The notes beneath the pieces were generated by a model. That model saw nothing but the letters and a program-made list of their open reading frames with translations. It ran no database searches and was not told where the DNA came from. Shown piece after piece: positions 1 through 64,000 of a stretch of 64,000 bases of DNA. This DNA is from Acidobacteriota bacterium (GTDB lineage: Bacteria; Acidobacteriota; UBA6911; RPQK01; JAJDTT01): the NCBI GenBank assembly GCA_965218775.1, contig CBDCLS010000004.1, positions 1,146,152 to 1,210,151 of the forward strand. The letters run 5' to 3'. Within the stretch, counting starts at the first letter, position 1, and every line of letters begins with the position of its first letter. The translations under genes were made by a program, and so were the position numbers.

Positions 1-26
1 CACAAATCGAACAGGCGGCTGAGTTC

Positions 27-1865
27 TTGGGAGCCAAGACAGGGCACGAATTCGAACGGGTTGTGCGGCGATTCACGTATCTCCGCAGGTTCACCCCGTT
101 CATGCTGCAGCACTTGGCTTTTCAAACCCAAGCCCACACAGAACGGAATGCAGTCCTGGACGCTGTCCAAGTGCTGATAGCCGCAAACAATTCCAAAGGT
201 CGCAAGCTGCCTCAGGACCCGCCGACAGAATTTGTTCCAAGCAAGCTCAAGCCCTTTGTCGGCTACGATGGAACCGTCAAGCGGCAAGAATGGGAGTGTG
301 CCTTACTGCTGGTGGTCCGAGATGAAATCAAAGCAGGCAACATTTCTGTCGCGGACAGTAAACGATTTGGCAAATTCGACCGATTCTTCGTATCCGCCGG
401 TGAGTGTCGGCACCGTCGCTCGGAGTTCTTCCGTCGAGACGGCCTACCCGAAGAACCGGCCGAGGCATTGGAGTATCTCCGGCAGCGGCTAAACCAAGCG
501 TTTGATGGATTCCTGCACGCTCAGCCTGATAACGCGTATGCCTCCGTCGACGATGGGGGCTGGCACCTTTCGGCGGATGCTGGCGAGAAGTTGACAGCAG
601 AAGAGGAGCAGAGACTCGGGAAGCTGAAAGAATGGCTCGCTCGCCGCATGCGGTCGATTCGGCTCCCTGACCTGCTCATCGAGGTAGACAACGACCTCGA
701 ATTGACTCGCCATTTCTTAGGGCAAGACCAACGCCGAAACGCCGAGGGGGTCTGCTCGATTCTCGTGGCGATTATGGCCCACGGCTGCAACATCGGCCCC
801 TACACGATGGTTCGTCTGACCGAGGGTGTCTCCTATTCGCAAATCAAACGCATCACCGACTGGAGGCTTACTGAGGACAACCAGCGGGCGGCATTGGCCG
901 ACGTGGTGCGTGCCCTCAGTTCGCTGGGCACATCATTGACATGGGGAGAGGGAAAGGCGTCCAGCAGCGATGGCCAACGCTTTCTCTTCGCGAGCAAAGT
1001 CCTGCAGCGGACGTTCAGTCACCGCATGAGCGACTACGCCCTTGAGTTCTATTCGTTTGTCGCTGACAACTACGCACCCTTTTACAGCACGCCGATTGAA
1101 TGCACTGACCGGGACGCTGCCTACGTGCTTGACGGGCTGCTCTACAACGAGAGCGACCTGGAACTGGAAGAGCATTACACCGACACGCACGGCTACACGG
1201 AAATCAACTTCGCAGCGTTCGCCATGATTGGCAAGAGGTTCTGTCCCCGGATTCGCGGCATCCAGCACCAGCGAATCTACCGCATAGATAAGGACCGAGA
1301 TTACGGGGCCCTGACACCGCTCGTAATCGCAAAGGACCGAACCATCAATCTGCGGCTTATTCGCGAACAGTGGGACCGCATGGGGCATTTCTACGCTTCG
1401 CTCGAAAGCGGGCAGACGACTGCCTCAGTGGCCTTGAAGCGGCTGGCTGGATTCAGCAGGAAAAACCTGTTCTATCGAGCCAATCGTGAGTTAGGCCGGG
1501 TGTTCAAGACCGAGTTCATCCTGCAGTACATGTCTCAATCGCCGCTTCGGCGACGTGTTCGGCGAGGACTTCTGAAGGGCGAACAGCTTCACACGCTCGC
1601 CAGGGACGTTTGCTATGGCAAACGGGGTCGCATTACAGCCCGCGACCTGCACGAGCAGATGAACACCTGCAGCTGCCTGACGCTGATTTTGGCCTGCATC
1701 ATCTATTGGCAGGCAAAGGAAATCGAAAGGGTTGTATCGGAGACCGACCTGTCGTCAGAAGGTGTCGACGTGGGGCTGCTCGAGCACGTTAGCCCAATAG
1801 AGTGGGAAAACGTGCTGCTCTACGGGGAATACATCATCGACCGGCGACGAATCCGCGTCGCTTAG
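27..1865 (+). CDS. tnpA: Tn3-family transposase TnpA (5' end truncated by window)
   Basis: DDE_Tnp_Tn3 motifs SSSDGQRF, YVLDGLL, HYTDTHGYTE, RGLLKGEQLHTLAR, HVSPIEWENV. Confidence 0.95.
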   Translation: MGAKTGHEFERVVRRFTYLRRFTPFMLQHLAFQTQAHTERNAVLDAVQVLIAANNSKGRKLPQDPPTEFVPSKLKPFVGYDGTVKRQEWECALLLVVRDEIKAGNISVADSKRFGKFDRFFVSAGECRHRRSEFFRRDGLPEEPAEALEYLRQRLNQAFDGFLHAQPDNAYASVDDGGWHLSADAGEKLTAEEEQRLGKLKEWLARRMRSIRLPDLLIEVDNDLELTRHFLGQDQRRNAEGVCSILVAIMAHGCNIGPYTMVRLTEGVSYSQIKRITDWRLTEDNQRAALADVVRALSSLGTSLTWGEGKASSSDGQRFLFASKVLQRTFSHRMSDYALEFYSFVADNYAPFYSTPIECTDRDAAYVLDGLLYNESDLELEEHYTDTHGYTEINFAAFAMIGKRFCPRIRGIQHQRIYRIDKDRDYGALTPLVIAKDRTINLRLIREQWDRMGHFYASLESGQTTASVALKRLAGFSRKNLFYRANRELGRVFKTEFILQYMSQSPLRRRVRRGLLKGEQLHTLARDVCYGKRGRITARDLHEQMNTCSCLTLILACIIYWQAKEIERVVSETDLSSEGVDVGLLEHVSPIEWENVLLYGEYIIDRRRIRVA

Positions 1866-1898
1866 CGTGAAAAATCGCAGCAATCGGCTTAGTATCCT
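1861..1898 (-). mobile_element. Tn3-family 38-bp right terminal inverted repeat
   Basis: Reverse complement AGGATACTAAGCCGATTGCTGCGATTTTTCACGCTAAG: 38 bp ending in the canonical ACGCTAAG and overlapping the tnpA stop. Confidence 0.8.
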
Positions 1899-2009
1899 AA
1901 ATAGCGACATCGCGACATCTGTCGCTATTCCCTCAAAAATCGCTCCGTGAGACGCCCCACAAGCGCCGATCAATCGTCGGCGCGACGTCTACCATTCGCC
2001 AAATTGAAG

Positions 2010-2063
2010 GATTTCGGGGCTTGTCGCCTTTCGTCCAAGAAGGCGACAGAAACTTACCCATCT
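2010..2063. repeat. TGTCGC-palindrome site copy B (putative recombinase binding/res-like site)
   Basis: GATTTCGGGGCTTGTCGCCTTTCGTCCAAGAAGGCGACA, near-identical in inverted orientation to 5321-5359. Confidence 0.75.
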
Positions 2064-2108
2064 CCTAGTAGGGGTGCAATTAAACAAAGGTACCGAATCC
2101 GTCATAGC

Positions 2109-2200
2109 CTAGGTCAAATATCGGAACACGGTCCTTTCGCTGACAGCGAGTGCATTTGCAATCTCCGGAATCGTCAATCCCTGCTTCCTGAGCCGCCATC
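2109..2200 (-). pseudogene. C-terminal helix-turn-helix fragment (resolvase-like)
   Basis: RLRKQGLTIPEIANALAVSERTVFRYLT*; no cognate N-terminus adjacent. Confidence 0.55.
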
Positions 2201-2237
2201 TGTGACGGTCTGAGTCGACCGCCAGGCCGGTCCTAAT

Positions 2238-2460
2238 GTGCGCGAGGGATTGACGGTCTATACCTTTCCCCGCAGCCTGCGCAAGAAGATCCGGACGATC
2301 CACGGCGTGGAGAATCTCAACAAACGGATCCGCCGCCGCACTCGCTTGGTGGCCTTCCTGCATACCGACTCGGCTCTGCGATTGATCTCGGCCGCAATGG
2401 CGGAGGTTCACGACGAATGGCTCACGCGCCGATGCTATCTGAACCTGGAGAGTCACGAAA
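2238..2460 (+). pseudogene. IS256-family transposase C-terminal remnant
   Basis: YTFPRSLRKKIRTIHGVENLNKRIRRRTR...SALRLISA resembles the IS256 (Mutator) C-terminus. Confidence 0.8.
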
Positions 2461-2499
2461 AGGAAGGATCCTGTCCCGCAACCGGCCTGGGGTTTTTCG

Positions 2500-2748
2500 T
2501 CATTCGTTTGCGGATTTTGCGATGCGGCGGAGAGAAATCCCTCGGGGGGACTCCGGGCCGTTGCGGCGACTTCTCAAAAGATAGAGGACGATCCCTACGA
2601 GCACGCCGCCGGGAAGTCCGACCACCAAGAAGCCCCTTACTTGTGGGACTCCAATGAGAAAAATGGACATCGAACCAATTGCAAAGAGCAAACCGGCCAC
2701 ACTTTTCACGGGTATCTTATCAATCCTAATACCTGGGTGTTTCTTCAT
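2500..2748 (-). CDS. small two-TM membrane protein
   Basis: Two hydrophobic segments; AGGA-like RBS (GAAUGGC/GACGGA region) not strong. Confidence 0.55.
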   Translation of the reverse strand: MKKHPGIRIDKIPVKSVAGLLFAIGSMSIFLIGVPQVRGFLVVGLPGGVLVGIVLYLLRSRRNGPESPRGISLRRIAKSANE

Positions 2749-2777
2749 GCCATTCCGTCAGCCCACAGGAGCGTCGT

Positions 2778-2960
2778 TCACGTCAGACGGATCGCCTCGT
2801 CATGGATATGGTCCAGAAGCGCCTTGGCGTCGTTTGCGTCCCAGGTTTCAACGAATGCCGCGTGGGCGGCCTTGAGATCGTCGAGGTCGTCACACCTTGC
2901 CGCAGACGGCGCGGCAAGGATCACAAGAATGGCAACTGCAAGGATGGCAAGCTGTCTCAT
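2778..2960 (-). pseudogene. truncated secreted SnoaL/NTF2-like protein
   Basis: RBS GAGGAGG, signal peptide, then AAHAAFVETWDANDAKALLDHIHDEA and an early stop. Confidence 0.5.
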
Positions 2961-3067
2961 GTGTCCTCCTCTTGTCATGCTCGGGCGTAATGATTCCGAA
3001 AAATCTACTTATCCACTTTACTCGGGTGGTTACTCTAAGAATAGAGATGGGGCGGTGAGGCTCCCTA

Positions 3068-4363
3068 AGTGCTCTAGACCGGAATTACGGTGACGTATTT
3101 TTTGCTACGGTGTCAAGGGCGCCTAAGCCGCGGGGGCGAAGACGGACCGGGGCTGCCGCAATTTGGTGAGCAGTGTTTTCAAATCGCCACGGGTGAACTT
3201 CCAGGCGAAGGGGCGGGCGATCTCCTGGTAATGGTCCTGAAAGTCGAGAAGACGAGTCTCCAGTTGCTGCAAGTCTTGGAAGTCGTTGGGTGAGAGCACT
3301 TTTCGCTGGACGACGGAGAAGTAGATCTCGATTTGGTTGAGCCAACTGGCATGGACCGGCGTATGAACCGCATGAAGATTGGGCCATTGACGTCGCAGTC
3401 GATCAGCACAAGCCTGCCCGCGATGGGAAGAGACGTTGTCCATGATCCAAAAGACTCGCGAGGCAGAGCAGTAGGGTTGCTGGGACATCACCTGATGGAC
3501 GAGCTGATCGAAAGCGGTAATGCTCATCTTCGGTTCGCAGCGACCAAAGAGCCGAGCTCGTTGAATGTCCCAGGCCGCTAAGTAGATGAGAGCTCCTTTG
3601 CGATGGTATTCGGCTTCCACGCGCATCTCCCGCCCGGGTGAGGGAGGACGCGTCGGATGCTTTCGGAAGCGCGCCTGAATGCTGGTTTTCTCATCGGTAG
3701 AGATGACGAAATCGTGGTCTCCCAGCGGCTCTCCTTGCCAGATCCGCTGGTACAGATCCAGGACTCGACCGGCTTTTTCCTCAAAGGCCGGGTCACGGGG
3801 GAAAATCCAGGTACGGAAACGCCAAGGGCGAATGGCGTCTTGGCTGAGCCAGCGCCACAAGGTGCTCTCGCCGAGGGAGGCGACGAGGCCGCGTCGGAGC
3901 ACTTCCCGATGGATGTCGGGAATGCTGAAGCGGGACAGTGGAATACCGTGTTCGGCGGGCAACTCGCAGGCGAGCGCCTTAACCGCGACGACGACGCTGG
4001 GGGGAAAAGCGGGACGTGCGCCCGCCTCGGGATCGATCGTCCAATCCCAGCACTCCCTGTTCAAAGAAGCGTTTTCGCCACTTACTGACGACCTGCCTGG
4101 GGGTATCCAGACGGACGGCAATTTCATCGTTTCTCAGTCCCTGAGCTGCGAGCAGCACAATCTTGGCCCGGATGACATCACAATACGATGACGTATATTT
4201 TCGCGATCGGTGTTGCAGCTCTCGCTGTTCTTCCTTGGATAGGGAGATCAGATAGGGGCTCACTTGCGGCATCTTACCACCTTTCGATGGTAAGCGTACC
4301 TGGGAAGACTGACAACGGAATTCTAGAAATAATACGTCACTGTAATTATGAAATGGTAGGACT
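3068..4363 (-). mobile_element. IS630-family insertion sequence
   Basis: Imperfect terminal IRs (AATACGTCAC[C/T]GTAATT core at both ends), CTAAG directly repeated at 3065-3069 and 4362-4366, transposase inside. Confidence 0.85.
3123..4272 (-). CDS. IS630 transposase in two overlapping frames (orfA HTH 3979-4272; orfB DDE 3123-~4000)
   Basis: orfA RAKIVLLAAQG...VSKWRKRF; orfB DEKTSIQAR, WIMDN, HASWLNQIEIYF; frames join at TTTTCCCCCC (3999-4008). Confidence 0.88.
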
Positions 4364-4388
4364 AAGTTACCTGCAAGCAGATACAAGC

Positions 4389-4430
4389 AGATGGGTAATA
4401 TTATGTCGCTTTCAGCTAGAAAAGGCGACA
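4389..4430. repeat. TGTCGC-palindrome site copy C
   Basis: AGATGGGTAATATTATGTCGCTTTCAGCTAGAAAAGGCGACA, similar to copies B and D. Confidence 0.65.
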
Positions 4431-4434
4431 CACG

Positions 4435-5139
4435 CTAGTCCGATTCAAGCGATTGCTTTACTTCGGCCGTCGAAAAGCCGCCGCGGTCGTATTTCAGCGA
4501 AGTTCTCGATCGCCAAATCTTCTTCGCCTGCTTCAGCTCCTTGCGAAGTGCTCGCGGATCTCCCATGATGTCCGCCACGGCTCCTTTCGTGCCCGGAGAC
4601 ACAAGCTTCACTACATCGCGATACTCGGACTCTCCGTCGACGGGGTAGGCTTCGTTCTCCACAGCAAGAATCAGCTTTCCAGCAAGCTGCTTGTCCGCTT
4701 TTGCAGCTCGTGTCAAGGCCATTCTCAGGCCGTGGCGAAGAAGTAGTCCGGCGTATTTGTCCGATATCCGTTGCAAGTCATCCGCTGACATGTTCAGTTT
4801 GTTCTTGGCGGCTTCGAGCTCCGGATTTGCTCGTATCGCCTCTGCAAGACTCGACCTGATAGCCTGCGACTCCAGCAAAATGGATAGCGGAATCGTATTG
4901 ATTCTCAAGAGATCTCGTCCGCGCCTATCCTGTATTGTGTCCTGCCCAGTTGCGATCAAGAGGCGTGGATTCCGTTTTAGGAAAGCGTCAACTGTAGCGA
5001 AGGCATCGTTGAGTGAGCCAGCGAGAAGGGCGCGGGATTTTGACACGATCCCAGACAGTGACCTATCTACAATCCCCGTTAGTTCTGGTTTGATAGCTCT
5101 CCATAGGGGGCGCAGAATTAAGTATTCGATGAGGGCCAT
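4435..5139 (-). CDS. hypothetical protein (234 aa), antitoxin-like C-terminal tail
   Basis: RBS GGAGAGG before ATG 5139; helical protein; ends DIMGDPRALRKELKQAKK...STAEVKQSL. Confidence 0.7.
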   Translation of the reverse strand: MALIEYLILRPLWRAIKPELTGIVDRSLSGIVSKSRALLAGSLNDAFATVDAFLKRNPRLLIATGQDTIQDRRGRDLLRINTIPLSILLESQAIRSSLAEAIRANPELEAAKNKLNMSADDLQRISDKYAGLLLRHGLRMALTRAAKADKQLAGKLILAVENEAYPVDGESEYRDVVKLVSPGTKGAVADIMGDPRALRKELKQAKKIWRSRTSLKYDRGGFSTAEVKQSLESD

Positions 5140-5291
5140 TCGTACCTCTCCTGTCTGTCCGAATAAACTATTGATTATCTGGTTTCCAGATGATACGCCC
5201 AGCAGATTGTGGGGTCTAGCTCCCGGCAAGCGTACTAGGCCCAGAGGTACCGAAGCTGTCATGAGGTGCCATCTGTGGGGCCGGGTGCAGG

Positions 5292-5359
5292 TAGATAGGG
5301 TAGTTTTCCGAAGAAGGTGATGTCGCTTTCTTGGACGAAAGGCGACAAGCCCCGAAATC
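5292..5359. repeat. TGTCGC-palindrome site copy D
   Basis: TGTCGCTTTCTTGGACGAAAGGCGACAAGCCCCGAAATC, one mismatch to the reverse complement of copy B over 39 bp. Confidence 0.75.
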
Positions 5360-5397
5360 AGGGTAGCGCCCAGATTGCTGTTGAAATACAACATAAG
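5360..5397 (+). mobile_element. second Tn3-family 38-bp terminal inverted repeat
   Basis: AGGGTAGCGCCCAGATTGCTGTTGAAATACAACATAAG; shares GATTGCTG and the TAAG end with the IR at 1861-1898; lies downstream of a tnpA fragment. Confidence 0.7.
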
Positions 5398-5399
5398 GA

Positions 5400-5595
5400 C
5401 CCGTTTCTAGCGGAGACCAGGGCGCGATCGAGGACGTACTGGCCGTAGAGAATGATGTTTGTCCCATTCGATCGGGCTGACGTGCTGGAGCAAGGTCGCG
5501 TCGATGCCTTCCTCTGGCGACAGCCCCCGAGCTCACCGTCTGCGTGATCTGCTTGGCTTGCCAATAGATGATGCAAGCCAGAATCAACGTCAGAC
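5400..5595 (-). pseudogene. Tn3 transposase C-terminal remnant (frameshifted)
   Basis: LTLILACIIYWQAKQI and NIILYGQYVLDR match the C-terminus of the TnpA at 27-1865. Confidence 0.88.
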
Positions 5596-5674
5596 CCCTA
5601 TTTGGAAAATGGGGGCACGATCGGACTGGACTGGGAGACGAGATCACCCTGGACGAGGTGGAGCGGATTGGGAT

Positions 5675-6172
5675 TTAATCCCGGCCTAGAGAGAAAGTGT
5701 GCGCGAGCCGCTTCGCCCCCAGGAATAAACTTAGTCCTGCGATGCTCTGCACTAGGGACGCGACTAGACGGCCAACCAGATTAGATAGGAGAGGAACCGT
5801 GGGCACATCAGAGAGCCCGAGCAAGTGTCCGAGCAAGGGTACGAAGGCGAACAGTGTGCCAAATAGGCCATAAATAAGAAAGTACACGCCGAGGAGCGAG
5901 AACCCAACCACATGAAGACCCTCAACGTCATTCAGCTTTAGGGACCCGACTTCTCCGCTCGAAAAGATTGCTGTGGCGATTTTCCGATTTACTGCGATCA
6001 GCAAAACGCCCGGAACGAAACCAATAACTATGGATGTCACTATGGCGACCATAATTTGCGAGGTAGGGACGGTGGTGATTGTCTCCGTGATTATCCCACT
6101 AGCGGCAATAAAACCGTTCGTGATCGCATAAAGCCCGAGCAGAATGATTCCAAGCCGGGCAAGTTGATGCAT
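5675..6172 (-). CDS. four-TM hypothetical membrane protein
   Basis: Four hydrophobic segments; RBS AAGGGGGA. Confidence 0.75.
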   Translation of the reverse strand: MHQLARLGIILLGLYAITNGFIAASGIITETITTVPTSQIMVAIVTSIVIGFVPGVLLIAVNRKIATAIFSSGEVGSLKLNDVEGLHVVGFSLLGVYFLIYGLFGTLFAFVPLLGHLLGLSDVPTVPLLSNLVGRLVASLVQSIAGLSLFLGAKRLAHTFSLGRD

Positions 6173-6394
6173 CGTACATCCCCCTTTTTAGCGGGAATTA
6201 CATTCAAAATGACAGAAGTTTACCCTAACATAAAAACCTCACGCGACTGAGCTACGGGACCCGAACGCTGGGCTTGAGGAGGAGTGGCTGCTCCCGGTCG
6301 GCAGCCCTTAGCGTACATTCCTGTTCCGTTGCTACTTCAGACCCCGTTTAGCCGCTGCCGGAGATACTGGGACCCCTGAAAAAGGAAAAATACG

Positions 6395-6500
6395 GGTGTC
6401 TAACAAACCCTCCTGAAACCGTCCCGCTAAACCCTTGATTTTTCAGGGTTATTTTTCTACGCTTAAGGTGTCTACCAGACTATAGTCAGATAGACACCCC
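6395..6500. promoter_or_regulatory. putative res site upstream of serine resolvase remnant
   Basis: AT-rich region with inverted repeats (GGTGTCTA...TAGACACC; AACCCTTGATTTTTCAGGGTT) directly upstream of the resolvase start. Confidence 0.5.
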
Positions 6501-6520
6501 TCTCTCCTACAATCACCTCC

Positions 6521-6595
6521 ATGCCAAAGAACAAACGCGTCGCCATTTACGCCCGAGTCTCAACCCTCGACCAAAAACCCCAGATGCAACTTCCG
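6521..6595 (+). pseudogene. serine resolvase N-terminal remnant
   Basis: Manual translation MPKNKRVAIYARVSTLDQKPQMQL contains the catalytic YARVS motif; similarity then lost. Confidence 0.8.
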
Positions 6596-6718
6596 GTTCA
6601 GATCCGCACCACTCAGATCGGACCCCAGATCTACCGGATTATTGATGACGTCCTCAGAAGAAGGCGGCGATCAGTCTGATCAATTGCCCTCCGTCAAACA
6701 GTGAGCCCGCACAGAAAT

Positions 6719-7743
6719 CTACTGCGCTTGGTGGATCTCGCCTGACAGGGATTGGAGGAAGGTAACGAGGGATCGTTTTTCCTGATCCGTCAGCTTGAGA
6801 GGCTGTAGCTCTTCGTCGAGGTTTGGGTTGGGGCGGCCACCGTCGTTGTAGAAAGTCACTACCTCCTCAAGCGTGGCAAGAGAACCGTCGTGCATGTAAG
6901 GACCGGTGCGGCCGACCTCTCGCAGGGTGGGGTCTTGAACTTGCCACGGTCTTCTTCTCGCTCAGTCACAGAGAAGCGTCCGTTGTCGAGAAAACGTCCG
7001 TCTCCCCAGGCGACTCCCGTGTTGTGGAACCCCTCGTCGGTGAAGTTGGGACCTATGTGGCAGGCCGTGCAGTTTCCCTTGCCACGAAAGATTTCAAGCC
7101 CCTGGCGGGCGTCCTCCGATAGGGCCTCACGCTCGCCATTGAAGTAACGATCAAAGCGCGAATTACCCGAGAGAAGGGTGCGAACGAAACTGGCCAGGGC
7201 CTTGGCGATACCCTCAGCGTTGACCTCGGTTTGGAAAGCTTCCCGAAACCCCTGGCGATAATCTTCCTCTTTCTTCAACCTTGTCAGGACTTCCTCAAGA
7301 GTCATATCCATCTCCTTGGAGTCCTGGATGGGTTGAAGCACCTGCTCTTCCAGGCTCGAGATACGGCCATCCCAGAAGAAGGCACGCCCGTAGCCGCGAT
7401 TCACCAGTGTGGGCACACTCCGAGTGCCTTCCCTTGCAAAGACACCTTGACTGATTGCCCGCCCATCGGTGAAGGCCCGTTCGGGCTCGTGGCAGCCGGC
7501 ACAGGAGAGCGTCTGGTCCCGAGAAAGGAGCGGGTCAAAAAAGAGCTTCCGTCCTAACTCCACCTTCTCTCTCGCGAGAGGATTGTCTTCAGGTACTGGC
7601 AGATAGAGGTCAAGTCCCAGCGGAATTTTGGGTCGCCAGAGCTCATCAGAGATCGGCGAGCTAGACAGAAAAGGGACGATGCTGGCAAGCACCACCGTCA
7701 CTCCAGCGCGTAGGGTTCGCAAATTGAGGTGATCGCTCATCAA
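6719..7743 (-). CDS. di-haem cytochrome c peroxidase, MauG/MbnH-like (frameshift near 6930)
   Basis: Signal peptide, CAGCH and CTACH; after KFKTP another frame gives TLREVGRTGPYMHDGSLATLEEVV, ending at stop 6719. Confidence 0.88.
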
Positions 7744-7820
7744 TCAGGCGACTGGCGACCACAGAGGGCACCCCATGACAGCTTCGGTACCACTGGGCCA
7801 CCCTCCGGCAAATCGGGGTG

Positions 7821-9543
7821 TTAGTTCGGGATGCAGACCTTGTTTCTGTTGTCCCACCGGCAAGTCGGCTCGGCGTTACAGGCCCCCTTGTTGGTGATGC
7901 TCGAACAGTCCGCTGGTGGTTGGCAGGCCGGGTCCGACGCGCAGTCGGCATCGGCACAATCGAAAAAACCATCACAGTCGTTGTCTACGCTGTCAGTACA
8001 CACTTCCGCTGCCGGCACGCAAGGAGACGAACAGTCTGCGGCACAATTGAACTCGTCCTCTCTCACGTGCCCGTCCAAGCAGCTGCTTTCGTCACAGAAG
8101 TCGTCGCCGCAACTGTAGTTGGTGACCAAATAGGGACTGGGGTGATCATTGTAGTCGTAACTCCCGATCCCCAATTGTCCGTAGGCGTTATACCCACAAG
8201 ATCGGATGGTTCCGTCGAGCTTGAGAAGGTAGGTCGACCTCCCGCCTGCCACGACGTCCGCGACCAAGAACGAACCTGCTTGCACAGGAGCGTGCGAATC
8301 GCCCACGCTTCCGCTGCAATGCTCGCCCCATCCATTGCGGCCCCAGCACCACGCTGTGCTATCGCTTAGAAGGACGCAGTTGTGGTGATTGCCCACCGAC
8401 AGAAGCGTCGGTTCCGCCAGAAATCCCACCTCGAGGGGAACCGAGGACGGGCATGGTGACCCTTTGCCCTTTCCGCAGGTTCCGGTGTCGTTGCCCAGTT
8501 GGCTATTTTCATTCGAGCCCCAGCAGAAGACCGTGTTTGTGCCCGGCTTACAGCAGAAGTCCGTGTTGCCCTCCGGGTCACAGGGGAGTGTGTCCTCTAC
8601 GGCACAGGTGAGCGCGCAGACGTGGTCAGTCCCCACTTCGATGTCAATGGCCGCTTGTCCTGCGGGAAGGTTCACTTGGACGGGTACATGAGAATCGTCC
8701 GTGGTTCCGTCCCCGCCCCGCCCCAGCTGCCCAAATTCATTCGAACCCCAGCACCAAAGGGATCCATCGGTCTTGCGCGCGCAGGTTTGTCCGTTGCCAC
8801 CGTCGCTATTCGGGCCGGGGCCGGCCTCATAACTTTGGTAGCCATTGTCAATTCCGACCACATCGTGCATTTTCCCATCCGCTTCACTCAAGTCCACGAC
8901 TTGCGTGGGCCTCGAACGATTCGTTGTGGTGTTGTCGCCGACCTGACCATGGTAATTCGCAACCCCAGCACCAAGCAGTCCCATCGGGTTTAACAGCGCA
9001 GCTCGCCGTCGCCCCCCCAAGGTCCGTCGTTCCAACGAACGCATTCCCATCCAGGTCAGTCGTCACTTCGACGGCCACCGATCGATCCGTGTTGGTTCCG
9101 TCACCGAGCTCACCGTTGCCATTACTCCCCCAACACCAGACCGTTCCGTCGGTCTTTCTTGCGCATGAGTGGTAGTAACCGGAAAACATGGTGAGGACTC
9201 CCGTGAGGTCGTCTCCGTCTCCGTTCACGACCGACGACGCAAGTAGGGCGTCCTCATTGGGAAGGTCATTCCCCACCTGACCCGAATTGTCCAGTCCCCA
9301 ACACTCGGCGTCTCCACACAGGGTGACGACGCACATGTGTCCCCACGACATCGTGACGCCGAGCCCCCCTTCCGAAGTGAGAGGTTGCGATGTGCTACTC
9401 ACCTCCGGCGTGTTGTTCTGCCTGACCGTGTCGTCTGATTGAACGCCGTTGGCCAGGGCAGGGATGACGATAAGAAGCCAGACAAACAGGTGGATTGAGC
9501 GACGGAAACGGTTCTCAATTCTCAACATTCTAGTCTTCTCCAT
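7821..9543 (-). CDS. secreted RCC1-repeat beta-propeller protein with Cys-rich C-terminus (frameshift near 8961)
   Basis: Repeated SCARKTDGTVWCWGSNxxGxLG units in ORFs 8884-9591 and 7821-9050; C-terminal EVCTDSVDNDCDGFFDCAD repeat. Confidence 0.85.
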
Positions 9544-9662
9544 GGTTCGACGCTCTCTTCCGAGGTGAAGGCGAGAGAATGGACCAGGCATGCCCTAGAC
9601 CGTCCACGGCCCTTAACCTCGGCCTTCAGTGAAGAGGGAGCTTCTCTTGACCCGTCTAGCAA

Positions 9663-12644
9663 TCACTCGGTAGAGCTCAGCTCAGGCAGGAAGTTCTCCA
9701 TCGCCCAGACTTCACCCTTCTGCGCTTTGTTAATAGTCCTGAAAACGATCCGTCTCCCGTCGGGATGAACCCGCACGTCGTGCAGGAATTCCATTGGTGC
9801 CAGATTGACCTGGTCAGGTTTCCCCCCCTCAGCAGAAACTCGCCACAGCTCGGTCAGGAGCTGGGGGTCAGGGTCGCGACGACGTCTCGTGAAGAGCAGC
9901 TGGCTTCCGTCAGGCGTCCACACTAGATCGTGCGGGTAAGTTTGCGGAGGGTCGTTTAACCTGCACAGCTCACGAGTTTCTCCGCCGGCCACCGGCATGA
10001 GCTTGAGCACGGGACCTGGGTTCTCCGGTCCAGAAAAAGCCAGCCACCGGCCATCCGGCGAGATGGAGAATTTCCACCGGCCGACGCGAACGAGCTCTTT
10101 TTCTCGGCCCGTCTTGAGGTCTCGCATCATCACGGCGTCGACTCCTCCCGTAGATACCAAGTAGAAGAGGGCCTTCCCGTCGGGAGACCACTCGGGGGAG
10201 TATGACATCCTCCCCGGCTTACTCTTCACGACCAGAGTCATCTTGCCTGTTTGAGCGTCGACTTGGTAAAGACCCGAGCGGTTCTTGCCATCTTCCGCAA
10301 GGACCAGAAAGGAGCGTCCGTCCGGGGACCAGCGGCCGGACAAACCCACCTGAACTTTGAGCCGAAGTGAGAGTGTCCGCTCCTCACCCGTCTCGACGGA
10401 GCGGATAAAGAGGGCCGCAGGCCTCGGCCCAAAGGCGCCCCGCTGCGAGAAGTAGGCCAGGTATTGGCCATCGGCCGACCAGTCAAGTGGCACGTTGAAG
10501 CCCATCCGCTGGTCAAGCTTTGTCGGCTCCGCCAGCACTTTGCCTGTTGTCGGGTCGATCATGGCGGTGTAAATATCCGAGATGCCCCCGCTGGAATGGA
10601 TGTAGTAATAGGCGCCGTTGCGGGTAAAGCCCACTGGGTAGATCTCTCCGATTCCCAGCTTAACCATCTCAGGAGCACTCTGAGACTTCCCATCGGCCAC
10701 CTCGATCGCCCAGGCATCCCAGGTGCCTCGGCGGTCGCTCGCAAAGAGAATCCACCTCCCATCCGGTGACCAGCCGAGCACGTAGTCATCAGCTGGATGC
10801 TTCACCAAGGGAATTTCGCGGCTCCCGTCGCTTGCGAGTAGGAAGAGGTCCCGCTGGGGAGACTCTTCCTTGGGTGGGACGGCGTAGACGATGTAGCGCC
10901 CGTCGGGCGAAAAGTTCATCTTACCGGGGTAACGCCAATCCAGCGATTTGAGGACCCGCAGGGAACCATCCGAAACGGAGACCAGCCCGATCCGCCTAGT
11001 TCCACCCCCGGCAAATACCCCCAGAATGTCCTTGCCATCCGGAGACCACGCGGCAGGCCTGATGGAGGTCACTTCGCTATTCCGATACAGGACCCGGGGC
11101 TGGGATTCTTCGAGCCCGACGATGCGCAGGTCAAAGTTGTCTTCGTTGCGCCAGGCGTAAGCCACCTGCTTACTGTCGGGAGAGAAGATAGAAACCCCGG
11201 CGCGCTCTGCGGATCCATCAGCCTTTTGCGTCAGACGACGCTCTTTCCCGGTGTCGAGTTCGCGGACTGCCAAGTCGCCTGTCTCCCGGTAAGACAGGTA
11301 GTGACCATCAGGGGACAGCGCACCATAGAACAATCCTCGGTAGCCCTGAAGCTGTCGGAGAACCATGCCGGTGGTAGGCTTGTCTTTCGCATACTCAGCA
11401 GACGAAGGGCCCGGCTCCTTTGCTGCGGCCGGGGTGGGGGCAGGCGCCTCGGTTGATCGGATCGCTGCCGTCGAGCCTGAGGTGAAGCCAATGGTAGCCA
11501 GCGGCAGAACCACCAAGCAGACCGTGAGCAGGATCAGTCCTTGGGCACGGCGGCTCAGCGCTCGGTGCGAGCGGCGGGAGTCCAGGATGGCCAGCAGCCG
11601 GCCCTCGATTTGTGAATGCCGCGCCATGGCTACCGCAACCTGCCAGCCCCACCTGGGTAACTGAATGGACCGAGCAATCTCCAGGAGGTGAGTGGAATAG
11701 TCTGAGGGTTTTGTCCCCGCCGCCAAGACTTGATCGTCGCAGGCCTGCTCCCGTTCGATCCGCAACTGCCGGCAGGCGAGCCAAACCAGGGGATTGAACC
11801 AATACAGGGCGCGAGCGAGCTGGGCGAGCATTTGGCTCACATAATCCAGGCGTTTGATGTGGGCCAACTCGTGTAACAAGACCACCCGGCGACACGGGTC
11901 CGACCACTCCTCACGAGCCGCCGGTAGCAGGATCACCGGCCGCCACACTCCCCAACTCATCGGAGAGATGGAGCGGTCGCTTGCCAACAGGGTGACCCGA
12001 CGTCCGAGGCCCAGTTCCGCCGCCAGCTGCGCCACCAAGGCCCTCCACGACGGCTCACGGATCCGTTTCGCTCGCCGCTTGATCCACCGAACCTGCAGCA
12101 AGCCGATCCCTCGCGAAACGAGGAGAAACAGTGCCCCAGCTCCCCAAATCAGCAGACCCCACGTAGACCACGCGAGCCGCCCAGCAGGGGGTTGAGCAGA
12201 GGCTGGCTGTTCCCGCTTGGAATGAATCGCTCCAGTCATCGGCACCGGCAACAGAGCGGAACCTTTCGGTGTCGCCGGCGTTTGCGCGACGCTCCCGAGT
12301 TGTCCGCCAGCAGGTGAAGGCTCCGAGAGATCCGCAGCAACGAACTCCTGAGCCCTCTCTCCTTCCAACCCAGGAACTCCAAGGGGTGAAATACTCGGTA
12401 GAAGGCCTACGTTCCATCCTGGCAACAACCCGGAGAAGACGGGCAACGCCACTAGGGCCACCAGCGCTCCGGCCCAGATGGCATGACGAAAGGCGGCGGA
12501 AACACGCCGCAAGGCAACACTCATCAGGCCTGCGAGGGCCAAGATCACGACCCCTTTGATGGAGCACTCCGCCAAAACAGCCAGCCAGTTGAGCGACTGG
12601 GAAGACGATCCTATCGGGAGGTCAAATGGGAAGATCATGGTCAA
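9663..12644 (-). CDS. BlaR1-like M56 metallopeptidase fused to TolB-like PD40 repeats
   Basis: HELAHIKRLD, WFNPLVW, EREQACDD; many WSPDG repeats. Confidence 0.92.
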   Translation of the reverse strand: MTMIFPFDLPIGSSSQSLNWLAVLAECSIKGVVILALAGLMSVALRRVSAAFRHAIWAGALVALVALPVFSGLLPGWNVGLLPSISPLGVPGLEGERAQEFVAADLSEPSPAGGQLGSVAQTPATPKGSALLPVPMTGAIHSKREQPASAQPPAGRLAWSTWGLLIWGAGALFLLVSRGIGLLQVRWIKRRAKRIREPSWRALVAQLAAELGLGRRVTLLASDRSISPMSWGVWRPVILLPAAREEWSDPCRRVVLLHELAHIKRLDYVSQMLAQLARALYWFNPLVWLACRQLRIEREQACDDQVLAAGTKPSDYSTHLLEIARSIQLPRWGWQVAVAMARHSQIEGRLLAILDSRRSHRALSRRAQGLILLTVCLVVLPLATIGFTSGSTAAIRSTEAPAPTPAAAKEPGPSSAEYAKDKPTTGMVLRQLQGYRGLFYGALSPDGHYLSYRETGDLAVRELDTGKERRLTQKADGSAERAGVSIFSPDSKQVAYAWRNEDNFDLRIVGLEESQPRVLYRNSEVTSIRPAAWSPDGKDILGVFAGGGTRRIGLVSVSDGSLRVLKSLDWRYPGKMNFSPDGRYIVYAVPPKEESPQRDLFLLASDGSREIPLVKHPADDYVLGWSPDGRWILFASDRRGTWDAWAIEVADGKSQSAPEMVKLGIGEIYPVGFTRNGAYYYIHSSGGISDIYTAMIDPTTGKVLAEPTKLDQRMGFNVPLDWSADGQYLAYFSQRGAFGPRPAALFIRSVETGEERTLSLRLKVQVGLSGRWSPDGRSFLVLAEDGKNRSGLYQVDAQTGKMTLVVKSKPGRMSYSPEWSPDGKALFYLVSTGGVDAVMMRDLKTGREKELVRVGRWKFSISPDGRWLAFSGPENPGPVLKLMPVAGGETRELCRLNDPPQTYPHDLVWTPDGSQLLFTRRRRDPDPQLLTELWRVSAEGGKPDQVNLAPMEFLHDVRVHPDGRRIVFRTINKAQKGEVWAMENFLPELSSTE

Positions 12645-13030
12645 CGGCCCTCCTTTTTCGCCTGGTCGATGAGCCTCGACATCCGCTCCAGATCCTCCTG
12701 CGAGAGGCTCAGGGGCGACCGGTCGAGTAAGGCATTGACGACCTGTGCGGCCGAGCCGTCAAAGAAGTTTTGCACCACCTGATCCAGAACCGCCTGGCGA
12801 GCCTTTTCGCGGCTGATCTTAGGCTTGTAGACGTACCGGGGCCCCCGGTAGCGGTGCTTCACATGTCCTTTCTCTCCCAGGACACTCAAGAGTGCTCGAA
12901 CCGTGGAATAGCTGGGTGGACTGGGCAGGTTGGCGCTAATCTCGCGGGCGGTGGCCTCGCCCAGCCGGTAGATGACGTCCATGATCTGGCGTTCGCGTCG
13001 ACTCAGATTCAGGTTCCATGATTTGGCCAT
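12641..13030 (-). CDS. BlaI/MecI/CopY-family repressor
   Basis: LSRRERQIMDVIY, YSTVRALL, FFDGS; overlaps the M56 start. Confidence 0.93.
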   Translation of the reverse strand: MAKSWNLNLSRRERQIMDVIYRLGEATAREISANLPSPPSYSTVRALLSVLGEKGHVKHRYRGPRYVYKPKISREKARQAVLDQVVQNFFDGSAAQVVNALLDRSPLSLSQEDLERMSRLIDQAKKEGR

Positions 13031-13065
13031 AGTTGATCTTCCTCCGTCGGCAGTGGCTGCTCTCC

Positions 13066-13118
13066 TGCTACAAAACACACAGTATGCTATAAATACGGCA
13101 GTACTTCGGTCAAGTCAA
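13066..13118 (-). promoter_or_regulatory. putative BlaI operator (two tandem 19-bp imperfect repeats) and promoter
   Basis: TGCTACAAAACACACAGTA / TGCTATAAATACGGCAGTA in tandem; TTGACT/TTGACC on the minus strand just upstream. Confidence 0.5.
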
Positions 13119-13201
13119 CCCCTAATTCCTGATTTGGGACTGGAAATCTCCCTCTCTCCTCCTGTGGACAACCTACCCTTGACGCGTCAGCCCTTTAACG
13201 T

Positions 13202-13221
13202 AGAATAAAGGATGTTATTCT
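13202..13221. promoter_or_regulatory. tyrosine-recombinase-type core site (AGAATAA-N6-TTATTCT)
   Basis: 7-bp inverted arms with a 6-bp spacer, dif-like ATAA/TTAT inner ends, upstream of an integrase remnant. Confidence 0.6.
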
Positions 13222-13254
13222 GCATTATTAAGGACACCAAGGGATTCCTCATCC

Positions 13255-13380
13255 ATGGCCTCAAATCTCGTTCCGGCTTCTAAGTCTGGTCTGGCCAAGG
13301 CGGCCCGCTTTGCCTACCAGGAGTTTTTCTATGGTGAGATCCGAAATCCTCACACGCGTGTGGCTTACCATCGCCTAACT
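13255..13380 (+). pseudogene. tyrosine integrase N-terminal remnant
   Basis: AARFAYQEFFYGEIRNPHTRVAY resembles the N-terminus of plasmid/transposon XerD-like resolvases; no catalytic domain follows. Confidence 0.6.
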
Positions 13381-13440
13381 GTTGCCGGGGCGCTGCCAGG
13401 CGCGTGCCTGGCAGCGTGCTACTGGGTATTCGGGTGGGAA

Positions 13441-13473
13441 TAAAAAAAGCCCCGAAGACTCAGTCTCCGGGGC
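13441..13473 (-). terminator. intrinsic terminator
   Basis: Minus strand GCCCCGGAGACTGAGTCTTCGGGGC followed by T7. Confidence 0.85.
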
Positions 13474-13763
13474 ATGAGAAGCCTACATGGGTGGCTTATC
13501 TATCCCGGAGGACGGCATACTGCGGACATATCCCACTGGTGTTGAGCCAATGACCCAGCGTACCGCAGACTGGTCCCTGTAGGTCCAGTTGTGCGTTCAT
13601 GTAACCTACTGAGTTGTTTCCGCATTTGCTGCCTTACCACCTTTCTCCAAATTTGGATCCAAGAAGTCCGAGCTGTGCCCATCTATGAGGATGGACTCTT
13701 GGGGCTTGGATCGCCTGCCAAACCGAAGCCTTAAGCGAGCTCAGGTCTCAGCAGGAAGGAGAC
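13442..13763 (-). ncRNA. candidate structured small transcript (~320 nt), possibly dual-function
   Basis: Weak promoter TCGACA-N16-CAAAAT, several helices and its own terminator; family not recognised. Confidence 0.45.
13500..13625 (-). CDS. 41-aa small ORF MRKQLS...WDMSAVCRPPG
   Basis: SD-like AAAGGTGGT 10 nt before ATG; stop 27 nt before the terminator hairpin. Confidence 0.5.
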   Translation of the reverse strand: MRKQLSRLHERTTGPTGTSLRYAGSLAQHQWDMSAVCRPPG

Positions 13764-13862
13764 ATTTTGCAGAGAAAAGTTTCAGTGTCGAGCTTTCTTT
13801 TCGAATTTCTCCGAGTGGAGTCGCTTCGCAGGGGAGAATTGTGACGCCATGAGGACTTTGGG

Positions 13863-14906
13863 TTACGACTCGACCCGCAGAACAATCTTTCCGAACTGGC
13901 TCTGGTTCTCGAGATGTTTCAGTGCATCCCCGGCTTGACTCAAAGGAAAGACTCTATCGATCACCGGTCTGAGCTTCCCCCTGGAGAGCAGGTCAATGAT
14001 CTCTCGATATTCCTGGCGACTGCTCATGCTCGAGCCTAGAATCTCAATCTGTTTCCAGAAAATAAGTCTTAGTTCCGTCTGGGGATTGGCACCCGTGGTA
14101 GCGCCGCAGGTCACGATTCTGCCTCCCTTACGAACCATTTTGAGACTCTGGAGCCAGGTAGCCGAACCAGAGCCTTCCACCACAACGTCGACACCCCGTT
14201 TCCCAGTGAACTTGTACACCTCCTTGGCCACGTCGGCGGTGGTGTAATTGAGGCAGTGATCGGCACCGAGTTTCCTGGCTTGTTCAAGCTTGGTCTCACT
14301 GGAAGAGCTGACGAAGGTGCGAGCACCCGACAGGACTGCGATTTGTAGGGCCGCCGAGGCTACGCCGCCCCCAATTCCGTGAATGAAGACGTCTTCCCCA
14401 GCCCGCAGCCGGGCACGGGTCTTCAGCATTCTCCAGGCGGTTTGGGTTACCAGGGAAAAGGCGGCAGCTTCTTCGAAAGAGACGCCGCTGGGAATCTTCT
14501 CAAAGTTGGCCTCTGGAGCCTGAAAGTACTGTGCGAAGGTCCCTCCAGTATGCTCGCCCATCAGGCCAAATCTTATGCAGAGGCTGTGCTCGCCCTGAAC
14601 ACAGAACTCGCACCGGCCACAAGAGAGACCCGGATTCAGCATCACCTGGTCTCCAGGCTCCAGACGGCTGACACCTTGGCCCACTTCCTCGACGATTCCT
14701 GCCCCATCCGAGCCCATCACGTGCGGCATCTTCAGGTGCACTCCTGGAATGCCTTCCAGAACAAAGAGGTCGAGACGGTTCAGGGCCACGGCTCTGGCTC
14801 GAACCAGGACCTGGCCTGGGTCGACCTGGGGACGATCGATTTCCTGGAAGTGAAGCTCATCCAGGGTCCCATGCCGGTGGATGACGGCGGCGTACATTTT
14901 TCCCAT
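13863..14906 (-). CDS. zinc-binding alcohol dehydrogenase (MDR family)
   Basis: GSDGAG, CGRCEFC...C, GIGGGVA. Confidence 0.92.
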   Translation of the reverse strand: MGKMYAAVIHRHGTLDELHFQEIDRPQVDPGQVLVRARAVALNRLDLFVLEGIPGVHLKMPHVMGSDGAGIVEEVGQGVSRLEPGDQVMLNPGLSCGRCEFCVQGEHSLCIRFGLMGEHTGGTFAQYFQAPEANFEKIPSGVSFEEAAAFSLVTQTAWRMLKTRARLRAGEDVFIHGIGGGVASAALQIAVLSGARTFVSSSSETKLEQARKLGADHCLNYTTADVAKEVYKFTGKRGVDVVVEGSGSATWLQSLKMVRKGGRIVTCGATTGANPQTELRLIFWKQIEILGSSMSSRQEYREIIDLLSRGKLRPVIDRVFPLSQAGDALKHLENQSQFGKIVLRVES

Positions 14907-14913
14907 TGTCGAC

Positions 14914-15900
14914 TCAGAGTCCCTTTACTTCCTTGATTCTTTGAGTCAGTGCGGGCACGACTTCGAGGAGATCGGCGACGATCCCGTAGGTAGCGATATT
15001 GAAGATGGGAGCATTGGGGTCGTTGTTGATGGCCACGATACAGCCTGAGTTTCTCATCCCAACGACGTGCTGGATCGCTCCCGAGATACCGCAGGCTAGA
15101 TAGAGCCGGGGGGAAACGGTCTGTCCCGAACTACCTATCTGCCGGGACCGTTCCAGCCACTCGCTGTCAACTGCCGCACGGCTGGCCCCGATCTCAGCGT
15201 TCAGGACCTCTGCCAGCTCCTGGATGACCCTCAGGTTTGCGGCCTCTTTGATGCCCCTGCCGACGGCCACGATGATGTCGGCCTTCCCCAGGTCCACACG
15301 CTCTTTCGCAGACGCAACCACCTCGAGTGACTTCCGGGTCACCTCGACCTGCGAGAGGTCGACCGCCCGCTCCACGACCGAGCAACTACCTTGGAGGATA
15401 TCGTCGGAGCTGACCGCCCCCGACTGCAAAGTCACCAGCCAGGGTGGAGCCGAATGGATCCGTACATCGGCGTTGATCTTGTTTCGGAACATCTGTCGAG
15501 AGAACAGGAGATCGTCACCGAGTTGCTTGTAGCCAATGCAGTCCGTGACCAGACCTGATTTCAAGCTGGCGGCAAGCCTGGGAGCCAGATCGATGTTCTG
15601 ATAGGTGTGTGCCATCAGGAACAGATCGGGCCGATCTTCCGCCAGAATCTGCCGCAAGGTCTCAGAGTAGATGTCGGGGTTGTAATCAGCGAGCTGTCCG
15701 TGTTGAACCGCGAGAACCGAATCGGCCTTCCTGCCGATGACCTGCTGCGCCAGGGTTGCGGCATCTCGTCCCAGGATCAGCGGATGAAGAGAGCATCCCA
15801 TGTCCTGGGCCAGCTGCTGGCCGAAGGTTAGCGTTTCCCAGGAGGTGGAGGCGATCTTTCCGTCACTGTGATCGAGCAGGGCGTAGATGCTGTCCGTCAT
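14914..15900 (-). CDS. etfA: electron transfer flavoprotein alpha subunit
   Basis: VGRG, GASRAAVD, QIGSSGQTVSP, GISGAIQH. Confidence 0.95.
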   Translation of the reverse strand: MTDSIYALLDHSDGKIASTSWETLTFGQQLAQDMGCSLHPLILGRDAATLAQQVIGRKADSVLAVQHGQLADYNPDIYSETLRQILAEDRPDLFLMAHTYQNIDLAPRLAASLKSGLVTDCIGYKQLGDDLLFSRQMFRNKINADVRIHSAPPWLVTLQSGAVSSDDILQGSCSVVERAVDLSQVEVTRKSLEVVASAKERVDLGKADIIVAVGRGIKEAANLRVIQELAEVLNAEIGASRAAVDSEWLERSRQIGSSGQTVSPRLYLACGISGAIQHVVGMRNSGCIVAINNDPNAPIFNIATYGIVADLLEVVPALTQRIKEVKGL

Positions 15901-15921
15901 CGTTTCACAAATGCGCCAGGT

Positions 15922-16704
15922 TCAAAGTACCTTTGCCTCTTTCCTCAGCTTCTCCACTAGTGTCTCTGCCAGAGTATCGGCGTTGCCCTCGAGCATCTCC
16001 GCCTTGGTGTGAGTCTCGGGTACGTAGAGATCAACTATTTCCAAGTGCGGCATCGAGGCGAAGTCCAGGTCCAACTCACTCGGCTGAACATTTCGAATCT
16101 CCTTCTTTCTGGCTTGCATGATTCCACGGAGTGGAGGGAAACGAACCTGAGAAATCCCGGCCTGGATAGTGAGCACGGCAGGCAGGGGCATCTCTACCCA
16201 CTGGAAGAAGCCGCTCTCCATCTCCCGAAGCGCCCGTACCCTTCCCTGGCTGGGATCGACGTTAATCTGCATGACGATGGTGGCATAAGGTATCCCCAAC
16301 AATTCGGCCAGGATCACGCCGGTTTGACCGTAACCGTAGTCATCCGACTGAGTTCCTGCGAGGATCAATTCGAACTCCTCGGGACCGAGTACGTCGGCCA
16401 AAGCTGCCGCCACGGTGTAGGGGTTGGTAAGCTCGCTGGACTCATCGACGACCCTGATCCCCCGGTCTGCCCCCATGGCCAAAGCCTTGCGCATCGACTT
16501 CTCGGAGCGAGTCGGTCCCGCGGTCACGACGACCACTTCACCTCCGTGCTGCTCTTTCAGCTTCAGGGCTTCTTCGAGGGCGTACTCATCGCACTCGCTG
16601 ATGTCGTAGGTGAGATCGGAGTCTTGAATCCAGGGCCTGTCTTCCCGTAGTTGGTAGCGACTGTCGCGTCCGGGAACTGCCTTGAGACAGGTCGCGAGCT
16701 TCAT
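15922..16704 (-). CDS. etfB: electron transfer flavoprotein beta subunit
   Basis: CLKAVP, DEYALEEALKLKE, ALAMGAD, AGTQSDD. Confidence 0.95.
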   Translation of the reverse strand: MKLATCLKAVPGRDSRYQLREDRPWIQDSDLTYDISECDEYALEEALKLKEQHGGEVVVVTAGPTRSEKSMRKALAMGADRGIRVVDESSELTNPYTVAAALADVLGPEEFELILAGTQSDDYGYGQTGVILAELLGIPYATIVMQINVDPSQGRVRALREMESGFFQWVEMPLPAVLTIQAGISQVRFPPLRGIMQARKKEIRNVQPSELDLDFASMPHLEIVDLYVPETHTKAEMLEGNADTLAETLVEKLRKEAKVL

Positions 16705-17144
16705 TTCTTGAACAGTCGCTCGAAGGCCTCCCGTGGGTCCGTGGAGGAGGCCGGCTCGCTGCCAGTACTCTGGGAGCTGACGACTTTCTCTACTGCTGTT
16801 CTGGTTTCAAAGAAATCGCACATATTTCCCATGTCTTTCTTGGCAACGCGCTCCGAGACCGGCTCCGTGCACTCGAAACGATCAGTGGGGTCGAAATGGA
16901 CACAGTTCTTGCAGGTATGGAGGTCTGCCTCACACTTGAGACACTTGCTGGTATAGGTGATTTTGGAAAAGGAGGCGGGGAGGGAGGCGCCACACATCGC
17001 GCACCGAACCACTTTATGAAATCCGGTCATTCTGGGAGATCGGGGACCTTCTCGGGAGGATGGAGAGCGTGGTCGTCGCTCTCTCGGGCGCCGCTCAGAT
17101 CGCTCTGACCCGTCGCCATAGCCTGGCTGCCGATACTTCTTCAT
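16701..17144 (-). CDS. Cys-rich putative zinc-finger protein coupled to etfB
   Basis: CAMC, CLKC, CKNCVHF, further Cys residues; ATGA overlap with etfB. Confidence 0.8.
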   Translation of the reverse strand: MKKYRQPGYGDGSERSERRPRERRPRSPSSREGPRSPRMTGFHKVVRCAMCGASLPASFSKITYTSKCLKCEADLHTCKNCVHFDPTDRFECTEPVSERVAKKDMGNMCDFFETRTAVEKVVSSQSTGSEPASSTDPREAFERLFKK

Positions 17145-17356
17145 GGGTAAATACCTCGGTTGAGAGTCTTCAATCCACTTGACGGAGCCGCCCTAAGGGA
17201 CTTAGAGGTATCTCCTGAGGGCTGCATCCAAACGATGCACTCCGGCGCCAATGATCTTCCCTTGTACCCGCTTTGTTTTAGTAAGTCTGTCTACACTCGC
17301 CGCCCCAGCTGCGGGGTGTAGGACTTAGATGTCCAAGTGAACCAAATCGTTCAAAA

Positions 17357-17869
17357 TCAGAGCCCGGCGCAAGTGCTTTTAACGCCGCCAATCTCCAAGG
17401 CATCTGATCCGAAATCGATACGACGGATAATACCCTGTTTGTCGACCACGAGTGTCGTTCTCTTCGAGATGCCCCGTTCCGGATCGTATACTCCATAGGC
17501 CTGACTGACCGTCCGGTGGGGGAAGTCACTCAGAAGAGGGAATTCCACTCCGAGCTTCTCGCGATATGCCTTGAGCGAAAATCTAGTATCGACGCTGATT
17601 CCGAATACTTGCGTGTCCTTGTCTTCGAAGTAGGCGATATCAGACTGATATCGCTGGAGTTCTCTCGTTCAGCCTCCGGTAAACGCCAGCACGAAGAAAG
17701 CAAGAACAACATTCTTCTTGCCTCCGAAGTCACTCAGACGTACCTTGTTTCCATCGTGGTCGGATAGTTCGAAGTCAGGCGCCACATCACCCACATTGAG
17801 GTTGCTGGACTGGGCTTGAGTAAAGCCGATCGTGAAACAACAAACGACGAGAACTCTGAGCAGCTTCAT
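17357..17869 (-). CDS. AhpC/TSA peroxiredoxin-like selenoprotein (UGA at 17669-17671) with signal peptide
   Basis: ORFs 17669-17974 and 17357-17548 are in frame; [13 protein letters not shown] occupies the peroxidatic site; continues GISVD, FPLLSD. Confidence 0.88.
17634..17654 (-). promoter_or_regulatory. putative bacterial SECIS hairpin
   Basis: GCGATATCA-GTC-TGATATCGC stem-loop starting about 15 nt 3' of the UGA, with G in the loop. Confidence 0.75.
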
Positions 17870-17890
17870 ACTCTTGATTCTAGGACGTTG

Positions 17891-18160
17891 ATGCCTGGGA
17901 AGCAAATCAATTTCTATACACGACCCGGCTGCCACTTGTGCAAGGATGCCCTCAAAGTATTGCAAGATCTCCAACGGGAATTCAAGTTCAGTCTCACAAT
18001 TGTGGACATCAATGATTCAGAGGATCTGGTTGCCCGCTACGGCAACGACATCCCGGTGGCGGAGCTGGATGGCCGGAGGATCTTCAAGCACCGAACGGAG
18101 CGAAGAGTTCTGCACCGCCTGCTGAGTCGGCTTCTGGCGCAAGGGTTCGTGCAAGAATAA
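17891..18160 (+). CDS. glutaredoxin-like protein (DUF836 type)
   Basis: [16 protein letters not shown]. Confidence 0.88.
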
Positions 18161-18310
18161 CTTCGCGGAGTTGGGGCTCAGATCTACACTGTTGGCCGCG
18201 AACGATTGAGCGAAACCGCAGGCCTACGTTGAGGATTTCGCGATTGAGGAGTGGCCGAAGATGGTGTGGAGATGAGATGCCAGAACGTGAAGTTATTTTT
18301 GCACGAGCCC
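18143..18310. mobile_element. MITE family 1, copy 1
   Basis: TIRs GGGTTCGTGCAAGAATAACTTC / GAAGTTATTTTTGCACGAGCCC; body homologous in inverted orientation to 19955-20134. Confidence 0.85.
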
Positions 18311-18435
18311 TGAGAGGGCGAGTAGGCAAATAGTGCAAGCCAAGAAGTCCCCTTTGGCGAAAACGTGTAAGCTGTAACCTATAATCTGGCACCAGTCGCC
18401 CGGTGAAAACCACCAGGGTCAGACTCGGAGCGAAT

Positions 18436-18978
18436 ATGAAGATCTACACGGGTAGAGGTGACACCGGTCTGACTTCACTCTTCAGCGGGCAGCGCGTTGG
18501 AAAGGACACCCTTCGGGTCGAGGCGTATGGAACTCTAGACGAGCTGAATTCGATTCTGGGGAGTGCGTTGGCTTTCAGCCAGAATGGTGAAGTGACCGAT
18601 ATCCTGAAGGATCTTCAAGACAAGCTCTTTCGCTCCGGATCCGATCTGGCTACGATCACCGGTGAGAGGGTTCGACGTCTAGGTGAGCCGGATTGGAGGG
18701 GGCTCGAAACTACGATTGATCGGTTGGAGTCCGATCTTCCCCCCTTGAAGAACTTCATACTCCCCGGTGGTTCGCCCGCAGCTTCCTTGATTCAGGTCGG
18801 ACGCTCGGTATGCCGGCGAGCGGAGCGGTTGGCCGTGAGCCTGGCCAACCAGGAAGGCGACGTCAATCCGCATCTCATTGTTTATTTGAATCGGCTTTCG
18901 GATCTGCTTTTCGTTCTGGGACGCTACGCGAATCTCAAGGAGGGTGGGCAGGAGACCATCTGGAAGGAGGAAGCTTGA
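18436..18978 (+). CDS. pduO: PduO-type ATP:cob(I)alamin adenosyltransferase
   Basis: KIYTGRGDTG, YGTLDELNS, RRAER, YLNRLSDLLF. Confidence 0.93.
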   Translation: MKIYTGRGDTGLTSLFSGQRVGKDTLRVEAYGTLDELNSILGSALAFSQNGEVTDILKDLQDKLFRSGSDLATITGERVRRLGEPDWRGLETTIDRLESDLPPLKNFILPGGSPAASLIQVGRSVCRRAERLAVSLANQEGDVNPHLIVYLNRLSDLLFVLGRYANLKEGGQETIWKEEA

Positions 18979-19955
18979 AGACTGTGGGTATCGAGGCGTG
19001 CCCAAAGTGTAGCGGCTCGGGCTGGATAGTCCATGCCGGGGCCGAAAGGGACCAGGTGGCACGTTGTCCCGAGTGCAGTTCCAAGCTTAGGATGCAGCGA
19101 CTCCTGGCAAATGCCAAGATTCCGCCCCGCTACCTTTCCCGCGGCTTCGACGTCTACTCCATTCACCACCCCCTGCAGGGGCGTGCTCTACGTCGCTCGA
19201 TTGAATATGTGGAGGCTTTCCCAGCCGTCCCGCGGGGACTCCTCTTCTTGGGACCCTGCGGAGTAGGGAAGACCCACCTTGCGGTTGCCATTTTGAAGGC
19301 GGTTGTCCAAGCCAAAGAGGTTTCGGCAAGGTTCGTGGACGAGGCGGAATTACTGCGGCGGCTCATGTATTCCTATGGCCCCGATTCTCCCGAGACAGAA
19401 AGGGAGCTCTTGCTGCCTCTTCTTTCGGCTGACCTCGTGGTCTGGGACGACCTCGGCACGGGCAGACCCACCGAATGGGTGGCGGAGACGATCCGGACGG
19501 TCTTGAATCACCGATACACCTACAACAAGCAGACGCTTCTGACCAGTAACTGGGCCGTGAAGACGCAGGGAAGAAACCGCCTGGGCAAGGAATCGCTGAA
19601 GGAGCAAAGTCTCGCTGAACGGATTGGCCTGAGGTTATATTCCCGCGTTATGGAGATGTGTGAGTTGTTGGAAATTGACGGCCCGGATGCGCGAACTGAA
19701 ATTCACAAAGCTGGGCTGGATTTCCAGCAGGATCACAAGCAGGGCTCTACGATCAGCCTTCCCCCTGGAATTCTCCGTTGTACCAAATGCGAATCACGTC
19801 AAGTCAGGCCGGTTGACTATTCCCGCCCCCGAGGCTCGGGAGAAGGCGAACACGTTGAGATTTCCTGTCTGTGCGAGAACTGCAACGAGCACTTCCTGGC
19901 CCGCTTCTTCTCTCATAGTTCTCGGGTTGAGTATCCTGGCATCGCTGCATCTTAG
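18975..19955 (+). CDS. DnaC/IstB-like AAA+ ATPase with N- and C-terminal Zn-binding motifs
   Basis: TTG start overlapping the pduO stop after AGGAGG; CPKC/CPEC; GPCGVGKT; VVWDDLG; TSN; RLYSRVMEMC; CTKC/CENC. Confidence 0.88.
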   Translation: MKTVGIEACPKCSGSGWIVHAGAERDQVARCPECSSKLRMQRLLANAKIPPRYLSRGFDVYSIHHPLQGRALRRSIEYVEAFPAVPRGLLFLGPCGVGKTHLAVAILKAVVQAKEVSARFVDEAELLRRLMYSYGPDSPETERELLLPLLSADLVVWDDLGTGRPTEWVAETIRTVLNHRYTYNKQTLLTSNWAVKTQGRNRLGKESLKEQSLAERIGLRLYSRVMEMCELLEIDGPDARTEIHKAGLDFQQDHKQGSTISLPPGILRCTKCESRQVRPVDYSRPRGSGEGEHVEISCLCENCNEHFLARFFSHSSRVEYPGIAAS

Positions 19956-20134
19956 GGCTCGCGCAGAAATAACTTGGCATTTTGGCATCTCAGATTCACA
20001 CCATCTTCGGCCGCTCCTCAATCGCGAAATCCTCAACGTAGGCCTGGCTACGCCTGCGGTTTCGCTCAATCGTTCGCGGCCAAATCTGGCCCAAATCTGT
20101 GCGCCAATTCTCCAAGTTATTTCTGCGCGAGCCC
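19955..20134. mobile_element. MITE family 1, copy 2
   Basis: Perfect TIRs GGGCTCGCGCAGAAATAACTTGG; TTA direct repeat at 19952-19954 and 20135-20137. Confidence 0.9.
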
Positions 20135-20534
20135 TTAGTACCGTATTTTTGAACCAGTGTACTTAGCCCCTAACCCGCAACCTGCGATTTAAACCTGTAG
20201 CCCGACCGAGTTTCAGATGGGTCCTGCCCCGGCGTAGGATCATTCGAGAAGGAAACTTTGGCTATCTTCAGCAGCTGGATTCATGAGTATCGACCCATTG
20301 GCTTTCTTGAGTAGACTTTTTTGGCCCAGATGGATCTTTGTAGTGGGGAGTGGGCGCTACAGTACGTGCGCGTTGTTTTTTTTCAGACCCTGTGCATAGA
20401 ATCGGGCGGTTGCAGCATAGGCTCATGCGGGTCGAGGTAGGAAATGTGTGGGCAGGCGTCTTTGGACTGAAGAGCAGGCGTTTGTGCGTGATCCGATGTG
20501 GATCGTAGCTCCCGTCGTTTTTGAGGAGGATTAA

Positions 20535-21767
20535 ATGTCCCAGTTTAGGTTCTCGCTGGTGCTTGGTTTGGCGGCCCTGTTTCTCACGCCCGGTTACGGA
20601 GCGATCAAAAGGCTCGATGATAGGAAAGCCTTCTCAAGTGCCTCCGTTACGATTGACTTCGAAGGTCAGCTTGACGGTGCTGATGCCGGTAACCTGTTCG
20701 GCTCATGGCATCTTGCTTTTAAGGCGCCCCAGCCCGATGTCGTCAGGATCCGCACCGAGTTCCTCCTGTTTTCGAATAATGTCATCCGAAATGAGGCCTC
20801 GGGAGACTCTTCAGCTGACAGACCTCTCATCATCAATTTGGGTCATCCCTTCAAACGCGTTGGGTTCGTGCTCGGAAACGGTGGGCCCGGAGTGAGTGCC
20901 ACGGCGCGGGCCTTTGATGACCTGGGAAACCTCCTGGGTGCCGAGATCATAGATGACCTGATGGAGACAACTTTTCTTGGATTGGAGGATGACGGAACCA
21001 CAGGTATCTCGAAGGTCACCATTGATTATGGAGCCTCTGAAGCCGAGGAGCAGATCGACGATTTCATTTTCGACTATGGCTCTTCCCACGTGTTCAACAC
21101 CTATGTTTCTCAGGTGGCCGAAGCCCTCCAACTACAGACGGTGCTTGTCGTCTCGAATCTTAGCGCCACCACGGCTGATGGCGAACTGAGACTCTTTGAT
21201 ACGACCGGTGCTCCCCTTTCTCTCGACCTCAGCGGCACTACCGCCAGCGTCTTTCCATTTTCGATTGAGCCGTTTGGATCATCCACCTTTAACACCAGCG
21301 GGGTTGGTCCTGCGGTGTCGGTTGGATACGCGTGCATCGAGGCCAATGCACCGGTGGAGTCCACCGCCATATTTAGAATCTTGGATGCTGAGGGGAACGC
21401 GACCTCGGAAGCGGGAATCGGAGGATCCACCGGCAAGTACATCTCAGTGGGTGTCGTGCAGAGGCGCATCGAAGGCGACATCAACAGCGGCATAGCTGCC
21501 GTCAATATCTCCCCGGAGGCAAACAGCAGCAACATTCGGCTGCTCGATGGCAACGGAGTCGAGATCGCCTCAGACTTCGATTTTCTGGACCTGGAGGGAG
21601 GTCAGCAGAAGGCTCGGTTCTTGAACGAGATCTTTCCGGACGTCCCGGCCCAGGATCTGGATGGTACACTGGTAATCACGAGTGACAAACCACTGGCAGT
21701 CGCAATACTTCGAACCGCCGCTGGTCTTGTTATCTCCAGCCTGCCCGTAGGGAGCACACAGAAATAG
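20535..21767 (+). CDS. secreted hypothetical protein (beta-rich)
   Basis: RBS GAGGAGG, signal peptide, 410 aa. Confidence 0.85.
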   Translation: MSQFRFSLVLGLAALFLTPGYGAIKRLDDRKAFSSASVTIDFEGQLDGADAGNLFGSWHLAFKAPQPDVVRIRTEFLLFSNNVIRNEASGDSSADRPLIINLGHPFKRVGFVLGNGGPGVSATARAFDDLGNLLGAEIIDDLMETTFLGLEDDGTTGISKVTIDYGASEAEEQIDDFIFDYGSSHVFNTYVSQVAEALQLQTVLVVSNLSATTADGELRLFDTTGAPLSLDLSGTTASVFPFSIEPFGSSTFNTSGVGPAVSVGYACIEANAPVESTAIFRILDAEGNATSEAGIGGSTGKYISVGVVQRRIEGDINSGIAAVNISPEANSSNIRLLDGNGVEIASDFDFLDLEGGQQKARFLNEIFPDVPAQDLDGTLVITSDKPLAVAILRTAAGLVISSLPVGSTQK

Positions 21768-21829
21768 CGCTTCGAGAGTGGGTTGTACTTTACGATGGGT
21801 CAGCTGACTACTCCTCTGGAACGAAGGCG

Positions 21830-23179
21830 ATGAAACTCAGCTTGGGCTTGCTTCTTCGCTGCTTCAAACCGAGGTTTCGTCGACGTTGTCCATTTCACTT
21901 GAAGCTGGCGGCCCTGGTGATCTGGGGATCCATGGCTCCGGCTCAAGCAGACGAATGGGTGGGGGTCTGGAGGATTACGGCCTTCGATAACAGCCCCCGC
22001 GGCGTCACCTACCACGTCGCAATTTCAGGTGCAGAGGGGCGTAGTGTTCGAGTCTTTGACGATTCTGGAAGACCCCTGATCGTACTGAGTGCGCAGTTTG
22101 ATGAGGCGAAACTGGATCTGGTTAGCACGCGAGTTGCCAGTAAGCCGCTGCCGCTGCGCCTGGAGGTGACGCACACAGAGGGTCGACTGAAAGGCAAGTG
22201 GACTCAGATCCACCCCCAATACCCTACCGGAGGACAGCTAACCGGCTCTAGAATAGGCGCACTTTCCGGCGACTGGAAGCCCTTTGAAAAGCTGCGTAAG
22301 CGCCACCAAGGACCGTTTTTGGATGCGACCACTTTGCTCTGTGAGAGTGAGAAGTGGGAGACTTTCGAGGACTTTTCCGCATTCTGGGATCAGCAGGTAG
22401 AACCGGATTTCTACATCCTGCTCCAGGATCTGCTCTATAGCGATCGAGCGGCGCCGGGAAAAAAGGAAAAGGAGCTTGGGCGTATCTTTGCTCAGGTGAA
22501 TCAGCCGGGGGCAAAACTCGATTTTGTTCGGCGCTTTCCGGAGCTGGTCGAAAACGCCATCCGAGGGGTTACCGCTCAGTTTCCAGACTGGCAGCCGCGC
22601 TTCCACGTCGTCAGCGCCGCGGGCCCTTCTGCAGTCAGCACGAAGATCCTCTGGAGTCGACCTCTGGGCCCTGATGGAGGGTACAAGTGCTGCTCTGACG
22701 AAGTCGTCGAAGTGCTGGACGAAGTGTATCTTCTCTTCGATCCCTTCAGGTTGGCATCGAGGCCAGAAATGGCCCCGATCGTGGTGAAAAGGCAGATGTT
22801 TGCGGCCCTTCTGTGGCCCATCACTAGCTCGTCTATGAGCGGTGTCGGGCCCTCCCTAAGCTTGGAGATCTTTCGCCGCGGACTCGCTCTGCACCTTGCC
22901 TTGCAAAATGCAGGTCCAGGTTTTGCCTCTTTCCCGGGTGAAGGTTTCCCTCAGGGCGTAAGTCGGCTCAAACGAGACCTTTCCAAGCCATCCTCGGTAA
23001 TAGGGAAAAACTATTTCCCACACAGTCTCAACTTTGCACAGGGTCTGGGATACCGTTGGGGGCGCCATTTCGCCCGTTCCCTCTCACACCGTTTCAGCGT
23101 CAGCCAGTTGGCGAGGTTGGATGGGGCCCAGATCGGGAAAGAATGGACTCGATATCTCAGTCTTGCGCCTCGAGAGTAG
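21830..23179 (+). CDS. hypothetical protein, probably exported (start uncertain)
   Basis: 449-aa ORF; AxA-type cleavage site APAQA. Confidence 0.7.
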   Translation: MKLSLGLLLRCFKPRFRRRCPFHLKLAALVIWGSMAPAQADEWVGVWRITAFDNSPRGVTYHVAISGAEGRSVRVFDDSGRPLIVLSAQFDEAKLDLVSTRVASKPLPLRLEVTHTEGRLKGKWTQIHPQYPTGGQLTGSRIGALSGDWKPFEKLRKRHQGPFLDATTLLCESEKWETFEDFSAFWDQQVEPDFYILLQDLLYSDRAAPGKKEKELGRIFAQVNQPGAKLDFVRRFPELVENAIRGVTAQFPDWQPRFHVVSAAGPSAVSTKILWSRPLGPDGGYKCCSDEVVEVLDEVYLLFDPFRLASRPEMAPIVVKRQMFAALLWPITSSSMSGVGPSLSLEIFRRGLALHLALQNAGPGFASFPGEGFPQGVSRLKRDLSKPSSVIGKNYFPHSLNFAQGLGYRWGRHFARSLSHRFSVSQLARLDGAQIGKEWTRYLSLAPRE

Positions 23180-23287
23180 GTGGCAGCCGGCGACCCTTGA
23201 GGATGCATCTATTGGCGCGACCTGATTGGCCGTGATAGCTGCGGTTTCCACAGACAATTTTCCTTTTCCCGAACAGATCACAAAACC

Positions 23288-24402
23288 ATGACACTCGCAC
23301 CCGTTCAACTCACTCAAGAGCTTGTCGACATCAAGTCCGTCAGCCGCTGGAGCAACCTCGAAATCTCAGCTCTGGTCGAGGAACGGATGGTCCAAAATGG
23401 GTTTGAGACCGAGCGGCTTGAGTATGTGGACGAGAACGCTGAGAAAAAGGCAAGCATCGTTGGCAAGAAGGGGAAGGGTACTGGAGGGCTGGCATTTTTT
23501 CCCACACGGATACCGTACCCGGCCAGGAGCAGGATTGGGAGGCCTTCTCCTCAACGGTGAAGGATGGACGGATCATCGGGCGTGGTAGCTGCGATATGAA
23601 GGGACCACTGGCGGCAACCATGGTTGCCGCTGCCCAGTGTGATGCCTCGCGTCTGAGGCGGCCCGTCTTGGTGATGGCCACAGCGGATGAAGAGGTGGGA
23701 GGTCAAGGAGTCAAGCAGGTGGTGGACGAATCAGAACTCCTTCGGACCACCCAGCCCGAGTTTGGCGTCGTAGCAGAGCCGACGCGCCTCGTTCCCGTGT
23801 ACGCGCATAAAGGGGGAGCGCAAGTCTTCGTCACCGCTCACGGAAAGGCTGCCCATACGAGTATGGACCTGGGGATCTCGGCGAACTTCATCATCGCCCC
23901 TTTTCTTGCCGAGATGGCCGCTCTGGCCAAGAAGGTCAGAACCGATGAGCGATTCATGAACCACGATTTCAAGCCTCCCACGAATGGCTTCAATATGGTG
24001 ATGGATGACGGGGGCACTAAACAGAACGTCACTGCTGCCAAGACCGTCTGCCAGGTTTGCTTCAGGCCCATGCCCGGAGACAAGAGCCAGGAGTTGCTGG
24101 AGCTCATTACCGAGAAGGCAACGCAACACGGACTGGAAGTCCAATCACGTATGGGCATGCCCTACTACATCTCCCCGGAAGCATCGATCGTTCGGCTAGC
24201 TTGCGAAGTGACTGGAATGAAGGAGCCTCAAACCGTTCCATTCGGAACCGATGCCGTCAGAATAGGAGATGCTCTCGATCTGGTGGTCCTGGGACCCGGT
24301 GATATTGCCCAGGCTCACACAGTCGGCGAGTGGATCGCGGTGGACCAGCTTCACGAAGCTGTTAGAGTGTACACGGACATGATTGAGCACGCCTGCATGT
24401 GA
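23288..24402 (+). CDS. argE: M20 acetylornithine deacetylase-like amidohydrolase (frameshift at T6C3, ~23495-23503)
   Basis: Adding one base restores FFSHTDTVP; GRGSCDMKG, DEEVG, AEPT, AQAHT. Confidence 0.85.
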
Positions 24403-24489
24403 CTCCAGCCGGCTTCCCTGATGCCGTCGCGCAGTCACCTTTTGGTCCCATCAAGGTTCTTGAGCAATCCGGTCAGCATTGACGCGGTT

Positions 24490-25593
24490 TCAAACAGCCT
24501 CTTCCAGCAAGCACTCGTAGACCTGAGCGTGACCCGTTCGGTCTGAGGTGAAGACAACCCTGCGGCCATCCGGAGAAAAGCAGGGATGCGGGTGTGTGTG
24601 TTGAGGCGCGTATATCTGGACCGGACCGTCGTCATAAGGGCAGTGGGTGGTATCCCAATGGGTGCCCACATTGCTTGATCGGGAATCGCACAGTGGACGG
24701 GGCTTACCCGCTCCGTCGCTGGGATCGAAGCAGTGGAGCCCGGTGTCAGGAAAGTTCGTATCGGCAACCATCAACGAACCCTGTCGGTTGATCATCGGGT
24801 GCCAGGCGCTGAATGTAGTCACCGACCGAACGTCGCCCGAATCAATGTCAACGCCGATCACTCCATGGGGCCAGTTCACCGCCAACAGCTCACGTGACGC
24901 AGGATTCCAGGTCTCGTGCACGATCCATTCCCTGCGCTCGCTGTTGCGCCTGTAGACGAGACGGTTGTCGCTACCGTCCCGGTTGATTACCCACAACCGG
25001 TCGTCGTAAGGGCCAGCATAGCGGAGGAGGTTCGAATCGTTGGGGTGGAACTCCGGATGTCCAATCTGATCGCGTTCGAGAATCACCTGCTGACTGCCGC
25101 TTCTGGTGTCGATCAGCACGAAGTGCGTAACGTCTCCTGTCTTAACAGGAATGGCCCACCAATCGTCGTCATAGCTGAGTGCGGTGGTGCCCATGGCGGC
25201 TGCCACCATTCCCTTCTCTCGAATCTCGGCGTCCCGAAAATCGGCTAGTTGTTCTTCCCTCAGAGAATCACAGTGGACCCTCCAGGCACCCGAGTCGTCG
25301 GTGAAATACACGTGGCGTCCGTCGTGGGAGGGGGTAATAGACCACTCGCTCAGCTTGTCATGTTGGGTCAGCTGGAGTAGCCCCTGGGAGCCCCGCATCT
25401 CGGCGAAGATCTCCGGTCGGCCAGTCCGGTGAGAGATGAAGCTCAGTCTCGTCATCTCGTCATCGTAGGCCGGGATGTAGAAGAACGGATGATGATGAAT
25501 CGAGGGGTGGTTTGTCACCTGGCGGACTGCGCCATGGGCGTGTGTCTGCGCCCAGGTGCTCGATTCGGAGGGATAAACGCTTCCTTTGGCCAT
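24490..25593 (-). CDS. oligogalacturonate lyase-like beta-propeller
   Basis: HHPFFY, GHPEFHP, HETW, HPHPCFSPDG. Confidence 0.8.
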   Translation of the reverse strand: MAKGSVYPSESSTWAQTHAHGAVRQVTNHPSIHHHPFFYIPAYDDEMTRLSFISHRTGRPEIFAEMRGSQGLLQLTQHDKLSEWSITPSHDGRHVYFTDDSGAWRVHCDSLREEQLADFRDAEIREKGMVAAAMGTTALSYDDDWWAIPVKTGDVTHFVLIDTRSGSQQVILERDQIGHPEFHPNDSNLLRYAGPYDDRLWVINRDGSDNRLVYRRNSERREWIVHETWNPASRELLAVNWPHGVIGVDIDSGDVRSVTTFSAWHPMINRQGSLMVADTNFPDTGLHCFDPSDGAGKPRPLCDSRSSNVGTHWDTTHCPYDDGPVQIYAPQHTHPHPCFSPDGRRVVFTSDRTGHAQVYECLLEEAV

Positions 25594-25599
25594 GACCGG

Positions 25600-25624
25600 A
25601 CGGCGGCCTGGAGCCCACCGCTAC
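25600..25624 (-). repeat. single GTAG-type REP
   Basis: ACGGCGGCCTGGAGCCCACCGCTAC, identical to one arm of the REPIN at 43543-43619. Confidence 0.8.
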
Positions 25625-25645
25625 GAAGCCCTACCTCAAGGTCTA

Positions 25646-26671
25646 CTACCCACCGTGTTGGTCCAGCCGCAGAACCGATCGCGCATTCCGGCTGAGGATT
25701 CTATCTGTATCCAGGGGCGATAAGGACATTCCATCGATTGCCGAGAGTGTCTCTCGAATGAACCCTGGTCCCTTTTCAGGGTCGAAGGGCATGTCGGAGC
25801 CGAACATCATGCGCTCGACGCCGAAGAAGGCGGTGCCGCACTCGATGGCGGCCTGCGATCCGAAGGTTGCCGTATCGGCGTAGAACCGCCGGAAGGCGTC
25901 GAGTGGTGGTTCCTGTAGGGGAGTAGCCACCGCATCTGCCAACTCGGGTGGGTTTCGGGTCCCGAGCATCTTCAGGCCGGGCCCGAAGCGACCTTCCATC
26001 ATGGGAACCATCCCACCGGCATGATGGGTAATGACTACCAAATCGGGGTAGCGATCGAACAGTCCCGAGAACACCAGGCGAGCCATCGCCAGAGACGTTT
26101 CATAAGGCCATCCCAAGGCCCACCAGAGATCGTATTTCGATACTTCTTCGGTGGGATAGTCCGACCTGCCCATACCGCGGGCGGGATGAAGCCAGATCGG
26201 TTTCTTTACCTCTGCCATCGCCTCGAACAGTTGAAGGAACTCTGGCTGGTCCAAGGGTCGGCCGTCGACGTTGGTGAACACCTGGACGCCCACCGCTCCC
26301 AGTTCCCGCGTGGCACGTTCCGCCTCGGCCAGCGCTGCTTCGGGGTTGTTCATAGCCAAAGAGGCGACGAAGCCCAAGAAGCGATCCGGGTGAAGCTGGA
26401 CCATCTGTGCCTGGGCATCGTTGGCGATCCGGGCAAGATCCGCTGCACCTGAGGGACCGTCCACCGCCTCGATGGGTGGGGAGGCGATACTGGGGATCTG
26501 GCGGTAACCTTCGAACTGGTCCATCACAAAGAAGCGGGCTTCGAGATCCACCATGACCGGGATCTGTGCGGCACGCTCCAACATGTGCAGGTGCTGACCT
26601 GAACGGGCGAACACCGCATCGAGGAAAGGCTGCGGCAACCAATGACAGAAGACGTCAACTACATCGGGCAT
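25646..26671 (-). CDS. amidohydrolase 2 family protein (decarboxylase/hydratase-like)
   Basis: DVFCH, WLHP, HHAGG, FGSDMPF. Confidence 0.9.
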   Translation of the reverse strand: MPDVVDVFCHWLPQPFLDAVFARSGQHLHMLERAAQIPVMVDLEARFFVMDQFEGYRQIPSIASPPIEAVDGPSGAADLARIANDAQAQMVQLHPDRFLGFVASLAMNNPEAALAEAERATRELGAVGVQVFTNVDGRPLDQPEFLQLFEAMAEVKKPIWLHPARGMGRSDYPTEEVSKYDLWWALGWPYETSLAMARLVFSGLFDRYPDLVVITHHAGGMVPMMEGRFGPGLKMLGTRNPPELADAVATPLQEPPLDAFRRFYADTATFGSQAAIECGTAFFGVERMMFGSDMPFDPEKGPGFIRETLSAIDGMSLSPLDTDRILSRNARSVLRLDQHGG

Positions 26672-26674
26672 TAT

Positions 26675-27640
26675 CTAGAGGGCGTGCAGACGCTGAACGC
26701 AGTCGAAGCCAATTGCCTCCAGGTCGATTCGAATCTGTTCGACCTCCTGTCCTGAGAGCGGGCGTATCGGACGTCTGAAGTGGGTGCTGGGAAATCTCCC
26801 CAGTAGCCAGCGCGCCACCTTCATGCGTTGGTGGGCCGCAGAACCGGGTTCCCCGAAGGCATACACAATGCGCGCCAGCGGCGCCGCCACCTTCTGAGCC
26901 GCCTTGGCTCTGGCCAGGTCTCCATCCAGGGCGGCGTGGACCAGCTCAACCATCAGTTCAGGGACAAAGCCGGCGAAGCCTATCAGCGCTCCGTCACTCG
27001 CCTCCAGTAGTGTCGGTAGCAGGAACTCATCGTGGCAGGTAATGATTGAAACGCTCGGCTCGACCTTCTTGATCTGCTCGTAGTCGAACAACCAGCGGGC
27101 CATGTCGCGGGTACCCATCTTGATCGAGACGACTTGTGGGATCTGGACCATCTCGCACATTTCGTCGAGGCTGTAACCAGCCTTGGTCCAAGCCGGGTAT
27201 TGGTGGACAATGATGGGAATGTCGGCTCCTCCCGCCAGGTCCTGGAAAAAGCCGATGACGGTCTTTGAACTGCGTCCGAATCTGAGCCAGTGATGGGGAG
27301 GCATCAGCAAGATCGCATCGGCTCCGGCCTCCCGGGCTGCAAGGGCATGATCGATCGCCTCCAGGCTTCCCTCAGCGGAAACCCCTGAGATGACCTTAAT
27401 ATTGGGAGTATGCTCTCGGGCGGCCTCAGCCACGAGGGACGTTACCTGTGCCCGCTCCTGGGGACGTAGCGACATCACTTCTCCGGTGTGCCCGTTGCAG
27501 GTTACGCCTTTGATACCCGGGACGCCCGCCACCTCCGCGATGTAGGAACGGAGTCCTTCTTCGTCGATCGATTCGTCTTCATGGAAGGGACAGAGAGTCG
27601 CGGCGAAGACCCCTGCCCAGGGATGGTCGTGCCAACTCAT
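26675..27640 (-). CDS. dihydrodipicolinate synthase-family aldolase
   Basis: NGHTGE, GADAILLMPP, Schiff-base Lys in SIKMG. Confidence 0.9.
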   Translation of the reverse strand: MSWHDHPWAGVFAATLCPFHEDESIDEEGLRSYIAEVAGVPGIKGVTCNGHTGEVMSLRPQERAQVTSLVAEAAREHTPNIKVISGVSAEGSLEAIDHALAAREAGADAILLMPPHHWLRFGRSSKTVIGFFQDLAGGADIPIIVHQYPAWTKAGYSLDEMCEMVQIPQVVSIKMGTRDMARWLFDYEQIKKVEPSVSIITCHDEFLLPTLLEASDGALIGFAGFVPELMVELVHAALDGDLARAKAAQKVAAPLARIVYAFGEPGSAAHQRMKVARWLLGRFPSTHFRRPIRPLSGQEVEQIRIDLEAIGFDCVQRLHAL

Positions 27641-27667
27641 GTGGTTCGTCTCCTTCAGATCCAATAT

Positions 27668-28684
27668 TCAACGGCCCAGAAGCTGGGCAACCTTCGTCAT
27701 TGCAGCCGAGCGGGCTTTCTCTCTCACCCCGCTCAGCTTAACGGGGGCGCCGCCTCGTCGTTTGCTTTCGTCGGCGGCCTCCATGAAGATGTAGATCTCC
27801 AGGGTTTCCGAGTCGGCCACCGGAGAGGCGCCGCTGCGAAAGAACTTGACTATTTCGACCACCAGCGGTTCGTATCCGTCATAGGCTCCCGCCTTCGAGA
27901 TTCCCTCGGTGGTGAAGACCGTTCCTCCGTAACCCGCCTTCCCATCTCGAATACCCCGAAAGGTACCGATTCGTCCGCCCTCCCAGGTACCTACGAGGAG
28001 GTCAGTTCCAGACGACGTGGACCGGCTGACGCTCTGGCAGCCGGTACCCATGACCGTGAAGAGACTTTCCAATCCGTGCATGCCGTACCAGAACAGATCC
28101 GGATGGTTGGGCTCGAGAGGGCAGGGCGAGTAGGTACTGCAACCGATCACCTTTCCCCGCTTGCCAGCCCGGACTTCCTGGACGTCTTTGGCATAGCGGA
28201 GGGCAGACGAGGAGAAAATGGGAACCTGGTAGTGGCGTGCCAGTTCGAAAATGACCATCGTGTCGACCAGAGTGCCCCCTAGTGGTTTGTCTATGAAAAG
28301 CGTCTTGCCGGATCGCAGGACGGGCAAGGCTTGTTGGAGGTGTGGGCGTCCGTCGTTTGTTTCCAGCATGACGACATCCACCTTGCCCAGAAGGGCATCG
28401 ATGGAATCGACTATCTCGACCCCCATTTCGCGCATGGTCTGGGTATACCGGGGCACCCGGCTCACGCTCGACTCGATATCTCGACTGCCCTCGGGAAAGG
28501 CAGCCACCACCCGGCAGCCAAGCATTTTCGCCTTCCAGGCCGGATCGTGCATGATCTTGGTGAAACTGATGGCGTGGGAGGTATCCAATCCGATGATGCC
28601 GACCCTGAGCAGTTCTTCCGAAGGCCCTGCGGTCAACAGAGTAAGAGACGAAAGTATGAAGCAGTTGGCTAGTGTCTTCAGCAA
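27668..28684 (-). CDS. Gfo/Idh/MocA oxidoreductase with signal-like N-terminus
   Basis: GIIGLDTSH, FIDKP, SSSALRY, WYGMH. Confidence 0.9.
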   Translation of the reverse strand: MLKTLANCFILSSLTLLTAGPSEELLRVGIIGLDTSHAISFTKIMHDPAWKAKMLGCRVVAAFPEGSRDIESSVSRVPRYTQTMREMGVEIVDSIDALLGKVDVVMLETNDGRPHLQQALPVLRSGKTLFIDKPLGGTLVDTMVIFELARHYQVPIFSSSALRYAKDVQEVRAGKRGKVIGCSTYSPCPLEPNHPDLFWYGMHGLESLFTVMGTGCQSVSRSTSSGTDLLVGTWEGGRIGTFRGIRDGKAGYGGTVFTTEGISKAGAYDGYEPLVVEIVKFFRSGASPVADSETLEIYIFMEAADESKRRGGAPVKLSGVREKARSAAMTKVAQLLGR

Positions 28685-28750
28685 ATGAAAACCTCGCTTT
28701 CTCTGGTTTCCCTTTATCGCAACGTTATGAGAATCAAGGTCGTACCGCGA

Positions 28751-30409
28751 TCATCCCCCGGACATCTGGATCCACCCCTGTGAAAGGGCCAGGGCCAACA
28801 GCGCCGCCCCTGGAGAGAGTAGAGCCAACGCGATCCCACAGATCCAAAGCCAGCCCGTCGTCAGCCGTCCGGGGAGAATTCGTTTGTCCACATCATGATA
28901 GCGCAAGTACAGGACCCCCAAACCCTGGACCGGGTACATCAGGACCACAATCATACTGGACATCATCAGCATCAGGGGTGGGTTTTCGAAGAGGCTGTAG
29001 GAAAAGGAATAGAGTCCCAGCGTGACGATGATCAGGACGCGAATCACCTTCAGGCGTCCCGGGTAATCTGCTGGATTGATAAATCCCAAAACACAGAAGG
29101 TGTCGGCAATCAGTCGGCTGAGGCCGGCCGCTCCAGAGAGGACGGTCGAAAACAGGACGACGAAGGCTCCCACCACGAACAAGGTGGCCGCCCAACTGCC
29201 CAGGCTCTCGGTGTAGACGAGGCTGAGTGTTTTGAGGGTCTCAGCCCCCTGGGGATTGAGCTCCATCCGATTCAGGATGGTGGCTCCCAGAAAGTAGAAG
29301 CAGATGGTGCCAACGGTGTAGATCCCCAGTGCGACCAGGACGTCGGCGTACATCACTCGGATCCACCCACGAGCCCGTCGCGCCCACTCCGAGTCCGGCA
29401 CGTTGGCTCCGGTGAAGCGAGCGTATCCCTTCTCGACGCAGAAATAGGTGTAGCTACACATCTCTCCCCAGGCCACTCCGGTACCGGCGTACATAGCCAG
29501 GGCAGTGAGCGCGACGCCTGCTGCAAGCGGGCTGGGGAAGGAGAAAGACAGACCTTGGACGAGGTCTTCGGGCGTGACCGCGTAACCCGTCCACTGCAGC
29601 AGAATGGTACACACGATGGTCGTCACCGTGAAGGTAGCGACCATACCCAGCGAGATCTTTTCGAGCACGGAATACTTTCCACTGATCAGGAGGGCGGCAC
29701 AGACCGCGGCGGAAATGACCGCCCACTTTGTGCTGCCCGAGCTGCCCAGAAGATCGGGAAATGCCAACTGCAACGCCTGGCCAGCGCCGCCGAGAATTGC
29801 CCCTCCATTGATGAAGAAAAGGAATGAGATCGACAGCCACAGACACATGAACCAATTGACGCTAGGTTTGGGCCCGGGCGTCTCCATACGGAAGAGCCCC
29901 CGTTTCCCCCTTTTTCTATGGCCAGCAATCACAGCGGCCGAGATCAGCGCACCGATAACAATCGTCGCCCCAATTCCAACCTCGGAAAGAGCTGTGCGGC
30001 GTTCGCCAAGCAGGGTATAGACTCCCAACCCCATGAAGGAGAGAAACAGGACCGTCGCCAGCCACTCGGGGCTCAACCAATCGGGACGCTGAAAGCGAGG
30101 CCCGGGGAGGTTGCCGAAAACCTGAAGAAACGTCTTTCCGCTCGAGATCGTGTGTCGGGTAAGCTCGGCCTGGACAACGAATTTTCCGAAGCAGGAAACA
30201 AACACCAGCCAGAGCATGAAGAAACCGGCCTCTGCCCCCAACTTGGTGGTCATGATGAGCTCACCGGATCCGACGATAGCACCCAGCAGGATCACCCCCG
30301 GTCCCAGATGTCTCAGCACCGACCCAAAGGTCTGGGGGGGCTCGCGAAAGCTGTCCTCACTGCGAGCGTAAGGATCTACGACTGGTTGCTGTTTCTCGGT
30401 GGTCGACAT
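28751..30409 (-). CDS. Nramp-like (APC superfamily) transporter
   Basis: LGPGVILLGAIVGSGELIMTT; many TM helices. Confidence 0.88.
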   Translation of the reverse strand: MSTTEKQQPVVDPYARSEDSFREPPQTFGSVLRHLGPGVILLGAIVGSGELIMTTKLGAEAGFFMLWLVFVSCFGKFVVQAELTRHTISSGKTFLQVFGNLPGPRFQRPDWLSPEWLATVLFLSFMGLGVYTLLGERRTALSEVGIGATIVIGALISAAVIAGHRKRGKRGLFRMETPGPKPSVNWFMCLWLSISFLFFINGGAILGGAGQALQLAFPDLLGSSGSTKWAVISAAVCAALLISGKYSVLEKISLGMVATFTVTTIVCTILLQWTGYAVTPEDLVQGLSFSFPSPLAAGVALTALAMYAGTGVAWGEMCSYTYFCVEKGYARFTGANVPDSEWARRARGWIRVMYADVLVALGIYTVGTICFYFLGATILNRMELNPQGAETLKTLSLVYTESLGSWAATLFVVGAFVVLFSTVLSGAAGLSRLIADTFCVLGFINPADYPGRLKVIRVLIIVTLGLYSFSYSLFENPPLMLMMSSMIVVLMYPVQGLGVLYLRYHDVDKRILPGRLTTGWLWICGIALALLSPGAALLALALSQGWIQMSGG

Positions 30410-30527
30410 AACAAGCTCTCGTCGGAGAGTGACAGCCTTTCCTCGGGATCTCTCAGCCAAGACTTTAAAGGTCGAGCTCGACCGGCGCAACCGCAGTTCC
30501 GCCCACCCAGCGCTGTGTCGGACCGGA

Positions 30528-30777
30528 AACCTGTAACCTGCAAGCTTCAACCTGTAACCAATTGAGGTTTCAGCCTAGTGTTGCCCGCGGGAGGGCTGGT
30601 CCCATTCGAGAACGAAACTTCGGGTCCGGCGTAGCGGTGGCCTCCAGGCCGCCGTCTGAGCCAAAGGCTCAGAAGAATAAGACTTCGGCCTGGAGGCCAA
30701 AGCTACTTCTGCCAATGAAGTTTCAGCCTAGTGTTGCCCCCAGGAGGGCTGTCCCATTCGAGAAAGAAACTTGGGTC
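30528..30777. repeat. composite repeat: heptamer tract, direct-repeat unit, REPIN (30631-30706), second unit
   Basis: TTTCAGCCTAGTGTTGCCC...CCCATTCGAGAA[C/A]GAAACTT at 30568 and 30721; homologous ~95 bp also at 20171-20263. Confidence 0.8.
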
Positions 30778-30992
30778 GGGATTGGCATAGATCTTGCTGT
30801 TGTCCGGCTCGCTCCCGCCTTCGTCGTCCTCGACGGCCGGAACTTGGCCTCATACTGCTAACGAGTCAGGTCGTTCGCGGCTCTGACGGACTTGGCTTCG
30901 TCATACTGGCAGTTCACCCCTTACAACTACTTTTGACCTTGTTTTTCCACCGGGTTACAATCGTTCGCGAAGGAGCTGCTCCAAGGGTGATC

Positions 30993-33900
30993 ATGACCGA
31001 GCGACCTGATTCCCGCTCTCCCCTACCTTCTATTATTTGCGTCGTTCTCTGTACGATCTTCTGGGGAATGTCTGCGGCAGCCTCCTCCAAGCTTGATGAA
31101 ACGGCAGTCGAGTTCAACCGGGACATCAGGCCGATCCTCTCCGACAAGTGCTTTGCTTGTCATGGACCCGATGAGAAGAAGCGGCTGACGAAGCTGCGGT
31201 TCGATACCGAGGAGGGGGCCTTCGCGGATCTGGGAGGAGGTCGCTTCGCGATCGTACCTGACAGTCCTGGGGAGAGCGGGCTTGTTAGCCGGATCACTAC
31301 CGATATCGAGGCACAGCGAATGCCTCCAGCGTACTCTGGAAAGAAACTCAGCGAACAGGAAATCGATCTCCTCCAGCGCTGGGTTTCTCAGGGTGCCAAG
31401 TGGCAAAAGCACTGGTCATTCATCCCGCCTAGACGGCCGGAACTGGCCAACCTGGAGAAGCTCGACTGGGCCCGAAACGGACTGGACCACTTCGTTCTTC
31501 AGCGGCTCGTGCAAGAGGGGCTGAGTCCTTCGCCCGAAGCGGACCCTGCCACCCTGATCCGACGGGTGACACTCGATCTGACTGGCCTTCCTCCAACTCT
31601 TGCTGAACTGGACGCCTTCCTCGCCGACGCCTCCACTGATGCCTACGAGAAGGTGGTCGATCGTCTACTCGAATCCCCTCGCTACGCCGAGAAGATGGCG
31701 AGCCGATGGCTGGATGCGGCCCGCTATGCCGACACCAACGGATATCAGACGGATGCCGAAAGAAGCATGTGGAGGTGGCGCGATTGGGTCATCAATGCCT
31801 TCGACCAGAACATGCCCTTCGATCAGTTCACGATTGAGCAAATCGCCGGTGACATGCTGCCAAACGCCACTCTCGAGCAGAAGATCGCCCGCGGATTCAA
31901 TCGCAACCATCGCGGCAACGGGGAAGGCGGAATCGTTCCCGAAGAGTACTCCGTCGAGTATGTGGTCGACCGCGTAGAGACGACTTCGACCGTGTGGTTG
32001 GGGCTGACGATGGGGTGTGCTCGCTGCCACGATCACAAATACGATCCCATAAAGCAGAAGGATTTCTACCGGGTCTTCGCCTACTTCAATAACGTGCCGG
32101 AGCGGGGACGCGCCTTCAAGTACGGCAACTCCGCACCCTTCATTCCGGCTCCGACGTCGGCCCAGTCAGAGCAACTGGAAAAGCTGGAAGAGCAACTGGC
32201 CGAGGCCGAAAAGCAGTTAGAAACGCTCGGTTCCGAGATCGAGCAGCTGGAGCGGACCTGGGAGGCCTCTTTGGCCCAGTCCTCCATCCTGGACTGGTCT
32301 TTCGATCAGGACCTGCTCCTTCGCTACTCACTCGACGGCACTCTGGCCGGCCAACCAGGTGGTTTCAAGGACGGCAAGCCGGTCCAGGTCCGGCTGGTCG
32401 ATGGCATGCCCCATTTCGTGCCGGGGAGACTGGGCGCGGCTGCCAGCTTCGACGGAAAGCGTTTTCTGGAAGTAGGAGACGTTGCCAAGCTGGGCTTTTT
32501 CGACCGGTTCTCTCTCTCCGCCTGGGTGTATCCCACTGCTCCCGACGGCCCCATTCTGGGGCGGAATGAGGACAAGCCGGAGGTCGGCGACCATGGTTTC
32601 AAGGGATATGGCCTGTATCTGAAAGATGGCAGGGTTCAGCTGAATCTAGTGACGCGTTGGTTGGACGATTCCCTTCGGGTCGAGACGGCCGAGCCACTGG
32701 AGCTCAACCGCTGGCACCACGTCGCCGCGACCTACGACGGCTCCCGTGTCTCGGACGGTACCAGGATCTACGTTAACGGTCAGCCCAGCGCTCTCAACGT
32801 GCGTCTGGACCTGCTCAACCAGGATTTCCGTCTCGGCAAACCCCTCCGGATCGGTGGTGCCGGTGCTCGTCGCTTCTCCGGTCGGATCGATGAGGTTCGA
32901 GTCTATACAGAAGTCTTGTCTCCTCGGGAAGTGGCCGTGATCGCGTTGACCGACAGTGTGAGCCAGGTTTCCGCTCTGCCTCCCGAAGTCCGCAGTCAGT
33001 CGCAGTCGGACAAGATCTTGTGGTGCTTCCTCGACCAGTACGCTCCTCCCCACATCCACAAGCCCTGGCAGCAAGTGCAGGATCTGCGTCGGCAGAAGAG
33101 GGAGTTGGTCCGCAGCTTCCCCACGGTAATGGTGATGCGCGAGGGGAAGACCCGCGATACTTTCGTGCTCGTGCGAGGTGCCTACGATCGACCCGGGGAG
33201 AAGGTACTACCCGGCGTGCCCTCTTTCCTTCCCCAATTGCGAGCGGGCTGGGAAAACAATCGGATCGGATTGGCCCGCTGGCTGGTTGCTCCTGAGAATC
33301 CCTTGACGGCGAGGGTGACAGTGAACCGTTTCTGGCAGACGTATTTCGGTGTCGGTCTGGTCAAGACAGCCGAGGATTTTGGTTCACAAGGGGAGTGGCC
33401 CCTTCATCTCGAACTGTTGGACTGGCTCGCAACTGATTTTGTGAGTTCTGGGTGGGACGTCAAGGCACTCCAGAAGACGATCGTGATGAGCGCGACCTAC
33501 CGACAGTCCTCGAAGGTCTCGCCTGAGGTGCTGAAGCGCGACCCGGAGAATCGACTGCTGGCTCACGGGCCGCGCTTCCGGCTACCGGCCGAGGTTGTCC
33601 GCGATCAAGCCCTGGCGGTTTCCGGGTTGCTGGTAGAGCAGGTCGGGGGGTCCTCCGTCAAGCCCTATCAGCCGGCTGGACTCTGGTCGGATCTGGCCGG
33701 AGGCGAGGACTACCAGAGAGGCGAAGGCAGCGACCTCTACCGCCGAAGCCTCTACACCTTCTGGAAGCGGACCTCGGCACCCCCTTCCATGACCACTTTC
33801 GACTCCGGCCAGCGTGAGACCTGCTCGGTTCGGCAGGAGCGGACCAATACCCCCCTGCAGGCCCTCAACCTGATGAACGACGTGACGTATGTGGAAGCCT

Positions 33901-34196
33901 CCCGAGTGCTGGCCCAGCGGATGATGCAGGAAGGGGGTAAGACGGCAGCGGAGCGGATTGCCTTCGCCTACAAGATGGTCACGGCCAGAACGCCCCGCTC
34001 CCGCGAGGGCGAGATCCTGCTCGAGGGCTTCCAGCACTACCTCCGAGACTATCGGGACGATCGCAAGGCCGCCCTGGAGTTGGTTTCCCAGGGTGAGCAT
34101 CCACGCAATCCGGCGCTGGACATCGCCGAGCTGGCGTCCTATACCACGGTTGCCAGCCTGATTCTCAATCTTGACCAGGCCATCACCAAGGAGTGA
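30993..34196 (+). CDS. planctomycete-type cytochrome c / DUF1549 / LamG / DUF1553 protein
   Basis: CFACHG, WLDAARYADTNG, CARCHDHKYDP, LamG RWHHVAATYDG, TNTPLQALNL. Confidence 0.93.
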   Translation: MTERPDSRSPLPSIICVVLCTIFWGMSAAASSKLDETAVEFNRDIRPILSDKCFACHGPDEKKRLTKLRFDTEEGAFADLGGGRFAIVPDSPGESGLVSRITTDIEAQRMPPAYSGKKLSEQEIDLLQRWVSQGAKWQKHWSFIPPRRPELANLEKLDWARNGLDHFVLQRLVQEGLSPSPEADPATLIRRVTLDLTGLPPTLAELDAFLADASTDAYEKVVDRLLESPRYAEKMASRWLDAARYADTNGYQTDAERSMWRWRDWVINAFDQNMPFDQFTIEQIAGDMLPNATLEQKIARGFNRNHRGNGEGGIVPEEYSVEYVVDRVETTSTVWLGLTMGCARCHDHKYDPIKQKDFYRVFAYFNNVPERGRAFKYGNSAPFIPAPTSAQSEQLEKLEEQLAEAEKQLETLGSEIEQLERTWEASLAQSSILDWSFDQDLLLRYSLDGTLAGQPGGFKDGKPVQVRLVDGMPHFVPGRLGAAASFDGKRFLEVGDVAKLGFFDRFSLSAWVYPTAPDGPILGRNEDKPEVGDHGFKGYGLYLKDGRVQLNLVTRWLDDSLRVETAEPLELNRWHHVAATYDGSRVSDGTRIYVNGQPSALNVRLDLLNQDFRLGKPLRIGGAGARRFSGRIDEVRVYTEVLSPREVAVIALTDSVSQVSALPPEVRSQSQSDKILWCFLDQYAPPHIHKPWQQVQDLRRQKRELVRSFPTVMVMREGKTRDTFVLVRGAYDRPGEKVLPGVPSFLPQLRAGWENNRIGLARWLVAPENPLTARVTVNRFWQTYFGVGLVKTAEDFGSQGEWPLHLELLDWLATDFVSSGWDVKALQKTIVMSATYRQSSKVSPEVLKRDPENRLLAHGPRFRLPAEVVRDQALAVSGLLVEQVGGSSVKPYQPAGLWSDLAGGEDYQRGEGSDLYRRSLYTFWKRTSAPPSMTTFDSGQRETCSVRQERTNTPLQALNLMNDVTYVEASRVLAQRMMQEGGKTAAERIAFAYKMVTARTPRSREGEILLEGFQHYLRDYRDDRKAALELVSQGEHPRNPALDIAELASYTTVASLILNLDQAITKE

Positions 34197-34199
34197 TTC

Positions 34200-35672
34200 A
34201 TGGATCCCAGGCTGTTTCGCCGATTATCGATGACTCGCCGCCACTTCTTCGGATTGGGGAGCGCCGGCATAGGTACCGCGGCCCTGGCCAGCCTTCTAGA
34301 CCGCAGTCTGCTGGGCAAGACCGGTCTGAAAGCTTCCGGTGATGGCTCCTCTCAGGGCGGGTTGTCGGGCCTCCCGCATTTCACGCCGAAGGCCAAGAGG
34401 GTCATCTATCTGTTCCAATCGGGCGCTCCTTCCCAGATGGACCTGTTCGACTACAAACCAAAGCTGCAGAGTCTGGCCGGTAGCGAATTGCCCGACTCGA
34501 TCCGTAAGGGACAGCGTTTGACCGGGATGACGGCCACGCAGTCCAGCTTTCCGGTGGCTCCATCGGTGTTCCAGTTTGCCCGGCACGGTGCCTCCGGGGC
34601 CTGGGTCAGCGAGTTAATGCCGCATACGGCCAAGATTGTAGACGAGCTGTCGTTCATCAAATCGATGCACACCGAGGCCATCAACCATGATCCCGCAATC
34701 ACGTTCTTCCAGACCGGAGCCCAATTGGCAGGACGGCCTAGTATCGGATCCTGGCTTTCCTACGGTCTGGGAAGCGAAAACCGGGATCTTCCCACCTTCG
34801 TAGTAATGGTCTCCAGTGGCGAGGACGGTGCTGGACAGCCGCTCTACGATCGACTCTGGGGCAGCGGTTTTCTCCCCACCCGCTACCAGGGGGTCAAGTT
34901 TCGCTCGATTGGCGACCCCGTGCTGTACCTGTCGAATCCGCCGGGTATGAGCCAACCCAATCGACGCCGCTTTCTGGACGACCTGAACCAACTCAACCAG
35001 CTGCAGCTGGAGGAGTTTGGGGATCCTGAGATTGCGACCCGGATCGAGCAGTATGAGATGGCCTATCGAATGCAGGCGTCCGTCCCCAAACTGACTGACC
35101 TCTCGGGCGAGCCCGAGCACGTATTCAAGCTCTACGGTCCTGAGGCGAGAAAGCCCGGGACGTATGCCTACAACTGCCTGCTGGCCCGTCGTCTGGCAGA
35201 GCGCGGGGTCCGCTTCATTCAGCTCTTTCACCGCGGCTGGGACCAGCACAGCACGCTGCCCAAGGAAATCAAGGTACAGTGCCAGGACACCGATCAAGCT
35301 TCAGCGGCCCTGGTGCAGGATCTGAAGGAACGGGGTATGCTGGAGGACACCCTGGTAGTCTGGGGAGGAGAGTTCGGCAGGACGGTCTATTCACAGGGCA
35401 AGCTGACGGCAACGGACTACGGACGCGATCACCACCCCCGCTGCTTTTCCGTCTGGTTGGCAGGCGGAGGCATCAAGCCAGGTGTCCAGTACGGTGAAAC
35501 CGACGATTACGGCTACAACATTACGAGCGATCCGGTCCACGTCCACGATCTGCAAGCGACCCTGCTCCACTGTCTGGGCGTCGATCACACCAGGCTGACC
35601 TTCAAGTATCAAGGGCGCGATTTCCGCCTTACCGATATCCACGGAAACCTGGTAAAGAAGCTCCTCGTTTAG
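34200..35672 (+). CDS. DUF1501 protein (Tat-like signal)
   Basis: [38 protein letters not shown]. Confidence 0.93.
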
Positions 35673-35820
35673 CGTTCCTCCCTTGCCGGTGCCCGTTTCC
35701 ACCACTGTTTCCCCTTCCCCGGTCGGAACCTCAATGGTATGTGGCGGCGAACAGCTGACTCGTAGCCAACTCAACAAGAAGATGAAGCGGGCAAGGGCAC
35801 GGGCAAAGGCAAGGGAGAAC
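35672..35820. repeat. hexamer-repeat (GGCAAG/GGCACG) imperfect palindrome between convergent genes
   Basis: CTCCCTTGCCGGTGCCCG left arm versus GGGCAAGGGCACGGGCAAAGGCAAGGGAG right arm. Confidence 0.6.
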
Positions 35821-35841
35821 TGGGATCAGAAGTGCGACGAA

Positions 35842-37239
35842 TTATCGTCCCAACGCCGCCGCCATTTCTTCCACAGTGGTGAACTTGACTCTAGGCCTAC
35901 CCGATTGGAGCCCTTTCTCCCGCTCGATCTCGTCTATCCGCTGCCAATCTGCGTAGGAAAAGTAGTCGGGACGGTTCCGTCGAATCAGTGTCTCGGTATC
36001 GCTGCTCCCCTGGTGCGAGGGCTTTAATGTCAGCCCCGCCTTCAGGTCTTCAAGCATGCAGGATACGGTTTCCAGGGCGTCCGGCTTGTTGGTGCCGATG
36101 ACTCCGTTGGGCCCGCGCTTGATCCAGCCTGCCGTGTATTCACCTACGATGGGCTTCCGAGACTCAGTCTCCACAACTCGACCCTTCTCGTTGAGGATCA
36201 CACCCCATTTCGGATTGAAGGGAATGTCTGAGAGTGGCAGGCCCTTATAGCCAATGGATCTGAACACCAGGCCAACCTCGAGTTCCTCGAACGTATCAGT
36301 GGCTCTGGGGCGGAGCGTTCCCATGTCGGTGGAATAGAGTTCGTTCTTGACCAGTTGCAGAGCCCTCACCTGACCTGAGCTGCCCAGGATCTCTACCGGA
36401 GAAACCAGGAAGCGAAGGTGGATAGTGCGCGACTGCCCAGCCCGCTCGCGAGAGGCAATCTCCTCCAGAATCTCGATTCTCTTCAATGCGACCCAATCGT
36501 TTTCTCCCTGTAACGCCTGCTGGCTCAGGGAGTCGGGCGTCGCTTCCTCCGGAGGAATAGTGACGTGGACATCATCCAGCCCCCCAAGTTCCTTGATCTC
36601 AGGATTGGTAAAGGCCGCCTGTGCCGGCCCCCGTCGTCCCAGCATGTAGACTTCTCGCACCCGGCTTTGCCGGAGGTACTCGAGGGCATAATCCGCAATG
36701 TCCGTCTGCGCCAATTCCTCCGGGGTACGACTCAGAATCCGGATCACGTCAACAGCCACGTTGCCCATGCCGACTACTGCTGCCCGCTCCTGGGACAAGT
36801 CGAACTCATAGTCACGAAAGTCGGGGTGGCCGTTGTACCAGGCCACGAAATCGGTGGCTGAATAGCTGCCCTTCAGGTTCTCGCCGGGTATGCCGAGGTT
36901 GCGGTCTGATGGGGCGCCCGTGGTGTAGATGATCTGGTGATAGTGGTCTCGCAGCTGGGCCCGGGTAATGTCGCGTCCCAACCCAACCTGGCCAAAGAAT
37001 CTGAAGCGGGGATTGGCTGCAGTCCGGTCGAAAGTCTTGGTGACGGCCTTGATCCGCTGATGATCGGGAGCGACGCCATTTCGAACCAGACCGAAAGGCG
37101 TCGGGAGACGATCGAACATGTCGATCTCGACGATGATCCGGTCCTGCCTGAATAGATGCTCTGCGGTATAGAAACCTGCTGGTCCCGCACCAATAATCGC
37201 GACCCGCAGGGGGCAGGCGCTGGTACCTGGCTTGACCAT
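35842..37239 (-). CDS. ferredoxin-NADP+ reductase, adrenodoxin reductase/FprA type
   Basis: GAGPAG, PFGLVRNGVAPDH, GMGNVAVD, GWIKRGPNGVIGTN. Confidence 0.93.
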   Translation of the reverse strand: MVKPGTSACPLRVAIIGAGPAGFYTAEHLFRQDRIIVEIDMFDRLPTPFGLVRNGVAPDHQRIKAVTKTFDRTAANPRFRFFGQVGLGRDITRAQLRDHYHQIIYTTGAPSDRNLGIPGENLKGSYSATDFVAWYNGHPDFRDYEFDLSQERAAVVGMGNVAVDVIRILSRTPEELAQTDIADYALEYLRQSRVREVYMLGRRGPAQAAFTNPEIKELGGLDDVHVTIPPEEATPDSLSQQALQGENDWVALKRIEILEEIASRERAGQSRTIHLRFLVSPVEILGSSGQVRALQLVKNELYSTDMGTLRPRATDTFEELEVGLVFRSIGYKGLPLSDIPFNPKWGVILNEKGRVVETESRKPIVGEYTAGWIKRGPNGVIGTNKPDALETVSCMLEDLKAGLTLKPSHQGSSDTETLIRRNRPDYFSYADWQRIDEIEREKGLQSGRPRVKFTTVEEMAAALGR

Positions 37240-37288
37240 CTTCAATGACTTCCTCTACCGGAAAGATGCGTGGGGCAGGATGCAGGGT

Positions 37289-37723
37289 TCAAACCGTGGA
37301 AAGCCGGGTCTGGAGAGATTCGACTTGGCCTTCATACTGGTCTCGCTGTGTCCGGACGACATCCATGATCGAGATGATGCCAACGAGCTCGCCGTTGTCG
37401 ACTACGGGGAGATGGCGGAACCTCTTTTCGGTCATGGTACGAGCCACAAGCCTTGCGTCGTCGGTGGGGCTGGTGATGATCACTTCTTGGGTCATGAGAC
37501 TGTCTACCCGCTGGTCGAACACCGCGTCGTCCCCGGCCGCTCCGCGAACGATATCTCTCTCAGAAAGGATGCCCATGGGATGATTGGTCTCATTTACTAC
37601 AACCAGGGCGCCGATGTTATGTCGGGCTAGTAGAGCGAGTGCCTCCCTGATTGAATCATCAGGGCGGACGACGACGACGCTCGAGCATTTGGTAGCGAGA
37701 ATTCTTGCAACGTTCATCTTCAT
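37289..37723 (-). CDS. CBS-domain protein
   Basis: GALVVV, GILSERD, RFRHLPVV, GIISIMD. Confidence 0.92.
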   Translation of the reverse strand: MKMNVARILATKCSSVVVVRPDDSIREALALLARHNIGALVVVNETNHPMGILSERDIVRGAAGDDAVFDQRVDSLMTQEVIITSPTDDARLVARTMTEKRFRHLPVVDNGELVGIISIMDVVRTQRDQYEGQVESLQTRLSTV

Positions 37724-37795
37724 GAGAACTTCCTCTTCGATGCCCGGCCTCATCATACTGTTGGAGAGGCTTGGGTTCAACGGCAAGGGCCGGTC

Positions 37796-38221
37796 CTACT
37801 CGTCTTCCGGACCCACCCGAGATCGGACTTGCTTTACCTTGCTGCGGTGACGCTTGGCGTGTAGCCTTCGCTCACCTGCGGCCCGGGTAGCGATCGTCGG
37901 GATCCGAGGAGTTGTTTGAGCAAGAGCCTCTGACAGCAGGCGTACAAACCGCTCCTGAGCATCCTTCCGGTTCAAGTGTTGGCTGCGGTGACGCTGGCAG
38001 ACGACCCGAAGTATCCCGGCTCGATTGATCCGGGTACTTAGACGGCTTCCAACGCGCCGCTTTTCCTCCTCGGTAAGACTGTCTGTCTTTTCCAGGTTGA
38101 ACAACAGCGTGACGCGGCTGCTGACCTTGTTGACGTGCTGGCCACCAGGCCCACTGCTTCTGGCAGCGGTAAAGTGGATCTCATCGTCCGGGATTGAAAG
38201 GCCAGGGTTGATCTGGACCAT
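37796..38221 (-). CDS. arfB: alternative ribosome-rescue peptidyl-tRNA hydrolase ArfB
   Basis: RSSGPGGQHVNK, RSQHLNR, basic C-terminal tail. Confidence 0.93.
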   Translation of the reverse strand: MVQINPGLSIPDDEIHFTAARSSGPGGQHVNKVSSRVTLLFNLEKTDSLTEEEKRRVGSRLSTRINRAGILRVVCQRHRSQHLNRKDAQERFVRLLSEALAQTTPRIPTIATRAAGERRLHAKRHRSKVKQVRSRVGPEDE

Positions 38222-38231
38222 TGGAAACTGA

Positions 38232-38990
38232 CTATAACCTTCCGAGAACGACCATGGAGCCCGTGGGCTGAGGACTTCCTCCCTTGGGCTCTATGGTCAG
38301 CGCGAATGCTTCGAGCGCCACGACTCCCGCAGGTAGATTCAGCTGGAGTTCGGTGACCTGACCCAGGCCTTGGAAAACGGTCGAAGCGTGAGGTGCCTTA
38401 TCCTTCTCGATCACCCAGAGCTGAAAATCTTGTTCGTCACTCAGTGTGGGAAGGTTGTGCAGGAAGACAGTCGCTCGTTCCTCCTCGGTCTGGACAAACA
38501 CACTCCCGGCGACTGATTCATAGTCGGTGAGTCCCACCAGATTGACGAATTTGAGGTCTGGACGCGCTAGCTCGTTCACCTTGATGTTCAGGCCTCGATT
38601 GGCAATACGCAGCCGCTCGATCTCGGCTTGTAAAGAGCTGATCGTAAGGTCCTTTTGATAGCTGGTCTGGTAGAAGCGGACCAGGGCCGCTGCCCCCAGG
38701 ACAAGCAGGATGGAAGCGGCAATCGCCGCGGGCCGCCACCAGGATCCCCTGTGCTCAACGGGGCGATGCGTCTTGGAGATCTCCTCGAACAGACCTTCCT
38801 TTACAGAGGGCGGGGGGGTGCTTCGGGGCAAGGCGTGCGGGAGGCTGTGGAGTATCTCCTCCAGTTCTGCCAGCTTCTCCCTGCACTCCAGACACTCGAC
38901 CAGATGGTCTTCGAACTCTCGAGCCTGAGGCTCTACCAGAGTCCCAAGGAAGTATTCGACGTAGTGCTCTCCAAATCTTTGCTCAGTCAT
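38232..38990 (-). CDS. anti-sigma factor, RskA-like (zf-HC2, TM, RskA domain)
   Basis: HLVECLEC, TM segment, FQLWVI, FALTIEPKGGSPQPT. Confidence 0.9.
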   Translation of the reverse strand: MTEQRFGEHYVEYFLGTLVEPQAREFEDHLVECLECREKLAELEEILHSLPHALPRSTPPPSVKEGLFEEISKTHRPVEHRGSWWRPAAIAASILLVLGAAALVRFYQTSYQKDLTISSLQAEIERLRIANRGLNIKVNELARPDLKFVNLVGLTDYESVAGSVFVQTEEERATVFLHNLPTLSDEQDFQLWVIEKDKAPHASTVFQGLGQVTELQLNLPAGVVALEAFALTIEPKGGSPQPTGSMVVLGRL

Positions 38991-39543
38991 TGCGAAAAAC
39001 CGGTGTCAATCTTCTCCGTAGCTTCTCGAGTCCCAGTTGGATTCGAGTCTTCACGGTTCCCAGGGGTTCCTCCAGGGTCTCGGCGATCTGCCGATGGGAG
39101 AGTCCATCATAGTAGGCAAGGTAGATCGCTTGCTTTTGCTCTTCCGGAATCTCCGACAGCGCCTGCAGGACGATCTCCCGCCGTTGACCTCGAATCGCCT
39201 TCGACAGGGGATTCTTCTGTTCCGAACTATCGACGGCCTCTGGGATCTCCTCAGCCAGGGAAACCTCTCTGGATCGGCTTTCTTTTCTCCATTCGTCGAT
39301 CGCGAGGTTCCTGGCGATCGCGAAGAGCCAGGTTGAGACGCTTGCTAGTTTGGGATCATACCGTTCTGCCTTCTCCCAGACCGAGACGAAGGTGTGCTGC
39401 ACCACGACCTCTGCCGAATTCTGGTTCCGAAGGATTCTCAGCGCCAGGCTGTAGATGGCTCCTGAATGGACGTCGTATAGATCGGAAAGCGCTTGTGCAT
39501 CCCTGAAAGCGATCTTACGCAGGAGGAGCCAGTCTTGAGGCAT
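38983..39543 (-). CDS. ECF sigma-70 factor (SigK-like; start uncertain)
   Basis: WLFAIARNLAID, YYDGLSHRQIAE, PLGTVKTRI. Confidence 0.92.
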   Translation of the reverse strand: MPQDWLLLRKIAFRDAQALSDLYDVHSGAIYSLALRILRNQNSAEVVVQHTFVSVWEKAERYDPKLASVSTWLFAIARNLAIDEWRKESRSREVSLAEEIPEAVDSSEQKNPLSKAIRGQRREIVLQALSEIPEEQKQAIYLAYYDGLSHRQIAETLEEPLGTVKTRIQLGLEKLRRRLTPVFRND

Positions 39544-39640
39544 CGGTATTGTTTTCGACCTGGGTGGATGCATTGTATTGAACCGCCACTCCCAGAGCAA
39601 ACCGGTAGGGCTCGATTGGGCGTACCTGTTTAGTGCCTAA

Positions 39641-39878
39641 CCCTTGCCCTCGCCCTTTCCCTCAAACTTGCCTGTGCCTGTGCCTTCCCCTTTCCCTCAC
39701 TCTTCCTTTGGTCTATTACGAAGGCTCTCGGTTGCGGAAAACACGCGATGAGGATTGTTCCTGTACAGAGGGAAAAGAGTAAGGGGAAAGGCAAAGGCAC
39801 AGGCAAGTTTGAAGGCGAGGGCAAGGGCAAAGGCAAGTGGGACGCTAAACACGTCCGCACGGGCAGGGGCAAGGGGTT
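39641..39878. repeat. long imperfect hairpin of GGCAAR/GGCACA hexamers
   Basis: 39641-39708 is the imperfect reverse complement of 39771-39828. Confidence 0.75.
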
Positions 39879-39950
39879 TAGGAGGTACGCTGGGATTGAC
39901 CGGAATGGCGGCGTTGACTCCACCCCTGCTTCGGTGTTAAGTCTCAGACC

Positions 39951-40388
39951 ATGTCGGAGGCGCGGGGTGGCGAGTGGGTTCAAAGAGACTTCCGGGTCCG
40001 CTATGCCGAAACGGACCAAATGGGTATCGCTTACCATTCCAACTATCTGATCTGGTTTGAGGTAGCAAGGGTAGAGTTCTTCCGGCGATTTGGCTTTACC
40101 TACAATCGATTGGAAAAGGAGACGGGCACATTCCTTCCGGTGGTGGAGGTTCATTGCAGGTACCTCTTACCTTTGCGCTACGATGAGGAGTTCACGGTCA
40201 AGACCCGTCTGGAAGAATTCGGCAGAAGGCTGCTCGGATTCGCCTACGAGCTGGTCGATAAGGATGGGGAGAGCGTCTATGCTCGGGCCCACACAAAACA
40301 CATAGCAACAGACAAGAGCGGCAGGCCCAAGACTCTCCCCAAGGAGTTCCTCGACTTTCTTCGTCAAGAGGATCCCAGCCCGGTGTAG
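39951..40388 (+). CDS. acyl-CoA thioesterase (YbgC/4HBT family)
   Basis: VRYAETDQMGIAYHSNYLIWFEVAR. Confidence 0.93.
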   Translation: MSEARGGEWVQRDFRVRYAETDQMGIAYHSNYLIWFEVARVEFFRRFGFTYNRLEKETGTFLPVVEVHCRYLLPLRYDEEFTVKTRLEEFGRRLLGFAYELVDKDGESVYARAHTKHIATDKSGRPKTLPKEFLDFLRQEDPSPV

Positions 40389-40465
40389 TTCAGAGAGTCC
40401 GCCCCTGGGAAATCGGTCTGGATCCCATGCCGTCCGCCGAGCTCAGGTTGAAAGGAGATCGATCC

Positions 40466-40886
40466 ATGGCGCATCTGGAAAAGACCCCAATAGACCCCGA
40501 ACAACTCCAGTCTCCAGGAGGTGAGTACTCTTCCGGAGTCAAGGTAAGGGCTGGCTCGCTACTCTTCGTGGCGGGGCAGACCGCCATGAATTCGGAAGGG
40601 GTCCTGGTCGGTGAAGGCGACGCGGCAGCTCAAACACGCCAGGCTTTCGCGAATATCGGTCACGTCCTCGAGAGTGTTGGAGCGTCCTTCAGCAACGTCG
40701 TCGAGTTCACGACCTACCTGGTTGGGATCGAGTCGGTCCAGCCCTTTCTAGAAACCCGGACGGAGTTGTTTCGCGAACTCTATCCTGAGGCTGACTATCC
40801 AACGAATACGCTGTTGAACATCCATTCCCTGGCAGGTAGCAAGGCGCTAGCTAGTCGAGATCAAGGCCGTTGCGGCACTGCCGTAG
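40466..40886 (+). pseudogene. RidA-family protein frameshifted by CTAG duplication (40847-40854)
   Basis: LFVAGQ, QTRQAFANI; removing 4 nt restores ALVEIKAVAALP*. Confidence 0.8.
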
Positions 40887-40957
40887 GCAAATCCCAAACG
40901 CGCGTATTTGTTTAGGAATTGGTGCCTTGGGACGTGGGACCTTCGGGATTCCGCACC

Positions 40958-43465
40958 TCAGTGCGGAATCCCGTGCTGGTGGAGTCGGTGGTGGATCGCC
41001 TTCTGCGCTTCCAGGAAGGGTCGTTCCAGGTATTCAGAATGGTTTTCCTCGCCGTGGTGGTGAGTGGCGGTTCCTGGCTCGTGCAGAGGCGCCGTTTCCC
41101 GGATGTAGGTCAGGCAGCCATCCACCAGGGTGAGCATGTACTGCAGGGTTTCCCGATCGAACATGGACCACTCGCCCCCACAAGCGACGTAGATGGGTGA
41201 GGTGTGGGCGAAGATGCCTCGCTGCCACTCGTCATGGTGGGGTAGGATTCCGTAACCGGGTCCACCGCTGCGGGCAGCCAGCCAGGTGTTGCCTTCCACG
41301 CGAACCTTCTCGGTGAGGGCCAGGCGCCGAGTTCCTTCAGCCGCTTCCGTCTGGGCCACGACCCGACCTTCCTGGACGATCTGTAGAGTGTGGATTGGCA
41401 GCACGCTTTCGGCCCATGCCTGGACCTCAACCGTACCCGGACCGGACAGGTTCATTGTGTCTCCAATCTCCTGCCCTTCCACGGTGAAATGGATGATGGG
41501 GCCTCCACTCAGGAAGGTTCTTCCTCGGGCAACATTGGCGCACCAGGTCTCGTAGTCGAAGGCCTCTTCGCCTGGGATGTTGACGTAGGTACGATACATG
41601 CCCACGGGCACGTCGCTGCTCATCTTGTCGGTACCCCCCACCAGAGGCAGCCGATAGCCCGCGTTCAGATACCGATAGTATTCAGCATGGTTCAGAGGGG
41701 TCTGGCGAAGCATCTCCACTCCGTCGGCCCTTCCGGTGGCGATGAGCGCAGCAGGCTCACCGTTGGGGTGGGGATGGTGAGGGATGATGACCCTTCCCCC
41801 CTGCCGATGACACTGGTCGGCCCAGTCGCTCATGGTGACTTCCAGGGTGCCTCCCAGCTCGGCTTCGCCGGGACCGTCCGAGCACCAGGGCATGATGGGC
41901 TCCTTCAGTCCCCAAAGGATCAGGTGCCCCAGGAAGTGCTACCGGTTCTCCTGCGAAACGTAGACGATGTTGTTCTCTATCTGGGAGATGCTGGGACCCC
42001 CCGTGAACTCCTCCTTGTTGGTGAAGAGGCTTCCCCACTGGGATTGGAGCAGATTGACCACATTCAGATCCTCTCCCTGGGACTCGGTGTGGCTGCCCTG
42101 GGCCGAGAGGAAATGGACGTGGGAGTCGCCCGAAAACCAGCGCCTTTCGTTCATGTGAATCCAGCGCTTGAGTCGCAGTGTCAGCTCCCGCTGCCCCGGC
42201 TCGATCTGTACTCGTTGGCGCAGCGGTTCGTACTCAAAGCCCCGCGCCACATCCACCAGGACATCTCCGCGAGGAAGCCACCCCTGGCAGGTTCCGTCGA
42301 TGTAGGCATAGTTCACCTGTCCCAGGCGAACGTCGCCTCCGACGTCGATGTGCCAGCTGTCCATCCCCGAATTGACCTGGCTGTGATGTCCGTGGGGCTG
42401 GTAGGGAATCCCTTCGGGGGAGCGGAAGTGGACGCGGCAGGGAATCGGCTTTCCGGTGTCCTCATCCAACACCTTGACGTGCACCCAGTTGCGGCCCCGA
42501 TCCAGGAGCTCCACCTTCATGCGTGGTGTTTCGGCGCTCCCCTGGTGCTGGACCTCACCCCATTTGACCTTACCAACCTCCTCGGAGCCCTGCGTGACCG
42601 TCACCGTGGCAGAGTCCGCGGCGGCGATCTCGACATAGGAGGGACTGGACCCGGTGCTCTTCTCCTGCCCCCAGCCCTTGTAGGGGTCCTCGAGAAACTG
42701 TTCACCGCTTTCCACAGGGAGGGGGTGTGGATACGTTGCCACTCCGCGGTCCACGCTGACGTCAAGATCGAATCGATCGGACTGCTCCCCAGGATCCTTG
42801 AGCAGAATCTGCGCCTCTCTCTTCCCCTGGCGGGGGAACGGAGGCTCGTTCAGATGTCCCAGGGTAACCGCCCCCAGCAGAATTTCCGGCCCTTTGGAGA
42901 CAAGCTCTAGCGATGCGATCTCCCGATCCGGGTGAGGGTTCTCCCAGGCCCAGAGGTAGTAGGCCAGGGGGGTAGCCTGAACCGACTCCATCTGGCGCCG
43001 TCCCGCCATTCCCCAGGGCCCTTCGTGGCGATCCATGAGGCTATCCTTCTGATCGGGTAGTGCTCTATAAGGGACACCGAGCGCCAGCCGCATTATGTGG
43101 TCCGTCGGCACAGCCGAGATCTCGAAGCGCTCCCGCAGAGGAACCCGAACTTCCTCACCTTCTGAGTAGTAAAATACATACTCAGCCACAACGCGGCCCA
43201 GTCCCTTGCCCTCCATCAGATCCGACTGCATCAAGCGATGGGCAAAGACCACATAAAGCGCCGGTTTTCCCACCGGGACTGACACCCCGTGCCCCTCCCG
43301 CAGCAGCAAGAAGCATTTGGAGGTAGCCGTGGGATCCCGTCCACCGATGAGAAAAGGAAGCCCGTGGAACTCCTGGGGTCCCACTGGAGTGTCCGCATCA
43401 TCTCCAAGGGCTTCCAGCCCCGAATTACACCACGATGAAAGATCCAGCGGTTCGTAATCGGTCAT
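40958..43465 (-). pseudogene. CehA/McbA-family (PHP-like) metallohydrolase with in-frame TAG at 41939-41941
   Basis: GDSHVH, QENR*HFLGH, GGTDKM, AHTSPIYV; both halves in the same frame. Confidence 0.8.
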
Positions 43466-43542
43466 GTTTCTCTCCTCCTCTTGGCGCCAGACTAGCACAG
43501 AAAGGAGCTCTGGGCTCCTGAGCTGAAACTTCATTTCCGGAC

Positions 43543-43619
43543 GCGGCTTTGGCCTCCAGGCCGAAGTCCTCTTCTTTCGAGCCTTTGGCTCGGGACGGCG
43601 GCCTGGAGCCCACCGCTAC
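43543..43619. repeat. GTAG REPIN
   Basis: Inverted REP pair around a GAGCCTTTGGCTC hairpin. Confidence 0.85.
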
Positions 43620-43717
43620 GGCGGACCCAAAGTCGAAACAGTGCGACGACTGGGTGAACTACCCATACTATGAAGCCTAGTCCGACAGTGCCGCCAACGA
43701 CTTGACTCGTTAGCAGG

Positions 43718-43942
43718 ATGCTGCCGGACCAACTGAAAGGACGGGCCCGTCAATTGGCGCGGGAAAGAGGAATCTCACTGGGCCAGTTGATTCACGAGTC
43801 CCTCGAAGCGGCACTTAAGGACGACGGCATGTCCAGTTCTAGAAGGGACCCGCTTTTCAGTGATACCGGTGTCTATCGAGGTGAGGCACCGAGTGACCTC
43901 TCACTCCGCCATGACGAGTATCTGTACGGTGCCGGTGAGTGA
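43718..43942 (+). CDS. CopG/RHH-like antitoxin (VapB-type; start uncertain)
   Basis: LPDQLKGRARQLARERGISLGQLI...DLSLRHDEYLYG. Confidence 0.75.
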   Translation: MLPDQLKGRARQLARERGISLGQLIHESLEAALKDDGMSSSRRDPLFSDTGVYRGEAPSDLSLRHDEYLYGAGE

Positions 43943-44019
43943 CCTTTATCGACACCGGAGCGTTCCTGGCACGGTACCTACAAAGGGATCAATTCCACGA
44001 TCGCCGCTGGTTTTTTTAG
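43939..44019 (+). pseudogene. truncated PIN/VapC toxin N-terminus
   Basis: Manual translation MTFIDTGAFLARYLQRDQFH, GTGA overlap with the antitoxin, stop after 26 codons. Confidence 0.75.
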
Positions 44020-44429
44020 TCCGTGGCGGCTTCCAGCCGACGAACTATCTCGCCGAACTGCCCGATCGGCTCTAGCCGGTCGAGGGCCTCGACGACACGA
44101 TCCAGATCCAGGCTGACGTACTCATGAATCACAATGTCGCGAAACCCGGGCAGGCGCACCAGTTCTTCAACCAAGGTAGGAGGAAAGGAAGGATCCTGGG
44201 TGAGGCCTCGGATGGCTCCAGCGTAATCCTCGAAAGGTAGCCCCCGCCGCGCACAGAGCTCGCCCGAGATGTCGATGACGAGCTGACAGACACTCAACAG
44301 GGAGAACAGGACGTCATTGTGGAGAGATAGATCTCTGGCCAGCGACGCGCCGGTGACCCGCGGCCTGAGTTCTTGTAGATGATCTAAGTGGCGCCGCAGC
44401 TGAGCAAGTCTTTCGACCAGGTGCGTCAC
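44016..44429 (-). CDS. HEPN (DUF86/HepT-like) toxin
   Basis: GFRDIVIHEY = RX4HXY. Confidence 0.9.
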   Translation of the reverse strand: MTHLVERLAQLRRHLDHLQELRPRVTGASLARDLSLHNDVLFSLLSVCQLVIDISGELCARRGLPFEDYAGAIRGLTQDPSFPPTLVEELVRLPGFRDIVIHEYVSLDLDRVVEALDRLEPIGQFGEIVRRLEAATD

Positions 44430-44848
44430 CGTGCTAGTGCCTCAAGTTTCAGTTTCCTCATCCTCTGAAGGAAAGGCTGGAGGTCGGCGGCCTTGAGCTG
44501 GACGTCGCGCACAAAGGCCAGGTCGTACTCGGGACTTGCACAGAAGATTTGGATGCCCTTACAAACGATCTTTCTGCCAAGCAGGGGCGGGATGTCGTTG
44601 AGAATCAAGAGATCGATTCGATTCTCACCCAGGAGGCTAGACAGCTCGCTTCCCAGTCTGACCCGGACCTCGAAGCGCTCTCGGGTTGTTGGCATTCGGT
44701 TGGCATCGAGTACGACTCCGAGGTCTACGTCGCTTTGGTTGTGGGTCCTTTCCTCGGCATGGCTGCCGAACAGGTAAACGGATACTACCTCAGGGTGAGA
44801 TCCCCGTGTGAAAAACCGCTTCAGTGCCGACCGGGCTTGCTCCCGCAC
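44426..44848 (-). CDS. minimal nucleotidyltransferase (MntA-like antitoxin)
   Basis: LFGS-X10-DVD, IDLLILN; overlaps the HEPN start. Confidence 0.9.
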   Translation of the reverse strand: MREQARSALKRFFTRGSHPEVVSVYLFGSHAEERTHNQSDVDLGVVLDANRMPTTRERFEVRVRLGSELSSLLGENRIDLLILNDIPPLLGRKIVCKGIQIFCASPEYDLAFVRDVQLKAADLQPFLQRMRKLKLEALAR

Positions 44849-44925
44849 CTTCTTGTCCTCGGAGGTTTTAGCTACTCGGATGACTGGTCATCGAGCCAAG
44901 GATCAGATTATATCTCAACAGAGGA

Positions 44926-45381
44926 TCAACTGAGGGTCGTGGTAGTGCCGTCCTGAGCGGAAGCGTAGAGACCGGAGATCAACTTCAGGACGCGCAGGCA
45001 TTCCGCTCCCGTCATCGGGGGGTCTCGCAGCCCCAAAACCGTGTCCACTACGGCCTGTATCAAGGTTTCAACCCCTGCTGTGGACCTGGACTCGGGAGTG
45101 TAGGGAAAAGTCTGGACACCCTCAGGTGCTTCCTCATGACTCGAAAACCACTCGAGATCGCTCTCGAAGGTGCCTCCACCGGATAATCTCAACCACCCCA
45201 GATCCTCATCTGGGGCTCGCTGATGATCAGCTCCTTGCCCAAGAGTGTTTCCAGGAAGGCAATGGCGGGAGGATGTGCGTTGTCCGCTCTCTCCTCGGAA
45301 CTTGGCCTCATCTTGCTGACGGGTCAGGTCGTTCGCGGCTCTTGGTTGTAGCTGCTTCCGGTCAGTTTCCCCAGCGGCCAA
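44926..45381 (-). pseudogene. Gfo/Idh/MocA oxidoreductase C-terminal remnant
   Basis: DPPMTGAECLRVLKLISGLYASAQDGTTTTL; upstream part degraded. Confidence 0.55.
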
Positions 45382-45476
45382 CTGGATGTTTCAAGGCTGA
45401 CATATTGGCAGGCGACCGTCTACACTCTTGGTGATACAATTGCTCAGTTACATCCAACCAAATCTGGGGTGTTTTC

Positions 45477-48029
45477 ATGGGTGGGTCCGCTTGGCGACTT
45501 TGCATTTCTGTTATGCTCCTGACAGGGTTACCTGTTTTTCCCCTGGAGGCCCAGACCCCATCTCAGGATTTTGGTCCGGAAGCAATTCGCTTCTTCCAAG
45601 ACAATATTCAACCTCAACTCGAGAACAACTGCAAAGCCTGCCATAACGATCAGACCGCGAGCAGTGGTCTGTCGGTGGAGAGCCGAGCTGCCCTGCTGGC
45701 GGGCGGCAACCGCGGTCCCGCCATACATCCAGGCCGTCCCCAGGAAAGCCTTCTGCTGCAGGCGCTGCGCCATCAGGGTTCGCTCAAGATGCCGCCAGCT
45801 GGCAAGCTCCACGATGAGGCCATCGCCGCTTTCGCTCATTGGGTCGATCTGGGTGCGCCCTGGGGCGAAAGCCGACCGCCTGACGTCCCTCGAACGGTCT
45901 CAGAGCACTGGGCGTTCCAGCCGATCCGGCGGAGTCCTGAGCCCGAGGTCCGCAATACGGCGCTTGTCCGCAATGGAATCGACCGCTTTATTCTGGCGCG
46001 GCTGGAGAAGGAAGGACTCCAGCCCTCTTCCGAGGCCGACGGAACAACCTTGATTCGTCGGCTCAGTCTCGATCTGTTGGGCCTGCCGCCCAGCCCGGCC
46101 GAGGTCGCAGAGTTTCTCGGTGATACCCGACCGGACGCCTACGAAAGGGTGGTCGACAGGCTGTTGGAGTCTCCCCACTACGGAGAGCGTTGGGCCCGGC
46201 ATTGGTTGGACCTGGCCCGCTACGCCGACTCCAACGGCTACAACATCGATGGACCCCGCGACATCTGGCTCTACCGCGATTGGGTGATCAACGCTCTCAA
46301 TCAGGACCTTCCCTTCGACCAGTTCGTCATCGAACAGATTGCTGGAGACTTGTTGCCCGATGCCAACGAACAGCAGATCATCGCCACCGGCTTTCACCGA
46401 AATACGCTGCTGAACCTGGAAGGCGGAGTGGACTTCGAGCAATATCGCGTCGAAGCCGTAGTCGATCGTGTCAGCACCACTGGCTCTGCACTATTGGGAC
46501 TGACCTTGGGCTGTGCCCGATGCCACGACCACAAATACGACCCCATTTCTCAGCGCGAGTTCTATCAGTTGTATGCCTTTTTCAACAACATCGACGAGCT
46601 CAGCGGAGAGCATGGCGAGGAAAAGAGAAAGACCGCCCACGAGCCACTTTTGGAGTTGGGAACCCCGGAGCAACTAGCCCGCAGGGAGGCGTTTCGCTCT
46701 CAATACACACTCCTCGAGAAGGAACTCCAGAAGTACGAGAAGACGCTTCTCCCGGGTCTAGCCGAGTGGGAAAGGACCCTTACTGAGAAAGAGCGCGAGC
46801 AACTCGAGCCCGAGATTGAAGAGATTCTCGCCATCTCCCGGCAGGAGCGGAACGACTTCCAGAAAAAAGCGATCGAGAAGGCCTTCAAGGCGACGGACCT
46901 GGGCTACACGACCCGGGAGGCCGGCTTGGAGGCTCTGGAGAAGGTCGAACCCAGAATTCCGCGCTCGATGGTCATGCGGGAACTATCTGCGCCGCGCGAG
47001 GCCTATATTCACCTGGGCGGTGATTTTCTGCGGAGGGGCGTCCGGGTGTATCCCGTGGTGCCTTCAGTATTGCCGCCACTGCCGCCGAAGCGGAATCCGA
47101 ACCGTCTAGACCTAGCGCGCTGGCTGGTTGACCCCCAGAATCCGCTGACCCCCCGAGTCATTGTGAACAGAATCTGGCAGCGCTACTTCGGCAAGGGTCT
47201 GGTCGAGACGGAAAACGATTTCGGCACTCAGGGCTCACCGCCCACTCATCCTGAACTACTGGACTGGTTGGCTTCGGAGTTGGTGGCGCAGGGCTGGAGC
47301 CTGAAGGCCATGCATCGGTTGATTGTCACTTCGGCAGCCTACCGCCAGTCCTCGCAAGGCCGCAGGGAGCTGGCTGCCGTCGATCCTCGGAACCGCCTTC
47401 TGGGTCGCCAGAACAGGCTGCGCCTGGAAGCGGAGACGGTCCGCGACGCCGGGCTTTCGGTATCGGGGTTGCTCACTCCAACGGTGGGCGGTCCCAGCGT
47501 TTTTCCCCCGCAGCCCAAAGGAGCCGGAAGGGTCACGCAAGTGGATCGAAAATGGACTGCTGCTACCGGTCCCGAACGCTATCGGCGCGGTATGTACACT
47601 CACTTCTGGCGGTCGAGCCCCCATCCGGGACTGATGGTCTTTGACGCCCCCGATTCGACCACCAGTTGCAGTAGGCGTAACCGTTCTAACACGCCCCTGC
47701 AAGCCTTGACACTACTCAATGATGAGGCGTTCTACGAGTTCGCCCAGGGCTTGGCAGCTCGAGTTCTCAGAGAAGGTCCCTCCGACCGATCGGAGCGCAT
47801 CGCTTACGCCTTCCGGATCGGGCTGGGCCGTCCGCCCAAGCCGAAAGAGCAGAAGCGTCTGGAAAACTTCCTACTAGGTCAGCGGGAGGGTTTCAGGAAG
47901 GATCCCAGGGGGGCGCAGGCGGCCCTGTCGCTGGAACTGCCTCCGGAAGCGGACCTGGTTGAGATGGCGGCCTGGACGGCGGTCTCGAGGGTGCTTCTGA
48001 ACCTCGACGAGTTCATTACTAGAGAATAA
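45477..48029 (+). CDS. planctomycete-type cytochrome c / DUF1549 / DUF1553 protein
   Basis: CKACH, WLDLARYADSNG, CARCHDHKYDP, SNTPLQAL, NLDEFITRE. Confidence 0.93.
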   Translation: MGGSAWRLCISVMLLTGLPVFPLEAQTPSQDFGPEAIRFFQDNIQPQLENNCKACHNDQTASSGLSVESRAALLAGGNRGPAIHPGRPQESLLLQALRHQGSLKMPPAGKLHDEAIAAFAHWVDLGAPWGESRPPDVPRTVSEHWAFQPIRRSPEPEVRNTALVRNGIDRFILARLEKEGLQPSSEADGTTLIRRLSLDLLGLPPSPAEVAEFLGDTRPDAYERVVDRLLESPHYGERWARHWLDLARYADSNGYNIDGPRDIWLYRDWVINALNQDLPFDQFVIEQIAGDLLPDANEQQIIATGFHRNTLLNLEGGVDFEQYRVEAVVDRVSTTGSALLGLTLGCARCHDHKYDPISQREFYQLYAFFNNIDELSGEHGEEKRKTAHEPLLELGTPEQLARREAFRSQYTLLEKELQKYEKTLLPGLAEWERTLTEKEREQLEPEIEEILAISRQERNDFQKKAIEKAFKATDLGYTTREAGLEALEKVEPRIPRSMVMRELSAPREAYIHLGGDFLRRGVRVYPVVPSVLPPLPPKRNPNRLDLARWLVDPQNPLTPRVIVNRIWQRYFGKGLVETENDFGTQGSPPTHPELLDWLASELVAQGWSLKAMHRLIVTSAAYRQSSQGRRELAAVDPRNRLLGRQNRLRLEAETVRDAGLSVSGLLTPTVGGPSVFPPQPKGAGRVTQVDRKWTAATGPERYRRGMYTHFWRSSPHPGLMVFDAPDSTTSCSRRNRSNTPLQALTLLNDEAFYEFAQGLAARVLREGPSDRSERIAYAFRIGLGRPPKPKEQKRLENFLLGQREGFRKDPRGAQAALSLELPPEADLVEMAAWTAVSRVLLNLDEFITRE

Positions 48030-48035
48030 TCCAAC

Positions 48036-49487
48036 ATGAGCCTTTATCAACAAATCCTGCGAGCCCACACTCGACGACATTTCTTCCGCCAATGCGGGGT
48101 CGGATTGGGAAAGGTTGCATTGGCATCGCTGCTGGCTGATGGCCGGTCGTTCGCCGGCCACAGCGCTCAGGTGCCCAATCCCCTGGCACCCAGAAAGCCT
48201 CATTTTCCCGCCCAGGTGAAGAGCGTCATCTTCTTGTTCATGGCCGGAGGGCCCAGCCAATTGGAGCTCTTCGACTACAAGCCGAAGCTAGTTGAGCTGA
48301 ACGGGGAACCCATCCCTCCCTCGTTCATGGAAGGCAAGCGGTTTGCCTTCATGAGCAGCTTCACCAAGGAAGTGCCTAAGCTGTTGGGCTCGAGGCGGAG
48401 GTTCAGTCGCCACGGGCAGAGCGGACGCTATGTCTCCGAGCTCCTGCCCCACACCGCCACCGTGGTCGACGACCTTGCCTTCCTATCCTCGGTGTCCACC
48501 CAGAACTTCAACCACGCTCCTGCCAAGATCTTCCTGAATACCGGGTCTACCCGCTTCGGCCATCCCTCGATGGGATCCTGGGTCACCTATGGTTTGGGGA
48601 GCGAGTGCCAGGACCTGCCGGGTTTTGTGGTGCTGCAATCGGGTCCCAGAGGACCCCGAGGAGGAGCGCTGAACTGGGGAAGCGGCTTCATTCCCACCAC
48701 CAACCAGGGCGTGCCTTTTCAGGGCGGAGGGGATCCGATCCTGAATCTCTCGAGCCCGGATGGAATCAGCCCCAGACGACAGGCGGAGACGATTCAAGCC
48801 ATCCGAGACCTCAACCTGGCACGGCTCGATGAGATGGACGATCCCGAAATCGCAACCCGAATCTCGTCCTACGAAATGGCCTATCGCATGCAGACCAGCG
48901 GTCCGGAGCTGATCGACTTTTCATCAGAGACCAAGGAGACTCTGGAGCTCTATGGCGCCGAACCGGGTGCGGAGTCCTTCGCCAACAATTGCCTACTCGC
49001 ACGCCGCCTGGTTCAGCGCGGTGTGCGTTTCGTTCAGCTCTACCATACCGATTGGGACCATCACGGCGGCAGCGAGAACCTCGAAGGGGCCCTCGAGAAG
49101 ATCTGCCATCAGGTCGATCAACCCTGCGCTGCCCTGATCAAAGACCTCAAGAGAACCGGTCTCCTGGATGAGACTCTTGTGGTCTGGGGGGGAGAGTTCG
49201 GCCGCACCCCGATGGGCGAAGAGCGTGTAACGGTCGGCCGCAACCACCATATTGATGCCTACACCATGTGGTTTGCAGGCGGCGGCATCCAGCCCGGCCA
49301 GAGCATTGGCACCACCGATGAACTGGGTTTCTTTTCGACCGTCGACAAGGTCGACGTCCACGACGTCCAGGCCACCATCCTGCACCTGCTTGGACTCGAC
49401 CACGAAAGACTCACCTACCGCTTCCAGGGTCGCGACTTTCGTTTAACCGACGTTGGGGGAAAGCTGATTCGGAAGCTGCTGGCGTAG
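48036..49487 (+). CDS. DUF1501 protein
   Basis: [33 protein letters not shown]. Confidence 0.93.
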   Translation: MSLYQQILRAHTRRHFFRQCGVGLGKVALASLLADGRSFAGHSAQVPNPLAPRKPHFPAQVKSVIFLFMAGGPSQLELFDYKPKLVELNGEPIPPSFMEGKRFAFMSSFTKEVPKLLGSRRRFSRHGQSGRYVSELLPHTATVVDDLAFLSSVSTQNFNHAPAKIFLNTGSTRFGHPSMGSWVTYGLGSECQDLPGFVVLQSGPRGPRGGALNWGSGFIPTTNQGVPFQGGGDPILNLSSPDGISPRRQAETIQAIRDLNLARLDEMDDPEIATRISSYEMAYRMQTSGPELIDFSSETKETLELYGAEPGAESFANNCLLARRLVQRGVRFVQLYHTDWDHHGGSENLEGALEKICHQVDQPCAALIKDLKRTGLLDETLVVWGGEFGRTPMGEERVTVGRNHHIDAYTMWFAGGGIQPGQSIGTTDELGFFSTVDKVDVHDVQATILHLLGLDHERLTYRFQGRDFRLTDVGGKLIRKLLA

Positions 49488-49510
49488 AAAAATTCGTCGG
49501 AACGTCGAAC

Positions 49511-49586
49511 GTAGCTTTGGCCTCCAGGCCGAAGTCTTATTTTTCCGAGCCTTTGGCTCGGACGGCGGCCTAGAGACCACCGCTAC
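49511..49586. repeat. GTAG REPIN
   Basis: GTAGCTTTGGCCTCCAGGCCGAAGT...CCACCGCTAC. Confidence 0.85.
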
Positions 49587-49704
49587 GCGGGACCCGAAGT
49601 TCCCAACCCACAGCGTCTAGTCGATGAGTAGCCCGACCTCAAGCCTTTGGATATACTTTGCACCGCATCCATGAGAACTCGGCCGGAACCCCCATATCAC
49701 CCGA

Positions 49705-50955
49705 ATGCAAAAATACTCCTTTCTCAACCTCGTCCGTAACGCCTTCAGCTACCACGAGAACTGGCAGCGAGCCTGGCGAAGTCCCGAGCCTAAATCCGAA
49801 TACGACGTAGTGATTGTAGGCGGCGGCGGCCATGGTCTGGCCACGGCTTATTACCTGGTCAAGGAACATCAGATCAGCAGCGTAGCCGTCCTCGAGAAGG
49901 GCTTCGTGGGAGGCGGCAACACCGGACGCAACACCGAAATCGTCCGCTCCAACTACCTCTGGGACGAGGCTGCCCACATCTACGAGTTTTCGCTGAAGCT
50001 GTGGGAGGGCCTGACCCAGGAGCTGAACTTCAACCTGATGTTCAGCCAGCGTGGCCTTCTGAGCCTGGGGCACACACTTCAGGATCTGCGGGACATCCAG
50101 CGTCGGGTCAACGCTAATATCCTCAACGGCATCGACAGCGAGTACGTTACCCCGGAGCAAATCAAGGAACTGGTGCCGATCATCGATATCTCCCCCGATG
50201 CCCGTTACCCGATCCTGGGCGCTTCCCTCCAGCGACGGGGCGGAACCGCTCGGCACGACGCCTTGGCCTGGGGATTGGCCCGCGCGGCCGATTCGGTCGG
50301 GGTCGACATCATCCAGAACTGTGAGGTAACGGGTATCCGCCGAAAAGGGGGAGCCGTCAAGGGCGTCGAAACCTCCAGGGGATTCATCAAGGCTGGAAAG
50401 GTAGGCTGCGTCACCGCGGGCAACTCGGGGGTTGTAGCTGCCATGGCAGGTCTGCGCTTGCCGCTTGAGAGCCGCCCGCTGCAGGCCTGTGTATCGGAAC
50501 CCATTAAGCCCGCGCTTAACATGGTGGTGATGTCCAACGCCGTGCACGCCTACATCAGCCAGACCGACCGGGGCGAGCTCCTATGCGGAGCCGGAGTGGA
50601 CTCCTATAACGGCTACGCGCAGCGTGGCAGCCCCTCCACTCTGGAGCACGCCCTGAGCGCAATCGTGGAGATGTTCCCCCAATTCAGCCGGGTCCGCATG
50701 CTGCGGCAGTGGGCCGGGACTGTTGACACCTGTCCGGATGCTTGCCCCATCATCGGCCTGACTCCGGTGAAGGGGCTTTATTTCAACTGCGGTTGGGGTA
50801 CTGGAGGCTACAAATCGACACCCGGTTCGGGCTGGGTCTTCGCCTACACCATCGCTCAGGACCGGCCTCACGAGCTCAACCAGCCCTTTTCGCTGGAGCG
50901 TTTCACAACCGGACACCTTATCGACGAGCACGGGGCCGCCGGCGTCGCGCACTGA
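49705..50955 (+). CDS. soxB: sarcosine oxidase beta subunit
   Basis: [41 protein letters not shown]. Confidence 0.95.
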
Positions 50956-50984
50956 GGGTCTTCGGTGAACCGAGGAGAACCGTA

Positions 50985-51266
50985 TTGTTGCTGATTGAGT
51001 GTCCCTGGTGTGGTCCTCGAGAGGAATCGGAGTTCAGCTACTCCGGCGAGGCCCACATCGTCCGCCCTTTGCAGCCAGAAGAGTTGTCTGACGAAGAGTG
51101 GGGCGATTACTTGTTCTTTCGCAAGAACCTCAGAGGTAGGCATCTAGAGCAGTGGAACCACGCCTCGGGTTGCCGCCGCTACTTCAACGCAGAGCGGGAT
51201 ACCGTGACCAACGGAATCAAGTCGGTCTATAAGCCGGGTGAGTCTCCACCAGGGGACAATTCATGA
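50985..51266 (+). CDS. soxD: sarcosine oxidase delta subunit
   Basis: LLIECPWCGPREESEF, WNHASGCRRYFN. Confidence 0.93.
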   Translation: MLLIECPWCGPREESEFSYSGEAHIVRPLQPEELSDEEWGDYLFFRKNLRGRHLEQWNHASGCRRYFNAERDTVTNGIKSVYKPGESPPGDNS

Positions 51267-54200
51267 GCCAGCCTTATCGGCTCGCCTCGGGTGGCCAGAT
51301 CGAGCGCAGCCGTCCGCTGAGATTTCTTTTCAACGGTAAAGCTCTTAGCGGGTATCACGGCGATACCCTGGCTTCCGCGCTGCTGGCGAACGGCGTCCAT
51401 CTGGTCGCTCGCAGCATGAAGTATCACCGCCCCAGAGGGATTGTTGCGGCAGGTGTTGAGGAACCCAACGCGATTGTCCAGGTTGAAGAAGGAGCCCATA
51501 CCCAGCCCAACCTGGTGGCTACCCAGGTAGAGTTGTATGAAGGGCTGGTTGCCAGCAGCGTCAACGTTTCGCCCAGCGTCGACTTTGATTTGCGCGCCGT
51601 CCATGGGTGGTTCGCTCGGCTCATGCCACCCGGATTTTTCTACAAGACCTTCATGTGGCCGCCGGGGTTCTGGCGACACTACGAGCACCAGATCCGTAAA
51701 GCGGCTGGCTTTGGCGTCATACCCGACGCTCCCGACCCCGACGACTACGACCACATGAATATCCATTGCGATGTTCTCGTGATAGGAGCGGGACCCGCCG
51801 GTCTGGCTGCGGCAGTGGAAGCAGGACGGAGCGAGGCCCGGGTGATCCTGCTGGACGAACGTTCGGATCTGGGAGGGAGTCTGCTGGGTAGCCGTACCCA
51901 GATCAACCAGGCGCCGGCGTCAGAATGGGCAGCAGCGACGGCTGCCGAGCTCGCCAGTATGCCCGAGGTCCGAGTCCTGACCCGAACCACCGCCGTCGGA
52001 TACTACGAGCACAATTTCCTGCTGGCATTGGAGCGTTGTGCCGACCATCTACCGCCGGGGCAGAGTCAGGGACCGCGCCAGAGACTGTGGCGTATTCGTG
52101 CCCGACAGGTAGTGCTGGCGACAGGTGCCATCGAGCGGCCGCTGGTCTTCTCCAACAACGATCGGCCTGGCATCATGCTGGCTTCCGGAGTTTCAGAGTA
52201 TATCAACCGGTATTCCGTACTCCCTGGCTCTCGCGCCGTGGTGTTTACAAACAACGACAGCGCCTATCAGACCGCTTACGATCTCTTGGACGCCGGAGCC
52301 TCGGTAGAGGTGATCGTCGACGCCCGTCCGCCCAGCGCGTGCACTGCCCGTGCTCAAGAGCGTGGCCTCGACGTGATCAACCAGCAAGTCGTCTTCAACA
52401 CCAGGGGCAAGAAGAGGATTCGAGGAGTCCAGCTCAAATCCCTGAGCGAGGATGGTAGGACTCTCAGCGGCCCACCTTGCACCGTGGACTGCGACCTTTT
52501 GGCAATCTCGGGTGGCTGGAGTCCCACCGTGCAGCTTCACGCTCAGGCGCGTGGAAAACCGCGTTACGATGTCGAGAAAGCGTGCTTCGTTCCCTCAGAG
52601 CCGGTCCAAGCCGAACGATCGGTTGGCGCAGCCAGAGGGAGCTTTGACCTGAGCGTCTGTCTGGTCGAAGGGTTGGAGGGAGGCGCTGCTGCGGCCCAGG
52701 CGGCCGGCTATGGAGAAGGTGCGCCTTCGCAGTCGCCACCAGCCGTTGATCCGGTAGCTGGCGATCCCATACGGCCCCTCTGGGTGGTTCCCTCATCTAA
52801 GCCCATTTCTCGGGCTCCAAAGCAGTTCCTGGATTCCCAGATGGACGTCACATCCGCCGACATTCTGGTGGCAGCGCGAGAGGGGTATGATTCGATCGAA
52901 TACGTCAAGCGCTATACCACCCTGGGCATGGGTCCAGACCAGGGAAAGCTGGGAAACGTCAATGGTATTGCCCTCTTGGCGGAGCACCTCGGCACAGACC
53001 TCGGCTCGATCGGCACCACAACCTTTCGGCCGATGTATACTCCAGTCACCTGCGGAGCCATGTCGGGTGGGGAGCAGCGTGATCTCTTCGATCCAATCCG
53101 TAAGACCTCCATTCACGAGTGGCACGTCCAGCGCGGTGCCCTCTTCGAAAACGTGGGACAGTGGAAGCGGCCCTGGTACTTTCCCCGGTCAGGCGAGTCC
53201 CTGGAAGAGGCCGTCAACCGAGAGTGCCTGGCGGTTCGCAGAAGTGCCGGTGTTCTCGATGCCTCGACTCTAGGAAAGATCGACATCCAGGGACCCGATG
53301 CCAACCTTTTCCTGAATCGGGTCTACACGAATCCCTTCTTGAAGGTCCCGGTGGGCCGGTGTCGCTATGGCTTGATGCTCGACGAGAACGGAATGGTCAT
53401 CGACGACGGAGTGACCGCACGGTTAGGCGAGAACCACTATCTGATGCACACTACCACGGGCGGCGCGGCCCACATCATGTCGTGGTTGGAACTCTGGCTG
53501 CAGACGGAATGGCCGCAGCTGAAGGTCTATATGACCTCGGTGACCGACCACTGGGCGACGGTTTCTGTCTGCGGACCCAGCAGCCGTCAAATTTTGGAGG
53601 AGCTGTGCGACGATATCGACTTCAGTGGCGAAGTCTTCCCCTTCATGGCCGCCCGCGGAGGGACGGTTGACGGTGTCCCTGCCCGGATCTTCAGAATCAG
53701 CTTCACGGGTGAGCTGACCTACGAAATCAATGTCAACGCCAATTGGGGGCGTCAGGTTTGGGAAGCCGTAATGGCCGCCGGCGAGAAGTCCGAGATCACC
53801 CCCTTTGGCACTGAGGCCATGCATATCCTTCGGGCTGAGAAGGGATACATCATCGTGGGGCAGGATACGGACGGCTCCGTGACGCCCGTCGACCTGGGGT
53901 TGGACCACATGGTCGGCAAGAACAAAGATTTTCTGGGCAAGCGTTCCCTCTTTCGTTCCTACCTGGTACGCGACGACCGCAAGCAGTTGGTTGGACTCCT
54001 GACCGAGGAACCTCAGGAGGTGTTGCCCGAAGGCGGGCAGATCGTGGACGATCCCTCGGCACCACTGCCGAGGCCCATGCTGGGCCACGTGACCTCGTCT
54101 TACTACAGTGCCGCCCTGGGGCATTCCATCGCACTGGCGCTGGTCAAAGGGGGGCATTCGCGAATGGGCGAAATTGTTCGTGTCCAGAACTTCGACGGTA

Positions 54201-54268
54201 AGACCCTCGCCGCCAAGATCAGTAGCCCAGTTTTCTATGATCCCGAGGGAGAGCGCCAGAATGTCTGA
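51263..54268 (+). CDS. soxA: sarcosine oxidase alpha subunit
   Basis: DTLASALLANG, KYHRPRG, KRYTTLGMG, GcvT-like C-terminus. Confidence 0.95.
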   Translation: MSQPYRLASGGQIERSRPLRFLFNGKALSGYHGDTLASALLANGVHLVARSMKYHRPRGIVAAGVEEPNAIVQVEEGAHTQPNLVATQVELYEGLVASSVNVSPSVDFDLRAVHGWFARLMPPGFFYKTFMWPPGFWRHYEHQIRKAAGFGVIPDAPDPDDYDHMNIHCDVLVIGAGPAGLAAAVEAGRSEARVILLDERSDLGGSLLGSRTQINQAPASEWAAATAAELASMPEVRVLTRTTAVGYYEHNFLLALERCADHLPPGQSQGPRQRLWRIRARQVVLATGAIERPLVFSNNDRPGIMLASGVSEYINRYSVLPGSRAVVFTNNDSAYQTAYDLLDAGASVEVIVDARPPSACTARAQERGLDVINQQVVFNTRGKKRIRGVQLKSLSEDGRTLSGPPCTVDCDLLAISGGWSPTVQLHAQARGKPRYDVEKACFVPSEPVQAERSVGAARGSFDLSVCLVEGLEGGAAAAQAAGYGEGAPSQSPPAVDPVAGDPIRPLWVVPSSKPISRAPKQFLDSQMDVTSADILVAAREGYDSIEYVKRYTTLGMGPDQGKLGNVNGIALLAEHLGTDLGSIGTTTFRPMYTPVTCGAMSGGEQRDLFDPIRKTSIHEWHVQRGALFENVGQWKRPWYFPRSGESLEEAVNRECLAVRRSAGVLDASTLGKIDIQGPDANLFLNRVYTNPFLKVPVGRCRYGLMLDENGMVIDDGVTARLGENHYLMHTTTGGAAHIMSWLELWLQTEWPQLKVYMTSVTDHWATVSVCGPSSRQILEELCDDIDFSGEVFPFMAARGGTVDGVPARIFRISFTGELTYEINVNANWGRQVWEAVMAAGEKSEITPFGTEAMHILRAEKGYIIVGQDTDGSVTPVDLGLDHMVGKNKDFLGKRSLFRSYLVRDDRKQLVGLLTEEPQEVLPEGGQIVDDPSAPLPRPMLGHVTSSYYSAALGHSIALALVKGGHSRMGEIVRVQNFDGKTLAAKISSPVFYDPEGERQNV

Positions 54269-54881
54269 GGTCAGACGAGAGTCTCCGCTGACGGGGTTCT
54301 TCTCCACGGGACGAGAAGCAGGGGCTGGCAGTCCCGGTGTGACGGTCATCGAGTGTCCGTTCCTTGGCTACGTAAACCTGCGAGGCGATCTGAACGATGC
54401 TTCGTTTATGGACGCAGTCAACAGGGTGCTCGGAGTCGCCCTTCCTTCCAGCCCCAATTCCCTGGTTGAAACCGATGATCTTACCGTTTGTTGGTTGGGA
54501 CCCGACGAATGGTTGGCGATCGTCCGTCCCGACAGTGAGACCGAGATCATCACGGCTTTGCGAGAATCGGTGGCCGCCCTCCACGCCGCCGTCACCGATA
54601 CTACCGGTGGCTACACGATGCTCAACCTATCCGGTAGTCGTGCCCGTGACCTGCTGGCCAAGGGGTGTCCCCTAGACCTTCACCCCAGGGCTTTCGCCCC
54701 TGGGCAGTGCGCCCAGACCAACCTGGCCAAGACTGCGATCCTGCTTATTCCGCGCTCCAACAACTCTGATCCGCAATCCTTCGATGTAGTCGTTCGACGT
54801 AGCTTTGTCGACTATCTGGCCCACTGGTTCGAGCACTCGGCTAGTGAATACGGGTGTGTGATCGGCGGCGGCGACGCCTGA
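54261..54881 (+). CDS. soxG: sarcosine oxidase gamma subunit
   Basis: WLGPDEWL, KGCPLDLHP, VRRSF. Confidence 0.93.
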   Translation: MSEVRRESPLTGFFSTGREAGAGSPGVTVIECPFLGYVNLRGDLNDASFMDAVNRVLGVALPSSPNSLVETDDLTVCWLGPDEWLAIVRPDSETEIITALRESVAALHAAVTDTTGGYTMLNLSGSRARDLLAKGCPLDLHPRAFAPGQCAQTNLAKTAILLIPRSNNSDPQSFDVVVRRSFVDYLAHWFEHSASEYGCVIGGGDA

Positions 54882-55049
54882 GTGACCGCGCGTCTTTCTG
54901 GTGGACGACGGGCGGCATGTTGCCCCGCTCTACCAGTTCGCTCCCCCACTGACGCCGAAGGACTTCGTAACCACCGTCGATCAGCTGGTGGAGAGCGGCA
55001 TCGACACTTCGAATCTGATCCGGTCGACTACTGACTCCGGCACGCGGGA

Positions 55050-56591
55050 TCAAGGGATGGGCCGATTCCAGACTCGAGCCTCTTCGCCGTCGGGTAGCCG
55101 CCAGCTGGCGACGACGGGCCAGCCTTCTGAAGTCAACTTGTCGTAGATATCCTGGTTGAATGAAGTGAGGTAGGAAATCCCCTGAAATCCCGTTTTCCCA
55201 ACAATTACGTCCACTGAGCCAATCCCATCGGCCGAGTTCGGCGTTTGCCCCAGGCGTATCACCTCGAGGTCCTGGCCCTGACGGAGCGCAATCAGCTTCA
55301 GCGCAGAAGGGTGGAAGTGGGCCAGATCCGGTACGAATCCGACCTTGGCCCCAGGGGCAATGGATCTCAGAAGCTCGGTATAACGCCAGTTCTCCTGCGC
55401 CGGTGGCCCCGCCACGTCGTAGTAGTTTGATGTATAGAGCACCCACTCCTGTCTGAGGCTGCGATAATCGGTGTCGTCTCCGACTTCAAAAAGTGCAATC
55501 TTCCCAGGAACCAAGGGGAAGGAGAAGGAGAGTGTCAGGAACTGGACAAGAGCGAGGACGAGAATGGCCGGTGCGGCGCGGGAGGATCCCCAGGCGTATA
55601 TCAGCAGCAACGCTGCCAAGCAGGCCAGGGGCATGGCGTAGCAAGGATCCTTGGGCGGCAGAAGGGTAAGCAGGAGCAATCCGCCTGCGAAGCCCACCCA
55701 TATGAGTTGCAGCGCCGCAGGAAGTTGGCGCCTTCGAGCCCACAGTCTGGCAAGGGCCCACACAAAGAGTAGTGTCAAAGGAAGAAACAGATAGTAGCTG
55801 GCGAGGACCCGGGGGTAGTAGATCCAACCCAGGAGGCTGTCGATTCCGGGATCCTGTTCCCAGACGGCCGCCTCGGAGGTCGTCTGAAAACGCAGCGACA
55901 GCGTCTTCAGATTGGGCAGATACCACCACAAGACCAGCGGAGCCGAAAGGATCCCGGCATCTAGCAAGTTCAGAACTGAGCGCTTCCTATCCTCCGACTT
56001 GAGCAAGCAGTACACGACTGGAAACAGAAGAAACAACACAAACGTCCACTTGGTCAGCATCCCAGCGGCAGCGACAAGTCCGAGGAGCAAGCTGAGACTT
56101 CTCTTCAGGAGGAGATCGCTTCTGACCAGAAGATAGAGTGCTGCCAACACCCAGCCGCAGAGAGAGACATCGAGCAGGGAAACGCGACTCGTCCAAGCCA
56201 CCAGGGGTAGGAGCAAAGGCAGCAGCCCGGCCCACACGGCCGTCCGGGCAGGAAGCAGGCACTGGATGGCGAGGGCCCTGCTGCAGAATGCCAACAACAA
56301 GAGACCCGGGAGGTTCGCCAACAGCGGTAGTAACTTGGGTCCAGTCCAGAAGCGCAGTACCAGGGCCTCTTGCAAATAGTAGAGCGGAGGATAGTAACTG
56401 CTAAGACCAGAGAATCCCTCGAGCACACCACCGTCCTGGAATAGCCTCAGGTATTCCCACCCCTTGATCTGATGGTGTGCCATATCCCAGACCGGTGGAC
56501 GGTTGTCCAGGAACGTCCAGACGACATGGATGGCCAGCACTGATCCTAGCGACGCCAACCAGAGGAATCGATCGGAAATGACAACGCGCAT
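55050..56591 (-). CDS. GT-C fold membrane glycosyltransferase (ArnT/PMT-like)
   Basis: PPVWDMAHH, YYPPLYY, GMLTKW; multiple TM helices. Confidence 0.85.
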   Translation of the reverse strand: MRVVISDRFLWLASLGSVLAIHVVWTFLDNRPPVWDMAHHQIKGWEYLRLFQDGGVLEGFSGLSSYYPPLYYLQEALVLRFWTGPKLLPLLANLPGLLLLAFCSRALAIQCLLPARTAVWAGLLPLLLPLVAWTSRVSLLDVSLCGWVLAALYLLVRSDLLLKRSLSLLLGLVAAAGMLTKWTFVLFLLFPVVYCLLKSEDRKRSVLNLLDAGILSAPLVLWWYLPNLKTLSLRFQTTSEAAVWEQDPGIDSLLGWIYYPRVLASYYLFLPLTLLFVWALARLWARRRQLPAALQLIWVGFAGGLLLLTLLPPKDPCYAMPLACLAALLLIYAWGSSRAAPAILVLALVQFLTLSFSFPLVPGKIALFEVGDDTDYRSLRQEWVLYTSNYYDVAGPPAQENWRYTELLRSIAPGAKVGFVPDLAHFHPSALKLIALRQGQDLEVIRLGQTPNSADGIGSVDVIVGKTGFQGISYLTSFNQDIYDKLTSEGWPVVASWRLPDGEEARVWNRPIP

Positions 56592-56623
56592 GATTCACCG
56601 AGCTTCCAGGTTCGAGATGGGGC

Positions 56624-56702
56624 GTAGCGGTGGCCTCCGATCCGCCGTGAGTCGAGCCAAAGGCTCGAAAGAAGAATACTTCGGCCTGGACGCCAAAGCT
56701 AC
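56624..56702. repeat. GTAG REPIN
   Basis: GTAGCGGTGGCCTCC...GAGCCAAAGGCTC...CCAAAGCTAC. Confidence 0.8.
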
Positions 56703-56733
56703 GTCCGACCAAGTGATCACTATCGGGCTGTCC

Positions 56734-58422
56734 CTACCAGTGGGTTTCCGGTTCTGGGATCGGTCCCGTATAGGTCTTCTTCACCCGGAAGATGTTGAAC
56801 CATTCCCAGGGCTCTCCACTGCTTGGACCAAAGGGCAGGATCCCCCATCCCGTACTGTAGAACCCGGCATGGGAAGTAAAATCCAGGATCCTGATGGGAC
56901 TGTCCACTTGTGCCTTTCGCTGCTCAAGCAAGTCGAGGTATTCATCCGAGTCGAATAGTGTGACCCAGGGGGTTGCCATGTATGGCTTCACGATGAGGTC
57001 ACCGACCTTGGGCTCGTTACCTATTCGGCGCAAGATCCTGGCTCCGTTGGTGTCCATGTAGTAGCGAAACCCCCATTCCCCGGTGTACCAGATGGTTCGC
57101 CCCTCCTCGGCGTACTGACTGGCGATGTCCCGGGATGTCTGCCGATAGACGTTGGCAAACTGATAGTCGGCGTGGGCGATCGTCACGGAATAGACTGCCG
57201 TCAGACCGACACTCAACCAGAGTAGATTCCTCAACAGATACTGGCTTTGTAAGCGGCGCTCCAGATGGGCAATCCAGAGGAGGATAGTGGGAGGCAGAGC
57301 CAGGGCGGCGTAGCGCACCGACCCGGAGTAGTAGAGGACCAGGCAGATTGCGAGCGCTCCCCAGAACCAGAGGCTCAAGAGGACCCAGGAGGCCCGGTTC
57401 TCCGATGAAAGAGGATGGACGGTCTCTCGTACAAACGCCCAGACCACGGATAGCCCAGAGGCGAACAGGACAGAAAAAAGACAGATGTGGGTCCAGCTCC
57501 AGTCTTCCCACCACAGGTAGAACGGGACGAAGCACAAGAGGAAGACCCAGATGAAGACGCGCAGACTGATGCGTCCGGCGAACGCCCACCACAGTGCCAG
57601 GGGAAAGAGAAAGGTCCCTCCCAGGTTCAGGACGAAGCTCAGGATCCTTTGAGCCAGTCCCTCCCAGGAGAAAGCGGCCCGCTTGGCCATGTGGAGTGCC
57701 GTGCTAGCCAGGACGAACCGGTCGTAGTGAAGGTAGGCTCTAAAGTACCAGAGGATCCAGACCAGGAGTGGGAGCGCGAGGATCAAGGCCCAATACCAGG
57801 AGATTCGCGAGGAATTCCGATCCAACAACAAATGAGCTCCCATCAGCAGGATCAAACCGACGGTCAGAAGCGAGATGAAGCTGGCCGCTACCAGGGACAG
57901 GGCACACACGAGCCAGTCCCAGCGATTGGCACTTCCGTCCCGAATGCGCAGGAAACGGGACAGAGCCAGTATCCAGAACGTCCAGAAGGGGACGTCCGAC
58001 ATCAGCGTGTGACTCAACATCAGGAATGCGGGTGCCAGCAGCAGTAGACATGCCGCCGCCAAGGGAAATCGGGTGTAGCGGCGTGCGAGGTCGTAGAATC
58101 CGAATCCCGCCAGGATCGGGAAGATCAGAAAACTCAAGTGGTAGATCCACTCACTCTGGCTTCCCGTCACCGCCATGATCAGTGCCAGATAGTAGCTGGT
58201 CAGAGGAAGGTGGCTGTGACTAGCGGCGTCCGATGCCCCCATCCCCTCGAACACCGGCAAGTAGTCATAGGGAAAGAACGGCTTGCGGAGAGCGTTCTCA
58301 GCGACCTCCAGGTAGATCCGGTCATCGATGTGAAAGGCCTGAGAGAGAAAGGGAAGATGCGTCACCCCGACCAGCAGGATCAGGATCGCAGAAGGTGGAA
58401 ATCTAGACAGCAAGGTGAGCAC
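56734..58422 (-). CDS. GT-C fold membrane glycosyltransferase (ArnT/PMT-like)
   Basis: FHIDDRIY, SHLPL, MSDVP; multiple TM helices. Confidence 0.85.
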   Translation of the reverse strand: MLTLLSRFPPSAILILLVGVTHLPFLSQAFHIDDRIYLEVAENALRKPFFPYDYLPVFEGMGASDAASHSHLPLTSYYLALIMAVTGSQSEWIYHLSFLIFPILAGFGFYDLARRYTRFPLAAACLLLLAPAFLMLSHTLMSDVPFWTFWILALSRFLRIRDGSANRWDWLVCALSLVAASFISLLTVGLILLMGAHLLLDRNSSRISWYWALILALPLLVWILWYFRAYLHYDRFVLASTALHMAKRAAFSWEGLAQRILSFVLNLGGTFLFPLALWWAFAGRISLRVFIWVFLLCFVPFYLWWEDWSWTHICLFSVLFASGLSVVWAFVRETVHPLSSENRASWVLLSLWFWGALAICLVLYYSGSVRYAALALPPTILLWIAHLERRLQSQYLLRNLLWLSVGLTAVYSVTIAHADYQFANVYRQTSRDIASQYAEEGRTIWYTGEWGFRYYMDTNGARILRRIGNEPKVGDLIVKPYMATPWVTLFDSDEYLDLLEQRKAQVDSPIRILDFTSHAGFYSTGWGILPFGPSSGEPWEWFNIFRVKKTYTGPIPEPETHW

Positions 58423-58593
58423 AAGCTTCTATTCTCATGGTTCAGGTTCCCTTTGTCGATGTATTGCCCTGCGACCCCTGCGACCCACCCCTTCGCTCCA
58501 GTTCAGGCTGGTTGAGATCTCACGAATCTACACTTGCGAACTGTAGCTGGTGGGAGGTAGCCGTTATCAGTGGCCGGCTTGCAGCGGCCGACC

Positions 58594-59007
58594 TCAACTC
58601 CGATTGGTTCGTCCAAAGTCTTCGAGCGCAACCGCGACGGCAGGGAAAGCTGTCTGTATTCTTTTATCCAGCGTAACCAAGGGAACTTGCAGACTCTGGG
58701 CGAGGGCCACGAACTCGCAGTCGTACGCACTGCAGTTACTCTCGTCGGCCAGGCGCAGCACATCCAGGCTGGGGACCTCGAACTCGTGATCCCTGAGCTG
58801 CGCTTCGGCTGCCTCCATCACCCGAAGCGCAGCTTGCAGTTTCAGATGTCGCAGCCTGACCTGAATTGCGAGGACATTGCCGAACTCACTGCGCCAAAGA
58901 ATGGGTGCCACCCACTCGGAGTCCTTCCGTAGGGCATCTTCGGCCTGTTTCGAGCGCTCTGTCTCGAGGTAGAGAGAAGCGATGATGTTGGTGTCGACTG
59001 CAATCAC
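58594..59007 (-). CDS. vapC: PIN-domain VapC toxin
   Basis: IAVDTN, SAYDCEFVALA, LVTLD. Confidence 0.92.
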   Translation of the reverse strand: MIAVDTNIIASLYLETERSKQAEDALRKDSEWVAPILWRSEFGNVLAIQVRLRHLKLQAALRVMEAAEAQLRDHEFEVPSLDVLRLADESNCSAYDCEFVALAQSLQVPLVTLDKRIQTAFPAVAVALEDFGRTNRS

Positions 59008-59246
59008 CGTCTTCCCGCAACCTTTGCTTCTATCAGTTCCTTAACACTGAGAAGTGTGCCAGCAGACAACCGTCGCAGCTGTCGAGCCCTCTGCAGTATC
59101 TCCTCCTCAGAGACCCTGGTGCCACTCAGTGCTCTTTCGATGCAAACGATGATCTCGCTATTGATACTACGCCTGTGCAGCGTGGCAGCTTCCTTGAGCC
59201 GTTCGTACAATTCGTCGGGAATCTTCTTCAGGGTGATCGTAGCCAT
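59004..59246 (-). CDS. Arc/FitA-like ribbon-helix-helix antitoxin
   Basis: MATITLKKIPDELYERLK...RRSINSEII. Confidence 0.9.
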   Translation of the reverse strand: MATITLKKIPDELYERLKEAATLHRRSINSEIIVCIERALSGTRVSEEEILQRARQLRRLSAGTLLSVKELIEAKVAGRR

Positions 59247-59328
59247 ATCGGTTCCAGAATGGAACCATTCTATTGAATGCTGGTTCGACTTGTCCAGCGT
59301 GGGGCTTCCCGCAATCCCTATCAGGATC

Positions 59329-60969
59329 CTAGGGGGTTTGCGAGGTCGCGGGACTATCGGCCACCTTGCTGCGTAGGAACTTGGCGAGCTGGGCCTGATG
59401 AAAGAGGCGCACGTAGACTTGTTCCGCCAGTCGAATCAGCGGAATTTCCGGCATGAACTCGAAGAATCTCCAGCGGAGCCGCAATCTGAGGTAGTGGTAA
59501 TAGAGGCCGTGGATGGCCATCAGGACCGGCTTGAAGCGATTGTCGCAGAATCGCTCGAAGGCGCGGCGTTCGAAGAACCGGCTCATCACGTTGACCTTGG
59601 TGATGAATCGCTTCTGTCGGGGCGTGAGAAATGGATTGTTGTTCTCTCCAAAGTGGAAATGGCTCCATCCCTCGAGGCTATCGGGAAAGGTCATGCCATA
59701 TACGAGGCGAGCCTTGTCGTAGAGCGTCGTCCCTGGATAGGGCGTGTAGATGGCGACCGGAGCGACTCCGGCACCCTTGTTGGAACCTAAAAGCTCAAAC
59801 ATGAAGTCGACGGTTTCCAGGGTCTCCTTGCGCTCTTCCTTGGGAAATCCCGCCATGAAGCCGTACTTGACGTAAACGTCAGAACCGGACAGTAGCTGGT
59901 TGACCTCCCGGACCTGGTCCAGCGTGGTTCTCTTCAGAATCTCCTTGAGGCGTTCCTCGGATCCGGATTCCACACCAATCCAAAGCTCCTTGAAGCCCGC
60001 CCGGTAGAGCTTGTCGATCATCTCGGGACTGCGCTTGTAGAGGTAGTCGATGCGGCAGGGGACCTGTATCAGAAGCTTCAGGTCCTTCTCGATCAAGAGA
60101 TCGCAGATCTCCTCGACGCGGCCGGGGTGGCCGAAGAAGTAGTCGTCTTCGATAAAGAGGGAGCGAATCCGGAAGCGATCGACCAGGTCCACGATATCTG
60201 AAACGACCCTTTCGGCCGAGTGGTAGCGAAACCTGCGCTCGTTGAACTTGAGGTTGTAGCAGAATTCGCAGTCGAAAGGACATCCGCGGCTGGTCACTAA
60301 CTGGAGCTGTGCCTCGCCGGTAGAAGGAGCGCGGGTAAAGTAGTGCTCCATCTCCAGCAGATCGTAGTTGGGCTTGGGGATCACATCTAGGTCTTCGATC
60401 AGCGGAACCGTCTCGGTGAACTTGAGCTGACCCTGTTCCTTGTAGCCGATGCCGGGCACCGTGCTCAGATCGTTCTTTTCGCGGAGGCAATCCGCCAGTT
60501 TGACCAGGGTGATCTCGCCTTCGCCCTTGACCACCACATCGCAGAAATCGTCCTTGAGTGTCGAGTCCGGACAAAGCGTCGGGTGGACCCCACCCCAGAC
60601 CAGGGGTAGTGCGGGATCGGTCTGACGGACGACCTTGGCCGCCTGAAGGCCGCCGCGGATCTGAACCCCGGTGATGCTGGAAATACCCACCAGAACCGGC
60701 CGCTCACGCTGGATCGAATCGGCGACGTCTTGTTCGAAGGTCTCGGTGATTCGTTCGTCCAGAATCTCGACTCGATAACCCGCCTGTTCCAGGACGCTTC
60801 CCAGGTACAGACAGGAGAGTGGAAGACCTACGTTGATGCCGAAGACATCCATTCCGGTGACCGGATAGATCAACAGGATCTTGCCCAGATCGTGATCGGT
60901 GACTCTCAGCCAGGGATACTCCGTTGTGCTATCGCTCTGCGTTACAAACCCACTCATCGCATCAGCCAC
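59329..60969 (-). CDS. cobalamin-binding radical SAM protein
   Basis: GGVHPT, SRGCPFDCEFC, GVESGS. Confidence 0.93.
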   Translation of the reverse strand: MADAMSGFVTQSDSTTEYPWLRVTDHDLGKILLIYPVTGMDVFGINVGLPLSCLYLGSVLEQAGYRVEILDERITETFEQDVADSIQRERPVLVGISSITGVQIRGGLQAAKVVRQTDPALPLVWGGVHPTLCPDSTLKDDFCDVVVKGEGEITLVKLADCLREKNDLSTVPGIGYKEQGQLKFTETVPLIEDLDVIPKPNYDLLEMEHYFTRAPSTGEAQLQLVTSRGCPFDCEFCYNLKFNERRFRYHSAERVVSDIVDLVDRFRIRSLFIEDDYFFGHPGRVEEICDLLIEKDLKLLIQVPCRIDYLYKRSPEMIDKLYRAGFKELWIGVESGSEERLKEILKRTTLDQVREVNQLLSGSDVYVKYGFMAGFPKEERKETLETVDFMFELLGSNKGAGVAPVAIYTPYPGTTLYDKARLVYGMTFPDSLEGWSHFHFGENNNPFLTPRQKRFITKVNVMSRFFERRAFERFCDNRFKPVLMAIHGLYYHYLRLRLRWRFFEFMPEIPLIRLAEQVYVRLFHQAQLAKFLRSKVADSPATSQTP

Positions 60970-61907
60970 CTTTTGTAGAGGTTCTCGGCTCCCATGGTCA
61001 AACGCGGAAAGGTCTCCTGAATTCGGGGGCGAAGACGCACCAGCGGGGTGGTCCAGGCTGGATGGTTGATGTAATCGCAGCCCTCGCAGATCTTGAGATC
61101 ATCAAAGTCACGGCGGTACAGCGAGCTTCGCTTCTGGTTGAATTCTCGGGAGTGCCAGACCTCGTAGATGCTCTGCCGTTTCAAGTCTCCCACCGTGTAC
61201 TCCGCCTCGGAGTCGAAGCAGCACATGGCCACCCGGCCATCTGCCAGGATGGTGATGTAGTGATAGAGCCGCTCGCAGAAGTTGACCTTGTGAGGGGTGC
61301 GGCCCTCGTTTTGTAACTTACCGGCCCAGTTGAAGTAGACGGCAAAGCGAACCTGGTCGGCTTCTTTCCACGCCTCTTGCAGTTGCTCCCGGGTGCCCTT
61401 GTTCTCATCGACCGTCACCATGGAAATAGATACGGTCGGTTTGGATTTCCCCATCTCGTTTCGGGTCCGGATGAAGCGGAGAACGTTGTCTCGTACCTCG
61501 TCGTAATCCAGGCCCAGGCGGATTCCTTCGAAGGTCTCCTTGTTCCCGCCGTCGATGGAGACGATGACGCTGTCTAATAGGTTCTCCTGGAGCAGTGTTT
61601 CCGTCTTTTCTGCAGAGAGCTTGGAGCCGTTGGTCGTCAGGTTGACGTGGGTCTCGGGAGCCGCCTCGCGCACGTATCTGAAGTAGTCCAGGACACCTGG
61701 AACCAACAGGGTTTCGCCATGCAGAAAGGGGAGGATCTTCTTGGCCTTCCGGCGGCCGCACTCGTCGACGATTCTCCGAAACAGCTCCATCGACATGACT
61801 TCCCTTCTGCGCTTCATGGCCGGCGTGGCGCAGATGGTGCATCGAGCGTTGCAAACGTTGGTCAGCTCGACGTAGACGTGATCTGGGAAGTCTGGGTAGC
61901 CGTACAT
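60954..61907 (-). CDS. radical SAM/SPASM protein
   Basis: CNARCTIC, DGRVAMCC, CEGC. Confidence 0.92.
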   Translation of the reverse strand: MYGYPDFPDHVYVELTNVCNARCTICATPAMKRRREVMSMELFRRIVDECGRRKAKKILPFLHGETLLVPGVLDYFRYVREAAPETHVNLTTNGSKLSAEKTETLLQENLLDSVIVSIDGGNKETFEGIRLGLDYDEVRDNVLRFIRTRNEMGKSKPTVSISMVTVDENKGTREQLQEAWKEADQVRFAVYFNWAGKLQNEGRTPHKVNFCERLYHYITILADGRVAMCCFDSEAEYTVGDLKRQSIYEVWHSREFNQKRSSLYRRDFDDLKICEGCDYINHPAWTTPLVRLRPRIQETFPRLTMGAENLYKRWLMR

Positions 61908-61952
61908 GAAAAACTACAAAGCTGGCACTACTCTCCTTGATTGGGCGCTTCT

Positions 61953-63362
61953 CTAATTCACTCGGGAGGCGTCTCCGAGCATCGATTCCGGGAGGAAGTT
62001 TCGCTCGATGGCCTTCAGATATTTCTTGCTGGAACGAAGGCTGAAGAGCTTCGGCAGCATCTTGATGAACCGGAATCGGCTCAGGAAGAACATCAGGTAG
62101 GCCTTGCGCTGAACCTTTCTCAACTGCTTGAAGCTGAAATCCTCGGTGGTGATCCGGATGACGTCATGAAGCGGATCGGCTGGATCGTACTGGCCAGACT
62201 CCACCACCTGTCGGTTCATCTCGGTACCCGCATAGGGAATCACGATGCTGAACAGTGCCTCGTCGAAATTGGTTTCGCAGGCAAAGCGGATCGTCATGTT
62301 CATCTCTTCAATGGTTTCGCTGGGAAAGCCGATCATGAAGAATCCAGTGGTCACGATTTTGTATTTCTTGGCCCAGTTGACGACGTCCCTGACCATGTGG
62401 AGCTTGAGGTACTTCTTCATCTTTGACTGAAGACGCGGACTCGCCGATTCGATGGCGATCGCCATATGGTGGGTCCCGGCGGCGGCGAGCTTCTGCATCA
62501 GCTCTTCATCGAACCGCTCCAGGCGGACACCGTTGCCAAACTGAAGGCCCACTTCGAGTCCTTCCTCCACGATCAGGTCGCAGATCTTCTTGGCTCGGTC
62601 CAGGTCGAAGTTGAAGATGTCATCTTCGATCATGAATTCCCGGATCTGATACTCGTCGTAGAGCATCTTCATTTCGGCCAGGACGTTCTCCGGACTGCGA
62701 GGACGAAACTGCTTCCCGAACAGGACGTGGCAGTAGGTGCAGTGCCAGGGACAGCCGCGGCTGGTGAAGATCTGAATGGCTCTGGAATATTTGGGAGGAT
62801 AGCGAGCCGACTCTGCCTCGACGTAGCGATCCAAGTCAAGAAGGTGGTATGCCGGGAACGGAATTGCGTCCACGTCATCGACCAGGGCGCGGGGTAAGCA
62901 CTTCTTCGAAGTGTCCTCTCCAGTCTTGTACACCAATCCGTTGACCCGGGAGAGATCGTCGCCCAGCGAGTAGGTATCCAGGAACTGCCCGAAGGTCTCT
63001 TCTCCTTCTCCCACGCAGACGAAGTCACAGTAGTCTGTGGCAATTACCTCGTCCGGCACGATGCTCGGATGCTGTCCCCCGAAGATGACCTTGATGTTGG
63101 GATCGAAGGCCTTGACCTGTCGGGCGGCAGCCTCGGCCCCTTCGAACTCAGCCGTCATGCAGCTGAGACCCGCCAGATCCCAATTCCGCTCCTTCAGCTT
63201 CTGCTCCAGGACCGGTTCCGGATCCTGCTCCAGGGCGAGGTCTATCACCTCTACGTAGTGGCCTTTCTTTTCGGCGATGGGCGCAATGTAGACCAGGCCG
63301 ATGGGTATGCCCACGACCATGTCCATGAAAGTGGGTTTTCCTCGGATGAGCAGGATGTTCAT
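61953..63362 (-). CDS. cobalamin-binding radical SAM protein
   Basis: GGQHP, SRGCPWHCTYC, IESAS; ATG at 63362. Confidence 0.93.
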   Translation of the reverse strand: MNILLIRGKPTFMDMVVGIPIGLVYIAPIAEKKGHYVEVIDLALEQDPEPVLEQKLKERNWDLAGLSCMTAEFEGAEAAARQVKAFDPNIKVIFGGQHPSIVPDEVIATDYCDFVCVGEGEETFGQFLDTYSLGDDLSRVNGLVYKTGEDTSKKCLPRALVDDVDAIPFPAYHLLDLDRYVEAESARYPPKYSRAIQIFTSRGCPWHCTYCHVLFGKQFRPRSPENVLAEMKMLYDEYQIREFMIEDDIFNFDLDRAKKICDLIVEEGLEVGLQFGNGVRLERFDEELMQKLAAAGTHHMAIAIESASPRLQSKMKKYLKLHMVRDVVNWAKKYKIVTTGFFMIGFPSETIEEMNMTIRFACETNFDEALFSIVIPYAGTEMNRQVVESGQYDPADPLHDVIRITTEDFSFKQLRKVQRKAYLMFFLSRFRFIKMLPKLFSLRSSKKYLKAIERNFLPESMLGDASRVN

Positions 63363-63379
63363 TGTCGGTTCTACCCTAG

Positions 63380-63648
63380 TACCCTGTAACACAGATTATG
63401 ACGGATTTGTGGCGAGCGCGACGGGTCGAGATCGCGAAGCGACGACGAACGCCATGCTTGGTCATAGTGGAGGAGGAGCGACAAAGATATCGGCCCGTCC
63501 CGTCGCCACCCGTAGGGCAGACGGGGGTTGTGGACGATCTCTGCGTTGGTCGTCGTCGAAGATGGCCAAGCATCGTCTTCCTCCTCCTGCCTTGATCTCG
63601 CCTCACAAGCCCCATCTGCAAATCCGTCATAATCTGTGTTACAGGGTA
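63380..63648. mobile_element. MITE family 2 (269 bp)
   Basis: Perfect 30-bp TIRs TACCCTGTAACACAGATTATGACGGATTTG; CTAG duplicated at 63376-63379 and 63649-63652. Confidence 0.92.
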
Positions 63649-63686
63649 CTAGCTGAGCGGTCATCGGCGCAGGCCCATAGCCGCAC

Positions 63687-63998
63687 CTAACGGTCGCGAA
63701 AAACCGGCACCTTATAGAACATGGCCATCTTCTCCATCTTCGGTATCCACTGCCGGATCTTGAACATGTCCACTACGAAGCTTCCCAGGATGATCGGCAT
63801 ACGGGGATTCGGAGCATGGCAATCCTGGCACTCGGGATAGTCACTCAGATCCCCACTCAGATGGGCCTGTCGCATCCTCTGCATCTGGTCCGAGTTCCAC
63901 AGGTCGAAGATCGACTGCTCTTTCACATTCCCGATGGGCTCGGACTGCCAGGTGTGGCAACAGGGAAAGAAATCCCCATCGTAGTTGACGGTAGGTGG
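63687..63998 (-). CDS. radical SAM/SPASM protein C-terminus (truncated by window)
   Basis: VNYDGDFFPCC...IGNVKEQSIFDLWN...CQDC. Confidence 0.85.
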   Translation of the reverse strand, partial: PPTVNYDGDFFPCCHTWQSEPIGNVKEQSIFDLWNSDQMQRMRQAHLSGDLSDYPECQDCHAPNPRMPIILGSFVVDMFKIRQWIPKMEKMAMFYKVPVFRDR

Positions 63999-64000
63999 TC

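Follow-up and report, generated by a model that had tools for sequence, protein, structure and literature searches.

On the minus strand of the window, the whole 64,000-nt stretch of acidobacterial DNA analysed here, positions 13442-13791 are best explained as one transcription unit, in which an RNA of about 316 nt would run from a sigma-70-like promoter to an intrinsic terminator. We tentatively read this unit as a ribosome-mediated transcription attenuator with an arrest-type leader peptide, whose regulated unit is gone in this genome (G000), and we give the reading as a whole a probability of about 0.4. Its parts, its alternative pairings and its synteny are conserved among relatives. To our knowledge, only a few leader peptides link the arrest of a nascent chain to an intrinsic terminator, and Acidobacteriota have furnished no described example; our literature search returned no such element, and none tied to tRNA-like or SPFH genes.

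The predicted transcription unit and its copies

A sequence-only reading had described here a self-contained transcript with a promoter, an SD-preceded ORF, nested long-range pairings and a terminator, and all of these were confirmed at the following positions.

13786-13791, minus strand: -35-like hexamer TCGACA (TCGACA also in G001, TTGACA in G002a and G003)
13764-13769, minus strand: -10-like hexamer CAAAAT, weaker than the TAGAAT of G001, G005 and G002a
13713-13755, minus strand: hairpin P1 (CCUGCUGAGACC...GGUUUGGCAGG) of the 5' UTR, from the consensus fold of four genus sequences
13656-13712, minus strand: hairpin P2, GAUCCAAG/CUUGGAUC around GUCCAUC/GAUGGGC, from single-sequence and consensus folds
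13630-13647, minus strand: SD region and 5' strands of the fold-back (GAGAA, GGUGGU, GGCA), from sequence and consensus fold
13643-47 with 13476-80, minus strand: outer pairing GAGAA/UUCUC (RNAalifold consensus)
13636-41 with 13490-95, minus strand: outer pairing GGUGGU/GCCACC (RNAalifold consensus)
13630-13633, minus strand: GGCA of the inner pairing GGCA/UGCC, its UGCC lying within 13514-13526
13619-24 (AUG region) with 13521-26, minus strand: inner pairing UGCGGA/UCCGCA (RNAalifold consensus)
13500-13625, minus strand: 41-codon ORF (ATG at 13625, TAG at 13500-13502), peptide MRKQLSRLHERTTGPTGTSLRYAGSLAQHQWDMSAVCRPPG
13514-13526, minus strand: 3' strands of the inner fold-back (UCCGCA, UGCC), conserved helices
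13504-13510, minus strand: CUCCGGG (codons Pro39-Pro40-Gly41), candidate antiterminator strand, from nascent-RNA folds
13476-13495, minus strand: 3' strands of the outer fold-back (GCCACC and UUCUC), in the 3' UTR, genus-specific
13442-13473, minus strand: intrinsic terminator, hairpin 13449-13473 of 11 bp (-19.8 kcal/mol) followed by U7
13373-13374, no strand: end of collinearity with G001 and G005 by alignment, where metagenome contigs have loose ends (13373/13374)

The promoter-like site is weak, as had been claimed: TCGACA (13791-13786) and CAAAAT (13769-13764) are separated by 16 nt and match the consensus at 9/12 positions. The same site is present in relatives, where it comes closer to consensus in G001 (TCGACA-16-TAGAAT, 10/12, at an unchanged position), G002 (TTGACA-16-TAGAAT, in the same place) and G030 (TTGACA-16-TATACT, 11/12). 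Transcription is predicted to start near 13757 and to yield an RNA of 315-316 nt, in which the stretch from SD to terminator spans some 230 nt. The terminator is indeed strong, with eight G-C pairs among the 11 of 13473-13449 ahead of T7; its sequence is identical in G001, G005 and G002b and differs by one loop change in G030. RNA-library contigs over the G000 locus cover only 13441-13528, as a relative's variant, and the end of the ADH gene; the sole signal from RNA libraries is a 312-nt contig that represents a G002b-like variant and ends at the T-run, where DNA contigs also break.

The RNA had been taken for an uncharacterised one, and an Rfam scan had been proposed, with 6S RNA named as a conceivable hit. 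No Rfam (6S included), Pfam or NCBIfam family matched the element, and the genome encodes 6S RNA (59 bits) and tmRNA (173.9 bits) on contigs other than this one. Across the 64-kb window, Rfam gave no match at gathering score and ARAGORN no gene; a permissive Rfam scan of 13100-14100 gave seven weak matches, mostly on the terminator, the best with 17.6 bits against a cut-off of 41. The loci of seven relatives yielded 19 Rfam matches, every one a tRNA, and positions 1925-2900 of L002 yielded tRNA alone.

Homologues, whose collection had likewise been suggested, amount to eight copies; of the order's 76 genomes, seven carry the element, G000 in a single copy. Six copies, here group A, share the RPPG end, and group B includes those of G025 and G034. 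An exact-pattern scan of genome contigs returned five stretches, namely four known copies and L010, which was rejected as a copy on account of its position within coding-like sequence; one further stretch, on a metagenome contig, is a chance match. A 17-nt terminator pattern occurs in four of the 401 genomes of the phylum (G000, G025, G034 and G088), the match in G088 being an ordinary gene-end terminator. Among viral contigs, the ORF-end pattern had no match, and the 59 matches to the pattern of the downstream leader, described below, included none with hairpin and T-arm. A search with the G034 element plus its tRNA returned mostly tRNA.

The putative leader frame and its alternative pairings

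The ORF had been claimed as coding, and comparison of the eight copies bears this out to the extent that its frame is conserved and probably translated. In G000, SD-like AAGG and GGUGG stand 6 and 11 nt upstream of the ATG, and the start is preceded by an SD-like motif at 6-9 nt in 8/8 copies. An alternative in-frame ATG at 13682 would give a 60-aa reading in G000; only the 41-codon frame is common, because G002a is one base longer between 13682 and the conserved start. Frame 0 has no stop in any of the eight copies, the remaining five frames having 0-3 stops each. After shuffling, the probability of finding no in-frame stop is 0.15-0.23 per copy, and multiplying these values over five lineages with 22-55% identity between their ORF bodies gives 3e-4 (joint p about 3e-4 to 1e-3). 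The frame spans 41 codons in all six group A copies and 44 in group B (43 from the second ATG), opening with ATG in seven copies and TTG in one, and closing with TAG in six, TAA in one and TGA in one. The distance from stop to the end of the T-run, measured in the seven copies with a complete terminator, is 58 nt in 5/5 such group A copies and 57 or 59 nt otherwise.

Between lineages the ORF body is otherwise unrelated, and conservation is limited to the C-terminus, Q-[W/Y/F]-D-x-x-AVCRPPG-stop or TVFRDPPG-stop. RPPG-stop is found in the six group A copies and RDPPG-stop in G034; the G025 peptide ends MNPLA and has no Pro-Pro. Codon 31 is always aromatic (TGG, TAT or TTC) through two-base changes, and Val36 is written GTA, GTG, GTC or GTT. 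Over codons 4-29, substitutions are evenly distributed among codon positions, with dN close to dS across most of the frame. This pattern is best explained by a protein-level constraint restricted to the last dozen residues, Q-aromatic-D-x-x-A-V-C-R-P-P-G-stop. The R-P-P-G codons themselves are nucleotide-invariant in 6/6 group A copies, and the apparently synonymous changes beside them fit the RNA helix too, so that much of the conservation at the C-terminus could be due to constraint on the RNA alone.

The peptide was rightly described as not hydrophobic (GRAVY -0.82); with a pI of 10.8 and a highest 15-residue hydropathy of 0.08, it has no predicted signal or membrane segment. It matched none of the families of NCBIfam and Pfam, and a word-indexed protein search gave no candidate. 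Among 1.84 billion proteins, a profile search found a single match, P0001, a 517-aa repeat protein in which MPAVCRPP recurs, and this was judged spurious.

The folds of the 5' UTR had been given as two hairpins, which fared differently. The pairing of GAUCCAAG (13712-13705) with CUUGGAUC (13663-13656) appears both in the single-sequence fold and in the four-sequence consensus of the genus, whereas GUCUC/GAGAC overlaps the predicted start site and is missing from the consensus fold. The inner stem of P2 carries one compensatory pair in G002a (C-G to G-C), and P2 is confined to the genus, being absent from G002b and G030; P1 lacks several of its pairs in G002a. The four nested long-range pairings are exactly the RNAalifold consensus of G000, G001, G005 and G002a. 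The two outer ones are limited to these four closely related genus copies and are lacking in G002b and G030, and in G030 the inner GGCA/UGCC is replaced by GACA/UGUC. The proposed fold-back over SD and AUG is conserved in all eight copies: pairing of the SD/AUG region with the last 11 codons has duplex energies of -18.5 to -31.0 kcal/mol, with p = 0.0005-0.05 per copy against mononucleotide shuffles. The whole 350-nt fold is modestly better than its shuffles (z = -2.17; 4/100 equally stable).

What the sequence-only reading missed is that, in 8/8 copies, the last codons have a second complement in the terminator 5' arm, a feature that turns the fold-back picture into the layout of an attenuator. 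In G000, CUCCGGG is complementary to CCCGGAG at 13465-13471 (duplex -15.7 kcal/mol). The sequences involved differ between groups, with CUCCGGG:CCCGGAG in group A and CCGUCUUC:GAAGACGG in group B. Across copies this duplex has -13.2 to -20.2 kcal/mol (p from <0.0005 to 0.16), and within group A it shows no covariation. When nascent RNAs ending at the terminator 5' arm were folded, the arm paired with the last codons in 6/8 copies unconstrained, and in 8/8 with the SD/AUG region blocked. With -19.8 to -22.4 kcal/mol, the terminator hairpin exceeds this duplex in stability.

In the mechanism that we propose, four segments would compete, namely the SD/AUG region (1), the last codons (2), and the 5' (3) and 3' (4) arms of the terminator. 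Pairing 1:2 would lock the ribosome-binding site, 2:3 would serve as antiterminator and 3:4 as terminator; in G000-type copies 1:2 and 2:3 do not overlap, and hence do not compete with each other there. R-P-P-G-stop would belong to the RAPP-like, or Pro-Pro-Gly, ends, on which ribosomes slow down or arrest. A ribosome lingering on it would cover segment 2, letting 3:4 form and transcription stop, and a ribosome lagging or absent as segment 3 emerges would allow 2:3 to form, with read-through as the outcome. Such read-through would extend into the downstream leader, the tRNA-like gene, the SPFH gene and, in this genus, the tRNA array.

The downstream unit and the alternative readings

The element had been called stand-alone, and this did not hold. 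In every relative that could be inspected (G001, G005, G002 on contigs C546 and C495, G030, G025 and G034) it forms the 5' part of something larger: a conserved leader follows directly on the same strand, then a tRNA-like gene and an SPFH gene and, in this genus, a tRNA array. The leader and tRNA-like gene start 95-220 nt past the terminator, and the SPFH/Band_7 gene comes next. Within the order, the leader pattern occurs only in these six genomes, apart from matches inside a protein gene: three in genus g15 fall within a 562-591-aa ORF and were set aside. The SPFH orthologue and the element are co-distributed. In G022, an SPFH gene of 47% identity is accompanied by a degenerate tRNA-like element, and no small ORF is recognisable; in G036 the contig ends 202 nt ahead of the SPFH gene. 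A consensus scan, which other promoter types may escape, found no sigma-70-like site between terminator and downstream unit in 3/3 loci scanned, so that the unit may depend on read-through.

The tRNA-like genes have mismatched acceptor stems and anticodons that vary between close relatives. A codon-anticodon match (AUA/CAU) between ORF and tRNA-like gene is suggestive in the genus only, on a small sample; G030, G025 and G034 show no such pattern.

In G000, the leader/tRNA-like/SPFH/tRNA-array unit was not found elsewhere in the genome, and an intact element is retained with no downstream target. The element seems stand-alone there only because that unit has been lost, and is therefore an orphan. 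For G000, the element would be an orphaned regulatory module rather than a new class of stable RNA. Any read-through would now head toward a blaI/blaR1-like pair on the same strand. A plus-strand ORF at 13255-13443 was considered as an integrase remnant and dropped, having no Pfam match and no paralogue in G000.

A doubtful but serious competitor is an independent gene for a small protein, or a small RNA with a dual function, with peptide or RNA acting in trans; the fold-back would then just lower translation or stabilise the RNA, the terminator would be a gene end, and the tRNA-like and SPFH genes would be transcribed separately. It would account for the element's own promoter and strong terminator and for its intact state in G000 despite the loss of the downstream unit, and it fits the identical terminator shared by copies within a genome or community, with three copies in G002. 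A terminator depth of 238 against 33 in the flanks (run X7), and the closeness of the 312-nt RNA-library contig to the predicted transcript length, point the same way. Yet little of the peptide is constrained, as would rarely be seen in a protein that folds or binds a partner, and the two large protein searches gave no homologue. Element and downstream unit are, moreover, strictly co-oriented and adjacent in every inspectable locus, and the complementarity of last codons and terminator arm, present in both sequence groups, would have no role. We also find it unlikely that the RNA is a non-coding regulator, either a ribosome-free cis leader or a trans-acting sRNA, whose open frame is a structural by-product. 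The invariance of CGUCCUCCGGGAUA and the terminator across families, the dense alternative pairings, the near equality of dN and dS and the helix-compatibility of every variable site near the ORF 3' end, including GGCA/UGCC to GACA/UGUC, would all suit such an RNA. Against it, the frame stays open in all copies despite unrelated ORF bodies, start, SD spacing and stop position are kept while their letters change, and codon 31 remains aromatic; furthermore, no Rfam family matches and group B lacks the CCUCC motif. A type I toxin-antitoxin-like locus, with the mRNA of a toxic peptide kept inactive by a 5'-3' long-distance interaction, is very improbable: the sequestered SD and AUG and the multiple copies of some genomes speak for it; against it stand a hydrophilic, basic peptide, an unconstrained ORF body and the finding of no promoter-like site in a consensus scan of the plus strand within 13442-13791.

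Within the attenuator reading, a more specific proposal is that the arrest-type leader ORF, as part of a self-locking mRNA, responds to how fast or in what state translation proceeds and thereby controls an accessory module of tRNA-like RNA, SPFH protein and tRNA array. We regard this as distinctly unlikely; if true, it would mean a translation-state feedback controlling a reserve tRNA supply. Where the tRNA-like gene downstream is of the CAU type, ORF position 16 is the rare AUA codon, a hint that the leader may sense the very RNA under its control.

Comparison with known systems

Ribosome-mediated transcription attenuators comprise the trpL, hisL and pyrL type, as well as the proline-codon leaders mgtP and mgtL. 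The element resembles them in having a leader ORF with an SD in 8/8 copies, an intrinsic terminator soon after the stop, and a predicted alternative hairpin that uses the terminator 5' arm and overlaps the ORF end (1:2 / 2:3 / 3:4). Unlike these attenuators, it has no run of codons for one amino acid, Pro-Pro being its sole repeat, and it conserves the peptide end rather than the codons; its segment 1 is the ribosome-binding site, so that the RNA would also be self-locking, and its putative target includes an RNA gene.

In TnaC, a stall at or beside the stop codon controls transcription termination, of the Rho-dependent kind and with tryptophan required; the end of the peptide is Pro-stop. The element shares with it a short leader peptide with a conserved aromatic and acidic residue about ten residues before a proline-containing end, and differs in its Pro-Pro-Gly-stop, its intrinsic terminator and the lack of a known ligand. 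In the type I toxin mRNAs hok, tisB and aapA1, the 3' part pairs with the SD or start and the full-length RNA is translationally shut. Their 5'-3' long-distance pairing over SD and start recurs here; the element differs in its non-hydrophobic peptide, in an ORF body free of constraint and in showing no sign of an antisense RNA in a consensus promoter scan.

The sequence-only reading had likened the peptide end to RAPP-type and PPG arrest motifs, which fits in part. RxPP (x = G, A, S, P) is reported to be arrest-inducing and RDPP arrest-permissive and strongly under-represented, such motifs being placed close to the C-terminus in small proteins encoded ahead of genes of many kinds (PMC12992588). 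The class is marked by a C-terminal core of RAPP, RGPP, RAPG or RAGP, for which RSPP, RDPP and RPPP are permissive variants. The RDPP of G034 and the C-terminal placement agree with this; RPPG itself is not an RxPP motif and corresponds, in the six group A copies, to RAPG with Ala replaced by Pro, a position at which the Ala of ApcA reportedly accepted no substitution (PMC12992588). The RAPP-like peptides (ApdA, ApdP, ApcA, SecM class) resemble the element in their small ORF, their C-terminal Arg with a Pro-Pro/Pro-Gly core, a loosely conserved adjoining region, a freely varying N-terminus and a place upstream of same-strand genes, the last being true of the element in relatives and not in G000. 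Unlike them, the element's peptide has no signal peptide or membrane segment, its motif is followed immediately by Gly-stop or stop, and the genes downstream encode a tRNA-like RNA and an SPFH protein instead of Sec/YidC components. The read-out also differs, being the unmasking of a downstream SD in the RAPP-like peptides, whereas the putative stalling of the element is predicted to act on an intrinsic terminator; polyproline stalling is reported to enhance intrinsic termination (PMC5021804). If the attenuator model is true, RAPP-like and polyproline arrest motifs would extend to non-secretory leaders and to the control of RNA genes, in a compact and testable switch.

Conserved transcription unit and its copies

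The element is a small minus-strand transcription unit (13442-13791) lying between the stop codon of an alcohol dehydrogenase (ADH) gene and a blaI-like gene, and all features listed for it in the sequence-only reading were recovered in place:

13863-14906, flanking the element: zinc-type alcohol dehydrogenase gene (Pfam ADH_N and ADH_zinc_N)
13791-13764, minus strand: promoter-like site, TCGACA-16-CAAAAT, 9/12 consensus matches
13625-13500, minus strand: ORF of 41 codons
13473-13449, minus strand: terminator of 11 bp, followed by T7
12641-13078, same strand as the element: blaI-like repressor gene (Penicillinase_R)
9663-12644, same strand as the element: blaR1/M56-PD40 gene, paired with the blaI-like gene

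Two 5' hairpins and an SD-like stretch are also present, and the -10 hexamer is CAAAAT in G000 (the genome holding the window) versus TAGAAT in three relatives. On the plus strand, a 62-aa ORF (13255-13443), preceded by a promoter-like site (TTGACG-16-TAGAAT, 13179-13206), overlaps the stretch immediately following the terminator; for this ORF neither a Pfam match nor a paralogue in G000 was found.

Homologues in Acidobacteriota were indeed found, by BLAST-type searches in relatives of the same order, with identities to the single G000 copy of 94% (G001), 90% (G005), and 79% and 77% (two copies in G002, where a third is interrupted by a contig end); in G030, which belongs to another family, the match is confined to the 3' part. 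Together with the G000 copy these form group A. Group B comprises G025 and G034, genomes of a third family that initially matched at the terminator only, and where reading upstream revealed a similar unit with a near-consensus promoter, SD, 43-44-codon ORF and terminator. The element is genuine, conserved and narrowly distributed: 7 of the order's 76 genomes carry it, with eight copies in all (G016, flagged unpublished, being among the negatives); pattern scans of larger collections returned chance matches only and no further copies. Moreover, the locus varies among members of the genus: in G003 the promoter and ~20 nt of transcript remain, followed by different cargo, and G004 is devoid of both promoter and transcript start. 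In G003, the cargo (L144, downstream of the ADH gene) includes an ORF resembling a lipoprotein precursor (putative).

The proposal of an uncharacterised RNA, neither 6S RNA nor tmRNA, was sustained, since no Rfam family reached threshold anywhere in the window and G000 has both of these RNAs on other contigs. A permissive Rfam scan of the element region gave weak matches only, mostly terminator-like, and ARAGORN called no genes in the window. The peptide matched no Pfam or NCBIfam model and had no homologue in two very large protein searches, the single match of one being a repeat protein and spurious. Regarding expression, one metatranscriptome run contained a 312-nt contig of a variant resembling G002b (one of the G002 copies), at depth 14.6 and ending at the T-run, the predicted transcript length being 315-316 nt. 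In the metagenome of run X7, depth at the terminator (13444-13467) was 238 versus 33 in the flanks (~7x), which means that the identical terminator is common to more than one copy or organism there; since DNA contigs also break at this repeated terminator, the RNA contig is only a weak hint of expression.

Translation and alternative RNA pairings

The same frame is open in all eight copies, and the other five hold 0-3 stops each. ORF bodies are essentially unrelated between lineages (22-27% ungapped identity; 55% for G000 versus G002b), so that a per-copy probability of 0.15-0.23 of the frame staying open after shuffling gives a joint probability of ~3e-4. Furthermore, every copy retains a start codon (ATG in 7/8, TTG in 1/8), an SD-like motif lying 6-9 nt before it, and a stop whose letters change (TAG in six, TAA in one, TGA in one), and the distance from stop to T-run end is always 57-59 nt. 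Across group A codons 4-29, substitutions fall evenly over the three codon positions (10, 15 and 15 changes for G000 versus G002b), and therefore most of the peptide is unconstrained. The last twelve group A codons show another pattern, with CAG or CAA for Gln30, an aromatic residue at codon 31 throughout (TGG, TAT or TTC), GCA or GCG for Ala35, each of the four GTN codons for Val36, TGC or TGT for Cys37, and an invariant R-P-P-G. Group B peptides end in TVFRDPPG-stop (G034) and LSVFMNPLA-stop (G025). We consider translation of the small ORF likely, at about three chances in four; our main reservation is that these "synonymous" changes also fit the RNA helices, and the R-P-P-G codons never vary synonymously.

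In minimum-energy folds, the SD/AUG region pairs with the last ORF codons in all eight copies, by UGCGGA/UCCGCA and GGCA/UGCC in the genus, UUGCGGA/UCCGCGG, ACGACA/UGUCGU and GGAG/CUCC in G030, and UGAAGACGG/CCGUCUUCA in group B, and this duplex was better than shuffles in every copy (p = 0.0005-0.05). The consensus fold of four genus copies reproduced exactly the four nested long-range pairings of the sequence-only reading; the GUCUC/GAGAC hairpin of that reading, which overlaps the predicted transcript start, was absent from the consensus fold and is not supported. Fold-back of this kind had evoked type I toxin mRNAs, a reading that fails on hydrophobicity: as had been remarked, the peptide is not hydrophobic. 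The last codons are also complementary to the terminator 5' arm (CUCCGGG:CCCGGAG in group A, CCGUCUUC:GAAGACGG in group B; -13.2 to -20.2 kcal/mol, p from <0.0005 to 0.16 against shuffles). In folds of nascent RNA truncated right after the 5' arm, this arm paired with the last codons in 6/8 copies, and in 8/8 once the SD/AUG region was blocked, mimicking an initiating ribosome. As modelled, these alternative pairings and the fixed stop-terminator distance give the RNA the four segments of a ribosome-mediated attenuator.

Downstream unit in relatives and in G000

In every relative whose contig extends further, the terminator is followed after 95-220 nt by a conserved leader on the same strand, consisting of a covarying hairpin, ACCGU-GA-ACGGU and UUUCAA, in that order. 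Next comes a tRNA-like gene (Rfam tRNA score 57-66 bits), the two being found at L002:1932-2222 (G001), L003, L009, L012, L006, L020 and L078. Its body is conserved, and the anticodon varies between close relatives (CAU, AAG, UGA, UGG, UUG); acceptor stems are mismatched in 5/5 copies called by ARAGORN (two were uncalled), and the copy with the AAG anticodon has no U33. Besides tRNA, no Rfam family matched leader or tRNA-like gene at gathering score, and the two matches from one permissive scan were sub-threshold and at chance level. An SPFH/Band_7 gene then follows and, in the genus, directly past it, an array of 10-13 tRNA genes (L068:2262-3631 in G001, L069 in G005, L012:2471-3435 in G002). 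Elsewhere in G005, L080 holds a second tRNA-like/SPFH unit, where an upstream ORF cuts the leader and resembles a transposase end (putative).

Within the genus, small ORF, tRNA-like gene, SPFH gene and array are present or absent en bloc. In the order, the leader pattern occurs only in the six genomes also holding the small ORF, three other matches lying inside a protein gene, and the SPFH orthologue is distributed as the leader pattern is, with the addition of G036 (contig cut) and of a 47% relative in G022. No sigma-70-like site was found between terminator and downstream unit in three loci scanned, and in two of these the small ORF's site is the sole one on that strand.

The element is orphaned in G000. 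Collinearity of this genome with G001 and G005 stops at 13373, the base at which relatives' metagenome contigs also diverge; past it lies different DNA, including the blaI-like and blaR1/M56-PD40 pair, and leader, tRNA-like gene and SPFH orthologue were found nowhere in G000. Farther along, at 7821-9591 (minus strand), two ORFs of 409 and 235 aa carry repeated WCWG...G.LG motifs reminiscent of RCC1-type repeats.

Proposed mechanism and known systems

The element is probably a translated regulatory leader. The model we adopt is an attenuator, with an inferred switching direction: a ribosome that lingers on R-P-P-G-stop would mask the antiterminator strand and let the terminator form, and a late or absent ribosome would let the antiterminator form, so that transcription continues.

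The systems for comparison are TnaC, trpL-type leaders, mgtP/mgtL and hok-type fold-back. Polyproline stalling has been shown to raise intrinsic termination (PMC5021804). The likeness of the peptide end to RAPP-like arrest motifs held in part: the published description of motifs of that class accommodates it (PMC12992588), but group A peptides lack the exact RxPP core. The RAPP class also has monitoring-substrate features, whereas the element has no hydrophobic segment; because these features and the group A core are missing, we regard it as acting in the manner of an arrest-peptide attenuator rather than as a RAPP member.
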